IMG/VR virus record: IMGVR_UViG_2687453449_000005
Location: 1 to 11,394 of that record
Strand: one strand, 5' to 3'
DNA length: 11,394 nucleotides
From: a virus
Lineage: Duplodnaviria > Heunggongvirae > Uroviricota > Caudoviricetes
Positions 1 to 11,394 of the stretch are shown here, one piece after another. The position numbers were made by a program, and so were the translations under genes. Each line of letters opens with the position of its first letter. Positions within the stretch are counted from its first letter, which is position 1. The notes below the pieces were generated by a model. The model was not told the DNA's origin. It ran no database searches and was given only the letters and a program-made list of their open reading frames with translations.

Positions 1-90
1 TCACTCTGCCAGATGGCGCAATGCCATCTGGTATCACTTAAAGGTATTAAAAACAACTTTTTGTCTTTTTACCTTCCCGTTTCGCTCAAA
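1..90. other. Host chromosomal flank of the lambda attB site (B' arm side of attR)
   Basis: Reverse complement of 60-97 reads ...CAAATTAGTATAAAAAAGC preceded by GAGCGAAACGGGAAGGTAAAAAGACAAAAAG, which matches the E. coli attB/attR B' arm as I recall it (CTTGAGCGAAACGGGAAGG...). Recall-based; not verifiable here. Confidence 0.7.
9..31. repeat. Inverted repeat hairpin CCAGATGGC-GCAAT-GCCATCTGG in host flank
   Basis: Perfect 9-bp arms with a 5-nt loop seen directly. No adjacent T-run on either strand, so a terminator role is not supported; function unknown. Confidence 0.4.
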
Positions 91-105
91 TTAGTATAAA
101 AAAGC
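91..105. other. attR core: 15-bp lambda common core (TTAGTATAAAAAAGC = reverse complement of GCTTTTTTATACTAA)
   Basis: Exact 15-bp core string, flanked on one side by host-like sequence and on the other by lambda P-arm-like sequence. Confidence 0.85.
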
Positions 106-250
106 TGAACGAGAAACGTAAAATGATATAAATATCAATATATTAAATTAGATTTTGCATAAAAAACAGACTACAAAATACTGTAAAACACAACATATGC
201 AGTCACTATGAATCAACTACTTAGATGATATTAGTGACCTGTAACAGAGC
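106..250. promoter_or_regulatory. Lambda attP P arm (Int arm-type / IHF / Xis / Fis binding region), here part of attR
   Basis: TGAACGAGAAACGTAAAATGATATAAATATCAATATATTAAATTAGATTTTGCATAAAAAACAGACTAC...CAGTCACTATGAATCAACTACTTAGATG.TATTAGTGACCTGTAACAG matches the lambda P arm as recalled, in reverse-complement orientation. Confidence 0.8.
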
Positions 251-292
251 ATTAGCGCAAGGTGATTTTTTGTCCTCTTGCGCTAATTTTTT
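251..292 (+). terminator. sib / tI-like hairpin with T-run (lambda int retroregulation and terminator element)
   Basis: ATTAGCGCAAGG ... CCTCTTGCGCTAAT inverted repeat followed by TTTTTT, about 150-190 bp from the core on the P-arm side, where lambda sib/tI lies. Confidence 0.65.
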
Positions 293-783
293 GTCAACTC
301 ACTGGGTTAGTTGAATTTACAACCATGCTCAGTATCTCGATAAGCGCAGGGAGATGATGCAGTGGTGGGCGGACTGGCTTGATGAAAGTGTGCTGTAATC
401 CTCATATCCAACCTAAGAGATATGCACAATTTTGTGAATAAGATATTGAGAATTAGCAAAAGTTTTATTTTGCGTATCATCAATTCAGAATACAAAGTCA
501 CATGCTAATGTTCTGCATTGGTATCTTTTGCTTATCCATGTCTACATTATCGCCAAAATAATAGGTTTTGTCTATCAATTATTTGAATTACTTCCATGAA
601 ATTATAACGCACTTGTAATTTTTGATTATTTTTACCTCTCAAGTGTTTTGTTTCTTCTATCTCTTTGTATTTTTAGCGAAAGTATGCCATATTGCATTCT
701 AATATAACGTGGCGTTGTTTCTGTTTAATGATTTAAATAGTTCAACATAATATTTGCTAACAAATTATATCCAAGCAAATCAT

Positions 784-1929
784 ATGATATTATCATTACA
801 ATATATTAGAGGAATAGCATCATTACTTGTTGTTTTATTCCACTTCAGATTCTTGCTAAATGAGCACTACTCTCAGAAAGATTTGGGTGACCTATTATTT
901 GGGAATGGGCTGTCTGGAGTTGATATATTCTTCATATTAAGTGGATTTATCATCGTATACTCAACAAGAAAGAAGGAAGTTAATGATACTTTCTCATTCT
1001 CAATTAGAAGAATATTTAGAATATACCCATTACTAATCACATGCTGTTGCATGTATTACATAATAAACACTCAATTTCTAACCTATGCTACAGTTGAAAA
1101 CTTTAGAACCTTACTTATTTCCATCATTCCATTAAATATAAACTGGAATGAAGGCGCTCCATTCTTTGCCTATAATCTTTTGTACCCGGCCTGGACGATA
1201 ACATATGAAATTGGTTTCTATGTTTTTTTCGGGGTATCAATGTCTATTTCGCATAAATACAGAACAATTATCTGTTCTGTTTTTATAATCATGGTGGTCT
1301 CATTTACACAATACTATGTAAATGGAAATATATCATTTTCAGGTGATGTTAGTGCAGGGTTATTTACAGATAACTGGTTATTAGGATATACAAATGTTAT
1401 TACATCTCCAATGATGTATGAATTCGTTATTGGGATGTTTCTTTCTGAAATATTTACAAACATCAACGAAAGCAAAAGTATTAAAAGGATACTTTCAAAG
1501 TATTCGCTTCAAATACTATGGATTTCATGTGGTATATCCATAATATTATTCATTATCCAGCGACCTTATGGGCATGGATTGAATGGATTTGGGACTATGG
1601 CGATGATACTTATTGCATCATCATTAGTATATGAATACTGCAATATAACACCCAAAATAAAAATATTTAATTTCCTTGGTGAAATATCATATTCTTTATA
1701 TCTAATTCACGCCGTGATACTTGCTTTGTTCTTCTATTATAAGGCAGACCTTGCTGAAATTGGCATAACTGGTGGATTTTCTGTGTTTTTTTCCTTGGTT
1801 ATTATCTCAATAACTGCATCATATCCAATATATATTCTCATTGAAAAGCCAATGATAAATATAGGTAAACGTTTAATTGACAAGAGAAATAAGAGCATTA
1901 ACAAAAAAGAAACCGAAATAACAGCGTGA
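784..1929 (+). CDS. Acyltransferase family 3 (AT3) integral membrane O-acyltransferase, Oac/OafA-like; candidate surface-polysaccharide O-acetylase
   Basis: Track ORF 754..1929 starts at TTG; first ATG is 784 (MILSLQYIRGIASLLVVLFHF). AT3 hallmarks: N-terminal R...H in TM1 (YIRGIASLLVVLFH), GxxGVDIFFILSGF, and RRIFRIYP motif. Highly hydrophobic and AT-rich. Confidence 0.8.
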   Translation: MILSLQYIRGIASLLVVLFHFRFLLNEHYSQKDLGDLLFGNGLSGVDIFFILSGFIIVYSTRKKEVNDTFSFSIRRIFRIYPLLITCCCMYYIINTQFLTYATVENFRTLLISIIPLNINWNEGAPFFAYNLLYPAWTITYEIGFYVFFGVSMSISHKYRTIICSVFIIMVVSFTQYYVNGNISFSGDVSAGLFTDNWLLGYTNVITSPMMYEFVIGMFLSEIFTNINESKSIKRILSKYSLQILWISCGISIILFIIQRPYGHGLNGFGTMAMILIASSLVYEYCNITPKIKIFNFLGEISYSLYLIHAVILALFFYYKADLAEIGITGGFSVFFSLVIISITASYPIYILIEKPMINIGKRLIDKRNKSINKKETEITA

Positions 1930-1942
1930 TAATGACAAAGTT

Positions 1943-1964
1943 AGTGCCGGGATACCCCGGCACT
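1943..1964. terminator. Bidirectional intrinsic terminator candidate between convergent genes
   Basis: AGTGCCGGG-ATAC-CCCGGCACT perfect 9-bp stem, followed by ATTTAATCTATTT on + and a T-containing tract on -. Sits between the stop at 1929 and the - strand stop at 1967. Confidence 0.5.
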
Positions 1965-1966
1965 AT

Positions 1967-3304
1967 TTAATCTATTTCGTAAGTGACAGTGATTATCACT
2001 TCTGCATTATTACCCAAAACATTTTGATATATATTCATATTACCTGATAATGTAGTTGCTCCAGTAAGAGTTATATAACTACTATTTGCATCAACCCTTG
2101 GAAGTAAAGCGGTAACTGCTGTTGTTAAATTATTATAGTAGCCTGTACTTCCAACATATGCAGCTTTATTGCTTGATACATATGGTAACCCTCCAATTCT
2201 GAAACCATCTCCTGACCCAATTAAAGTTATACCAAGGTGACATGTTGCCGTTATGATATTGCCACTCCTGACATAATTTCCTTTCTGCTGATAATATGTG
2301 GCATTACCACCTACAGTCGGAATCCAAACTCCAGTTTCTATATCACCACATGACCAGTCTTCTGCTGTTGTTAGTTTTCCAGTAACAATAAATTTACTTC
2401 CACCACCAGAATTATAAGGAACAAAAATTGGATTTATTCTTGCATAAGTGTTACCGGTCTGCTCATTAAGATCATTTCTATCAATAAGAACTTGACCATT
2501 TTCGAAGTTTGAAATCTGGCAGTCTGTTACACTCCAGTCTCTTAACTTCACATCAGCATCCATGACACCAATAAGCTTACCAGCATTACCAATTTTTTCT
2601 TTATGCATATTTACATACACATTTCTTACCGTAACAGACTGAGGGAACAGATAATTAGCAGGATTAGTTTTATCACTTAAAACAGATATTACCCAAGGTC
2701 TGTATTGAGTACTTACTTCACAATAAAATCCATCAATAAGCGTTCCAGATGCCGCTGGCCCAAGTAGTATTCCACCTGTAGAGTGATGCGCACTACCTCC
2801 AATTACTCTCCCCTTAACGCAGTTAATATAGGCAAAATATCCTAAATCTTGATTGTCATAGGCTGACATAGCACAGTCTCTAACTGTTACTCGAGAATTT
2901 CCTCCGTCATAAGCTGAGCCATCAGTTTTCTTACCAACTATTGATATAAAGTTACCAATAGCAACTCGACTATAAAAAGTTTTTTTATAACACCCCTCAA
3001 TTAAAATATCCCAGTTTTCAAACTGAGCATATATATCATAAGAGCTGGCATTCCCATAATCTATGAAATCACAATATCTTATTTTCGGCGTATAAACGGC
3101 ACTTTTTATCTTTATACCACCTAATGCTCTCTCCCCACCTGTGAATCTAATGCCAGTAACGGTGTAATCGCCTTGATAGAAATTATCTGCGGTAGGATTA
3201 TTTTCGTCAGAATCATCACCCAATATAATAGCAAATTCACTCCCTGAATAATTAATTGTCGCCCCCTTATTTGAATATATAGTTACAGGTCTTATAAACT
3301 CCAA
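1967..3304 (-). CDS. Tailspike/tail-fibre-like receptor-binding protein, putative right-handed beta-helix glycanase domain; probably 5'-truncated remnant
   Basis: 445-aa ORF rich in G/N/S/T/Y/V with repeated short beta-strand-like segments (e.g. VTVRDCAMSAYDNQDLGYFAYINCVKGRVIGGSAHHSTGGILLG), typical of pectate-lyase-fold tailspikes. The ORF begins at TTG directly after an in-frame TGA; first in-frame ATG is far inside; no head-binding N-terminal domain. Confidence 0.5.
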   Translation of the reverse strand: MEFIRPVTIYSNKGATINYSGSEFAIILGDDSDENNPTADNFYQGDYTVTGIRFTGGERALGGIKIKSAVYTPKIRYCDFIDYGNASSYDIYAQFENWDILIEGCYKKTFYSRVAIGNFISIVGKKTDGSAYDGGNSRVTVRDCAMSAYDNQDLGYFAYINCVKGRVIGGSAHHSTGGILLGPAASGTLIDGFYCEVSTQYRPWVISVLSDKTNPANYLFPQSVTVRNVYVNMHKEKIGNAGKLIGVMDADVKLRDWSVTDCQISNFENGQVLIDRNDLNEQTGNTYARINPIFVPYNSGGGSKFIVTGKLTTAEDWSCGDIETGVWIPTVGGNATYYQQKGNYVRSGNIITATCHLGITLIGSGDGFRIGGLPYVSSNKAAYVGSTGYYNNLTTAVTALLPRVDANSSYITLTGATTLSGNMNIYQNVLGNNAEVIITVTYEID

Positions 3305-3623
3305 AGAATTACTTATTAGATACTCTCCATAAGGAAAAAAATCTCAACTGGTGGTGAGTACTTTGGTCTGGAGTTTACGTAATTCATAATATTGATTACA
3401 CCAACATCATAGATAATCGCCACCTTCTGGCGAGGAGCTCCTGATGCAATTAATCGCCAGGCCTACGCCCATTATTCAGGGGTAAATTTTGGACGGAGCC
3501 CCCAATTCCATCCTCAATTCTCCCTCGCACTGAGGAGTAGTAAGTGCAATTATTTAAAAAATCGCAAACAGAATATTATCATTTATTCTTGCATTCTGTT
3601 AATTAAAACCACACATAAAAACG

Positions 3624-3653
3624 TTGATACTTGATAAGTAAGTAGAGTATTAT
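3624..3653 (+). promoter_or_regulatory. Sigma70-like promoter candidate for the downstream acyltransferase
   Basis: TTGATA (3624-3629), 18-bp spacer, TATTAT (3648-3653), about 40 bp upstream of the ATG at 3697. AT-rich context, so false positives are likely. Confidence 0.3.
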
Positions 3654-3696
3654 TAATGGTTTTAATAACGAACCTTTTAATCATGAGAAGCCTCAA

Positions 3697-4722
3697 ATGA
3701 CTAGTACCAATAACATAACAAGAAAAAAAATGGATGGAGTAACAATCTTAAGATTTATAGCTGCTTTTTATGTGTTTATTTTTCACATTAACATGAGAGT
3801 CCCCGTTAATTTTGGAGAGCTTATTAATAAAACCATTAGCAATGGCGTCATTGGCATGAGTATTTTCTTCATGCTTTCTGGTTTTGTTTTGACTTATAAT
3901 TACTATGGTTCCTTGTCAAACAATTACTTCAGGAAGCGAATAGCAAGAATATTTCCAGCCTATTTATTTTGTGGGCTTTTAACCCTCCCATTTTTGTTAT
4001 CCAGCGATGCAAGCTTTTTAAAAATGATTGCAAGCATATTCTTGTTTGTTACTGGAATGCAATCATGGATTTATCAGACCTTCGATTTTTGGAATTTTAG
4101 CGGTACCTGGTCAATATCAGTGGAATTGTTTTTTTATGCCCTGTTTCCATTTTTGATAAAAAACATCAACAAAAACAATGTAATTTATGTTTTACTTTTT
4201 TCATATTTATCTTCAGCATTATTAATCCCATTATCTGATATAATTCAGGGACCTGTAGTTTGGTCCGTATATTACGCAACTCCAATATACAGGTTACCAG
4301 AATTTGTGGTGGGCGTCTGTATCGCAATACTTTTTTTAAATGGCTATCGTGTTAACCATTATACATGGCTATTAAGCATTTTATTATTTCTGTATGCTAC
4401 CACCCAGCAAAACAATAACTCCATGGGGGTGAACTATCTCACAATTCCTGCGATATCAATTATGTTATTGCACCTGGCAAAAATCAACATCAAAAACAAT
4501 ATTGCAAACAGAGCGATCATTTACTTTGGAGATATAAGTTATTCGTTTTATTTGATGCAATTACCTATATTATATTACCTGGATCATAATAAAAACTCAT
4601 TTATTCTTAACTATGGTCTTTTTAGCTGGCTTGTACTTTTTGTTATTAATACTGCAATGGCATCATTATCTTATCACTTTCTGGAGAAGAACGATAAAAT
4701 CAGAAAAATAATTACATCCTGA
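3697..4722 (+). CDS. Acyltransferase family 3 (AT3) integral membrane O-acyltransferase, second divergent copy
   Basis: ATG start; ILRFIAAFYVFIFH (R...H), GVIGMSIFFMLSGF, and RKRIARIFPAY motifs. Shares family motifs with the 784..1929 protein but is otherwise clearly divergent. Alternative start at the internal M (MDGVTIL...). Confidence 0.8.
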   Translation: MTSTNNITRKKMDGVTILRFIAAFYVFIFHINMRVPVNFGELINKTISNGVIGMSIFFMLSGFVLTYNYYGSLSNNYFRKRIARIFPAYLFCGLLTLPFLLSSDASFLKMIASIFLFVTGMQSWIYQTFDFWNFSGTWSISVELFFYALFPFLIKNINKNNVIYVLLFSYLSSALLIPLSDIIQGPVVWSVYYATPIYRLPEFVVGVCIAILFLNGYRVNHYTWLLSILLFLYATTQQNNNSMGVNYLTIPAISIMLLHLAKINIKNNIANRAIIYFGDISYSFYLMQLPILYYLDHNKNSFILNYGLFSWLVLFVINTAMASLSYHFLEKNDKIRKIITS

Positions 4723-4723
4723 T

Positions 4724-4749
4724 TTATTAGGGGGGTACCCCCCTAATAA
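4724..4749. terminator. 26-bp perfect palindrome TTATTAGGGGGGTACCCCCCTAATAA; bidirectional terminator candidate or protein-binding site
   Basis: Perfect 12-bp arms around a central TA, between the convergent stops at 4722 (+) and 4764 (-). No strong U-run, so terminator function is uncertain. Confidence 0.45.
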
Positions 4750-4763
4750 TACACCACATAATT

Positions 4764-5159
4764 TCAACGTATTATCTCTGGCCTTTCTGGCCAGGTTATT
4801 TCTGGAATTAAGGACAAATCCACTGACATTAAATTATTAACATATTCCTTCCATAACAAAAGATTGTTCTTGTTATTTTCACTTATAATACCGAGTAACA
4901 AATCTGACTGCCAGTTCATAATTAAACCATTAGCACTATCCAGCAGACACTGTCTTTCATTCTCTGCCTCACGAAGTAATTCATCATGTGTTTTTGGCGG
5001 CTGCGTAGGTGACGAAAGCTTTCCCTTATCATAGAACCAACCAATTCTTACATTATCGGATACAGGTATAACTAACGCATTAGTTGGTTGCCAGGCACTC
5101 TCACCATCCCATACCGCAATATTGGTAACAACACCATTTTCTATAACGGCATAGTTCAT
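4764..5159 (-). CDS. Tail fibre assembly protein (Tfa-like chaperone)
   Basis: Track ORF starts at TTG (5174); first ATG at 5157-5159 gives MNYAVIENGVVTNIAVWDG... (131 aa), with Tfa-like LGIIS motif and C-terminal W/P-rich tail. The ATG overlaps the upstream stop in a TGATG arrangement (translational coupling). Confidence 0.7.
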   Translation of the reverse strand: MNYAVIENGVVTNIAVWDGESAWQPTNALVIPVSDNVRIGWFYDKGKLSSPTQPPKTHDELLREAENERQCLLDSANGLIMNWQSDLLLGIISENNKNNLLLWKEYVNNLMSVDLSLIPEITWPERPEIIR

Positions 5160-5644
5160 CACGCATACTCCCAAATGATTGCAATACCAGCCATTCCGCT
5201 ACCTCCGGCACGCTGCTGCGTCGCTCCACCGTAGACACAGGCACCACCGCCTCCACCACCATGGCCATTAGCATTAATACCTTCGCCTACAATGGCTTGT
5301 GACCCAGCCCCCGCACCAAGGATTGAATCGCCGCCAGGCCCCCCCATCGCCAGACTGCCGGAATACCGAACGCCTGGTGAGCTATAACCGCTTCCAGACC
5401 CGATAATATTTGCACCTGTAAATCCCGGCTCAGTATATGCTCCATACGGACCAACAACCCCTGGAGCAGTTCCTTCAGCAAGAACATTCCCACCAAGGCC
5501 ACCTTTGGCAATTATGGTATTGCCGAAAGAGGTTGTTCCCCCGGGAGCACCAACCGACGCACTTGCACCAGTGCCACCATATCCGATTGTCACAGTAGTT
5601 ACGGTTGGATTATCCACGCGAGCTTTAACATACTCCCCGGACAT
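5159..5644 (-). CDS. Tail fibre protein, glycine-rich C-terminal (receptor-binding) domain; likely remnant of a longer side-tail-fibre gene
   Basis: 161 aa, extremely Gly/Ala/Ser/Thr-rich (GGxG repeats, GHGGGGGG), as in C-terminal domains of enterobacterial prophage side tail fibres; immediately followed by tfa. ATG start is preceded by a G-run with no properly spaced SD. Confidence 0.6.
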   Translation of the reverse strand: MSGEYVKARVDNPTVTTVTIGYGGTGASASVGAPGGTTSFGNTIIAKGGLGGNVLAEGTAPGVVGPYGAYTEPGFTGANIIGSGSGYSSPGVRYSGSLAMGGPGGDSILGAGAGSQAIVGEGINANGHGGGGGGACVYGGATQQRAGGSGMAGIAIIWEYA

Positions 5645-5666
5645 CCCCCCGCCACCACAAGCAGCA

Positions 5667-6428
5667 TTATTGGGATAGCTTCTCCACGCTGTAGGTACGC
5701 AAATGCGCTTTGTAGACCAGCTGCGCCGCGCCGACAGTAGCGCTGTCGAACGCGGTAAGACGATCCCAGATACGCTCTACAACCGACATTCCCCATTCGT
5801 TCTCGGTCATCTTCTGCTGAAATGGCAGCGTGACGCCATCAAAGCGAATCAGTCGACTGTGATGAATGCGCCAGGCAGGAATTCCCGTTGCTGTGGTCAC
5901 CACATCGTAAAACTCAGGTTTACCCAGGTCCGGCCCCATATCTTTAATGCGGCGGGTCAGTACCGGGTCAATCATCCAGCGGTCGAGCGGGAGAATCCCC
6001 TTAAACTTGCCCTTACCGATGGTTTCGGGTCGCAGCGGGGTCATTGGTGCCTGCCCCTCAATCATGATGAAACCCACCGCGCCGCCGTAGAGGCGCGACC
6101 ATTTCAGCACGTCATTCAGCGCATCCCAGATTTGCAACTCATCCAGTTGTGATTCGAGAATGCCACGATCTTTTGCATCAATTTCCGAAGTGATGCGAAT
6201 GCCTTTGCGGGTCATATCATCTGGGATAGCATCGACCGCTTCGCCGATGATCCAGGACGAACGATAGGACCATTCCACCAGCATGCGGTTACGACTGGTG
6301 AAATTAGCCCGGTAGGTGGATGCTGAGTGCTGGTTAGGTGTCTGCATCCCTACGCGGGCAATAAAATTCTCATAACCATCAGCTGTGGCCTGCGCAGTTC
6401 GCCGCAGGGCTTGTTTGTTTCGTGCCAT
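5667..6428 (-). pseudogene. Probable portal protein, N-terminal fragment (253 aa), truncated by deletion
   Basis: Start ATG overlaps the terminase large subunit stop (TGATG), the usual terL-portal coupling. At 253 aa it is far shorter than any portal and is followed after 22 bp by a tail-fibre C-terminal ORF. Portal assignment is by position and general character only. Confidence 0.45.
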
Positions 6429-8050
6429 CAGGCCTGTCTCCCTAGCAGCTCCCAGATGTTCAGGGCTGAATTCATTGGGGCATAGTTGATCATCACCGAG
6501 TCGGCAAGGTTTGGCGATCGGGTTCCATCAGGCTGTTTATCAATAACGATTTTTCCCACACCATTAATGGAATAGGTCGGCTGCGAAAGCTCGATGATGA
6601 GTTTATCTTTGAGTGCCATGCTACTGCTGATTGAGATGATTTCGTCCGGGTTGTAAGCCATACCTTCAACCACGGCGCGCCAGGTATTCTGAAAAAGTTT
6701 ACGTAACCGCCACCAGCTCTGGGCTTTGGCGTTAGCGAAGAAGTCCTTGTTCAGACGTGCGGCTTGCCCGTTGTCCCCGCGAACAGCTTCATCATCTGGA
6801 TCAAATACCGCGCCACTACCTCGAAACGGTGTGGCGAGTATTGACGGTCGACGCGCAACGTTACGCAGTTCGTTGATAGCGCGTGCATCGCCGCGAACGC
6901 CAGCGCCCAGCCCGTCCTCGTCAAAGCGAAACTCTTCGAGGTTGTCCTGTTCGCAAAAACCGAAAACCTTCTCGACGGACTGATAAATGTCACTGCCCAC
7001 ACCGGACCATTCCCGCACATTTTCCAGGAGGAAGCCATGACGGGTGGAAAATGCATTTTTGTCCCTGCCTTCGTCGGCGACATCCATCGCGCCAAGTCGT
7101 TTGCCTGTTGGCTGGATACCCAGTTTGATATGTGCATCAACGGCAGCCTGTACCCATTCGGATGGAATCAGGACGCCTTCCGCTGATGCGCTGTAGTTCA
7201 GATCAAGTTCCTGTGCCACCACCACCGGATTATCGATTTTCTCGCATTCCCTGCGATACCACTCTTCATCCTTGCGAGGATCATCCCGCCAGTGGAATGT
7301 GAATACCGGTATCTTCCCGCCATGACGCTTCTGAGCGAACGGGTTCGCCATGCCGTTAACTGAACTCAGGTCAATACGGCAACGCGTCGTTTGTGACAAC
7401 GCCGCATCAATCAGCAGAGGACGCTGAAGGAATGCAGCCTCATCAACCAGATAAAGCGTGGTACGGTCACCACGACCAATATTATCGCCAGCCTCGCCTT
7501 TGATAACGGCACCAGTTTCAGGAAACTCAACACGCATATATGGCGCGTGCTTCTTCTCGCTCCACGAACCGCGAAACTCTACAGGTAGTGTTTCCACGAA
7601 CTTGCGCGCCTTCCAGAACAATGCTTTCGGGTCACCGGTGCTGTCGACGTATTCCTCTTTACGGGAGCCGAAACCGATAACCATTTCTTTGTTGAAGAGA
7701 CAAAGCGAGCAGGCCAGTCCGATCGCGGTCCAACTGAGCCCCATTTCACGGGATTTTTCGGTAATACCATTCTCCCTATTGCCCCAGCGTTCCATAATCC
7801 AGTGGATCCACTCCTCCTGCTTAGGGAAGAGTAAAAACGGAATGGTCACCGGCAGGCCATAATCAATATTACGCGGGTCCGTTGTCATGCCCCAGTCGAT
7901 GATGAACTGAGCCGGGTTGGTTCGGTAAAACTGTTTTAGTGCTGGCAATATTTCAGGGTTCTGGCGAATGCGCTGTAAGCGTTCCATCCGCCATTCAAAA
8001 ACCATCTGGTAATCAGGATTTTTAAAATCGAAGGGGAATGGTAACGGCAT
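6428..8050 (-). CDS. Phage terminase large subunit (ATPase + nuclease)
   Basis: 540 aa; Walker-B-like [10 protein letters not shown]-terminal nuclease-domain motifs ([22 protein letters not shown]) of the kind seen in P22/Sf6-type terminases; ATG start 2 nt after the terS stop. Confidence 0.85.
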
Positions 8051-8052
8051 AC

Positions 8053-8559
8053 TTAGCCCATCATTTTTCTATACGCCTCTGCAGCCTGCTCCGGCGTTAA
8101 GTTGGTAATTTCTGTTCTGACTGGTCCTCCATCAGCGCCAGTCACTTCATTTTTGACGTTGTCTTTAAACGCCTGAACAGAAACATGACGCCCAAGCAAC
8201 TCAAGGTTTTTAACCTTATCAGGCCATTTGATTTTCTTCAGAAGTGCGGCGCTATCTGCGGATACCATCTCCATGACATCCATTCCTGATAGCGTTGTGC
8301 GCCATACCTTAGGCCAGTCTTTAATGGGTTTTAGATCACCGTTTTGCAGGAGAATGTCGAGCACATCCATCTGGTCGATTTCAATAAGGCGATTAAGTAC
8401 ATATTCTGCATTAATACCAACAAGATCATTGCGTTGCGCTTTCAGTTCAGCGATTCTGAATTGTATGTCAGGTTTTGACAGGTTTTCGGATGCGGTACGG
8501 TTAGCTGTCTTTGCGCTGTACCCCGCCCGAATATCGGCAATGAATAACAATCCTCGCAC
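8053..8559 (-). pseudogene. Terminase small subunit, N-terminally truncated at a recombination junction
   Basis: ...IRAGYSAKTANRTASENLSKPDI matches the conserved terS block, but the preceding residues do not resemble a terS N-terminus; the only start is GTG, an in-frame TAA lies 5 codons upstream, and no SD is present. Confidence 0.6.
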
Positions 8560-8581
8560 TCGCGGGGATTTCTTTTATCTG

Positions 8582-8607
8582 AACTCGCTACGGCGAGTTT
8601 TGTTTTA
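8582..8607 (+). terminator. Intrinsic terminator candidate (AACTCGC-TACG-GCGAGTT then TTGTTTT)
   Basis: 7-bp stem plus T-rich tract seen directly; lies in the junction/intergenic zone upstream of the 55-aa ORF. Confidence 0.3.
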
Positions 8608-8619
8608 TGGAGATGATAA

Positions 8620-8787
8620 ATGCACTTCCGAGTCACAGGTGAATGGAATGGAGAACCATTCAACAGAGTTATCGAAGCGGAGAACATCAACGACTGCTAC
8701 GACCACTGGATGATATGGGCGCAGATAGCACATGCAGACATAACCAATATTCGAATTGAAGAACTGAAAGAACACCAATCCGCCTGA
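8620..8787 (+). CDS. Small hypothetical protein (55 aa), lambda orf55-like, upstream of xis
   Basis: ATG at 8620 with GGAG 8 nt upstream; open frame to TGA at 8785-8787 (MHFRVTGEWNGEPFNRVIEAENINDCYDHWMIWAQIAHADITNIRIEELKEHQSA). Same position and size as the 55-codon ORF next to xis in lambda. Absent from the ORF track, presumably by length cutoff. Confidence 0.6.
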   Translation: MHFRVTGEWNGEPFNRVIEAENINDCYDHWMIWAQIAHADITNIRIEELKEHQSA

Positions 8788-8799
8788 TGGCGGTTTTTT
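8780..8799 (+). terminator. Small hairpin + T6 (CCGCC-TGAT-GGCGG-TTTTTT) directly after the 55-aa ORF
   Basis: 5-bp GC stem, 4-nt loop containing the ORF stop codon, and six T; seen directly. Not a named lambda terminator that I can recall. Confidence 0.3.
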
Positions 8800-8800
8800 C

Positions 8801-8840
8801 TTGCGTGTAATTGCGGAGACTTTGCGATGTACTTGACACT
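8801..8840 (+). promoter_or_regulatory. pI-type cII-dependent int promoter (TTGC-N6-TTGC box)
   Basis: TTGCGTGTAATTGC at 8801-8814 is a cII recognition repeat just upstream of and overlapping the xis start, as for lambda pI, whose transcript starts inside xis. Confidence 0.5.
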
Positions 8841-9045
8841 TCAGGAGTGGAACGCTCGCCAGCGACGCCCAAGAAGCCTTGAAACAGTTCGTCGATGGGT
8901 GCGCGAATGCAGGATATTCCCTCCTCCGGTTAAGGATGGAAGAGAATATCTGTTCCACGAATCAGCGGTAAAGGTTGACTTAAATCGACCAGTAACAGGT
9001 AGCCTTTTGAAGAGGATCAGAAATGGGAAGAAGGCGAAGTCATGA
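8827..9045 (+). CDS. xis: Excisionase Xis (lambda Xis, 72 aa)
   Basis: MYLTLQEWNARQRRPRSLETVRRWVRECRIFPPPVKDGREYLFHESAVKVDLNRPVTGSLLKRIRNGKKAKS matches lambda Xis as recalled; GGAG SD 9 nt upstream; 23-nt overlap with int as in lambda. Confidence 0.95.
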   Translation: MYLTLQEWNARQRRPRSLETVRRWVRECRIFPPPVKDGREYLFHESAVKVDLNRPVTGSLLKRIRNGKKAKS

Positions 9046-10093
9046 GCGCCGGGATTTACCCCCTAACCTTTATATAAGAAACAATGGATATTACTGCTAC
9101 AGGGACCCAAGGACGGGTAAAGAGTTTGGATTAGGCAGAGACAGGCGAATCGCAATCACTGAAGCCATACAGGCCAACATTGAGTTATTTTCAGGACACA
9201 AACACAAGCCTCTGACAGCGAGAATCAACAGTGATAATTCCGTTACGCTACATTCATGGCTTGATCGCTACGAAAAAATCCTGGCCAGCAGAGGAATCAA
9301 GCAGAAGACACTCATAAATTACATGAGCAAAATTAAAGCAATAAGGAGGGGGCTGCCTGATGCTCCACTTGAAGACATCACCACAAAAGAAATTGCGGCA
9401 ATGCTCAATGGATACATAGACGAGGGCAAGGCGGCGTCAGCCAAGTTAATCAGATCAACACTGAGCGATGCATTCCGAGAGGCAATAGCTGAAGGCCATA
9501 TAACAACAAACCCTGTCGCTGCCACTCGCGCAGCAAAATCAGAGGTAAGGAGATCAAGACTTACGGCTGACGAATACCTGAAAATTTATCAAGCAGCAGA
9601 ATCATCACCATGTTGGCTCAGACTTGCAATGGAACTGGCTGTTGTTACCGGGCAACGAGTTGGTGATTTATGCGAAATGAAGTGGTCTGATATCGTAGAT
9701 GGATATCTTTATGTCGAGCAAAGCAAAACAGGCGTAAAAATTGCCATCCCAACAACATTGCATGTTGATGCTCTCGGGATATCAATGAAGGAAACACTTG
9801 ATAAATGCAAAGAGATTCTTGGCGGAGAAACCATAATTGCATCTACTCGTCGTGAACCGCTTTCATCCGGCACAGTATCAAGGTATTTTATGCGCGCACG
9901 AAAAGCATCAGGTCTTTCCTTCGAAGGGGATCCGCCTACCTTTCACGAGTTGCGCAGTTTGTCTGCAAGACTCTATGAGAAGCAGATAAGCGATAAGTTT
10001 GCTCAACATCTTCTCGGGCATAAGTCGGACACCATGGCATCACAGTATCGTGATGACAGAGGCAGGGAGTGGGACAAAATTGAAATCAAATAA
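9023..10093 (+). CDS. int: Tyrosine integrase (lambda Int, 356 aa)
   Basis: MGRRRSHERRDLPPNLYIRNNGYYCYRDPRTGKEFGLGRDRRIAITEAIQ...SQYRDDRGREWDKIEIK matches lambda Int essentially throughout; catalytic residues at lambda numbering R212, K235, H308, R311, H333, Y342 are all present. Confidence 0.97.
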   Translation: MGRRRSHERRDLPPNLYIRNNGYYCYRDPRTGKEFGLGRDRRIAITEAIQANIELFSGHKHKPLTARINSDNSVTLHSWLDRYEKILASRGIKQKTLINYMSKIKAIRRGLPDAPLEDITTKEIAAMLNGYIDEGKAASAKLIRSTLSDAFREAIAEGHITTNPVAATRAAKSEVRRSRLTADEYLKIYQAAESSPCWLRLAMELAVVTGQRVGDLCEMKWSDIVDGYLYVEQSKTGVKIAIPTTLHVDALGISMKETLDKCKEILGGETIIASTRREPLSSGTVSRYFMRARKASGLSFEGDPPTFHELRSLSARLYEKQISDKFAQHLLGHKSDTMASQYRDDRGREWDKIEIK

Positions 10094-10172
10094 TGATTTT
10101 ATTTTGACTGATAGTGACCTGTTCGTTGCAACAAATTGATAAGCAATGCTTTTTTATAATGCCAACTTAGTA
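10094..10172. other. attL remnant: lambda P' arm plus first 6 bp of the core (TTAGTA), interrupted by IS10
   Basis: AATGATTTTATTTTGACTGATAGTGACCTGTTCGTTGCAACAAATTGATAAGCAATGCTTTTTTATAATGCCAAC + TTAGTA matches the lambda P' arm up to the core, then breaks into an IS10 end. Confidence 0.85.
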
Positions 10173-11394
10173 CTGAGAGATCCCCTCATAATTTCCCCAA
10201 AGCGTAACCATGTGTGAATAGATTTTGAGTAAGCAGGGTTGCAGCCACGAGTGAGTCTTCCCTTGTTATTGTGTAGCCAGAATGCCGCAAAACTTCCATG
10301 CCTAAGCGAACTGTTGAGAGTACGTTTCGATTTCTGACTGTGTTAGCCTGGAAGTGCTTGTCCCAACCTTGTTTCTGAGCATGAACGCCCGCAAGCCAAC
10401 ATGTTAGTTGAAGCATCAGGGCGATTAGCAGCATGATATCAAAACGCTCTGAGCTGCTCGTTCGGCTATGGCGTAGGCCTAGTCCGTAGGCAGGACTTTT
10501 CAAGTCTCGGAAGGTTTCTTCAATCTGCATTCGCTTCGAATAGATATTAACAAGTTGTTTGGGTGTTCGAATTTCAACAGGTAAGTTAGTTGCTAGAATC
10601 CATGGCTCCTTTGCCGACGCTGAGTAGATTTTAGGTGACGGGTGGTGACAATGAGTCCGTGTCGAGCGCTGATTTTTTCGGCCTTTAGAGCGAGATTTAT
10701 ACAATAGAATTTGGCATGAGATTGGATTGCTTTTAGTCAGCCTCTTATAGCCTAAAGTCTTTGAGTGACTAGATGACATATCATGTAAGTTGCTGATAGG
10801 TTTCCAGTTTTCCGCTCCTAGGTCTGCATATTGTACTTTTCCTCTTACTCGACTTAACCAGTACCAACCCAGCTTCTCAACGGATTTATACCATGGCACT
10901 TTAAAGCCAGCATCACTGACAATGAGCGGTGTGGTGTTACTCGGTAGAATGCTCGCAAGGTCGGCTAGAAATTGGTCATGAGCTTTCTTTGAACATTGCT
11001 CTGAAAGCGGGAACGCTTTCTCATAAAGAGTAACAGAACGACCGTGTAGTGCGACTGAAGCTCGCAATACCATAAGTCGTTTTTGCTCACGGATATCAGA
11101 CCAGTCAACAAGTACAATGGGCATCGTATTGCCCGAACAGATAAAGCTAGCATGCCAACGGTATACAGCGAGTCGCTCTTTGTGGAGGTGACGATTACCT
11201 AACAATCGGTCGATTCGTTTGATGTTATGTTTTGTTCTCGCTTTGGTTGGCAGGTTACGGCCAAGTTCGGTAAGAGTGAGAGTTTTACAGTCAAGTAATG
11301 CGTGGCAAGCCAACGTTAAGCTGTTGAGTCGTTTTAAGTGTAATTCGGGGCAGAATTGGTAAAGAGAGTCGTGTAAAATATCGAGTTCGCACAT
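10173..11394 (-). mobile_element. IS10 (IS4 family), partial in window: inside end at 10173, element continues about 107 bp beyond the window
   Basis: Terminal CTGAGAGATCCCCTCATAATTTCCCCAAAGCGTAACC matches the IS10 inside end as recalled. Transposase stop lies 14-16 bp inside this end and the 402-codon ORF starts at the last window base, fitting the 1329-bp IS10 layout. Confidence 0.93.
10186..11394 (-). CDS. IS10 transposase (DDE, IS4 family), complete 402 aa
   Basis: MCELDILHDSLYQFCPELHLKRLNSLTLACHALLDCKTLTLTELGRN... with DAGF and YSKRMQIEETFRDLK (YREK signature) motifs; matches Tn10/IS10 transposase as recalled. Confidence 0.95.
   Translation of the reverse strand: MCELDILHDSLYQFCPELHLKRLNSLTLACHALLDCKTLTLTELGRNLPTKARTKHNIKRIDRLLGNRHLHKERLAVYRWHASFICSGNTMPIVLVDWSDIREQKRLMVLRASVALHGRSVTLYEKAFPLSEQCSKKAHDQFLADLASILPSNTTPLIVSDAGFKVPWYKSVEKLGWYWLSRVRGKVQYADLGAENWKPISNLHDMSSSHSKTLGYKRLTKSNPISCQILLYKSRSKGRKNQRSTRTHCHHPSPKIYSASAKEPWILATNLPVEIRTPKQLVNIYSKRMQIEETFRDLKSPAYGLGLRHSRTSSSERFDIMLLIALMLQLTCWLAGVHAQKQGWDKHFQANTVRNRNVLSTVRLGMEVLRHSGYTITREDSLVAATLLTQNLFTHGYALGKL

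Follow-up and report, generated by a model that had tools for sequence, protein, structure and literature searches.

The 11,394-bp stretch of DNA analysed here (the window) holds about 10 kb of phage genes between lambda-type attachment cores, and the locus raises the question of what this element is, where it came from and what it can still do. The first-pass annotation had read it as a mosaic prophage remnant with every essential function missing. This reading was borne out: all bases of the window (1–11,394) could be assigned by alignment to REL606, NRZ14408, lambda or IS10, leaving no unassigned DNA and therefore no hidden gene, and no repressor, Q, replication, lysis, capsid or tail-tube/sheath gene is left within it.

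Identity of the element and its integration site

The whole window matched exactly CP013048, the avian-pathogenic E. coli strain RS76 (O7:HNT, ST93). Positions 91–10,172 are a dead prophage in the lambda attB of the bio/gal region, with the ybhB side of the site in view. Alignment identified it as the already described defective "lambda-B" of the E. coli B/ST93 lineage, in a slightly more decayed copy. Window segments 1–8533 and 8529–10,172 were 100% identical to REL606 (10,172 common bases), at the same locus, with the same genes and with ybhB and ybhC flanking both copies. Lambda-B of REL606 and BL21 (Studier et al., 2009, as cited by Jeong et al., 2015; PMC4395058) is a 12.1-kb prophage occupying attB and reported to be common in the B lineage; the core-to-core distance computed here for REL606 was 12,076 bp. 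Compared with that copy, the one in RS76 is 2,014 bp shorter, has an IS10 in the attL core and resides in a wild O7:ST93 avian-pathogenic isolate.

The annotated attR core is exact (Table 1). The empty attB of K-12 MG1655 (ybhC/ybhB, beside bioA) corresponded to window 1–105 joined to the REL606 right flank, except at position 90, which is A in the window, G in K-12 and C in lambda attP. This match places the flanks in the gal–bio attB region, as expected at first pass. Gene order and orientation also follow the lambda prophage map, as had been claimed, lambda using the same integration site. The annotated break in the attL core at 10,167–10,172 is real, the core ending after TTAGTA and continuing as CTGAGAGATCCCC..., but its cause, an IS10 insertion, had been missed, and past the other end of the IS, beyond the window, the core is complete.

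Table 1. Coordinates of features in the window and the evidence for each
Feature	Position	Strand	Evidence and remarks
Host flank, ybhB–attB intergenic DNA (B' side of attB)	1–90		100% identical to REL606 downstream of ybhB
attR core, 15-bp lambda common core GCTTTTTTATACTAA	91–105	-	Single exact match in window; 0.07 expected by chance
Lambda P arm of attR, including hairpin at 244–294	106–296		Lambda alignment; hairpin is inverted repeat I8
IntS-type integrase gene, 3' end (84-bp fragment)	315–398	+	RefSeq pseudo-CDS in REL606; within 313–3410 block
Acyltransferase 1 (O-acetyltransferase family), intact ORF	784–1929	+	Pfam Acyl_transf_3 at 1e-30; PHROG 3333 at 3e-72
Bidirectional terminator-like hairpin between acyltransferase 1 and tailspike fragment	1942–1965		10-bp stem, 7 G-C pairs, both strands; consensus match only
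Sf6/P22-type tailspike gene, C-terminal two-thirds	1967–3410	-	Head-binding domain missing; homologue in strain 2018-05-5CC
Pin-type DNA invertase pseudogene, C-terminal HTH part	3398–3508	-	Internal stops; fused to tailspike fragment
Acyltransferase 2 (O-acetyltransferase family), intact ORF	3697–4722	+	Pfam Acyl_transf_3 at 4e-27; PHROG 3333
Tfa (tail fibre assembly protein), intact ORF	4764–5159	-	Pfam Caudo_TAP at 3e-23
Tail fibre gene, C-terminal ~172 codons, glycine-rich	5159–5677	-	PHROG 863, Pfam Gly_rich_2; N-terminal 197 codons deleted
Portal gene, N-terminal ~250 of 488 codons	5667–6428	-	Pfam Phage_portal_3 at 1e-55; PHROG 146; NCBIfam TIGR01555
Deletion 1 junction, 2-bp overlap	5676–5677		16,665 bp of head, tail and baseplate genes lost
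TerL, intact 540-aa ORF	6428–8050	-	PHROG 2
TerS without first 23 codons and start	8053–8533	-	Pfam Terminase_2 positions 21–139 of 141
Private deletion junction (2,014 bp), microhomology GAATA	8529–8533		Window 1–8533 = REL606 locus 4001–12533; 8529–10,172 = 14543–16186
orf55 (lambda lambdap35 homologue)	8620–8787	+	2 substitutions vs lambda; PHROG 676 at 4e-39
xis, excisionase, intact	8827–9045	+	Pfam Exc at 4e-41; 1 substitution vs lambda Xis
int, lambda-type tyrosine integrase, intact 356-aa ORF	9023–10,093	+	3 substitutions in 356 residues vs lambda Int
P' arm of attL with int-proximal IS10 target duplication AACTTAGTA (10,164–10,172)	10,094–10,172		Identical to lambda over 92 aligned bases
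IS10, splits attL, not part of prophage	10,173–11,394	-	Inside end at 10,173; window ends ~107 bp before outside end

Lambda-like and non-lambda modules

Lambda-like DNA (NC_001416) was restricted to window 87–296 (lambda 27534–27742; 97.6% identity, 4 mismatches and 1 gap) and 8544–10,172 (lambda 27733–29361; 98.7%), covering the attP core, the P and P' arms, int, xis and orf55, so that the lambda-like character claimed for the int/xis/att segments and the 55-aa ORF stood up to alignment. The three Int substitutions (H164P, A245T and I248V) leave the catalytic residues unchanged, and the Int accession (WP_000533643.1) is identical in REL606 and NRZ14408. The hairpin at 244–294 we take to be tI/sib of lambda.

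The virion genes are of another kind. BLASTP against lambda A and B gave no credible similarity (E 0.31 and 0.81, respectively), and TerS against lambda Nu1 yielded nothing credible either, only one 54-residue stretch (28% identity, E 0.007) that was out of register, with the middle of TerS against the Nu1 N-terminus. The annotated terminase pair is thus non-lambda, but it is not intact: the TerS ORF aligned with REL606 TerS from residue 23 and was identical from residue 24, its first residues coming from unrelated DNA. REL606 and the complete NRZ14408 prophage carry the same TerL (WP_001130801.1), which has 99% DNA identity to vB_EcoM-606R2. Profile matches agreed with the portal fragment and the tail-fibre C-terminus with tfa named at first pass; the former spans positions 6–207 of 357 in PF06381. 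In NRZ14408 the portal gene is full length (488 aa) and the tail fibre is a complete 369-aa ORF, the window alignment ending at NRZ composite position 20381. Tfa (WP_001104982.1) is identical in REL606 and NRZ14408.

Window 5676–8235 shared 99% identity with Escherichia phage vB_EcoM-606R2 and 87% with Salmonella phage SEN34. These two lambdoid phages with a DUF1073-type portal have the same order TerS–TerL–portal ... tail fibre–tfa–invertase, and their genomes, unlike the window, are complete. The 606R2 record includes host genes from the tadA side, so that this phage is located elsewhere than attB, and the acyltransferase cargo is missing from it. Unlike lambda, the window has the virion module of myovirus-named phages, with acyltransferase/tailspike cargo in place of the b-region.

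This cargo (297–4763) had been called AT-rich, and its G+C content was 33.6%, compared with 51.7% in the terminase/portal block. It comprises a 3.1-kb Sf6/P22-like phage piece (integrase 3' end, O-acetyltransferase and a tailspike without head-binding domain) together with an invertase pseudogene and another acyltransferase, and is also carried by the complete NRZ14408 prophage, whose acyltransferase 1 has the same accession (WP_000603805.1). Window 313–3410 was collinear, at 98.7% identity, with an Sf6/P22-like prophage at argW in strain 2018-05-5CC, in which the int 3' end, acyltransferase and convergent tailspike are arranged as in the window; intS is complete there, whereas the window keeps just 84 bp of integrase in its 3.1-kb fragment. 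The tailspike–O-acetyltransferase–int corner of 2018-05-5CC presumably corresponds to genes 14-15-16 of Shigella phage Sf6.

The tailspike ORF (1967–3304) encodes 445 aa from a TTG, with a stop codon and a frame break upstream; 441 of the 445 residues are identical to residues 205–649 of the 649-aa tailspike of 2018-05-5CC, and DNA identity to the St11Ph5 tailspike was 66%. The N-terminus of the full 2018-05-5CC protein matches the head-binding domains of Sf6 gene 14 and the P22 tailspike (PDB); the fragment lacks residues 1 to ~170, this domain included. The invertase pseudogene is 86–87% identical to pinE and a phage DNA invertase, and its translation reads ...RPKFTPE*WA*AWRLIASGAPRQKVAIIYDVGV and then tailspike INIMNYV..., the joint lying at a common DVGV. 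Prophages in IAI39 and strain 8178 matched window 3397–4763 at 98.7–99.5% identity, and in them, too, a tfa gene adjoins this segment.

A complete relative and the deletions

Comparison with the same locus in other genomes, suggested at first pass as a route to a fuller ancestor, recovered a complete prophage of ~42.3 kb in strain NRZ14408 (NZ_CP158426). It agrees with the window in its att sites and AT-rich cargo and in int, xis, TerS, TerL, Tfa and the acyltransferases. Unlike the window it has a full-length portal gene as well as genes for head, tail, baseplate and lysis, along with Q, the nin region, O/P, cII, cro and cI. Shared parts were 99.7–100% identical, except for one 75-bp stretch (98.7%), and the accessions of TerS, TerL, Tfa, acyltransferase 1, Xis and Int are the same in REL606 and NRZ14408. 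Another small ORF replaces orf55 in NRZ14408, and its lysis-proximal module differs from that of REL606; on these comparisons the NRZ14408 prophage is closely related to the element without being its actual ancestor. Since it has the same combination of lambda and non-lambda DNA, the annotated mosaic is real but was not created by decay, the parent being a normal mosaic lambdoid phage.

The two prophages of NRZ14408 and REL606 confirmed that at least two large internal deletions had occurred. For the first, window 1–5677 corresponds to NRZ 14706–20381 and window 5676–8533 to NRZ 37045–39902, with endpoints at portal codon ~250 and tail-fibre codon ~198; the portal frame stops two codons past the junction. 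The second lies, in REL606, between an Rz1-like gene and a DUF551 gene fragment, and took the early, regulatory and replication genes along with most of those for lysis. Its size (~13–15 kb) and endpoints are estimates, as the ~1.36 kb between TerS and DUF551 in REL606 (a 182-aa ORF and Rz/Rz1-like genes) is unmatched in NRZ14408.

A satellite or PICI-like island of ~10–12 kb that relies on a helper lambdoid phage for mobilisation and packaging is already contradicted by these alignments, in which simple deletions turn a 42-kb prophage into the element and cut the portal and tail-fibre genes at the junction. The size of the element and its int/xis and terS/terL genes loosely recall phage-inducible chromosomal islands, the att sites of the B-lineage copy are of lambda type and intact, and BL21(DE3) is without lambda-B, the site being taken by DE3 (PMC4395058), which is compatible with excision by helper Int/Xis. 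However, the element lacks a repressor, a primase/replication module and any capsid-size or packaging-redirection gene, and in the window TerS is beheaded and attL split; we regard this reading as extremely improbable.

Domestication, with int/xis, terminase, tail fibre/tfa and cargo kept by selection for host benefit, is unlikely. The remnant occurs at ~100% identity in many non-laboratory isolates (chicken, turkey, pig, humans and seawater), but these carriers are probably clonal descendants. Both acyltransferase ORFs and TerL are intact, and codon differences between the tailspike fragment and its intact homologue are 19 synonymous to 3 non-synonymous, an excess that can, however, stem from earlier life in functional phages. 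The earlier suggestion that the retained genes are those typical of domesticated cryptic prophages found no support: the survivors are exactly the DNA outside the two deletions, and their 99.8–100% identity to the intact phage marks the remnant as very young, too young for retention to mean selection. In RS76, TerS truncation and the split attL represent ongoing decay, not conservation, and a search of the window for defence-system families detected none. No evidence of domestication was found.

Both RS76-private lesions come from one short-read/mate-pair assembly. The private deletion beheads TerS and took away the older early-region junction, and relative to REL606 the TerS start, the 182-aa ORF, the Rz/Rz1-like genes, the DUF551 fragment and the DUF4752 and ASCH genes are missing. 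The IS10 transposase (402 aa, IS4 family) matched NCBIfam NF033591 at 1e-120, and the int–ybhC interval of CP013048 holds a full 1,329-bp IS10 with the 9-bp duplication TACTAAGTT at both ends. Neither junction was found in 5,426 complete E. coli genomes or in genome and metagenome contig collections, and the assembly was ordered against BL21(DE3), itself without the element, as might be expected if the lesions were artefacts and RS76 really carried the standard 12.1-kb element. Yet a full IS10 with a perfect duplication and correct outside and inside ends is a true transposition signature, the joining, at a 5-bp repeat, of sites separated by 2 kb is not what a de Bruijn assembler would produce, and the authors report gap closure by PCR and Sanger sequencing, which makes an artefact very unlikely.

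Origin and present state

The intact relative suggests that a mosaic lambdoid phage of ~42 kb integrated at attB (ybhC/ybhB) by lambda-type Int recombination. Its int/xis/attP module would have been of lambda type and its early region lambdoid, its head and contractile-tail-type genes would have resembled those of the phages named vB_EcoM-606R2 and SEN34, and an AT-rich accessory block would have lain beside attP. Most of this genome was then removed by illegitimate recombination at very short homologies, through the mid-portal to mid-tail-fibre loss, the early-region loss visible in REL606 and, in RS76, a third loss at the GAATA repeat. IS10 then entered the attL core, and 1.3 kb now separates the core from the P' arm. 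We are highly confident in this account as a whole, namely that the RS76 element is a lambda-B copy, the decayed, IS10-hit and now defunct relic of such a phage. It is an ordinary and already known element.

The element would be incapable of replication, packaging, lysis and particle formation. The RS76 copy is very probably unable to excise, even with Int and Xis supplied, because the P' arm sites needed next to the core are now separated from it by IS10. The ORFs int, xis, orf55, TerL, Tfa and two acyltransferases are still intact; most of them normally depend on phage promoters and activators (pL, pR', cII and Q) that are gone, and promoter-like matches in the window were no commoner than chance. 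Only the two acyltransferases, moron-like accessory genes, are plausible candidates for expression.

Identity and chromosomal locus of the element

Megablast against 5,426 complete E. coli genomes revealed that window positions 1-10172 were 100% identical, in two pieces, to REL606, BL21 and other B strains. Local alignment placed window 1-8533 at 4001-12533 of the REL606 locus and window 8529-10172 at 14543-16186. With the same sequence at the same ybhB-ybhC locus, 10,172 bases at 100% versus REL606/BL21, the segment belongs to the defective lambda-B prophage of E. coli B, plus two private lesions; the core-to-core distance computed for REL606 was 12,076 bp. Its RefSeq neighbors were ybhB (adjoining bioA/bioB/bioF) on one side and ybhC on the other. 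The empty site of K-12 MG1655 from ybhB to ybhC, ...cgctcaaGttagtataaaaaagcaggcttcaac..., equalled window 1-105 followed immediately by the right flank from REL606, with a single base difference, at position 90, indicating that the element lies exactly within the lambda attB between gal and bio, consistent with the REL606 and RS76 neighborhoods. Position 90, on the host B' side adjoining the attR core, is A here and in REL606, G in the K-12 attB and C in the lambda attP, and falls inside a core-type Int-binding site.

The whole window was an exact substring of CP013048.1, from the avian-pathogenic E. coli RS76 (serotype O7:HNT, ST93, broiler, Brazil). The RS76 flanks were 100% identical to REL606 across at least 6 kb, which makes RS76 a close relative of E. 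coli B from the wild. The description of RS76 (PMC4732331) gives its sequence type as ST73 in the abstract and as ST93 in the text; ST93 agrees with flanks that are 100% identical to those of E. coli B.

The first-pass annotation, made from the sequence alone, had read the segment as a mosaic prophage remnant in the lambda attB, flanked by the gal-bio region. This main interpretation is confirmed, as ybhB and ybhC lie next to bio and the K-12 empty site matches, and family matches, G+C content and the core search showed its inventory and coordinates to be correct. The element itself is already known, having been described for E. coli B, and is a textbook case of prophage decay; Studier et al. 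2009 is said to be the primary description of the lambda-B prophage. Jeong et al., citing Studier et al. 2009, describe a 12.1-kb lambda-B prophage in attB of BL21 and REL606 as typical of the B lineage (PMC4395058), and BL21(DE3), as implied by the same authors, carries DE3 in place of the lambda-B element (PMC4395058).

Origin of the mosaic and its large deletions

The common core was found at both prophage ends. The 15-bp lambda core GCTTTTTTATACTAA occurred once in the window, at attR, while on the attL side the window retained TTAGTA only, followed by foreign sequence, with the complete attL core GCTTTTTTATACTAA just past an IS10 in the source contig. Lambda homology was limited to two segments, at 97.6% identity on the attR side and 98.7% on the attL side, so the int/xis/att region is lambda-like as first proposed, and both the P and P' arms were homologous to those of lambda attP. 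The module encodes a lambda-type tyrosine recombinase and an Xis excisionase: Int was identical to lambda Int at 353 of 356 residues (changes H164P, A245T, I248V), Xis at 71 of 72 (G59S; Pfam Exc, 4e-41), and the orf55 product differed at two residues. The Int changes fall outside the catalytic residues (R212, K235, H308, R311, H333, Y342). A hairpin with a T-run, presumably lambda tI/sib, was kept on the attR side, apart from int as in any lambda prophage.

Features of the remnant and their database assignments (window positions)
Feature	Position	Assignment or content
P arm	87-296	lambda 27534-27742, 210 bp
Common core, attR	91-105
Hairpin with T-run	244-294
AT-rich cargo	297-4763
Acyltransferases, two	784-1929 and 3697-4722	Acyl_transf_3 O-acetyltransferases
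445-aa ORF		no family match
Tailspike receptor-binding region	2384-3040
Invertase remnant fused to tailspike remnant	3340-3510
Terminator palindrome	4710-4763
Tfa (tail fibre assembly protein)		Caudo_TAP
Tail fibre C-terminus, glycine-rich
Portal, N-terminal fragment	5667-6428	PF06381 positions 6-207 of 357; NCBIfam TIGR01555 HI1409; PHROG 146
TerL (terminase large subunit)		PHROG 2
TerS (terminase small subunit)		Terminase_2 (Pfam)
GAATA pentamer at RS76 deletion	8529-8533
orf55, xis, int, P' arm	8544-10172	lambda 27733-29361
int 3' end, P' arm, partial core	10081-10172	92 aligned bases identical to lambda
Partial core, attL	10167-10172	TTAGTA
IS10	10173-11394	cut off by the window end at the transposase start codon, ~107 bp before the outside end

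The terminase pair had been judged unlike lambda Nu1/A, and BLASTP agreed, finding no credible similarity between the window proteins and lambda Nu1, A or B; the lowest E-value was 0.007, over 54 residues at 28% identity between the middle of TerS and the Nu1 N-terminus. The G+C content was 51.7% in the terminase/portal block versus 33.6% in the cargo, and 45.1% in the int module. The RefSeq name of the portal fragment, 'anti-CBASS Acb1 family', was rejected as an apparent naming artefact, since the fragment matched portal families only and gave no PADLOC hit.

A fuller relative at the same locus, as the first-pass annotation had called for, was found in strain NRZ14408 (NZ_CP158426), which carries a complete prophage of ~42,349 bp core to core. 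Its cargo was 99.8% identical to that of the window and lay between ybhB and a full phage gene set, in the order tfa, 369-aa tail fibre, baseplate, tape measure, tail, head, 488-aa portal, TerL and TerS, continuing with lysis, Q, nin, P, O, cII, cro, cI, cIII, kil, DUF551, DUF4752, xis, int and ybhC. NRZ14408 and REL606 shared identical protein accessions for TerS, TerL, Tfa, acyltransferase 1, Xis and Int. The joining of lambda and non-lambda segments might have come about through fusion of two remnants, yet the complete NRZ14408 prophage shows the same combination; fusion was therefore rejected, and the mosaic came from the parent phage rather than from its decay. Phage vB_EcoM-606R2 also had the same late-gene order, with a TerL/portal block 99% identical to the window. 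A search for a paper on this phage returned none, and myovirus particles from its late module are suggested by its name only.

Comparison with NRZ14408 and REL606 also confirmed the large internal deletions that had been postulated. NRZ 14706-20381 corresponded to window 1-5677 and NRZ 37045-39902 to window 5676-8533 at 100% identity. A single deletion has therefore removed 16,665 bp and brought tail-fibre codon ~198 up against portal codon ~250, the two matches overlapping by 2 bp; the reading frame of the portal meets a stop two codons past the junction. A second junction, in REL606, joined an Rz1-like gene to a DUF551 fragment, and this deletion took all early, regulatory and replication genes and most lysis genes. 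Its size, ~13-15 kb, is only an estimate because ~1.36 kb beside TerS in REL606 is without counterpart in NRZ14408. This stretch, from TerS to the DUF551 fragment (12606-13961 of the REL606 locus piece L001), held a 182-aa ORF and Rz/Rz1-like genes without a match in the NRZ14408 prophage, so the phage from which the remnant directly descends differed from NRZ14408 in its lysis-proximal module.

Composition of the AT-rich cargo

The cargo was present at ≥80% coverage in fifty complete genomes. Window 313-3410 was 98.7% identical to the argW prophage of strain 2018-05-5CC, in which a complete intS is followed by the same acyltransferase and a 649-aa "phage head-binding domain" tailspike. The window tailspike ORF corresponded to residues 205-649 of that protein, with 441 of 445 residues identical, and the N-terminus of the full tailspike matched the head-binding domains of Sf6 gene 14 and the P22 tailspike (PDB). 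The window thus holds the receptor-binding part of a tailspike without its particle-attachment domain, together with 84 bp of an integrase 3' end. The tailspike fragment differed from its intact homologue by 19 synonymous and three non-synonymous changes, an excess that can date from time spent in functional phages. Its receptor-binding region and the tailspike of St11Ph5, a G7C-like phage of E. coli 4s, were 66% identical at the DNA level, a likeness that suggests an O-antigen-directed domain common to unrelated phage types.

Upstream, the C-terminal HTH of a Pin-type invertase, with two internal stops, was fused to the remnant of the tailspike at a DVGV common to both; a frame break lies near 3345, after the fusion. 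The intact NRZ14408 prophage carries this fusion too, a scar of earlier recombination. Around the invertase fragment a repeat search detected no meaningful repeats, hix-like ones included; all it yielded was the lambda tI hairpin and the terminator palindrome. Window 3397-4763, comprising the invertase remnant and acyltransferase 2, matched prophages of IAI39 and strain 8178 at ~99% identity and adjoins tfa in those as well. As the complete NRZ14408 prophage contains the whole cargo, the block was put together in the phage before decay started.

Private lesions of RS76 and fate of the remnant

Two lesions set RS76 apart from REL606. First, 2,014 bp were absent between two GAATA pentamers, a deletion that took the first 23 codons of TerS (start MALTDKQEMFCREYLIDLNATQA...), the 182-aa ORF, the Rz/Rz1-like genes, the DUF551 fragment, DUF4752 and nearly all of an ASCH gene. 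It left a chimeric 168-aa ORF whose first residues derive from outside TerS, from the 3' end region of the deleted ASCH gene, and which matched exactly one contig, CP013048.1. Second, an IS10 of 1,329 bp lay in the attL core between ybhC and int (7059-8387 of the source-contig piece L008), flanked by a 9-bp duplication, TACTAAGTT. Its length, its ~402-aa DDE transposase (NCBIfam IS4-family transposase, 1e-120) and the duplication identify it as IS10 of the IS4 family; its terminal sequences agree with the known IS10 outside and inside ends, and the duplicated target resembles the Tn10 hot-spot consensus NGCTNAGCN, to which the lambda core corresponds fairly well. Megablast with the stretches around the two junctions recovered neither from the 5,426 complete E. 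coli genomes, and exact-pattern scans of genome and metagenome contig collections were likewise negative.

The broken attL core of the first-pass annotation therefore holds in that only TTAGTA is left in the window, but its cause is the IS10 insertion, with the full core GCTTTTTTATACTAAGTT on the ybhC side of IS10 and the P' arm on the int side. In lambda excision the attL complex requires P' arm sites and an H' bend adjoining the core. As IS10 parts the two, excision would be abolished in RS76.

No essential phage function is left in the remnant, as first proposed. Alignments covering all of the DNA and family scans found repressor/cro, N or Q, replication, lysis, capsid and tail genes to be absent, whereas the NRZ14408 relative has all the functions missing here (repressor/cro, antitermination, replication, lysis, capsid, tail). 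Intact ORFs were int, xis, orf55, TerL, Tfa and the two acyltransferases. Int, xis and the late genes have lost the promoters and activators of the phage by which they are normally driven. A promoter scan gave 28 sites versus 29.5 expected, i.e., chance level, and Rfam returned no RNA family at gathering thresholds. None of the 10 main ORFs matched PADLOC, as a member of an anti-phage defence island would. A phage satellite or PICI could be similarly compact, but family scans found no regulatory/replication module of its own or packaging-redirection families among the ORFs, and the junctions cut the portal and fibre genes, these and the ends showing derivation from a full prophage; this candidate was rejected.

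The retained genes had also been likened to those kept in domesticated prophages. Domestication is not supported, because the remnant is 99.8–100% identical to a complete prophage and hence very young, because its content is merely what the deletions spared, and because it is decaying further in RS76. It is improbable, though conceivable, that in smooth O7:ST93 strains such as RS76 the attR-proximal AT-rich block functions as a surface-modification module, with the two O-acetyltransferases altering the O antigen and shifting susceptibility to O-antigen-specific phages; the free tailspike receptor-binding fragment would perhaps act with them on the O antigen. Were this so, the benefit would explain the survival of the attR end through every deletion, and the IS10 in attL would 'ground' the module in the chromosome.

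Thanks to the intact prophage that occupies this site in NRZ14408, the reduction of a 42-kb phage to 10 kb, through microhomology deletions and an IS insertion, can be followed to the base. The remnant explains the occupancy of attB in B strains, which matters for lambda lysogeny and DE3 constructions, and it is older than laboratory domestication, since wild O7:ST93 isolates carry it.

Follow-up and report, generated by a model that had tools for sequence, protein, structure and literature searches.

The AT-rich block near the start of the window (the whole 11,394-nt stretch of phage DNA that was analysed) consists of two independent fragments, each at least 98% identical to, and collinear with, a different type of Escherichia coli prophage. 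The reading we favour, at a probability of about 0.75, is that two prophage receptor-end fragments form a composite in the b-region of the defective prophage lambda-B of the E. coli B lineage, and that the two acetylases carried there have the O7 antigen as their likely substrate. Fragment 1 (313-3410) is the end nearest argW of a P22/Sf6-like podovirus prophage, with a truncated int, the acyltransferase gene AT3-1 and a truncated convergent tailspike gene. Fragment 2 (3397-5677) comes from an e14/Mu-like myovirus tail module, of which it is the distal end, with a truncated fibre gene, tfa, the convergent AT3-2 and an invertase remnant. That two AT3 genes bracket the tailspike is due to the accidental way in which the block was assembled.

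On one side of the block is the lambda att core/sib, on the other tfa. Positions 87..296 are 97.6% identical to lambda (NC_001416, 27534-27742) and comprise attR, with the att core (89-105), the P' arm and the sib/tI hairpin (244-294), which is the inverted repeat I3 (arms 244-261/277-294). The sequence-only reading, which took this for the b-region of a lambdoid prophage that has decayed, was correct; the prophage is ‘lambda-B’, a defective element of 12.1 kb at attB in the E. coli B lineage (PMC4395058). The same reading had described an AT-rich cargo block holding two AT3 ORFs, a 445-aa minus-strand ORF and palindromic hairpins between convergent genes, and all of these are present, the ORFs at 754/784..1929 (+), 1967..3304 (−) and 3697..4722 (+), and the hairpins at 1942-1965 and 4710-4763. 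The GC profile likewise sets the block apart, with 28-38% across 436-4760 compared with 52-55% in the terminase genes. By part, GC is 0.28 in the AT3-1 leader, 0.31 in AT3-1, 0.36 in the 445-aa ORF, 0.32 in AT3-2 and 0.39 in tfa, while the flanks, terminase and int regions included, are higher (fibre C-terminus 0.55, portal fragment 0.54, terL 0.52, xis-int 0.46).

Positions 313-3410 match a P22/Sf6-like prophage of E. coli 2018-05-5CC at its argW end, with 98.7% identity over 3,100 collinear aligned positions. The order at that locus is tRNA-Arg, intS, AT3-1, a convergent intact tailspike of 649 aa with its head-binding domain, and then P22-type genes. The fragment opens with the 3′ end of an IntS/Sf6-type (argW) integrase gene (313..435, + strand; last 27 codons at 315-398 plus 37 nt downstream), whose translation ends in MMQWWADWLDESVL and a stop; it is marked as a pseudogene fragment in RefSeq and is 98.3% identical to the int 3′ end of an E. 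coli P22-like prophage in which a gene for an AT3-SGNH protein occupies exactly the AT3-1 slot. Alignment against that prophage sets the AT3-1 cassette boundaries at 435/436 and 1991/1992. Within them lie an AT-rich leader (436..783, + strand), AT3-1 itself (784..1929, + strand, with an alternative TTG start at 754) and, between the convergent AT3-1 and tailspike genes, a perfect 10-bp GC-rich hairpin (1942..1965; seven GC pairs in the stem) that is terminator-like on both strands. A 99.2% identical copy of the cassette adjoins the intact tailspike in 2018-05-5CC, and homologues of AT3-1 at 52% identity sit between a tailspike and an argW int.

Positions 3397-5677 are collinear with an e14/Mu-like tail module in E. 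coli AR_0013 (98.4% identity, 2,281 nt, no indels), where the order is baseplate, ymfQ, a 316-aa fibre, tfa, convergent AT3-2 and an HTH pseudogene. In the window only 161 aa of the fibre are left, the C-terminal half of a short tail fibre rich in glycine (5159..5677, − strand; Gly_rich_2 6.4e-05, phrog_863 1.6e-23), truncated against a portal fragment. It is followed by the 136-aa tail fibre assembly gene tfa (4764..5174, − strand; PF02413 2.8e-23, PHROG tail fibre assembly families), an imperfect palindrome with 27-nt arms and core TTAGGGGGGT/ACCCCCCTAA between the convergent AT3-2 and tfa (4710..4763), and AT3-2 (3697..4722, + strand). The fragment ends in a C-terminal HTH remnant of a Pin/Gin-type DNA invertase (…PRQKVAIIYDVGV; 3397..3501, − strand), which is 85.9% identical to the annotated pinE of H121 and is represented by the ‘HTH domain’ pseudogene that RefSeq records at the matching place in AR_0013. 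Homologues of AT3-2 at 58-69% identity are always convergent with Caudo_TAP (tfa) in P2-like and other myovirus tail modules.

Both proteins are full-length membrane acyltransferases of the AT3 family, as had been proposed, and are of the phage ‘O-acetyltransferase’ type by phrog_3333 (2.7e-72 for AT3-1, 2e-40 for AT3-2). The 381-aa AT3-1 matches PF01757 (cut-off 31 bits) with an E of 1e-30 over positions 2-325 of the 326-position model, and the 341-aa AT3-2 with 3.8e-27 over positions 3-315, so that almost the whole model is covered by each. Their lengths match those of their homologues. The R-X10-H, FFxxSG[FY] and RXXR motifs are kept in AT3-1 (R9-X10-H20, FFILSGF at 49, RIFR at 76) and in AT3-2 (R19-X10-H30, FFMLSGF at 57, RIAR at 81); R/K-X10-H and RXXR have been described as functionally important (PMC9558356). 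Each gene forms an AT-rich moron cassette complete in itself: it has a leader of its own and has a hairpin in common with the receptor-binding gene that converges on it.

Both acetylases co-occur with O7. With O7 marked by its wzy gene (97 of 5426 genomes), at least 28 of the 30 AT3-1 carriers listed and at least 27 of the 29 listed for full-length AT3-2 are O7, as counted among the O7 genomes listed, with two carriers in each AT3 list falling outside these; the association is confounded by clonality, many carriers being laboratory derivatives of B. O7 carriers with the AT3 genes in other prophage contexts are 2018-05-5CC, in which the O7 cluster is intact, AR_0013, 8178, DEF2, 3-72 and AST205. 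As the carriers are almost exclusively O7 strains, AT3-1 and AT3-2 are probably phage serotype-conversion acetylases for the O7 antigen. In the literature searched, no published O7 structure with O-acetyl groups was found. The E. coli B lineage is ancestrally O7, and B is rough because the O7 cluster is broken by an IS1, which in REL606 abuts a wbbD of 768 nt compared with 828 nt in 2018-05-5CC. Both AT3 ORFs are still intact in the rough strain, which could mean another substrate and which recency explains equally well.

It is conceivable, if improbable, that the enzymes are active in E. coli B on an acceptor other than O-antigen, such as ECA, LPS core, colanic acid, PNAG or periplasmic glucans, and have stayed intact for that reason. 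The acceptors of AT3-only enzymes are very diverse (PMC9558356), with ECA, exopolysaccharides, OPGs and other molecules among them, ORFs and motifs are preserved in rough B strains, and database names among the homologues include ‘ExoZ’ and ‘exopolysaccharide production protein’. These names, however, are annotation transfers and not tests, the closest AT3 relatives lie consistently directly behind phage receptor-binding genes, and carriage of the genes tracks O7 wzy. Moreover, leaders of 28-32% GC would in E. coli be the kind of DNA that H-NS typically silences. On the O7-directed reading, both enzymes are most probably idle in rough E. coli B for want of an O-antigen substrate.

The joint between the fragments bears on whether the block was ever one system. 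Three-way alignment and translation place it at a microhomology of ∼11 nt, ACCAACATCAT, at ∼3399-3410, where the invertase remnant is fused in frame to the tailspike remnant at about codon 176. The sequence-only reading had suggested that the three genes form a dual-site acetylation system linked to a glycan-recognition module; on that model, two acetylases modifying two sites of one polysaccharide, and the glycan-recognising β-helix protein between them to which they are functionally coupled, would have been selected together and kept as the phage decayed. In its favour, the two AT3 ORFs have stayed intact where all the structural genes around them are truncated, no stop interrupts the 445 codons of the middle ORF despite its AT-rich DNA, and the two acetylases, sharing the O7 association, may well act on the same polymer. 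Against this, the halves are collinear with two prophage types in each of which one AT3 is present without the other, the joint is a microhomology-mediated fusion, and the tailspike is frameshifted and has lost its head-binding domain. The 19 synonymous and three nonsynonymous differences between the tailspike remnant and the intact gene of 2018-05-5CC (98.7% nucleotide identity) reflect divergence between functional genes rather than selection on a stub. Retention while the rest of the phage decayed is true as a description, but it cannot be told from youth because the island copies in all carriers are ∼100% identical to one another. Common selection of the three genes is thus already largely refuted and very unlikely; the link of each acetylase to a receptor-binding gene is real, but there is no single coherent module.

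The 445-aa ORF (1967..3304, − strand) corresponds to residues 205-649 of a P22-like tailspike, that is, the β-helix and C-terminal domain. A Pfam search with the ORF itself gave no match; its identity to a 648-aa E. coli protein named ‘phage tailspike protein’, which has PF09008 and PF12708, is 82%. The tailspike derivation and β-helix fold that had been suggested are borne out by an AlphaFold (AF2) model (pLDDT 87.8), for which the top Foldseek matches in the PDB are phage tailspikes only (Dettilon gp208, 8.7e-11; HK620, 7.5e-07), with those of CBA120 and Sf6 further down the list. Codons ∼176-204 lie upstream and out of frame (3305..3410, − strand) through a 1-nt deletion in an A/T run at 3335, placed by comparison with the 2018-05-5CC gene; tblastn with the 648-aa protein covers residues 170-194 in another frame. 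The first ∼175 codons, head-binding domain included, are missing. With this loss, the frameshift, and TTG as its only start codon, preceded by no visible Shine-Dalgarno sequence, what is left of the tailspike gene is a non-functional pseudogene. That it is expressed as a free O-antigen-binding or -degrading protein (a decoy, O-chain trimming enzyme or exclusion factor) is highly improbable: the long ORF keeps the whole predicted β-helix and C-terminal domain, but residues 1-204 are gone, the first β-helix turns included, the next in-frame Met is ∼146 residues in, no signal peptide or export route is evident, only a dead, stop-containing invertase fragment lies upstream, and PADLOC and PHROG families gave no match.

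What the sequence-only reading had not recognised was two non-identical acetylases bracketing a tailspike-type domain. Taken singly, each fragment has a layout that is well known from Sf6 (tailspike-oac-int) and from the fibre-tfa-AT3 modules of P2-like and other myoviruses, a receptor-binding gene followed by a convergent acetylase moron. Sf6 genes 14 (tailspike), 15 (oac/OacA) and 16 (int) have the order and orientation of window 313-3410, laid out as tailspike (+), terminator, oac (−) and int (−), with attP upstream of int. In both, an AT3-only acetylase is convergent with the tailspike and downstream of, and co-directional with, an argW-type int; the annotated Sf6 terminator is in the place of the 1942-1965 hairpin, the int fragment shares 95.8% of its nucleotides with the 3′ end of Sf6 int, and Oac has the same three motifs. 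AT3-1 is not an Oac orthologue, however, and similarity to characterised Oac is only remote (24% identity over 192 aa, E 1.5e-05, for AT3-1; 40% over 50 aa). In sequence the receptor domain bears no relation to that of the Sf6 endorhamnosidase, the likeness being limited to the fold and to the N-terminal domain of intact homologues; the module is a fragment lacking attP, and the host serogroup is O7 rather than S. flexneri Y/X. Salmonella BTP1/P22-like prophages also carry an O-antigen modification gene, OafB (GtrC family II) or gtrABC, immediately behind the tailspike, and through it the lysogen is shielded against the tailspike of that same phage (PMC9558356). AT3-1 and AT3-2 differ from OafB in being AT3-only, without an SGNH domain, and the AT3-1 leader has no GATC sites and so lacks a Dam/OxyR phase-variation signature. 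In the moron slot of P2-like and e14/Mu-like myoviruses, AT3-2 and its homologues directly follow the fibre genes, in one P2-like contig between tfa and the sheath gene; the window differs in keeping only the fibre end, tfa and invertase stub, embedded in a lambda-type prophage. The tailspikes of the G7C-like phages St11Ph5 and vB_EcoP_ShWW44 are 56% identical in amino acids over the whole 445-aa receptor domain, which shows this domain to be a mobile tailspike module common to temperate podoviruses and N4-like lytic phages. The St11Ph5 spike has a different N-terminal anchor. The host on which St11Ph5 was isolated is O5ab; that its spike is a lyase is only a prediction, and the phage seemed to infect independently of O-antigen (PMC5764931, PMC6393563).

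Lederbergvirus prophages carry tailspikes that follow the serogroup of their host, and the gene behind the receptor-binding gene is often one for O-antigen modification (PMC10408124); Sf6 Oac and BTP1 OafB block their own phage's tailspikes (PMC9558356). By the mechanism we propose, a multi-pass AT3 protein would take acetyl from acetyl-CoA in the cytoplasm, carry it through the inner membrane and O-acetylate a sugar of the O-antigen repeat, the likely substrate being O7. The modified antigen would no longer be bound or cleaved by O-antigen-specific tailspikes or fibres of the phage itself and of similar phages, and superinfection exclusion and a serotype shift would follow. Acetyl transfer, O7 as acceptor, exclusion of other phages and the idleness of the enzymes in strain B are all inferred. 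AT-rich AT3 moron cassettes are a gene class used by temperate phages for lysogenic conversion. The pairing of a receptor-binding gene with an intact O-antigen-type acetyltransferase is one that phages are known to have, rather than a new system.

Both proteins that the sequence-only reading had named acyltransferase-3 membrane enzymes belong to this family. In a Pfam HMM search (cut-off 31 bits) AT3-1 (784-1929, plus strand, 381 residues) matched PF01757 with 107.4 bits (1e-30, model positions 2-325 of 326) and AT3-2 (3697-4722, plus strand, 341 residues) with 95.6 bits (3.8e-27, positions 3-315 of 326), and each matched the PHROG 'O-acetyltransferase' family; NCBIfam returned no match for either protein or for the 445-residue ORF between them. 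A crude Kyte-Doolittle scan, with overlaps merged, gave ∼10 hydrophobic segments per protein. AT3-1 contains an R-X10-H motif at residues 9-20 (RGIASLLVVLFH), FFILSGF at 49 and RIFR at 76, and AT3-2 the equivalent motifs at residues 19-30 (RFIAAFYVFIFH), 57 (FFMLSGF) and 81 (RIAR), the same R-X10-H, FFxxSG[FY] and RXXR pattern as in Sf6 Oac. The R/K-X10-H motif of the first transmembrane helix and the RXXR of the first cytoplasmic loop are those highlighted for AT3 function (PMC9558356). The likeness to Oac does not extend to orthology, as the best BLASTP alignment with the Sf6 protein, the one Oac enzyme directly compared, displayed 24% identity over 192 residues for AT3-1 (E 1.5e-05) and 40% over 50 residues for AT3-2. 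Sf6 was also not among the matches listed when the phage collection was searched with the two proteins by tblastn at E 1e-5. The two enzymes are themselves distinct, sharing 31% identity over 83 residues only. At least five different prophage contexts have relatives of the AT3 proteins immediately after a phage receptor-binding gene and, on family membership, motif integrity and this genomic habit, both are most likely phage lysogenic-conversion acetylases. A homologue of AT3-1 with 90% identity, on an SRR10687757 contig (2378-3478), has no tailspike ahead of it and adjoins a lysis cassette of two holins, a GH19 endolysin and a DUF2514 spanin; more than one moron slot is thus open to the acetylase cassette, which moves between them.

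The setting of these genes is a known defective prophage. Positions 1-5200 are identical (100%) to the chromosomes of the E. coli B lineage (REL606, BL21, ATCC 11303 and wild relatives), and the counterpart in REL606 lies between ybhB/bio and ybhC, the lambda attB site, where this lineage has its 12.1-kb 'lambda-B' defective prophage (PMC4395058). The att P' arm and sib/tI region of lambda match 87-296 with 97.6% identity and its xis-int genes match 8544-10172 with 98.7%. Together with the minus-strand late genes (terS, terL, the portal fragment, the fibre C-terminus and tfa), these matches place the AT-rich block at the b-region position, as had been proposed, with lambda att/sib on one side and the late genes followed by xis-int beyond. 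The compositional contrast is also real, as GC content is 0.28-0.39 over 436-5174 compared with 0.52-0.55 in the fibre C-terminus, the portal fragment and terL, and hairpins are present between both convergent gene pairs. Rfam at gathering thresholds gave no match anywhere in the window. PADLOC gave none for the block, which is thus not a catalogued defence system.

The remainder of the window departs from REL606 in several respects. No complete genome of the collection matches it identically along its full length; 84% of 8000-11394 is covered, by one genome only (strain 2e). Approximately 2.0 kb of REL606 between terS and xis, encoding a hypothetical protein and lysC/Rz1-like, DUF551', DUF4752 and ASCH genes, is absent (in the 8560-8830 area), and int is followed by an IS10/ISVsa5-type IS4-family transposase gene (10186-11394) that runs off the end of the window, where REL606 has ybhC. 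In the terS-xis gap 8541-8617 and 8736-8807 are 94-97% identical to the early-left region of Sf6 (6427-6875), which adds to the evidence that the prophage is a P22-like/lambda mosaic. The portal fragment (5667-6428, minus strand) matches Phage_portal_3 of Pfam at 1e-55; RefSeq lists it as a pseudogene of an 'anti-CBASS protein Acb1 family protein', apparently an artefact of annotating a portal gene that is truncated. The 540-residue protein encoded by 6428-8050 (minus strand), in the large-terminase position directly after the Terminase_2 small subunit, matched neither Pfam nor PADLOC at the thresholds used.

The ORF between the acetylases (1967-3304, minus strand) has no Pfam or PHROG match of its own. 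It is, however, 82% identical to a 648-residue E. coli tailspike (P0002) that comprises P22 head-binding and pectate-lyase-3 domains, and its homologues carry PF12708, in support of a right-handed parallel β-helix. The tailspike-like fold suspected from the sequence is also predicted by an AlphaFold (AF2) model, which is all-β with a pLDDT of 87.8 and finds phage tailspikes as its top Foldseek matches in the PDB (probability 1.00). The head-binding domain (PF09008), present in P0002 and in the intact 649-residue tailspike of a prophage in E. coli 2018-05-5CC, is absent from the ORF, and when PDB sequences were searched by profile the matches were confined to the N-terminal region of full-length homologues, which the ORF lacks. 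Compared with the 2018-05-5CC gene, codons 1 to ∼175 are gone and a single nucleotide is deleted from an A/T run at 3335, leaving a pseudogene; the 445-residue ORF corresponds to residues 205-649 of the intact protein, read from a fortuitous TTG. The ORF is also 56% identical to a tailspike (MG208881, 61692-63017) of St11Ph5, a lytic N4/G7C-like phage whose isolation host was a UPEC strain of type O5ab. One receptor module thus circulates among phages of both kinds, the temperate P22-like and the virulent N4-like. In published work infection by St11Ph5 appeared to be O-antigen independent, an unexpected result for such a spike.

The sequence-only reading suggested that the two acetylases and the intervening tailspike form a linked system for dual-site acetylation and glycan recognition. 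Comparison with other prophages shows instead that the block derives from two sources. The first, at 313-3410, is P22/Sf6-like, aligning as a single unbroken match of 98.7% with the 2018-05-5CC prophage, in which the order is yfdC, tRNA-Arg (argW), intS, the AT3-1 gene and the convergent, intact tailspike gene, annotated 'head-binding domain', followed by the P22-type genes HNH, Arc, gp16, gp20 and gp7. The layout of Sf6 is identical (tailspike, terminator, oac, int and, beyond int, attP), and the window retains its order, in which the acetylase follows an argW-type int and converges with the tailspike. It does not retain a functional integrated phage of this type, as int is reduced to its last 27 codons, the tailspike begins only at codon ∼176 and carries a frameshift, and the att site is that of lambda rather than argW. 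In a second E. coli P22-like prophage an AT3-SGNH gene occupies the slot of AT3-1, with homology breaking at 435/436 and 1991/1992, showing that the acetylase can be exchanged as a cassette.

The second source, at 3397-5677, is an e14/Mu-like tail module that aligns without indels (98.4%) with a prophage of strain AR_0013. There, Mu/e14-type baseplate genes are followed by ymfQ, a 316-residue glycine-rich fibre, tfa, the convergent AT3-2 gene and a pseudogene annotated 'HTH'. The latter represents the C-terminal end of a Pin-type invertase (86% identity to pinE; peptide PRQKVAIIYDVGV), of which an HTH stub of ∼35 codons is all that remains. This stub raised the possibility that AT3-2 belongs to a Pin/Gin-invertible fibre segment, which was rejected in the light of the lack of crossover sites (no gix/hix-like match at three or fewer mismatches, with a core match elsewhere at chance level only) and of long inverted repeats on either side of the gene. 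Distant relatives of AT3-2 (58-69% identity) are always convergent with a Caudo_TAP gene, and one occupies the P2-like slot that has tfa on one side and the sheath gene on the other.

Where the fragments meet they share ∼11 nt of identical sequence (ACCAACATCAT, ∼3399-3410), translated as YDVGV in the invertase HTH and in the tailspike alike. At this junction the invertase stub is fused in frame to codon ∼176 of the tailspike, the fusion being preceded by stop codons. Like the tailspike, the int, invertase and fibre pieces are pseudogenes. An assignment to the tailspike of '...AIIYDVGV', the peptide encoded ahead of the ORF, was rejected, as alignment with AR_0013 identifies it as the invertase HTH fused at YDVGV. 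Such a microhomology joint is the hallmark of illegitimate recombination. As the fragments come from separate prophages, the apparent bracketing of a tailspike by two acetylases is two standard two-gene patterns side by side, [fibre-tfa → ← AT3-2] and [tailspike → ← AT3-1 ← int]. The apparent oddity is thus removed, as pairings of a receptor-binding gene with a conversion acetylase, from two prophage ends, have been stacked by illegitimate recombination.

The distribution of the genes provides a clue to their acceptor. Of 5,426 complete genomes, 97 have O7 wzy, 51 the AT3-1 cassette and 68 the AT3-2 cassette. The O7 wzy matches listed include 28 of the 30 listed carriers of AT3-1 and 27 of the 29 of AT3-2 (full-length matches); the comparison covered the matches listed, which leaves two carriers unassigned in each list. 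O7 carriers that hold the genes in other prophage contexts include 2018-05-5CC, AR_0013, AST205 and the mouse isolates 8178, DEF2 and 3-72, all clearly not derivatives of B, and 2018-05-5CC has an intact O7 cluster. From these data we infer that the acceptor is the O7 antigen and that the intact 2018-05-5CC tailspike is an O7-specific enzyme and candidate depolymerase, although the association is partly clonal. For a change of serotype, or a block of the cognate tailspike, the evidence here is this co-occurrence with O7 wzy. The main caveats are that AT3-only enzymes have many possible acceptors and that the resemblance to characterised Oac proteins is remote. It is a tentative proposal, to which we assign a probability of roughly 0.3, that AT3-1 and AT3-2 are distinct, uncharacterised O7 O-acetyltransferases that modify different positions of the O7 repeat and are delivered by unrelated temperate phages, a podovirus of P22/Sf6-like type for AT3-1 and a myovirus of e14/Mu-like type for AT3-2.

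The proposal implies no new mechanism. In the case of Sf6 Oac and BTP1 OafB it is established that O-acetylation of a sugar in the O-antigen keeps out the tailspike of the same phage by steric hindrance (PMC9558356), and Lederbergvirus tailspikes track the host O-serogroup, with a modification gene often behind the receptor-binding gene (PMC10408124). By analogy, AT3-1 and AT3-2 in a lysogen would O-acetylate an O-antigen sugar and so block the tailspike of the phage itself, which may provide superinfection exclusion. The regions upstream of the genes (399-800 and 3305-3700) contain no GATC, so that the Dam/OxyR signature of GATC-containing OxyR half-sites is absent and nothing suggests phase variation. 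Synonymous to nonsynonymous counts relative to the source copies (19:3, 5:3 and 5:3) are too few, and mostly older than the tailspike truncation, for current selection to be testable from them.

In strain B itself the enzymes are probably silent. B strains are rough, and in the O7 cluster of REL606 (2034341-2035856) IS1A abuts a wbbD shortened to 768 nt, compared with the 828-nt gene, without IS1, in the smooth-type cluster of 2018-05-5CC (1254159-1254986). Such a difference agrees with the lesion behind the rough phenotype of B, and the acetylases therefore probably have no O-antigen substrate there.

The literature found on this region names the 12.1-kb lambda-B prophage only, with nothing on the two genes in B strains or on O-acetylation of O7, and their existing annotation is 'acyltransferase family protein'. 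The prophage is known and the arrangement comes down to known modules; AT3-1 and AT3-2 are additional, uncharacterised phage AT3 conversion acetylases with a testable O7 hypothesis, one that is cheap and concrete for a pair of unstudied genes present in the protein-expression strains in widest use. The argW prophage of 2018-05-5CC is the intact source, and its tailspike, as a strong candidate O7-specific depolymerase, is relevant to O7 typing or phage work, including that on O7:K1 ExPEC. If the proposal is true, B and BL21 hold both enzymes as intact, ready-to-test fossils whose activity could be revealed, for example, by repair of wbbD, and natural O7 strains would carry up to two phage-delivered, position-specific acetylations, constituting unrecognised subtypes that differ in their susceptibility to phages and antibodies.

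Follow-up and report, generated by a model that had tools for sequence, protein, structure and literature searches.

A 5'-truncated P22-type tailspike gene, very probably a passenger pseudogene, in the defective lambda-B prophage of Escherichia coli B

Results

A tailspike remnant in the lambda-B prophage

The 445-codon open reading frame (ORF) found on the minus strand of the 11,394-nt stretch of DNA analyzed here (the window) is very probably a non-functional passenger pseudogene, 5'-truncated and frameshifted, derived from a P22-type (Lederbergvirus-like) tailspike gene of which it retains the 3' 69%. The window corresponds to the defective lambda-B prophage located at att-lambda in E. coli B (REL606/BL21), a defective prophage known to lie between ybhB/bio and ybhC (PMC4395058). 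In window coordinates, the relevant features are:

91..105, minus strand: lambda att core GCTTTTTTATACTAA, the prophage attR, adjoining ybhB/bio (core search and gene context)
315..398, plus strand: 3' fragment of an intS-type integrase gene, about 28 codons, annotated as a pseudogene by PGAP; right end of the presumably captured P22-like segment
784..1929, plus strand: intact acyltransferase of the Acyl_transf_3 family, WP_000603805.1 (Pfam PF01757, E=1e-30)
1942..1965: perfect hairpin with a 10-bp stem, a terminator for both directions where tailspike remnant and acyltransferase converge
1967..3304, minus strand: 445-codon ORF, equivalent to codons 205-649 of a P22-type tailspike; RefSeq hypothetical protein WP_000394418.1
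3305..3410, minus strand: upstream stretch of the same tailspike gene (codons ~169-204), no longer in frame, as traced by DNA alignment and by tblastn, using St11Ph5 gp63.1 and the E. coli tailspike P0002 as queries
3335..3341, minus strand: T7 homopolymer, site of a -1 frameshift; T8 in the full-length gene and in an earlier form of the remnant
3398..3410, minus strand: recombination junction, 13-nt microhomology ATGATGTTGGTGT present both in the 3' region of pin and in the tailspike gene
3398..3508, minus strand: fragment of a Pin/Gin/Hin-family serine DNA invertase gene with two in-frame stop codons, coincident with a GC-richer patch
3509..3696: AT-rich spacer between the pin fragment and a divergent acyltransferase gene (3697..4722), which it accompanies in other prophages

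No second att core was found within one mismatch on the int side of the window, because an IS10 occupies that place. Other decayed genes lie nearby: besides the pin fragment, a portal gene and a tail-fibre gene are both truncated.

Homology with full-length tailspikes

At the DNA level, the ORF matches codons 205-649 of the gene for a 649-aa tailspike (WP_338384024.1, encoded at locus L007) with 98.4% identity, and the ORF product is 82% identical to the 648-aa E. coli tailspike WP_060618122.1 (P0002), which carries both PF09008 and PF12708, and 56% identical over 442 residues to residues 192-633 of the tailspike gp63.1 of phage St11Ph5. Homology to bona fide tailspikes thus covers the receptor-binding and C-terminal parts, the ORF containing most of the beta-helix receptor-binding domain and the C-terminal beta-sandwich. 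The full-length relatives (648-649 aa) consist of a head-binding domain (residues 4-114), a linker, a beta-helix domain from near residue 150 and a C-terminal beta-sandwich, and their beta-helix domain is the receptor-binding, glycan-cleaving part of the protein. In the L007 protein, annotated as a "phage head-binding domain-containing protein", PF09008 spans residues 4-114 and PF12708 residues 154-249. Pfam detected neither family in the ORF, nor in the 485-aa variant described below, and the N-terminal particle-binding domain PF09008 is therefore lacking. Indeed, the ORF alone gave no match in Pfam or PHROG. The recognizable motifs all sit in the deleted N-terminal third. The original prediction of a tailspike-like protein without head-binding domain was correct, and it is homology alone that reveals it.

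The deletion extends beyond the head-binding domain. In the AlphaFold2 (AF2) model of P0002, the beta-helix domain begins near residue 150, with a helix at 170-181 and strands at 190-201, so that residues 147-204, absent from the ORF, include this helix and the strands with which the beta-helix begins. Starting at residue 205, the ORF encodes neither a complete beta-helix domain with its N-terminal cap nor the PF12708 region. Structure prediction of the ORF alone, which had been proposed as a check, nevertheless gives a confident beta-helix, and none of the 52 residues that are invariant in the alignment beyond residue 205 has been lost.

Start of the ORF and the upstream frameshift

A 445-aa ORF opening with TTG is present at 1967..3304 as first described, with its earliest in-frame ATG far downstream, at codon 146 (window 2869). 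The TTG does not directly follow an in-frame TGA, as had been stated, but is the first start-type codon after a TGA at 3346-3344, 13 codons upstream. No Shine-Dalgarno sequence precedes it (duplex dG -1.0 kcal/mol), and for a GTG further upstream, at 3423, an AGGAG motif ends 13 nt before it and is not properly spaced; the ORF has no start codon with a ribosome-binding site of its own.

Tailspike homology runs 106 nt upstream of the TTG. Positions 3305-3340 are in the frame of the ORF, behind the TGA, and 3334-3408 read in a second frame. Homology continuing through the frameshift implies that the ORF boundary is accidental, and the truncated sequence is thus flanked, in a disrupted frame, by further tailspike sequence up to a cut at codon ~169; it is on this point that the degraded-remnant option of the original prediction holds. 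The frameshift lies in the T-run, whose length is T7 in the window and at locus L009 and T8 in the full-length gene of L007 and in the remnant of Br_167_kylling (L008). Two records give 1431-nt matches instead of 1430, T8 being present in at least two remnant-bearing genomes. With T8, the frame is open from GTG 3423 over 485 codons, and PGAP calls this chimera as a coding sequence (WP_416853879.1). It had been suggested that a frameshifted N-terminal domain might be recoverable by translating all minus-strand frames. Tailspike homology does occur in the second frame, but over ~35 codons only and with no head-binding domain; tblastn detected no resemblance to that domain in any frame upstream of 3410. 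The N-terminal 165 residues of St11Ph5 gp63.1 gave only noise against positions 1900-4000; the N terminus of the donor was P22-type rather than G7C-type and is in any case deleted.

A pin fragment and the recombination junction

The 392 bp upstream of the ORF (3305-3696) contain no ORF of at least 50 aa on either strand, as had been noted. The GC-richer patch reported at about 3400-3540 is real and closely placed: GC content is 0.505 in 3398-3508 versus 0.31 in 3305-3397 and 0.30 in 3509-3696, and 0.415-0.43 versus 0.27-0.32 in 200-nt windows. Of the two origins proposed for it, that of another gene stands, and that of a former 5' portion of the ORF does not. The patch is a piece of a Pin-family invertase gene, corresponding to PinE residues 138-172 (the C-terminal DNA-binding part; 28/35 residues identical), with 85% DNA identity to K-12 pinE nt 404-515. 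About 1,500 E. coli genomes match the window only through this piece, inside pinE. The fragment has neither the catalytic resolvase domain nor the intact helix-turn-helix of an invertase, and its last 12 Pin residues are replaced by tailspike sequence; PGAP annotates 3316-3501 as a pseudogene with an internal stop.

The junction was mapped by a four-way alignment of the window, the pin fragment of E. coli IAI39, K-12 pinE and the full-length tailspike gene. IAI39 carries the same block of tfa, acyltransferase, spacer and pin fragment, at 98.7% identity, without the tailspike remnant. There, the pin fragment continues as far as its own termination codon and already contains both of the internal stops seen in the window. 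The spacer shows promoter-like matches on both strands, among them a sigma-70-like match upstream of the ORF and on its strand (3602-3573), all of them consensus matches only.

The donor segment and the recipient prophage

Window positions 313-3410 are 98.7% identical to positions 6987-10086 of L007, a P22-like argW prophage. The matching stretch takes in codons 169-649 of the 649-aa tailspike and the acyltransferase convergent to it, and its identity ends, at window 313, within intS, of which it covers the final 86 nt (L007 10001-10086). Another locus (L004) matches 315-435, and Lambda/434-type phages match 87-401. The acyltransferase, probably an O-antigen O-acetyltransferase, is the usual downstream neighbor of the tailspike in donor-type phages, with an equal arrangement in L007, and five other genomes with the remnant carry it at 100% DNA identity.

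P22-type neighbor genes are confined to donor-type loci, whereas the host prophage is of the baseplate/tail-fibre type: its fuller relatives carry baseplate J, DUF2612, tail-fibre and tail-fibre-assembly genes. The host prophage is not a phage with a P22-type tail hub (gp4/gp10/gp26) able to accept a tailspike.

Substitution pattern

The sequence is found in 50 of 5,426 complete E. coli genomes, and the protein cluster of the remnant (P0001) counts 200 member sequences. Between the window and the full-length gene there are 19 synonymous and 3 nonsynonymous differences (dN/dS about 0.05), versus 1 synonymous and 4 nonsynonymous among six remnant copies (ratio about 1.1), a contrast that reaches p = 0.009 in a Fisher test with only five polymorphisms in six copies. 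Two of these changes, Y156C and H174Y, fall on positions conserved in at least 90% of homologues, and the polymorphism among remnant copies, consisting of these five changes only, looks neutral. The copies differ by at most 0.3% from one another and by 1.6% from the full-length gene, and the 1338-nt frame is without internal stop in all six. Judged by the divergence among remnant copies, the event is recent, which accounts for the ORF being still open without any need for selection.

Discussion

The alignments suggest that a baseplate/tail-fibre prophage received, at its tail-fibre end, a 3.1-kb piece of a P22-like phage, bounded by tailspike codon ~169 on one side and by the final 86 nt of intS on the other, with the convergent acyltransferase in between. 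The left junction would have formed at the 13-nt microhomology, within an already decayed pin invertase gene, and the right one beside attP, in ~90 bp that the 3' end of intS has in common with lambda-like phages. The useful part was likely the acyltransferase, a "moron" for serotype conversion, and the tailspike piece would be passenger DNA, so that the tailspike gene would never have been complete in the lambda-B prophage. The loss of one T from the T8 run would then have broken the residual frame, a step displayed by natural intermediates, and the 445-codon ORF left behind would begin, by chance, with the first TTG beyond the TGA that this created. Decay in situ of a tailspike native to the prophage was considered and is less likely: the relatives are of the baseplate/tail-fibre type, and in IAI39 the pin fragment still has its 3' end, with no tailspike present.

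A different reading, raised in the original prediction, is that of a domesticated free enzyme or lectin, whose 445-aa product, initiated at TTG or a near-cognate codon, would bind or cleave O-antigen independently of a virion, possibly with the flanking acetyltransferases. We consider it improbable. An N-terminally shortened P22 tailspike (TSP delta-N, residues 109-666) folds, trimerises and cleaves O-antigen in vitro, and loss of the head-binding domain alone is thus not fatal to activity; however, this precedent keeps the whole beta-helix and benefits from engineered expression signals, whereas the ORF starts about 50 residues into the domain, without its cap helix and first rungs and without translation signals. 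The sigma-70-like match makes transcription possible, but a TTG start with no Shine-Dalgarno sequence, passed by homology through a frameshift, argues against such a product. The protein would have to reach the cell surface, and no signal peptide or export route was seen when the N terminus MEFIRPVTIYSNKG was read by eye. The confident predicted fold and the full retention of invariant residues favor a functional protein, as does a frame intact in 50 genomes of varied sources; yet the open frame is accounted for by recency, and the polymorphism is neutral-like, including at Y156 and H174. The acyltransferase is the ordinary neighbor of the tailspike in the donor phage rather than a newly recruited partner. 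Finally, E. coli B makes no O-antigen. A narrower version, in which the truncated tailspike, whether initiated at TTG or at a near-cognate codon or, where the run is T8, made as part of the 485-aa chimera, acts as a virion-free O-antigen glycanase or lectin in O-antigen-positive carriers (e.g. O7:H4 strains such as MIN14), seems to us highly improbable; were it true, the protein could trim or sense polysaccharide modified by the two flanking acyltransferases.

Expression of the chimera in B strains, at a low level and through slippage of RNA polymerase or ribosome on T7 that would restore the 485-aa Pin'-'tailspike product, is more improbable still. The location of the frameshift in a homopolymer and the open T8 frame called by PGAP are in its favor, but seven T's are short for efficient transcriptional slippage, GTG 3423 lacks a suitable Shine-Dalgarno sequence, and the chimera would start inside the decayed Pin DNA-binding domain, without the FGxKGDG start of the beta-helix domain; the T8 form itself shows no sign of being functional. 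As for a sequencing or assembly error, by which stop and frameshift would be artefacts and the real gene intact with its N-terminal domain, homopolymer length errors are common in some chemistries, but the same T7 and pin junction recur, with identical sequence, across dozens of genomes sequenced independently of one another, REL606 and BL21 among them, and the junction does not depend on the T-run: even with T8 it cuts the gene at codon ~169. This explanation, which the original prediction had allowed for, can be regarded as ruled out.

The passenger pseudogene can be placed among known tailspikes. It resembles those of P22-like podoviruses (P22 gp9, Sf6 gp14, HK620) by its right-handed beta-helix and C-terminal beta-sandwich, both predicted, and shares with full-length E. 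coli prophage tailspikes the gene order of tailspike facing acyltransferase and intS (tailspike -> <- acyltransferase <- intS). It differs from them by the absence of residues 1-204 (PF09008, the linker and the beginning of the beta-helix with the FGxKGDG motif) and of a start codon context, and by its residence in a baseplate/tail-fibre prophage rather than a P22-like one. No sequence similarity was detectable between its beta-helix and those of P22, Sf6 and HK620, only the N-terminal part of the profile being matched. In St11Ph5, a virulent G7C-like, N4-related phage, the homologous receptor-binding domain is borne by a 191-residue G7C-type adaptor N terminus, whereas the window copy has no N terminus at all. 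This pair shows a receptor-binding module exchanged between unrelated phage types. A lyase activity has been predicted for gp63.1, and an O5 strain served as the isolation host of St11Ph5 (PMC6393563).

The significance of these results is mostly one of annotation and housekeeping, and they raise no new biological question. WP_000394418.1, a "hypothetical protein" of BL21, REL606 and relatives, the most widely used protein-production strains, can be re-labelled as a tailspike pseudogene, and the neighboring PGAP "hypothetical" pseudogene as the fusion of a pin invertase fragment with codons 169-204 of the tailspike. A full-text literature search for the accession WP_000394418 found no mention of it. 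The locus is furthermore a clean example of phage mosaicism, with donor, recipient and intermediate extant, one junction at a 13-nt microhomology and a later homopolymer frameshift, and it illustrates how a fragment of a structural gene may hitch-hike with a serotype-conversion moron.

Other cryptic prophage remnants of E. coli, such as the truncated tail-fibre and pin-associated genes of e14 or the pin fragment of the IAI39 ssrA prophage, are similar in having a 5'-truncated structural gene beside intact morons, a short-homology junction followed by a frameshift, and an automatic annotation as hypothetical protein or pseudogene. Unlike in these, the donor, recipient and intermediate of the lambda-B remnant are all identifiable among sequenced genomes, and the steps can therefore be dated relative to each other.

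The ORF as a remnant of a P22-type tailspike

On its own the 445-codon ORF, labelled 'hypothetical protein' in RefSeq (WP_000394418.1), matches no Pfam or PHROG family. Over 100% of its length it aligns, with 82% identity, with an E. coli 'phage tailspike protein' of 648 aa (WP_060618122.1) in which PF09008 (head binding) and PF12708 are present. A second alignment, with 56% identity, covers 99% of the ORF and residues 192-633 of gp63.1, the 635-aa tailspike of St11Ph5. The other homologues (n = 29) are nearly all 505-746 aa long, one being a 329-aa partial sequence, and thus extend beyond the ORF at the N-terminus. P22-like prophages encode the 648-aa protein, their gene order being ejection proteins, arc/mnt, tailspike, convergent acyltransferase and an integrase that adjoins argW/yfdC. 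The AF2 model of this protein contains a confident beta-helix (about 150-510) and a C-terminal beta-sandwich (520-648), the top Foldseek matches being the Sf6, P22, Det7 and HK620 tailspikes; this fold does not discriminate between a hydrolase and a lyase. The remnant shares its receptor-binding module with gp63.1 of the G7C-like phage St11Ph5, which was isolated on a host making O5-type O-polysaccharide and whose gp63.1 analogue is a lyase by prediction only (PMC6393563; PMC5764931).

One complete genome, E. coli 2018-05-5CC, holds a full-length counterpart, a 649-aa 'phage head-binding domain-containing protein' with PF09008 at 4-114 and PF12708 at 154-249, whose gene is 98.3% identical to window 1967-3396. 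Since residue n of the ORF corresponds to residue n+204 of this protein, the head-binding domain and the linker are absent from the ORF, as are some 50 residues of the beta-helix domain; among the lost elements are the FGxKGDG motif, helix 170-181 and the initial strands. The original prediction of a tailspike deprived of its N-terminus is thereby borne out: the ORF is what remains of a tailspike of the P22-type class, lacking four of the five defining features of a functional tailspike and showing the structural ones of a pseudogene.

In whole-region BLAST, the identity extends over 3.1 kb (window 313-3410 versus 6987-10086 of the 2018-05-5CC prophage region L007, 98.7%), from tailspike codon ~169 through the convergent 381-aa acyltransferase (acyltransferase-1) and into intS, of which it includes the final 86 nt. 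Between the remnant and this acyltransferase lies a GC-rich hairpin (1942-1965, perfect 10-bp stem), interpreted as a bidirectional terminator and kept in the donor-type prophage. The gp16-like lytic transglycosylase gene of L007 (2742-4460) is annotated as missing its C-terminus, so the donor-type tailspike copy also resides in a decaying prophage.

Reading frame and upstream sequence

The region comprises the following features.

1967-3304, minus strand: 445-codon ORF with TTG start (ORF call)
3305-3410, minus strand: further tailspike gene (protein-level homology in two frames)
3316-3501: RefSeq pseudogene ('internal stop; missing N-terminus')
3398-3508: GC-rich fragment of a Pin-family DNA invertase gene (DNA and protein identity to pinE/PinE)
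3509-3696: AT-rich DNA going with the divergent acyltransferase at 3697-4722 (comparison with IAI39)

TTG does open the ORF, as originally described, but the TGA said to adjoin it, the nearest in-frame stop, lies 13 codons upstream (3346-3344). The first in-frame ATG is indeed far downstream (codon 146, window 2869), and the 392 bp upstream (3305-3696) hold no ORF of at least 50 aa. A search of the minus-strand frames, the check suggested at the outset, recovers tailspike homology upstream of the TTG: behind the TGA, FPYGEYLISNS is encoded in the frame of the ORF, and D-V-G-V-INIMNYVNSRPKYSPPVEIFF in a second frame of 3305-3410. The frame changes at a run of seven T (T7, 3335-3341), which is T8 in the full-length gene and in the remnant copy of Br_167_kylling, for which PGAP accordingly calls an ORF of 485 aa starting at GTG 3423; two records match at 1431 nt rather than 1430 nt.

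The GC-richer patch (0.505 in 3398-3508, versus about 0.30-0.31 on both sides and 0.36 in the ORF), suspected of coming from another gene, proved to be a pin fragment, with 85% DNA identity to nt 404-515 of K-12 pinE and 28 of 35 residues identical to PinE 138-172, interrupted by two in-frame stops. The block of tfa, acyltransferase, spacer and pin fragment recurs with 98.7% identity in a baseplate-type prophage at ssrA in E. coli IAI39, where the fragment reaches its own stop codon, already contains the same two internal stops and is followed by no tailspike DNA at that locus. Acyltransferase-2 with its AT-rich flanks (window 3697-4722; IAI39 region L014, 6298-7323) is flanked by tfa and the pin fragment in the att-lambda prophage as well as in the ssrA prophage of IAI39. 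IAI39, which we take to be O7:K1, E. coli B, presumably of O7-type ancestry, and the carrier MIN14, labelled O7:H4, together hint that this enzyme modifies the O7 antigen.

Junctions and order of events

In a four-way alignment of the window, IAI39, K-12 pinE and the full-length tailspike, the window tracks pin as far as ATGATGTTGGTGT (3410-3398) and, from this same 13-mer onward, the tailspike; as both parents contain the 13-mer, this is a microhomology join. At the other end, identity to the P22-like segment stops within the 3' fragment of intS, at window 313. Homology to lambda/434-type phages covers window 87-401 (1501-1814 in phage 434, L015), which takes in the attP arm, the terminator region and a ~90-bp intS-like stretch, so that the right-hand crossover could be homologous. 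This stretch, which in the phages lies some 220-300 bp away from the attP core and shares homology with the 3' ends of the intS-type integrase genes found in P22-like argW prophages, is possibly a recurrent crossover point for swapping cargo beside attP.

Three steps are each documented by sequenced states that still exist. The pin gene was truncated and decayed beside acyltransferase-2 (as in IAI39); the segment 'tailspike/acyltransferase-1/'intS was then joined at the 13-mer (as in Br_167_kylling, which has T8 and, at ORF codon 182, the ancestral GGA); finally, one T was lost, T8 becoming T7 (REL606, BL21, the window and most other carriers). The acyltransferase would be the selectable cargo and the tailspike piece its passenger.

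Remnant or free enzyme

The window and the full-length gene differ by 19 synonymous and 3 nonsynonymous changes over 297 and 1038 sites (dN/dS about 0.05), and most of this divergence dates from the time when the two genes still made functional tailspikes. Six remnant copies differ among themselves by 1 synonymous and 4 nonsynonymous changes (S88I, Y156C, H174Y, A288T), a ratio of about 1.1 on small numbers, and this pattern departs from the former (Fisher p = 0.009); Y156 and H174 are conserved in at least 90% of 22 homologues, and acyltransferase-1 beside the remnant is 100% identical in the same genomes. The substitutions, few as they are, go in the direction that a pseudogene predicts.

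The truncation, the frameshift upstream of the TTG and the pin junction make it very probable that the ORF is a degraded remnant, one of the two readings initially proposed. The other, a free glycan-binding enzyme repurposed by the host, has a precedent in the P22 tailspike, which remains active in vitro when shortened at its N-terminus; that construct, however, still has its complete beta-helix, and its expression signals are engineered. Here no Shine-Dalgarno sequence precedes the TTG start (dG -1.0) and no well-spaced one precedes TTG codon 28, ATG codon 146 or GTG 3423, while the open frame requires no selection, since copies differ by at most 0.3% and few mutations have had time to occur. 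Domestication is unsupported and, in our view, very improbable. With a promoter-like match on the minus strand (3602-3573), the remnant could conceivably be transcribed. Genes for baseplate J, DUF2612, a tail fibre and tfa are present in relatives of the recipient prophage; even a complete P22-type tailspike would find no P22-type tail hub there. We regard the ORF as an ordinary prophage pseudogene whose history is unusually well resolved.

Host prophage

E. coli B strains (REL606, BL21, NEB Express and others) and several natural isolates carry window 1900-3800 with 100% identity. In REL606 it lies at the lambda attachment site, between ybhB/bioA and ybhC, and the att core GCTTTTTTATACTAA is found at window 91-105. 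This prophage is the defective 'lambda-B' of 12.1 kb, which is described as shared by the B lineage (PMC4395058).

Downstream of the lambda-type int, an IS10/ISVsa5 (IS4-family) element (10149-11394, starting at ~10173; 402-aa transposase at 10186-11394, minus strand) directly follows an att-like GCTTTTTTATAATGCCAACTTAGTA, where REL606 and BL21 have ybhC; none of the complete E. coli genomes in the collection combines this IS10 junction with the rest of the window. Around ~8560-8830, between the small terminase gene and xis, the window lacks ~2.0 kb of REL606 (a hypothetical gene, a lysC Rz1-like gene and DUF551, DUF4752 and ASCH genes), the BLAST match being in two pieces (3887 bp in REL606 versus 1873 bp in the window).

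The remainder of the prophage is much eroded: a truncated portal gene runs into the Gly-rich C-terminus of a tail fibre, after which come a tail-fibre-assembly gene and two Acyl_transf_3 genes. The portal gene matches Phage_portal_3 over profile positions 6-207 of 357 before being cut off, and abuts the tail-fibre ORF (5159-5644); this join (5159-6428) is a large internal deletion that removed head and tail genes. PGAP's label for the portal fragment, 'anti-CBASS protein Acb1 family', seems to be an artefact of naming.

Follow-up and report, generated by a model that had tools for sequence, protein, structure and literature searches.

Positions 5676-5677 of the window, the 11,394-nucleotide stretch of viral DNA that we analyzed, almost certainly mark the scar of an internal deletion, probably by illegitimate recombination, in a lambdoid prophage at the lambda attachment site. 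A portal gene and a glycine-rich tail-fiber gene, both truncated, are fused there out of frame, and the same site in another E. coli strain holds a prophage in which both genes are complete and the intervening genes are still in place.

The chromosomal setting of the element is clear from its near relatives. In a megablast search of complete E. coli genomes, window blocks 1-8533 and 8529-10172 match E. coli B REL606 with 100% identity, and equally BL21, ATCC 11303, E. coli C, and others. In REL606, this region lies between ybhB and ybhC, the lambda attachment site; window position 1 comes directly after the ybhB stop codon, and positions 10093-10172 correspond to the lambda P' arm. The element can thus be recognized, on sequence identity, as lambda*B, the known defective prophage of E. 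coli B, BL21, and C-type strains, which in REL606 and BL21 shares both the ybhB-ybhC site and the portal/fiber junction with the window. This prophage has been described as a 12.1-kb element that occupies attB, a trait common to the B lineage (BL21 genome paper, PMC4395058), and it is entered at ybhC-ybhB in a table of the mobile elements of safe laboratory strains (PMC3032704, Table 2). The features around the junction are collected in Table 1. The portal gene lies directly downstream of terL, and the single base (6428) that the terL stop codon and the portal start codon have in common within TGATG suggests that translation of the portal ORF is coupled to that of terL. At the other end, the start of the chaperone gene and the stop of the fiber gene overlap by one base. 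Near the ybhB end, two genes of the acyltransferase family (341 aa, window 3697-4722; 391 aa, window 754-1929; both plus strand) are intact in the prophage; they run against the direction of the phage late genes and look like lysogenic-conversion genes for the acylation of surface polysaccharide.

Table 1. Features of the window around the portal-fiber junction
Feature	Position	Strand	Evidence
terS	8053-8559	minus	ORF
terL, 540 aa, intact	6428-8050	minus	ORF list; PHROG 2 terminase large subunit, E=3e-32; TerL in related genomes
Portal-like ORF, 253 aa	5667-6428	minus	ORF list
Portal-derived DNA, codons 1-251 of the 488-aa portal gene	5676-6428	minus	Identity to L005; PF06381
Out-of-frame end of the portal ORF, Ser-Gln-TAA from fiber-derived DNA	5667-5675	minus	Translation across the junction
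Deletion junction, 2-bp TA	5676-5677		Three-way alignments
Fiber-derived DNA, codons 198-369 and stop of the 369-aa Gly-rich tail-fiber gene	5159-5677	minus	172/172 residues
Residual Gly-rich ORF, 161 aa	5159-5644	minus	ORF list
Tail-fiber assembly (chaperone) gene, intact	4764-5159	minus	PF02413 Caudo_TAP, E=2.8e-23

Three-way alignments place the breakpoint at a 2-bp TA that is present in both parents. Matches to the portal side, which come from more than 300 E. coli genomes and from vB_EcoM-606R2, SEN34, and other phages, all start at window 5676, and matches to intact fiber genes all stop at window 5677, so that the BLAST end points at the junction fall at query positions 527/528. The window follows the fiber parent to ...TTGGGATA and the portal parent from TAGCTTCTCC..., and the crossover lies within or beside the TA, the only sequence that the parents have in common at that point. 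Read along the coding strand, the portal frame is GAG AAG CTA / TCC CAA TAA and the fiber frame TAT CCC AAT AAT. Because the frames differ at the junction, the two genes are fused out of frame, and the portal ORF ends after two more codons. The preliminary description of this DNA had placed a 253-aa portal-like ORF with its end at 5667 and, 22 bp later, a glycine-rich ORF whose ATG is embedded in a G-run. All of these are found where it put them, with 22 bp (5645-5666) separating the portal stop codon (5667-5669) from the fiber ATG (5642-5644), which is embedded in GGCGGGGGGATG. It was also right that the fiber frame is open upstream of this ATG, where 44 codons without a start codon lead into portal-derived DNA in a different frame, and the breakpoint interval that it proposed, about 5645-5720, is now narrowed to two bases.

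The surroundings of the junction hold no recognizable agent of the rearrangement. No IS element, long repeat, or site-specific recombination site is present at the junction, and direct or inverted repeats are absent from 5300-6100. Scans of the region around the junction returned no Rfam families and no promoter-like sites, and terminator-like sites there are no more common than in shuffled controls. We calculate from P(k) = (k+1)(1/4)^k(3/4)^2 that at least 2 bp of common sequence are expected at ~16% of random junctions; the TA therefore identifies neither a specific pathway nor a microhomology-dependent mechanism. A deletion by a Gin/Pin-type invertase was considered separately, since relatives such as 606R2 have an invertase near their fiber genes. 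We rejected this route because no invertase gene is annotated near the fiber in the intact prophage described below and because the junction lies inside the coding sequence of both genes.

An undeleted lambdoid prophage of ~42 kb occupies the same ybhB-ybhC site in E. coli PRO_A-1407-6W-A_ESBL (NZ_CM136170.1; L005/L006). Its Int (WP_000533643.1), Xis, TerS (WP_001218995.1), and fiber chaperone (WP_001104982.1) are identical to those of REL606, and in these proteins as in its site it resembles the window. Unlike the window, it keeps a full lambda-like early region (N, cI, cro, cII, O/P, nin, Q, and lysis) together with a complete myovirus-type structural module that includes a 488-aa portal and a 369-aa fiber. 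Window 1-5677 corresponds to L005 20001-25677 at 99.9% identity, and from position 5678 onward the window resumes at L005 42340, with 751/751 bases identical in the portal part (5678-6428). Both flanks match this one intact element collinearly, at two separate positions and without change of order or orientation, and because they are 99.9-100% identical to those separate parts, chance is excluded as an explanation. The terS part is identical as far as window 8533, and ~1% of positions differ within terL; because of the divergence in terL, L005 is best regarded as a close relative of the ancestor and not as the ancestor itself. The intact form must nevertheless be the ancestral one because its genes are complete, whereas the window holds out-of-frame halves. 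No intermediate, partly deleted forms are present among the records listed.

The missing interval, L005 25678-42339, measures 16,662 bp and takes in the final 237 codons of the portal gene, 22 complete annotated genes, and the initial 197 codons of the fiber gene. The lost head genes encode a head morphogenesis protein, a DUF2213 protein, a Gp24-like cement protein, and a DUF2184 protein that is annotated as a member of the major capsid family in strain 8178; genes for connector and neck proteins are also among the 22. The lost tail genes include DUF3383, DUF3277, chaperones, and a 1,986-nt gene annotated as a lytic transglycosylase, and the lost baseplate genes encode the plug, the spike, baseplate J, and a DUF2612 protein. 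A second intact relative, located at another chromosomal site in strain 8178 (L004), has 16,843 bp for the same interval. Relative to L005/L006, lambda*B also lacks ~13.5 kb of the early region, as judged from annotation coordinates, so that at least two large losses, the portal-fiber deletion among them, have occurred.

The portal side of the junction encodes the first part of a portal protein. The 253-aa product agrees at 251 of 253 residues with a 488-aa protein of related prophages (its residues 1-251), and only the last two, Ser-Gln, differ: translation over the junction gives ...YSVEKLSQ*, where the intact portal has ...EKLRE. The ORF matches PF06381 Phage_portal_3 with E=1e-55 and 189 bits (cut-off 33.8), over profile positions 6-207/357 only. 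Coverage is similarly partial for PHROG 146 (portal; E=2e-90, profile 5-259/587) and for TIGR01555 (HI1409 family; profile 1-230/404), where the score of 117 bits is below the cut-off of 196. Thus, neither PF06381 nor TIGR01555 is covered over its full length by the 253-aa ORF. The intact 488-aa relative, which is 99% identical over the common part, covers PF06381 from 7 to 355 of 357 and TIGR01555 from 1 to 400 of 404, practically end to end, and it matches solved portal structures, namely, those of Pam3 (8hds, E=1.9e-37), 9jlf, 9l01, and the E217 gp19 portal (8fvh). Taken together, these matches identify the 253-aa ORF as a fragment of a portal-family member, by sequence an incomplete protein.

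In PGAP/RefSeq, the truncated portal (window 5667-6428; L001 9971-10729) goes under "anti-CBASS protein Acb1 family protein," whereas "DUF1073 domain-containing protein" is the name given to its intact copies. Because the Phage_portal_3 and PHROG portal matches and the PDB portal structures matched by the intact relative all point to a portal, the Acb1 label looks like a naming artifact. No paper in the literature library searched connects Acb1 with DUF1073.

On the other side of the junction, the fiber-derived DNA (5159-5677) encodes 172 residues, all 172 of which are identical to residues 198-369 of the 369-aa fiber in L004; complete 369-aa fiber ORFs were found in both L004 and L005. The 161-aa ORF of the window begins at an internal methionine that corresponds to residue 209 of the intact fiber, and within the REL606 fiber remnant PGAP calls a still shorter version, a 144-aa hypothetical protein. 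The portal and fiber remnant ORFs have the REL606 locus tags ECB_RS03920 and ECB_RS03925. The N-terminal baseplate-attachment part (residues 1-197) is absent from the remnant. On the intact fibers, PF21722 Gly_rich_2 scores 39.7 bits over profile positions 4-223/226 and spans residues 169-365, so that the break falls inside this domain. On the remnant, the same family matches profile positions 42-223/226 with 23.5 bits, under the cut-off of 24.3, and a complete Gly_rich_2 domain above the Pfam cut-off is therefore lacking there. The PHROG tail-fiber families 863 and 6202 likewise match the remnant by their C-terminal ends only. In intact relatives, the fiber gene comes after the DUF2612 and baseplate J genes. 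The remnant is followed by the Caudo_TAP chaperone gene, whose product is the same protein in the annotations of REL606, L003, L004, and L005. PGAP treats the intact fiber ORFs inconsistently, as split features, as pseudogenes, as a "carbohydrate kinase," or not at all.

These comparisons bear out the preliminary description, which had proposed that a deletion of probably more than 15 kb fused a portal fragment to a fiber fragment and removed every capsid, head-completion, tail, and baseplate gene that should lie between them. Its expectations for the two products also hold: the portal product aligns with the N-terminal half of a portal rather than end to end with a complete protein of a non-portal family, and the fiber ORF, with homology that ends at 5677, does not correspond to a stand-alone protein. 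Its term for the latter, a tail-fiber C-terminal cassette, is correct insofar as the remnant is a C-terminal fragment but not as a whole cassette, given the position of the break within Gly_rich_2.

The glycine-rich C-terminal half of the fiber and its chaperone behave as an exchangeable cassette in their own right (L003 8010-8960; L004 20400-21509; L005 25159-26268). The cassette is found on two unrelated N-terminal halves, one in a 316-aa fiber with ymfQ and baseplate J nearby and the other in the 369-aa fiber with DUF2612 adjacent, and the common sequence starts near ...LGLGDGSGRLIQCQVF.

Related phages are available for the portal side of the junction. The terL and portal DNA of Escherichia phage vB_EcoM-606R2 is 99.6% identical to the portal side of the window (from 5676), and that of Salmonella phage SEN34, which belongs with 606R2 to the genus Brunovirus, is 88% identical. 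Both are complete phages in which the order of structural genes is the same. Their tail-fiber genes are different, however, with no DNA match to window 5150-5677. A blastn search with 5150-6430 against phages matched the portal side only, and no phage in the collection has the fiber at the DNA level. A tblastn search of the same collection with the 172-aa remnant gave no match, for which the low-complexity filter acting on glycine-rich sequence is the likely cause.

Of 5,426 complete E. coli genomes, 43 carry this junction. Among the carriers are laboratory B strains (REL606, several BL21 assemblies, and ATCC 11303) and E. coli C, as well as poultry, pig, human, and seawater isolates, a distribution that indicates a natural event. 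We infer that the deletion is older than laboratory domestication and has been inherited vertically.

One illegitimate-recombination deletion is the simplest reading of these data. The ancestor would have been a phage of ~42 kb whose early region and integrase were lambda-like. Its structural module would have been of the myovirus type, running from terS, terL, and portal through head, neck, sheath/tube, tape measure, and baseplate to fiber and fiber chaperone. Illegitimate (non-homologous) recombination would have fused portal codon 251 to fiber codon 198, removing the intervening segment in what was probably a single event and leaving a fiber remnant without its baseplate-attachment half and without the first ~29 residues of the glycine-rich domain. 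With the portal and fiber halved and the structural genes gone, the element cannot build heads or tails. The end state would be the fixed, vertically inherited, defective prophage remnant seen as lambda*B, in which the two remnant ORFs are probably without function. Nested successive deletions that ended at the same junction would look identical to a single event and cannot be told apart from it.

Among the alternatives, the strongest, although we consider it unlikely, is that two different prophages recombined within one cell or that several rearrangements followed one another. The fiber and chaperone cassette occurs with 99.5-100% identity at other chromosomal sites (L003 near tRNA-Pro/yejM; L004 near pphA), which shows that it moves between phages, and the ~1% divergence of terL from L005 beside an identical portal part is a sign of mosaicism. 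However, one intact prophage at the same attachment site holds both flanks with the same order, orientation, and chromosomal neighbors. In addition, an exchange between two sites would rearrange the chromosome, whereas ybhB and the int-side attachment site are in their usual places.

Two other readings would assign a function to the truncated genes, and both are very improbable. In the first, the terS-terL-portal' remnant, or the half-portal by itself, was kept to interfere with packaging or assembly of superinfecting phages that have related portals or terminases. If this were true, the scar would be part of a domesticated defense module rather than neutral debris. The only points that fit are that terS and terL are intact and that the junction is perfectly conserved, and common descent accounts for this conservation just as well. 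In the second, for which the probability is slightly lower still, the two short ORFs would be complete, purpose-built genes, a small portal-like or "Acb1-family" gene and a small glycine-rich one, that form a natural compact module. The Acb1 family name and the 144-aa hypothetical call might be taken to support this reading, as might the perfect conservation of both ORFs across the 43 genomes. PGAP itself, however, flags the portal remnant of REL606 as a pseudogene ("incomplete; missing C-terminus"), the product consists of the first 251 portal residues plus two out-of-frame codons, profile coverage ends at about half length, and the fiber piece starts inside Gly_rich_2 and scores below the Pfam cut-off. 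The complete conservation fits recent common descent and provides no evidence of selection. That the junction is an assembly or sequencing artifact can be dismissed almost outright, since it is identical in 43 independently sequenced complete genomes and we found no point in favor of such an error.

The window differs from lambda*B of REL606 and BL21 in two respects, neither of which is found in the 43 junction-bearing genomes. First, compared with REL606 it is shorter by another ~2,010 bp between terS and xis (8529-8533; L001 12835-14843), where the matching blocks overlap by 5 bp. The loss takes the 5' end of terS, which encodes 183 aa in REL606 and is represented in the window by a 168-aa ORF with a GTG start, and with it two hypothetical genes and an Rz1-like lysC; a DUF551 pseudogene, a DUF4752 gene, and the greater part of an ASCH-domain gene are missing as well. 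This gap is presumably what the preliminary description counted as its first deletion junction. Second, an IS10 copy with the end sequence CTGAGAGATCCCCTCATAATTTCCCC starts at window 10173, and its transposase ORF (402 aa, 10186-11394, minus strand) runs to the end of the window, which coincides exactly with the start codon. Because the preceding 10093-10172 is the lambda P' arm and ends in ...CAACTTAGTA, the IS10 appears to have inserted within the core of the attachment site on the int side.

The window appears to hold another joint. A 445-aa "hypothetical" ORF (1967-3304, minus strand) has its counterpart in the C-terminal part of a 649-aa "phage head-binding domain-containing protein" encoded by a prophage that adjoins intS in strain 2018-05-5CC, with 98.7% DNA identity over window 313-3410 and an end at 3410. 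The acyltransferase gene at 754-1929 accompanies the 649-aa gene in that prophage as well, and the prophage looks P22-like from its Arc-family and intS genes. The 445-aa ORF thus looks like a further structural gene that has been truncated, derived from a phage of a different type, and since the otherwise intact L005 prophage already has this joint, it is an older mosaic joint.

Internal deletions that leave portal, terminase, and tail-fiber fragments are also a feature of the cryptic prophages of E. coli K-12, for example e14 with its portal pseudogene. Those prophages derive from different phages and occupy different integration sites from the element in the window, so the likeness is one of the kind of decay.

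Overall, the scar at 5676-5677 is an ordinary case of prophage decay, found in a defective prophage that is well known; as such it is already known, and its significance beyond correct annotation is little. For annotation, the "anti-CBASS Acb1 family" label in RefSeq denotes a truncated portal here, which is useful to know when genomes are mined for anti-defense genes. A full-length relative of lambda*B has been located in a wild E. coli strain, and the breakpoint, exact to the base, and the missing gene content are now given for the resident prophage of BL21 and other B strains, the strains most widely used for protein expression.

Follow-up and report, generated by a model that had tools for sequence, protein, structure and literature searches.

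A 2,014-bp deletion scar with 5-bp microhomology truncates the small-terminase gene of prophage λB in Escherichia coli RS76

The λB prophage of strain RS76

The window, by which we mean the whole 11,394-nucleotide stretch of DNA analysed here, corresponds to positions 3397239–3408632 of CP013048.1, the chromosome of Escherichia coli RS76, an isolate from chicken (poultry). RS76 has been described as an avian pathogenic E. coli (O7:HNT, ST93; PMC4732331). The window starts just past ybhB, crosses a defective prophage and ends with the int gene of that prophage and a copy of IS10, beyond which lies ybhC. The order in RS76, ybhC (pectinesterase), IS10, int ... acyltransferase, ybhB (PBP) and bioA, is that of REL606, and the prophage occupies the lambda attachment site in the ybhC/ybhB interval. 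In REL606, BL21 and the B lineage generally, attB is occupied by λB, a prophage of 12.1 kb (PMC4395058). RS76 and REL606 are 100% identical over 10,172 bp of the window. Judged by its site, gene content and nucleotide identity, the prophage in the window is λB, the known defective lambdoid cryptic prophage. With the λB of REL606 and BL21 it shares the insertion site, two acyltransferase genes, tail-fibre remnants, a portal fragment, terL, terS, orf55, xis and int. Only two differences separate the RS76 and REL606 copies, namely a 2,014-bp deletion and IS10. Unlike the λB of E. coli B, the RS76 copy lacks positions 9635–11648 of the REL606 locus (L001), which leaves terS beheaded and six small genes or gene fragments gone, and it carries IS10 in the attL core.

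The features around the deletion are the following (window coordinates).

5667–6428, minus strand: portal gene fragment of 253 aa, matching Pfam Phage_portal_3 over positions 6–207 of 357; a pseudogene in REL606
6428–8050, minus strand: terL, large terminase of 540 aa (phrog_2); an intact ORF directly downstream of the terS remnant
8053–8533, minus strand: terS remnant, codons 25–183 and the stop of a 183-aa small terminase (Terminase_2), delimited by Pfam, translation and alignment
8529–8533, strand not applicable: deletion junction, a single kept copy of the 5-bp GAATA where the two REL606 matches overlap
8534–8559, minus strand: fortuitous 5' extension of the terS ORF, codons 1–9 (VRGLLFIAD), the reverse complement of the ASCH end and the tL4 hairpin
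8529–8547, plus strand: tail of the ASCH-domain gene (phrog_625), its last 19 nt with the TAA stop at 8545–8547; the rest of the gene is gone
8549–8577, plus strand: tL4 terminator of the lambdoid early-left operon, a 9-bp stem and then a T run, from terminator scan and fold
8581–8610, plus strand: second hairpin resembling a terminator, shortly before orf55 and conserved in lambda, HK022 and REL606
8620–8787, plus strand: orf55, lambda-family 55-aa ORF (phrog_676), intact, with GGAG at 8609–8612; ORF55 in the phage 434 record
8827–9045, plus strand: xis, lambda-type excisionase (Pfam Exc, E = 3.9e-41), 1 aa off lambda Xis
9023–10093, plus strand: int, lambda-type integrase of 356 aa, differing from lambda Int at 3 aa

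On the packaging side, the terL DNA is 98.7% identical to terL of Escherichia phage vB_EcoM-606R2. The fragment at 5667–6428 carries the PGAP label 'anti-CBASS protein Acb1 family' pseudogene in REL606; its profile match indicates a truncated portal gene rather than a member of the Acb1 family. Since the portal gene was already truncated, the packaging module was dead before the RS76 deletion occurred. On the other side, the orf55–xis–int block was untouched by the deletion and is intact.

The junction and the direction of the event

Local BLAST against the REL606 locus resolves the prophage into two blocks. Window 1–8533 matches L001 1102–9634 and window 8529–10172 matches L001 11644–13287, both at 100% identity without a single mismatch, and in REL606 the same two blocks stand 2,014 bp further apart. 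Any of the five bases GAATA at 8529–8533 can be taken as the breakpoint; in REL606 this motif stands at L001 9630–9634 and again at 11644–11648, while RS76 has one copy of it, the pattern of a microhomology deletion. The segment missing from RS76, L001 9635–11648, measures 2,014 bp and has 47% G+C. The junction in RS76 reads CCCGAATATCGGC, and the sequence diagnostic of the join is GCTGTACCCCGCCCGAATATCGGCAATGAATAACAATCC. When 200,000 breakpoint pairs were picked at random within the same sequence, only 0.58% of them (~0.006) gave microhomology of at least 5 bp, so that the 5-bp microhomology is unlikely to be due to chance. No longer or structured repeat beyond GAATA was found at the breakpoints; one inverted repeat of 18 nt and 83% identity flanks the region and is probably a chance occurrence. 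To the left and to the right of the join, more than 1.6 kb of sequence contains neither Ns nor mismatches.

The first-pass annotation, made from the sequence of the window, had placed a recombination join within about 8530–8610 and had proposed that alignment would fix the breakpoint to the base and that microhomology should be looked for. The join does lie at the left edge of that interval, and the alignment made it base-precise, with the 5 bp of microhomology described above. The same annotation had pointed to lambda-like sequence close by on the other strand, which agrees with homology to lambda proper beginning at 8544 and with orf55 and its GGAG a little further on. Homology to HK022 and to Stx1a-type lambdoid phages begins at 8529, and the right side of the join matches lambda, HK022 and 434 at 97–98%. 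The right breakpoint falls 16 nt upstream of tL4, which carries the label t-L4 or tL4 in the records of phage 434 (M60848) and HK022 (X51962) and was mapped to the window by match offsets. In the REL606 annotation the ASCH coding sequence occupies L001 11378–11662.

Several lines of evidence bear on which of the two arrangements is ancestral. HK022 is 95% identical to REL606 over L001 11377–11918, uninterrupted across the right breakpoint at 11644–11648, and its match in RS76 ends abruptly at window 8529. The listed relatives of TerS in its 90% cluster have 183 aa (two have 195 aa) and keep the N-terminus, some of them on approximately 1,000 contigs each, while the 168-aa form occurs on a single contig in public collections (CP013048.1). 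A tblastn search with full-length TerS returned 385 phage records; 30 of these were taken from all parts of the ranking, and in every one the alignment begins at query residue 1–6. The most distant matches cover only the N-terminal 50–90 residues, so the deletion cut into the most conserved part of TerS. The lost residues also belong to the stretch that aligns to the solved DNA-binding domain of the small terminase of Bacillus phage SF6. Finally, the undeleted form is present in 43 of 5,426 complete E. coli genomes (2.4-kb query over the whole interval, coverage at least 80%), and the deleted form, with the two flanks joined, in 0 of the 5,426, a collection without NZ_CP013048.1, the RefSeq record of RS76. 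A 39-mer across the join was likewise absent from the genome_contigs and metagenome_contigs collections in an exact scan. Because the terS N-terminus is conserved, the HK022 homology is continuous, a single repeat copy is kept and the distribution stands at 43 to 0, the event is, on these comparisons, a deletion in RS76. The reverse, an insertion in E. coli B, was rejected on the same points.

From terS the deletion took the first, promoter-proximal 71 nt, with the start codon, the ribosome-binding site and residues 1–24. It also took a divergent 182-aa hypothetical gene (phrog_30882) and a 61-aa hypothetical gene (phrog_12811), an Rz/Rz1-like spanin remnant (lysC), a DUF551 fragment, a DUF4752 gene and the ASCH gene save for its last 19 nt (gene list from the REL606 annotation, checked with PHROG and Pfam). 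Within the missing segment, at L001 10916/10919, the Rz/Rz1 remnant on the minus strand abuts the DUF551 fragment on the plus strand. A fuller relative of the prophage in strain CUVET16-465 retains Q, holin, endolysin, lysC, the 61-aa gene, the divergent gene, terS, terL and portal, the order in which a native late operon has them. Since this relative keeps the genes from Q to lysC upstream of terS, λB in REL606 already carries an older junction, which had eliminated the recombination, immunity, replication, antitermination (Q) and most of the lysis genes. The RS76 deletion wiped out this older junction. By the same comparison it is a small step that came later, and one resident prophage underwent two or more deletions in succession.

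The first-pass annotation had described a recombination junction between a lambda-like int–xis block and a terminase module. A true deletion join that beheads terS is indeed there, but both of its sides belong to one resident prophage and not to two elements. The further claim, that the join had taken out all that lies between int and the packaging genes of an intact lambdoid phage, does not survive the comparison with REL606: only 2,014 bp went, from a prophage that was already gutted. The central point of that reading thus holds and only the size of the event was misjudged; it is partly supported.

The terS remnant

The minus-strand ORF at 8053–8559 has 168 codons and a GTG start, and its product (ALQ60056.1) is annotated 'terminase' in CP013048.1. 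Against Pfam Terminase_2 it scores 87.5 bits (gathering cut-off 26.1), starting at residue 8 and covering profile positions 21–139 of 141 only, whereas the full-length REL606 TerS, a protein of 183 aa that starts MALTDKQEMFCREYLIDLNATQAAIRAGYS, covers positions 1–139. In the alignment with the 183-aa relatives, identity begins at codon 10 (IRAGYSAKTA) and codons 1–9 are unrelated, much as the first-pass annotation had it when it let the terS match begin at about codon 8. Along with the first 24 residues (MALTDKQEMFCREYLIDLNATQAA), the remnant has lost its ribosome-binding site and start codon. Through the deletion, the body of terS is now fused to the tL4 region that precedes orf55, read as its reverse complement.

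The expression signals expected of a working gene were looked for. Upstream of the GTG the frame reads a stop codon followed by KKSPR-V, with the stop 5 codons before the GTG, and the 18 nt preceding it (TAAAAGAAATCCCCGCGA) hold no Shine-Dalgarno motif; both points had been read correctly from the sequence at the outset. Neither was a Shine-Dalgarno motif at workable spacing found before the internal in-frame starts of the ORF. The fold places the GTG (8559–8557) at the loop–stem boundary of the antisense hairpin, and a promoter scan of 8000–9100 found no sigma-70-like promoter on either strand. A functional small terminase would be expected to have a conventional start and a ribosome-binding site in a late operon, as well as a complete N-terminal helix-turn-helix; here the upstream late genes have been deleted and residues 1–24 are missing. 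Because the GTG lies inside a hairpin and no Shine-Dalgarno motif precedes it, the terS ORF is regarded as a pseudogene, probably a silent one. The 168-codon frame and its GTG are an accident of the fusion, most likely neither transcribed nor translated, and the annotation of ALQ60056.1 should become that of a 5'-truncated pseudogene.

The nature of the lost part can be judged from the SF6 small terminase. Residues 3–55 of the full-length REL606 TerS align to the SF6 N-terminal DNA-binding domain (3ZQP, 2CMP, 4ZC3) with E = 3.8e-11. On this alignment, together with general knowledge of the fold, the lost part of the N-terminal helix-turn-helix DNA-binding domain should comprise helix 1 and roughly half of helix 2. 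The ancestral 183-aa protein resembles the small terminases of the SF6 / SPP1 G1P type in its N-terminal domain and in covering the full Pfam model; unlike these, the RS76 ORF lacks residues 1–24 and a conventional start, as befits a gene remnant.

A separate, mosaic boundary lies within terS itself, between L001 9154–9336 and 9337–9705 (window 8053–8235 and 8236–8533). With Escherichia phages of the vB_EcoM-606R2 group, an identity of 98.7% extends over terL and the 3' third of terS, where the match ends, and the 5' part of terS resembles the terS of SEN34 and of Cronobacter ES2-type phages at 80–86%.

Origin of the scar and the alternatives

The reading that we favour, with a probability of roughly 87%, is that the RS76 lineage carries a 2,014-bp deletion scar in λB, formed via GAATA, that the terS remnant is a pseudogene and that the whole is a case of ordinary prophage decay, which would have been neutral for the strain. 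RecA-independent deletions between short direct repeats are classical in E. coli, and a kept single copy of the direct repeat is their classical signature. The RS76 case is like them in having the repeat at both parental ends and once in the product, in its kilobase scale, and in a join without transposon end or site-specific core; it differs in that the repeat is only 5 bp long, in that no strong palindrome was found to flank it, and in that its mechanism is a proposed one. The repeat signature suggests that the deletion joined the two GAATA direct repeats by RecA-independent, short-homology illegitimate recombination and left one copy behind. The route may have been replication slippage (copy choice) or the microhomology-guided rejoining of a break, two possibilities that the sequence can't separate.

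Two other mechanisms were considered and set aside. A deletion promoted by the adjacent IS10 does not fit, as the end of the element at 10173 lies 1,640 bp from the join and its 9-bp target duplication is intact. Site-specific recombination by Int/Xis does not fit either, as the join has no att core (GCTTTTTTATACTAA); the att cores lie near window 91–105 and at 10155–10172.

The alternative that keeps most weight, though an improbable one, is that the join arose in assembly or gap closure, so that RS76 in truth has an undeleted, REL606-type chromosome here and the missing 2,014 bp dropped out either in silico or through a template switch during the gap-closing PCR. The genome was obtained from Illumina paired-end and mate-pair libraries with 150-bp reads and assembled with SPAdes, BL21(DE3) served as the reference for ordering the contigs, and the gaps were filled by PCR with Sanger sequencing (PMC4732331), a procedure that would leave room for such an error. 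Parts of the ASCH, DUF4752, DUF551 and Rz1 sequences are near-identical in many lambdoid prophages, repeats of the kind that break short-read contigs, and the junction is known from one record only. The left breakpoint, however, falls in the N-terminal part of terS, which has few phage DNA matches and where no repeat is suggested. The join is, moreover, clean, with its mismatch-free flanks and the single retained copy of the direct repeat, and an overlap of 5 bp does not lead a De Bruijn assembler to join contigs.

Considerably less probable is a single-step mosaic join, as implied by the first-pass annotation, in which a lambda-like int–xis block and a foreign terminase module recombined in one event and the entire early region was lost at once. 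The two sides of the join do differ in their affinities, the right one being close to lambda, HK022 and 434 and the left one to the packaging genes of vB_EcoM-606R2 and the SEN34 type. Yet REL606 and 42 other complete genomes hold both sides at 100% identity with 2,014 bp more between them, and this intervening segment contains the older Rz/Rz1–DUF551 junction as well as genes continuous with each side.

It is more doubtful still that the truncated TerS, as an oligomerization core that lacks the DNA-binding domain, is expressed and plays a satellite-like or interfering role, diverting or poisoning the packaging of related phages. Residues 25–183 and the downstream terL are intact ORFs, and some phage satellites do carry TerS-like proteins. 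The remnant, however, has no promoter and no Shine-Dalgarno motif, and its start codon lies inside a hairpin; the element has terL and a broken portal gene, and its annotated genes show no replication or primase module; the relatives with the same element retain full-length terS; and the variant occurs in one strain only, which gives no sign of selection. A phage satellite (PICI or P4-like), a possibility that the first-pass annotation had itself raised and rejected, was likewise set aside: terL and a portal fragment are present and neither the ORF list nor the REL606 annotation shows a replication module, while for satellite-like packaging terS also lacks expression signals. Equally far-fetched is the idea that a headless TerS, made by low antisense read-through, would act as a dominant-negative inhibitor of the terminases of SEN34- or vB_EcoM-606R2-type phages and so serve in prophage defence; nothing in the data supports it.

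The deletion in λB matters little beyond annotation, but it provides a clean, base-resolved example of stepwise prophage decay. In RS76 the prophage lost a further 2 kb and independently gained IS10, and its flanks are still 100% those of E. coli B. The case might also be of use for marking the lineage of RS76-like poultry isolates of ST93.

The ends of the prophage deserve brief mention. Window 87–296, a stretch of 210 bp, is 97.6% identical to lambda 27534–27742 (att core and int-distal arm) and represents the prophage's other attachment site, adjoining ybhB. At the int end, IS10 occupies window 10173–11394 (1,329 bp in L002, the locus taken from CP013048.1), and its inside end, CTGAGAGATCCCC, adjoins the prophage. 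Its target site, window 10164–10172, lies in the lambda att core beside int, and the 9-bp duplication is AACTTAGTA (L001 13279–13287). IS10 splits the P' arm of attL from the core, and the prophage should as a result be locked in place. The int–IS10 junction was absent from the complete E. coli genomes in RefSeq. Towards ybhB, two intact acyltransferase-3 genes (754–1929 and 3697–4722, plus strand) flank an ORF of 445 aa (1967–3304, minus strand) that has no PHROG or Pfam match. These genes lie at the tail-fibre end of the dead prophage and are 100% conserved between RS76 and REL606; they look like surviving cargo, possibly for the acylation of surface polysaccharides.

Follow-up and report, generated by a model that had tools for sequence, protein, structure and literature searches.

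The int-xis region analysed here represents the promoter-distal part of a lambda-type pL operon, with orf55, xis, int, the P' arm and the internal, cII-dependent promoter pI, and the element that carries it is, to judge by its sequence, lambda-B, a defective prophage already known from the E. coli B lineage. We consider it quite likely that this cassette is now close to silent, that it would yield Int alone and only by way of cII, and that the element has been fixed in the chromosome by an IS10 insertion. The regulatory logic is that of textbook lambda, and both the locus and its kind had already been described; what this copy adds is a private IS10 and a private deletion. The original prediction, which was made from the letters only, held up in its account of the structure and of the dependence on cII, but not in its proposals that a helper could drive Xis production and that antitermination could be supplied in trans.

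The window (the whole stretch of DNA that was analysed, 11,394 nucleotides) comes from E. coli RS76 (CP013048.1), an avian pathogenic O7:HNT strain isolated from a Brazilian broiler. This strain is closely related to E. coli B; its sequence type is given as ST93 in the text of its genome paper and as ST73 in the abstract. When the window was compared by megablast with 5,426 complete E. coli genomes, 10,172 bases (window 1-10172) were 100% identical to the E. coli B strains REL606, BL21 and ATCC 11303 and their derivatives. A few natural isolates also matched this part at 100%, the match being split into two pieces. The REL606 counterpart (REL606 787873-800058) occupies the lambda attachment site, with ybhB/bioA on one side and ybhC on the other, and 20.5 kb of RS76, flanks included, equal REL606 at 100%, two events excepted. 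Thus, one deletion and one IS10 aside, the element has the properties of lambda-B: insertion at the lambda attB, a size of about 12 kb and the same gene content. A BL21 genome paper speaks of a 12.1-kb "lambda-B prophage" common to the B lineage, for which it cites Studier et al. 2009 (PMC4395058). The situation had been treated as an unrecognised one in the original prediction; instead, the locus corresponds to this described prophage and is 100% identical to that of REL606.

The whole element, of about 10 kb, lies inside the window, from the attR core at one end to a split attL, ending at 10172, at the other. Pfam and PHROG searches revealed two O-acetyltransferase-like genes, a 445-aa ORF, a tail-fibre assembly gene, a tail-fibre fragment, a portal fragment, terL, a truncated terS, orf55, xis and int (coordinates of the main features are given in Table 1). 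An Rfam scan of the window gave no match.

Table 1. Positions of the features discussed in the text, in window coordinates.
Feature	Position	Strand	Details
attR (B'-O-P), followed by the lambda P arm and the sib/tI hairpin	87-296	+	core TTAGTATAAAAAAGC at 91-105, exact match
Two O-antigen acetyltransferase-like genes flanking a 445-aa ORF	754-1929 (+), 1967-3304 (-), 3697-4722 (+)		phrog_3333, E=3e-72 and 2e-40 (acetyltransferase-like genes)
Junction of the 2,009-bp deletion relative to REL606	8529-8533	.	5 bp of microhomology
Two terminator-like hairpins, each followed by a T-rich tract, 5' of orf55	8549-8570 and 8581-8600	+	terminator scan; conserved in lambda
orf55, homologue of lambda lambdap35, function unknown	8620-8787	+	55 aa; phrog_676, E=4e-39; 2 aa differences from lambda
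Third terminator-like hairpin, CCGCC-TGAT-GGCGG (8780-8793) and T6 tract	8780-8803	+	terminator scan and fold; identical to lambda
cII box of pI, TTGC-N6-TTGC	8801-8814	+	TTGCGTGTAATTGC; sole such match in the window
Rest of the pI core promoter (-10 region and transcript start), overlapping the xis start codon	8815-8840	+	transferred from the lambda map; sequence identical to lambda
xis, excisionase	8827-9045	+	72 aa; Pfam Exc PF07825, residues 1-72, E=4e-41
int, lambda-type tyrosine integrase	9023-10093	+	356 aa; Pfam domains (see text)
attL P' arm, C' core site and first 3 bases of the overlap region; cut by IS10	10094-10172	+	C' core site CAACTTAGT (10163-10171)
IS10	10173-11394	-	1,329 bp in the source genome, 1,222 bp within the window; inside end abuts attL
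IS10 transposase gene, directed towards int	10186-11394	-	402 aa; DDE_Tnp_1 PF01609

Both recombination genes are intact. The N-terminus of Int carries the arm-type DNA-binding domain (PF09003 Arm-DNA-bind_1, residues 1-69, E=7e-33), and the core-binding and catalytic domains were also found (PF22022; PF02899, Phage_int_M/SAM; PF00589, Phage_integrase, E=2e-40). All six catalytic residues are present (R212, K235, H308, R311, H333 and Y342 in lambda numbering). As in lambda, the full-length Exc-family Xis is encoded directly upstream of int, whose start overlaps the end of xis by 23 bases. In an ungapped comparison with lambda, the window from 8544 to 10172 showed 21 mismatches in 1,629 bases (98.7% identity). 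These change three residues of Int (H164P, A245T and I248V, with 353/356 residues identical) and one of Xis (G59S, 71/72 identical), together with five and six synonymous changes, respectively; orf55 has two substitutions and two synonymous changes, and two further mismatches are intergenic.

Note that this Int is 100% identical to the Int of phages HK106, 2B8, JEP4 and Huey and one residue apart from those of HK97 and 434 (99.7%), while Xis is 100% identical to HK106 Xis. Since the proteins of HK106 serve a viable phage, Int and Xis are almost certainly active, being functional in sequence terms, and Int would be expected to recombine lambda att sites, as the viable phages that share it at 100% identity carry a lambda-like attP. 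What separates them from lambda is natural allelic variation of working phages and not decay, because the same proteins occur in viable phages; inactivation of Int by H164P, A245T and I248V is ruled out on the same ground. The original prediction that Int and Xis are full length and keep every catalytic residue was thus borne out by the open reading frames, the Pfam domains, the six residues and the identity with HK106.

By contrast with these genes, nothing of the lambda early region is left. A tblastn search of the window plus 42 kb of REL606 found none of lambda N, cI, cro, cII, cIII, O, P, Q, exo, bet and gam (best E = 0.03), and no boxB-like nut sequence was present in the window when three mismatches were allowed. 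There is thus no pL-N-nutL unit in cis from which xis and int could be expressed together. The proposed loss of cII, pL and N with the whole early region is confirmed, since both searches were empty across an element bounded by attR and attL.

The control signals next to xis are preserved. The direct repeat TTGC-N6-TTGC, whose two halves lie on either side of the -35 region, has a chance expectation of 0.70 matches per window, which rules out the box as statistically meaningful alone. The cII box is nevertheless real, because the 76 bp from 8780 to 8855 are 100% identical to lambda pI; from 8780 on the sequence is also identical to that of HK106. The placement of the box relative to xis is that of lambda. 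It had been placed over the xis start: the box and its likeness to lambda pI stand, but 12 bases separate its end from the xis ATG at 8827. The start point of the pI transcript we take to be near window 8840 (about 29065 on the lambda map), 13 bases inside xis. In lambda, pI is located within xis, so that int is transcribed independently of xis (PMC2951348), and pI is activated by cII (PMC5300877). From the identity with lambda, the promoter described here should likewise respond to cII and should be weak without it (PMC5300877, PMC2951348).

Upstream of pI lie the three terminator-like hairpins. The region of the first two (8549-8600) folds at -25.3 kcal/mol (z = -5.67) and differs from lambda at 8572, in the T-rich tract after the first hairpin, and at 8596, in the second stem. 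The third is followed by a T tract that extends into the first TTGC of the cII box. A crude consensus scan, which weak or non-sigma-70 promoters would escape, detected no sigma-70-like site on the + strand in the interval 4923-9023.

Our results suggest the following model. Without a promoter of its own, and lying behind the three hairpins and about 4 kb of antisense packaging genes, xis would not be transcribed, and Xis is probably not made because of this arrangement. int would be transcribable only from pI, weakly as long as cII is absent. A lambdoid phage whose cII has the lambda-type specificity would activate pI in trans, on infection or induction, and, since pI lies within xis (PMC2951348), the outcome would be Int and not Xis. 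The pI transcript would meet no tI/sib downstream, since in this prophage, as in others, tI/sib is at attR, 8.7 kb upstream of int; it would instead continue into IS10, opposite to the direction of the transposase gene. The Int so produced would be unable, alone, to excise the element. In addition, basal pI activity or read-through could give low levels of Int.

A different reading is that such low constitutive Int, possibly with Xis (from basal pI, a cryptic promoter or read-through), is retained for a benefit to the host, such as leaving the att site recombinogenic or aiding att-lambda phages. int and xis have indeed stayed free of damage in a prophage that is otherwise heavily deleted. Moreover, DE3 stands alone between ybhC and ybhB in BL21(DE3) (in the region 748-791 kb), while BL21 has lambda-B; lambda-B was therefore displaced when DE3 was introduced, and the ancestral locus can exchange if recombination functions are given. 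However, the listed lambda-B carriers are 100% identical over the shared part, so the intactness says nothing about selection in place and may simply reflect youth. Likewise, synonymous changes relative to lambda are in excess in free phages too, and this excess hence predates the decay. Independent evidence of selection in place was not found, the later loss of attL function in RS76 suggests that mobility is not under selection, and the consensus scan detected no promoter-like site. We therefore regard a host-serving role as unlikely: int and xis are probably intact by recent descent from a working phage, and the cassette most likely has no selected role.

It is quite unlikely that a co-resident lambdoid prophage, by way of cII or antiterminated read-through, induces Int together with Xis in trans and makes the cassette a trans-inducible helper of integration and excision. 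The intact cII box and pI, and the intact Int and Xis, had suggested this possibility. N acts only on transcripts that carry nut and that started from a promoter in cis. Since pL and nutL would have to be present in cis, and both are absent, a helper cannot lend antitermination; with no pL, no boxB-like site and three hairpins before xis, the read-through envisaged in the original prediction finds no support here. Nor did the consensus scan detect a promoter-like site upstream of xis. As for cII supplied by a helper, the predicted expression of Int stands, while that of Xis does not, because pI within xis gives Int only (PMC2951348). The further suggestion that the locus influences lambda-like phages with the same att specificity loses its force, since a helper brings its own int and xis; the resident copy would matter only for int-defective phages. 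Near-silence, broken by Int alone when cII is supplied, therefore remains our preferred reading of the cassette.

Next, we considered the two att sites. The attR region is intact and 97.6% identical to lambda 27534-27742. The sib/tI hairpin beside it (about 249-293) folds at -24.1 kcal/mol (z = -5.7); its loop region has one extra T and one substitution relative to lambda. At the other end, 9854-10172 shows zero mismatches to lambda up to the point where the sequence is broken, and the REL606 attL is uninterrupted at the corresponding place. The interruption is an IS10, with a length of 1,329 bp, a 402-aa DDE transposase and a perfect 9-bp target duplication, AACTTAGTA, at 10164-10172 and again beyond the element. 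IS10-like copies in other genomes are annotated as the IS4-like ISVsa5 family. The split attL of the original prediction is thus explained by a 1,329-bp IS10, inserted from 10173 with a 9-bp duplication, which interrupts the core after AACTTAGTA.

With attR intact and attL split, the pair of intact att sites required by the normal attL x attR reaction is missing, and the prediction that the element cannot excise in this way was correct. The RS76 element would be fixed even if Xis were supplied, because IS10 puts 1.3 kb between one part of attL, the P' arm and C', and the other, the remainder of the core with the B-O half. The IS10 target AACTTAGTA in the att core agrees in part with the symmetric hot-spot consensus of Tn10, NGCTNAGCN, and it adjoins the H' site that is bent by IHF. 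At its outside end, IS10 presumably carries pOUT, facing ybhC in the sense direction, and this end might drive ybhC.

The second event that separates RS76 from E. coli B is the deletion. Window 1-8533 equals 15001-23533 of the REL606 locus and window 8529-10172 equals 25543-27186, both at 100%. The missing DNA held the 5' end of terS and, ahead of orf55 in E. coli B, the Rz1-like, DUF551, DUF4752 and ASCH genes. The deletion junction was found in 0/5,426 complete E. coli genomes, and so was the junction of IS10 with attL, which a one-genome-per-species search did not find either. Since their junctions are absent from the genomes searched, the deletion and the IS10 are private events and not a recurrent arrangement. 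The RS76 genome is a SPAdes assembly of 150-bp and mate-pair reads for which BL21(DE3) served as the ordering reference, and gaps were closed by PCR and Sanger sequencing. That both events are assembly artefacts, the true locus being identical to E. coli B, is very improbable. In favour of it, the assembly was a short-read one ordered on a genome that lacks lambda-B, and neither junction recurs in the 5,426 complete genomes; against it, a mis-join would not give an IS10 of exactly 1,329 bp with a perfect 9-bp duplication of the att core (which rules out an artefact for IS10), the deletion junction is clean, with its 5-bp microhomology, and the authors of the genome used PCR and Sanger sequencing for gap closure.

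Through the 9-bp target duplication that accompanies IS10 insertion, a core-only site has arisen beside ybhC. On this side of IS10 the duplication leaves CTGCTTTTTTATACTAAGTT, followed by the end of IS10. The resulting site, CTGCTTTTTTATACTAAGTTc (7038-7060 of the RS76 stretch, just past the right end of the window), has the structure B-O-C' and no arm sites. At 20/21 core positions it is as in the intact attL, the 21-mer of the regenerated core being CTGCTTTTTTATACTAAGTTC. This B-O-C' site resembles a fresh attB and could act as a free target for att-lambda phages. RS76 would then combine a fixed lambda-B remnant, a re-created free att-lambda target and a resident int that the cII of an incoming phage could switch on, a combination that we put forward only tentatively and hold to be less likely than not to operate. 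If it does, RS76 could be cleanly lysogenised even by int-defective lambda-type phages.

The terminase and portal genes (5680-8230) share 99% identity with their counterparts in Escherichia phages vB_EcoM-606R2, 689R2, 611R5 and 683R1, and 87% with those of Salmonella phage SEN34; because of these matches, the packaging module of lambda-B is not lambda-like, unlike its int-xis-att module. The N-terminal portal fragment (5667-6428, - strand) matches Pfam Phage_portal_3 (E=1e-55). In RefSeq, the B-strain protein is named "anti-CBASS protein Acb1 family protein", which looks like a naming error. The 445-aa ORF between the acetyltransferase-like genes had no Pfam or PHROG match and is possibly a remnant of a tailspike or receptor-binding protein. 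The moron-like genes of this acetyltransferase region may be the part of lambda-B that selection has kept.

The weight of these results for basic biology is small, as they concern textbook lambda regulation in a documented E. coli B element. Their interest is practical: in strains of the B lineage (BL21, REL606 and wild ST93 relatives) the lambda att site is occupied and a perfect Int and Xis are encoded. This can affect integration tools based on att-lambda as well as int-defective lambda vectors. The RS76 variant is, in turn, a tidy natural case of a prophage fixed by a single IS10 in the att core.

Finally, we compared the element with known systems. Among the closest is lambda-B of REL606 and BL21, at the same site between ybhB and ybhC; the RS76 copy lacks 2,009 bp upstream of orf55 and carries, in addition, an IS10 in the attL core. 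The lambda int-xis-pI module (J02459 / NC_001416, 27733-29361) has the same order of orf55, xis, int and P' arm, and its pI, cII box and upstream hairpins are kept here, with 8780-8855 and the P' arm identical. Unlike in lambda, int and xis of lambda-B are detached from pL, nutL, N and cII, and in RS76 attL is cut by IS10. HK106, 2B8, JEP4, Huey, HK97 and 434 also differ from lambda-B in this respect, as they are complete, viable temperate phages with regulators of their own. DE3 of BL21(DE3), which uses the same attachment site and the same lambda recombination module, is the mirror image: it keeps a cI-like gene, cro, cII and Q, while its int is split by the T7 RNA polymerase insert; lambda-B has done the opposite, keeping int and xis and losing the regulators. 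The immobilisation of prophages by att damage is a general phenomenon, reviewed under the terms 'grounded' and cryptic prophages (PMC6379469). As in the grounded prophages of that review (PMC6379469), the att site of the RS76 element is damaged and its DNA eroded by deletion; here, however, the recombinase genes remain perfect, and one IS10 in the core makes up the damage.

Follow-up and report, generated by a model that had tools for sequence, protein, structure and literature searches.

Excision of lambda-type prophages by the integrase Int relies on a contiguous C'-overlap-B (C'-O-B) core, on both core-type sites flanking the overlap region, and on an overlap that is identical to that of the partner site. 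Int is a bivalent protein that binds arm-type as well as core-type sites, and in the attL intasome the IHF bend at the H' site brings arm-bound Int to the adjacent core. Lambda-B is a 12.1-kb prophage that occupies att-lambda in the Escherichia coli B lineage (PMC4395058). In this study, we describe a lambda-B remnant in which the attL core beside int is parted by a complete copy of IS10, and we discuss what this arrangement would mean for the excision of the element.

The window, i.e., the whole stretch of 11,394 nucleotides that was analysed, is an exact substring, in reverse complement, of a locus (L004) in CP013048.1, the genome of the chicken-pathogenic, avian pathogenic E. coli (APEC) RS76 from Brazil (ST93, O7). 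RS76 is a field isolate and not a laboratory strain (PMC4732331). Positions 1-10172 of the window are, with the exception of one gap, 100% identical to the ybhB-ybhC interval of E. coli B chromosomes (REL606, BL21 and others). When 20 kb of the RS76 locus (L004 1-20507) were aligned with the REL606 locus (L001), 0 mismatches and only two differences were found, namely a 1329-bp insert, which is IS10, and a 2009-bp internal deletion. The RS76 element is, thus, a member of lambda-B, lying at the same ybhB/ybhC site and being 100% identical to the REL606/BL21 element save for these two changes. Concerning the strain itself, the approximately 18.5 kb of sequence around att-lambda shared with E. 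coli B REL606 contain zero SNPs, and the sequence points to RS76 as a wild strain very closely related to the B lineage.

The relevant features are given below. The boundaries of the attR sub-sites were taken from established lambda att maps, and the arm-type Int sites P'1-P'3 and the H' site were placed according to the established lambda attP map.

1-90, no strand: host DNA on the ybhB/bio side (flank of the B' arm), equal to the K-12 ybhB-ybhC intergenic region except at position 90, and 100% identical to REL606
87-107, no strand: attR core with B' at 87-93 (CAAATTA), overlap at 94-100 (GTATAAA) and C at 101-107, as aligned to lambda attP and K-12 attB
106-250, no strand: lambda-like P arm of attR, from the alignment with the attP of lambda J02459, with substitutions at 176 and 228
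8529-8533, no strand: junction of the 2009-bp deletion relative to the lambda-B of REL606, with a 5-bp microhomology (GAATA); L001 12534-14542 is missing
8827-9045, plus strand: xis, 72 aa, 71 of 72 residues identical to lambda Xis
9023-10093, plus strand: int, a full-length ORF of 356 aa, 353 of 356 residues identical to lambda Int, with matches to Pfam families
10090-10141, no strand: P' arm sites, identical in sequence to lambda, with P'3 at about 10090-10100, P'2 at about 10101-10110, P'1 at about 10111-10121 and H' (IHF) at about 10129-10141
10163-10172, no strand: truncated attL core, made up of C' (CAACTTA, 10163-10169) and the first three overlap bases (GTA, 10170-10172)
10164-10172, no strand: AACTTAGTA, the left-hand copy of the 9-bp duplication; its right-hand counterpart follows 1329 bp on, beyond the window, at L004 7050-7058
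10173-11394, minus strand: IS10, beginning with its inside end at 10173; 1222 bp of the 1329-bp element lie in the window, and the absent 107 bp comprise the outside end and most of RNA-OUT
10186-11394, minus strand: complete 402-aa DDE transposase of IS10 (PF01609); the window ends at its ATG

Directly after the int stop codon, 79 bp (10094-10172) match the lambda P' arm with 100% identity as far as CCAACTTAGTA and finish in ...GCCAACTTAGTA. The arm with P'1-P'3 and H' is, thus, present next to int, in agreement with the initial annotation, which had been made from the window and had described the P' arm as intact. Position 10172 of the window corresponds to position 27733 of lambda. As the annotated 15-bp core of lambda extends from 27724 to 27738, the overlap TTTATAC is located at 27729-27735, and the break falls between 27732 and 27733, inside the overlap. 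Three of the seven overlap bases have stayed with the P' arm, while the other four and the B site are missing from this side. A contiguous C'-overlap-B core adjoining the P' arm is absent, since the 1329 bp of IS10 begin directly after GTA; at the inside-end junction, ...GCCAACTTAGTA meets CTGAGAGATCCCC, while the attL of REL606 is uninterrupted (...CCAACTTAGTATAAAAAAGCAGG or, over another stretch, ...CCAACTTAGTATAAAAAAGCAGGCTTCAACGG). Alignment to lambda and to IS10 copies therefore bears out what had been proposed for this end of the element: a core that ends at 10172 with IS10 starting at 10173, a break within the 7-bp overlap, and the loss of a contiguous P'-core-B attL, the P' side and the ybhC side of which now lie 1329 bp apart.

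The sequence from 10173 onward is 99.8% identical to plasmid-borne IS10 copies, including those of Tn10 on R100, and about 99.5% identical to chromosomal ISVsa5 copies. In the Tn10 of R100, it is the CTGAGAGATCCCC termini that point towards the jem/tet genes, those with CTGATGAATCCCC being directed outward; hence, the terminus at 10173 is the inside end. The termini of the RS76 copy, CTGAGAGATCCCCTCATAA at window position 10173 and CTGATGAATCCCCTAATGA (reverse complement) at L004 7059, were both aligned to the two Tn10 copies of R100, and both the assignment to IS10 and the naming of the inside end in the initial annotation are upheld by sequence identity and by the orientation of the R100 termini. 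RNA-OUT was found with Rfam RF00240 at L004 7104-7173 on the minus strand (98.8 bits; gathering score, 41), the last 8 nt of which are contained in the window (11387-11394).

Over approximately 100 bp at its inside end, the RS76 IS10 resembles the R100 copy next to jemA/gltS (IS10-Left position), whereas the outside end is like that of the copy beside tetD. At the level of single positions, it is IS10-Left-like at 49, 58-59, 62, 81, 427 and 920, and IS10-Right-like at 30 and 905 as well as across the outside-end region. A transposase of exactly this sequence is widespread in wild isolates, being present in 832 blocks of the collection, and in CP099877.1 it is encoded at both ends of a Tn10. 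An origin as IS10-Left from a laboratory Tn10, by a Tn10-derived rearrangement in a laboratory B strain, was also considered and was rejected in view of the mosaic allele, the frequency of the protein in the wild and the field-isolate host; nothing points to a laboratory Tn10 origin.

Past the end of the window, the RS76 sequence continues with the IS10 outside end, a second AACTTAGTA, TAAAAAAGC, the B arm of the host and ybhC, which is intact. At the outside-end junction, ...GGGGATTCATCAG is followed by AACTTAGTA and then by TAAAAAAGCAGGCTTCAACGG and ybhC, with the outside-end sequence also given as ...ATTAGGGGATTCATCAG and ...AAAATCATTAGGGGATTCATCAG; the IS10 junction strings in RS76 are GCCAACTTAGTACTGAGAGATCCCC and GGGGATTCATCAGAACTTAGTATAAAAAAGC. 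The start of ybhC is reached 64 bp on and is followed by ybhJ and ybhI, all of them intact, collinear and 100% identical to REL606. The same 9 bp of REL606 (L001 16178-16186) align on both flanks of the 1329-bp insert. This is the arrangement that had been predicted for a simple IS10 insertion if one read past the window, and the 9-bp duplication together with the intact, collinear host DNA establishes that history.

The duplicated target is centred on CTTAG, so that the earlier remark that the 9 bp beside the IS carry the CTNAG centre of the IS10 target preference proved correct; the reconstructed 10,193-bp pre-insertion sequence contains only 21 CTNAG sites (0.2% of positions). Compared with the IS10 target consensus NGCTNAGCN (GCTNAGC), the central CTNAG is present and the outer G/C are replaced by A/T, with four of six positions matching. 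A full element with both termini and a 9-bp duplication favours a real transposition event, as had been surmised from the target motif. Since the insertion has parted the phage P' from the host B, it occurred later than the integration of the prophage, and the lack of any SNP against REL606 makes a recent date probable.

For the opposite end of the element, the initial annotation had considered attR at 91-250 to be intact. This stands for the presence of the 15-bp common core (91-105) and of the P arm, but not for the sequence of the P arm, which differs from lambda at 176 (T replaced by A) and at 228 (G replaced by A). In addition, the B' core-type site has A at position 90 where K-12 has G, i.e., CAAATTA for CAAGTTA. 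We take position 176 to lie in the Xis X1 site and position 228 to lie between H1 and P1. The same bases at 90, 176 and 228 are found in REL606 and BL21 and are, thus, a feature of lambda-B across the B lineage.

Apart from the genes within the 2009-bp deletion, the gene content of lambda-B is kept in RS76. The deletion takes out the N-terminus of the small terminase, a 182-aa ORF, the Rz1-like lysC, the DUF551 and DUF4752 genes and most of the ASCH gene, and produces a chimeric 168-aa ORF, for which an exact-sequence look-up returned CP013048.1 as the single genome. Morphogenesis genes are present as fragments only (the small terminase is truncated, a 540-aa ORF is probably the large terminase, and there are a portal fragment and a gene for tail-fibre assembly), and the other genes of the remnant are two acyltransferase genes of the Acyl_transf_3 family, xis and int. 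A repressor, replication genes, N/pL early control or a cII region were neither annotated nor recognisable in the remnant, including the region upstream of xis, which contains small ORFs and the deletion junction only. As a phage, the remnant is non-viable.

Several further observations concern the content of the remnant. The cargo block spans window positions 754-4722, with the Acyl_transf_3 genes at 754-1929 and 3697-4722 (both on the plus strand) and, between them on the opposite strand, a 445-aa ORF (1967-3304, minus) of no known family. In this O7 strain, the block might serve to modify surface polysaccharide (lysogenic conversion). The annotations of window 5667-6428 (minus strand) disagree: the REL606 counterpart is labelled "anti-CBASS protein Acb1 family protein (incomplete)" in RefSeq, while Pfam gives a match to Phage_portal_3 (1e-55) that covers only the first approximately 207 of 357 profile positions. 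The extent of the profile match suggests that the portal gene is truncated. Immediately interior to attR, where the similarity to lambda ends, there is a short ORF fragment (window 315-398, plus strand) with the C-terminus ...QWWADWLDESVL*, listed in RefSeq as an N-terminally truncated pseudogene. It looks to us like the C-terminus of another integrase; a Pfam search with this 27-aa fragment (window 315-395) gave no match.

The explanation that fits these data best is that a single IS10 moved by cut-and-paste into the attL core of a lambda-B that was already integrated in an ST93 E. coli, APEC RS76, and that the 9-bp target AACTTAGTA, covering C' and the first three overlap bases, was duplicated in the process. 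In RS76, attL exists as two pieces 1329 bp apart. The int-side piece comprises the intact P' arm, C' and three of the seven overlap bases before the IS10 inside end, and the ybhC-side piece follows the outside end as gAACTTA-GTATAAA-AAAGCAG, a near-complete C'-O-B core devoid of an arm or an IHF site. The ybhC-side core (L004 7038-7059) retains the full overlap and B together with six of the seven bases of C', i.e., 20 of the 21 bases of C'-O-B. It is in principle attB-like for incoming lambda-family phages.

As neither half of attL provides what lambda Int needs, excision by Int/Xis should be abolished or reduced to an undetectable level. Int and Xis would be expected to fail either in building the excisive attL intasome or in completing strand exchange with attR, and removal of the remnant by site-specific excision would first need the precise excision of IS10, which is a rare event. 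We estimate the probability of this overall reading, that IS10 has split attL and excision has been lost, at roughly 85%; the anatomy of the locus is near certain, and the loss of excision is what we infer from the mechanism of lambda Int.

Other readings of the insertion itself have to be weighed. Tn10-promoted deletions leave inside-end junctions, and an inside-end junction is all that the window contains; besides simple insertion, the initial annotation had accordingly named an IS10/Tn10-promoted adjacent deletion, and either this or an inversion could have fused the inside end with the attL core while eliminating the B arm together with host DNA. Such an event, with a new joint, loss of host DNA and no duplication, is refuted by the outside end, the duplicate AACTTAGTA, the rest of the core, the B arm, ybhC, ybhJ and ybhI, which are all present and collinear, and we assign it practically no probability. 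An assembly or scaffolding artefact is hardly more credible, even though IS copies are typical collapse points in short-read assemblies. The RS76 genome was assembled from Illumina paired-end and mate-pair reads (150 bp and 100 bp), was ordered on BL21(DE3), and had its gaps closed with PCR/Sanger sequencing (PMC4732331), so that the interior of the IS10 could be a consensus drawn from more than one copy. Against an artefact stands the perfect 9-bp duplication around a full 1329-bp element on an IS10 target motif, a product that misassembly does not yield; at the sequence level, the two junctions and the duplication are strong evidence that the insertion is real.

Granting a real insertion, its effect on excision can be read differently. 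Low-level excision might persist if P'-bound Int looped over the 1.3-kb IS10 to the ybhC-side core, whereby the excised circle would carry IS10 and leave a clean attB. The bivalence of Int and the whole overlap, B site and six of seven C' bases on the ybhC side speak for this; however, the attL intasome depends on the sharp IHF bend at H' right beside the core, the first consensus base of C' is altered from C to G, and we know of no Int reaction with a 1.3-kb separation of arm and core. We regard looping as quite improbable. Considerably more weight, if somewhat short of an even chance, is given to the view that the insertion is real but neutral, in that the remnant had already been unable to excise itself and the lock matters only in the presence of Int/Xis from a superinfecting lambda-family phage. 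Given the lack of a recognisable pL region upstream of xis and the extra 2-kb deletion, the remnant may indeed have been immobile on its own; what is left of it is morphogenesis fragments, two acyltransferase genes, xis and int; upstream of xis, neither a repressor nor an N/pL or cII region is annotated or can be recognised, another 2009 bp are missing there from RS76, and attR is substituted in B' and near X1. On the other hand, int and xis are both intact ORFs with 99% identity to lambda, and the att sites are otherwise intact in REL606 and BL21. Moreover, BL21(DE3) lacks lambda-B and carries DE3 in its site (PMC4395058), which implies that the uninterrupted element was displaceable with lambda functions, by whatever mechanism.

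The split attL with loss of Int/Xis excision thus being the preferred reading, possible effects of the insertion on neighbouring DNA deserve mention. The gene ybhC is located at L004 5711-6994 on the minus strand, with its GTG start 64 bp beyond the IS10 outside end, and RNA-OUT lies on the same strand. From the Rfam match to RNA-OUT and published IS10 biology, the promoter pOUT is predicted to be co-oriented with ybhC, approximately 110-180 bp upstream of its start. A simple scan of the outside-end/ybhC region for the sigma-70 consensus returned no promoter-like site. That the insertion is non-neutral, in that the acyltransferase genes would be fixed in an O7 avian pathogen even against Int/Xis of a superinfecting phage and that pOUT may drive ybhC, is a speculation to which we attach little probability. 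If true, the loss of attL would amount to a permanent fixation of two acyltransferase genes with a possible role in surface-polysaccharide modification.

As to recurrence, none of 5426 complete RefSeq E. coli genomes contained the P'-IS10 junction, whichever way IS10 was oriented, the opposite orientation having been searched with a synthetic query. Exact matches to either IS10 end at this position were found neither in IMG/VR nor in JGI metagenome contigs, and no relevant work on IS10, attL and prophage excision was found in the literature. With no second case in the 5426 genomes, IMG/VR and JGI metagenomes, the idea of a hotspot or of recurrent insertion at this attL position is unsupported. 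Comparable IS hits were seen in other prophages: the int gene of a lambdoid prophage close to panC is split by IS10 in the poultry strain E2 (NZ_CP104509.1, 839174-841585), and strain 2e carries IS10 in the early-left part of a complete lambda-like prophage that occupies the same att site at ybhC (NZ_CP103295.1). The insertions in the E2 and 2e prophages are independent of the RS76 event.

The locus represents a natural case of cryptic prophage fixation, in which the recombinase genes survive while the crossover site is split by an IS, and it reveals that the C'/overlap junction of lambda holds a usable IS10 target. By a speculative extension, to which we likewise attach little probability, ACTTAGT at this junction might be a usable IS10 target in every lambda-type attL/attP, which would offer a general route of prophage immobilisation. 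For RS76, the lambda-B remnant and its cargo should not be curable by Int/Xis, and the classical att-lambda site is altered. The consequence is small, the remnant having been non-viable already and the event being confined, so far, to one isolate.

All components of the locus, i.e., IS10, the lambda att sites and lambda-B, are known, and their combination is an ordinary, if unusually neat, prophage grounding and not a new system. Compared with lambda-B of REL606 and BL21, the RS76 copy occupies the same site and is 100% identical in nucleotide sequence over everything shared, but lacks 2009 bp and carries IS10 in the attL core. The inserted element has the characteristics of IS10 (IS10-Right/ISVsa5, IS4 family, of Tn10), namely 1329 bp, both ends, a 402-aa DDE transposase, RNA-OUT, a 9-bp duplication and a CTNAG-centred target; it differs from the Tn10-borne IS10 of R100 in being a mosaic of the two R100 copies, and its target agrees with GCTNAGC at only 4 of the 6 positions. 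With the attL (B-O-P') of lambda, the site has in common an identical P' arm, Int and Xis that are 99% identical, and the same core sequence, whereas in RS76 C' and 3 bp of the overlap are parted by 1329 bp from the full overlap and B. Grounding of prophages by IS elements is common in general, the exact RS76 event being unique so far. As in the IS-grounded cryptic prophages of E. coli, an IS has broken a component that is needed for excision; in contrast to these, the recombinase genes of the RS76 remnant are untouched, and it is their DNA substrate that has been hit, at the region of strand exchange.
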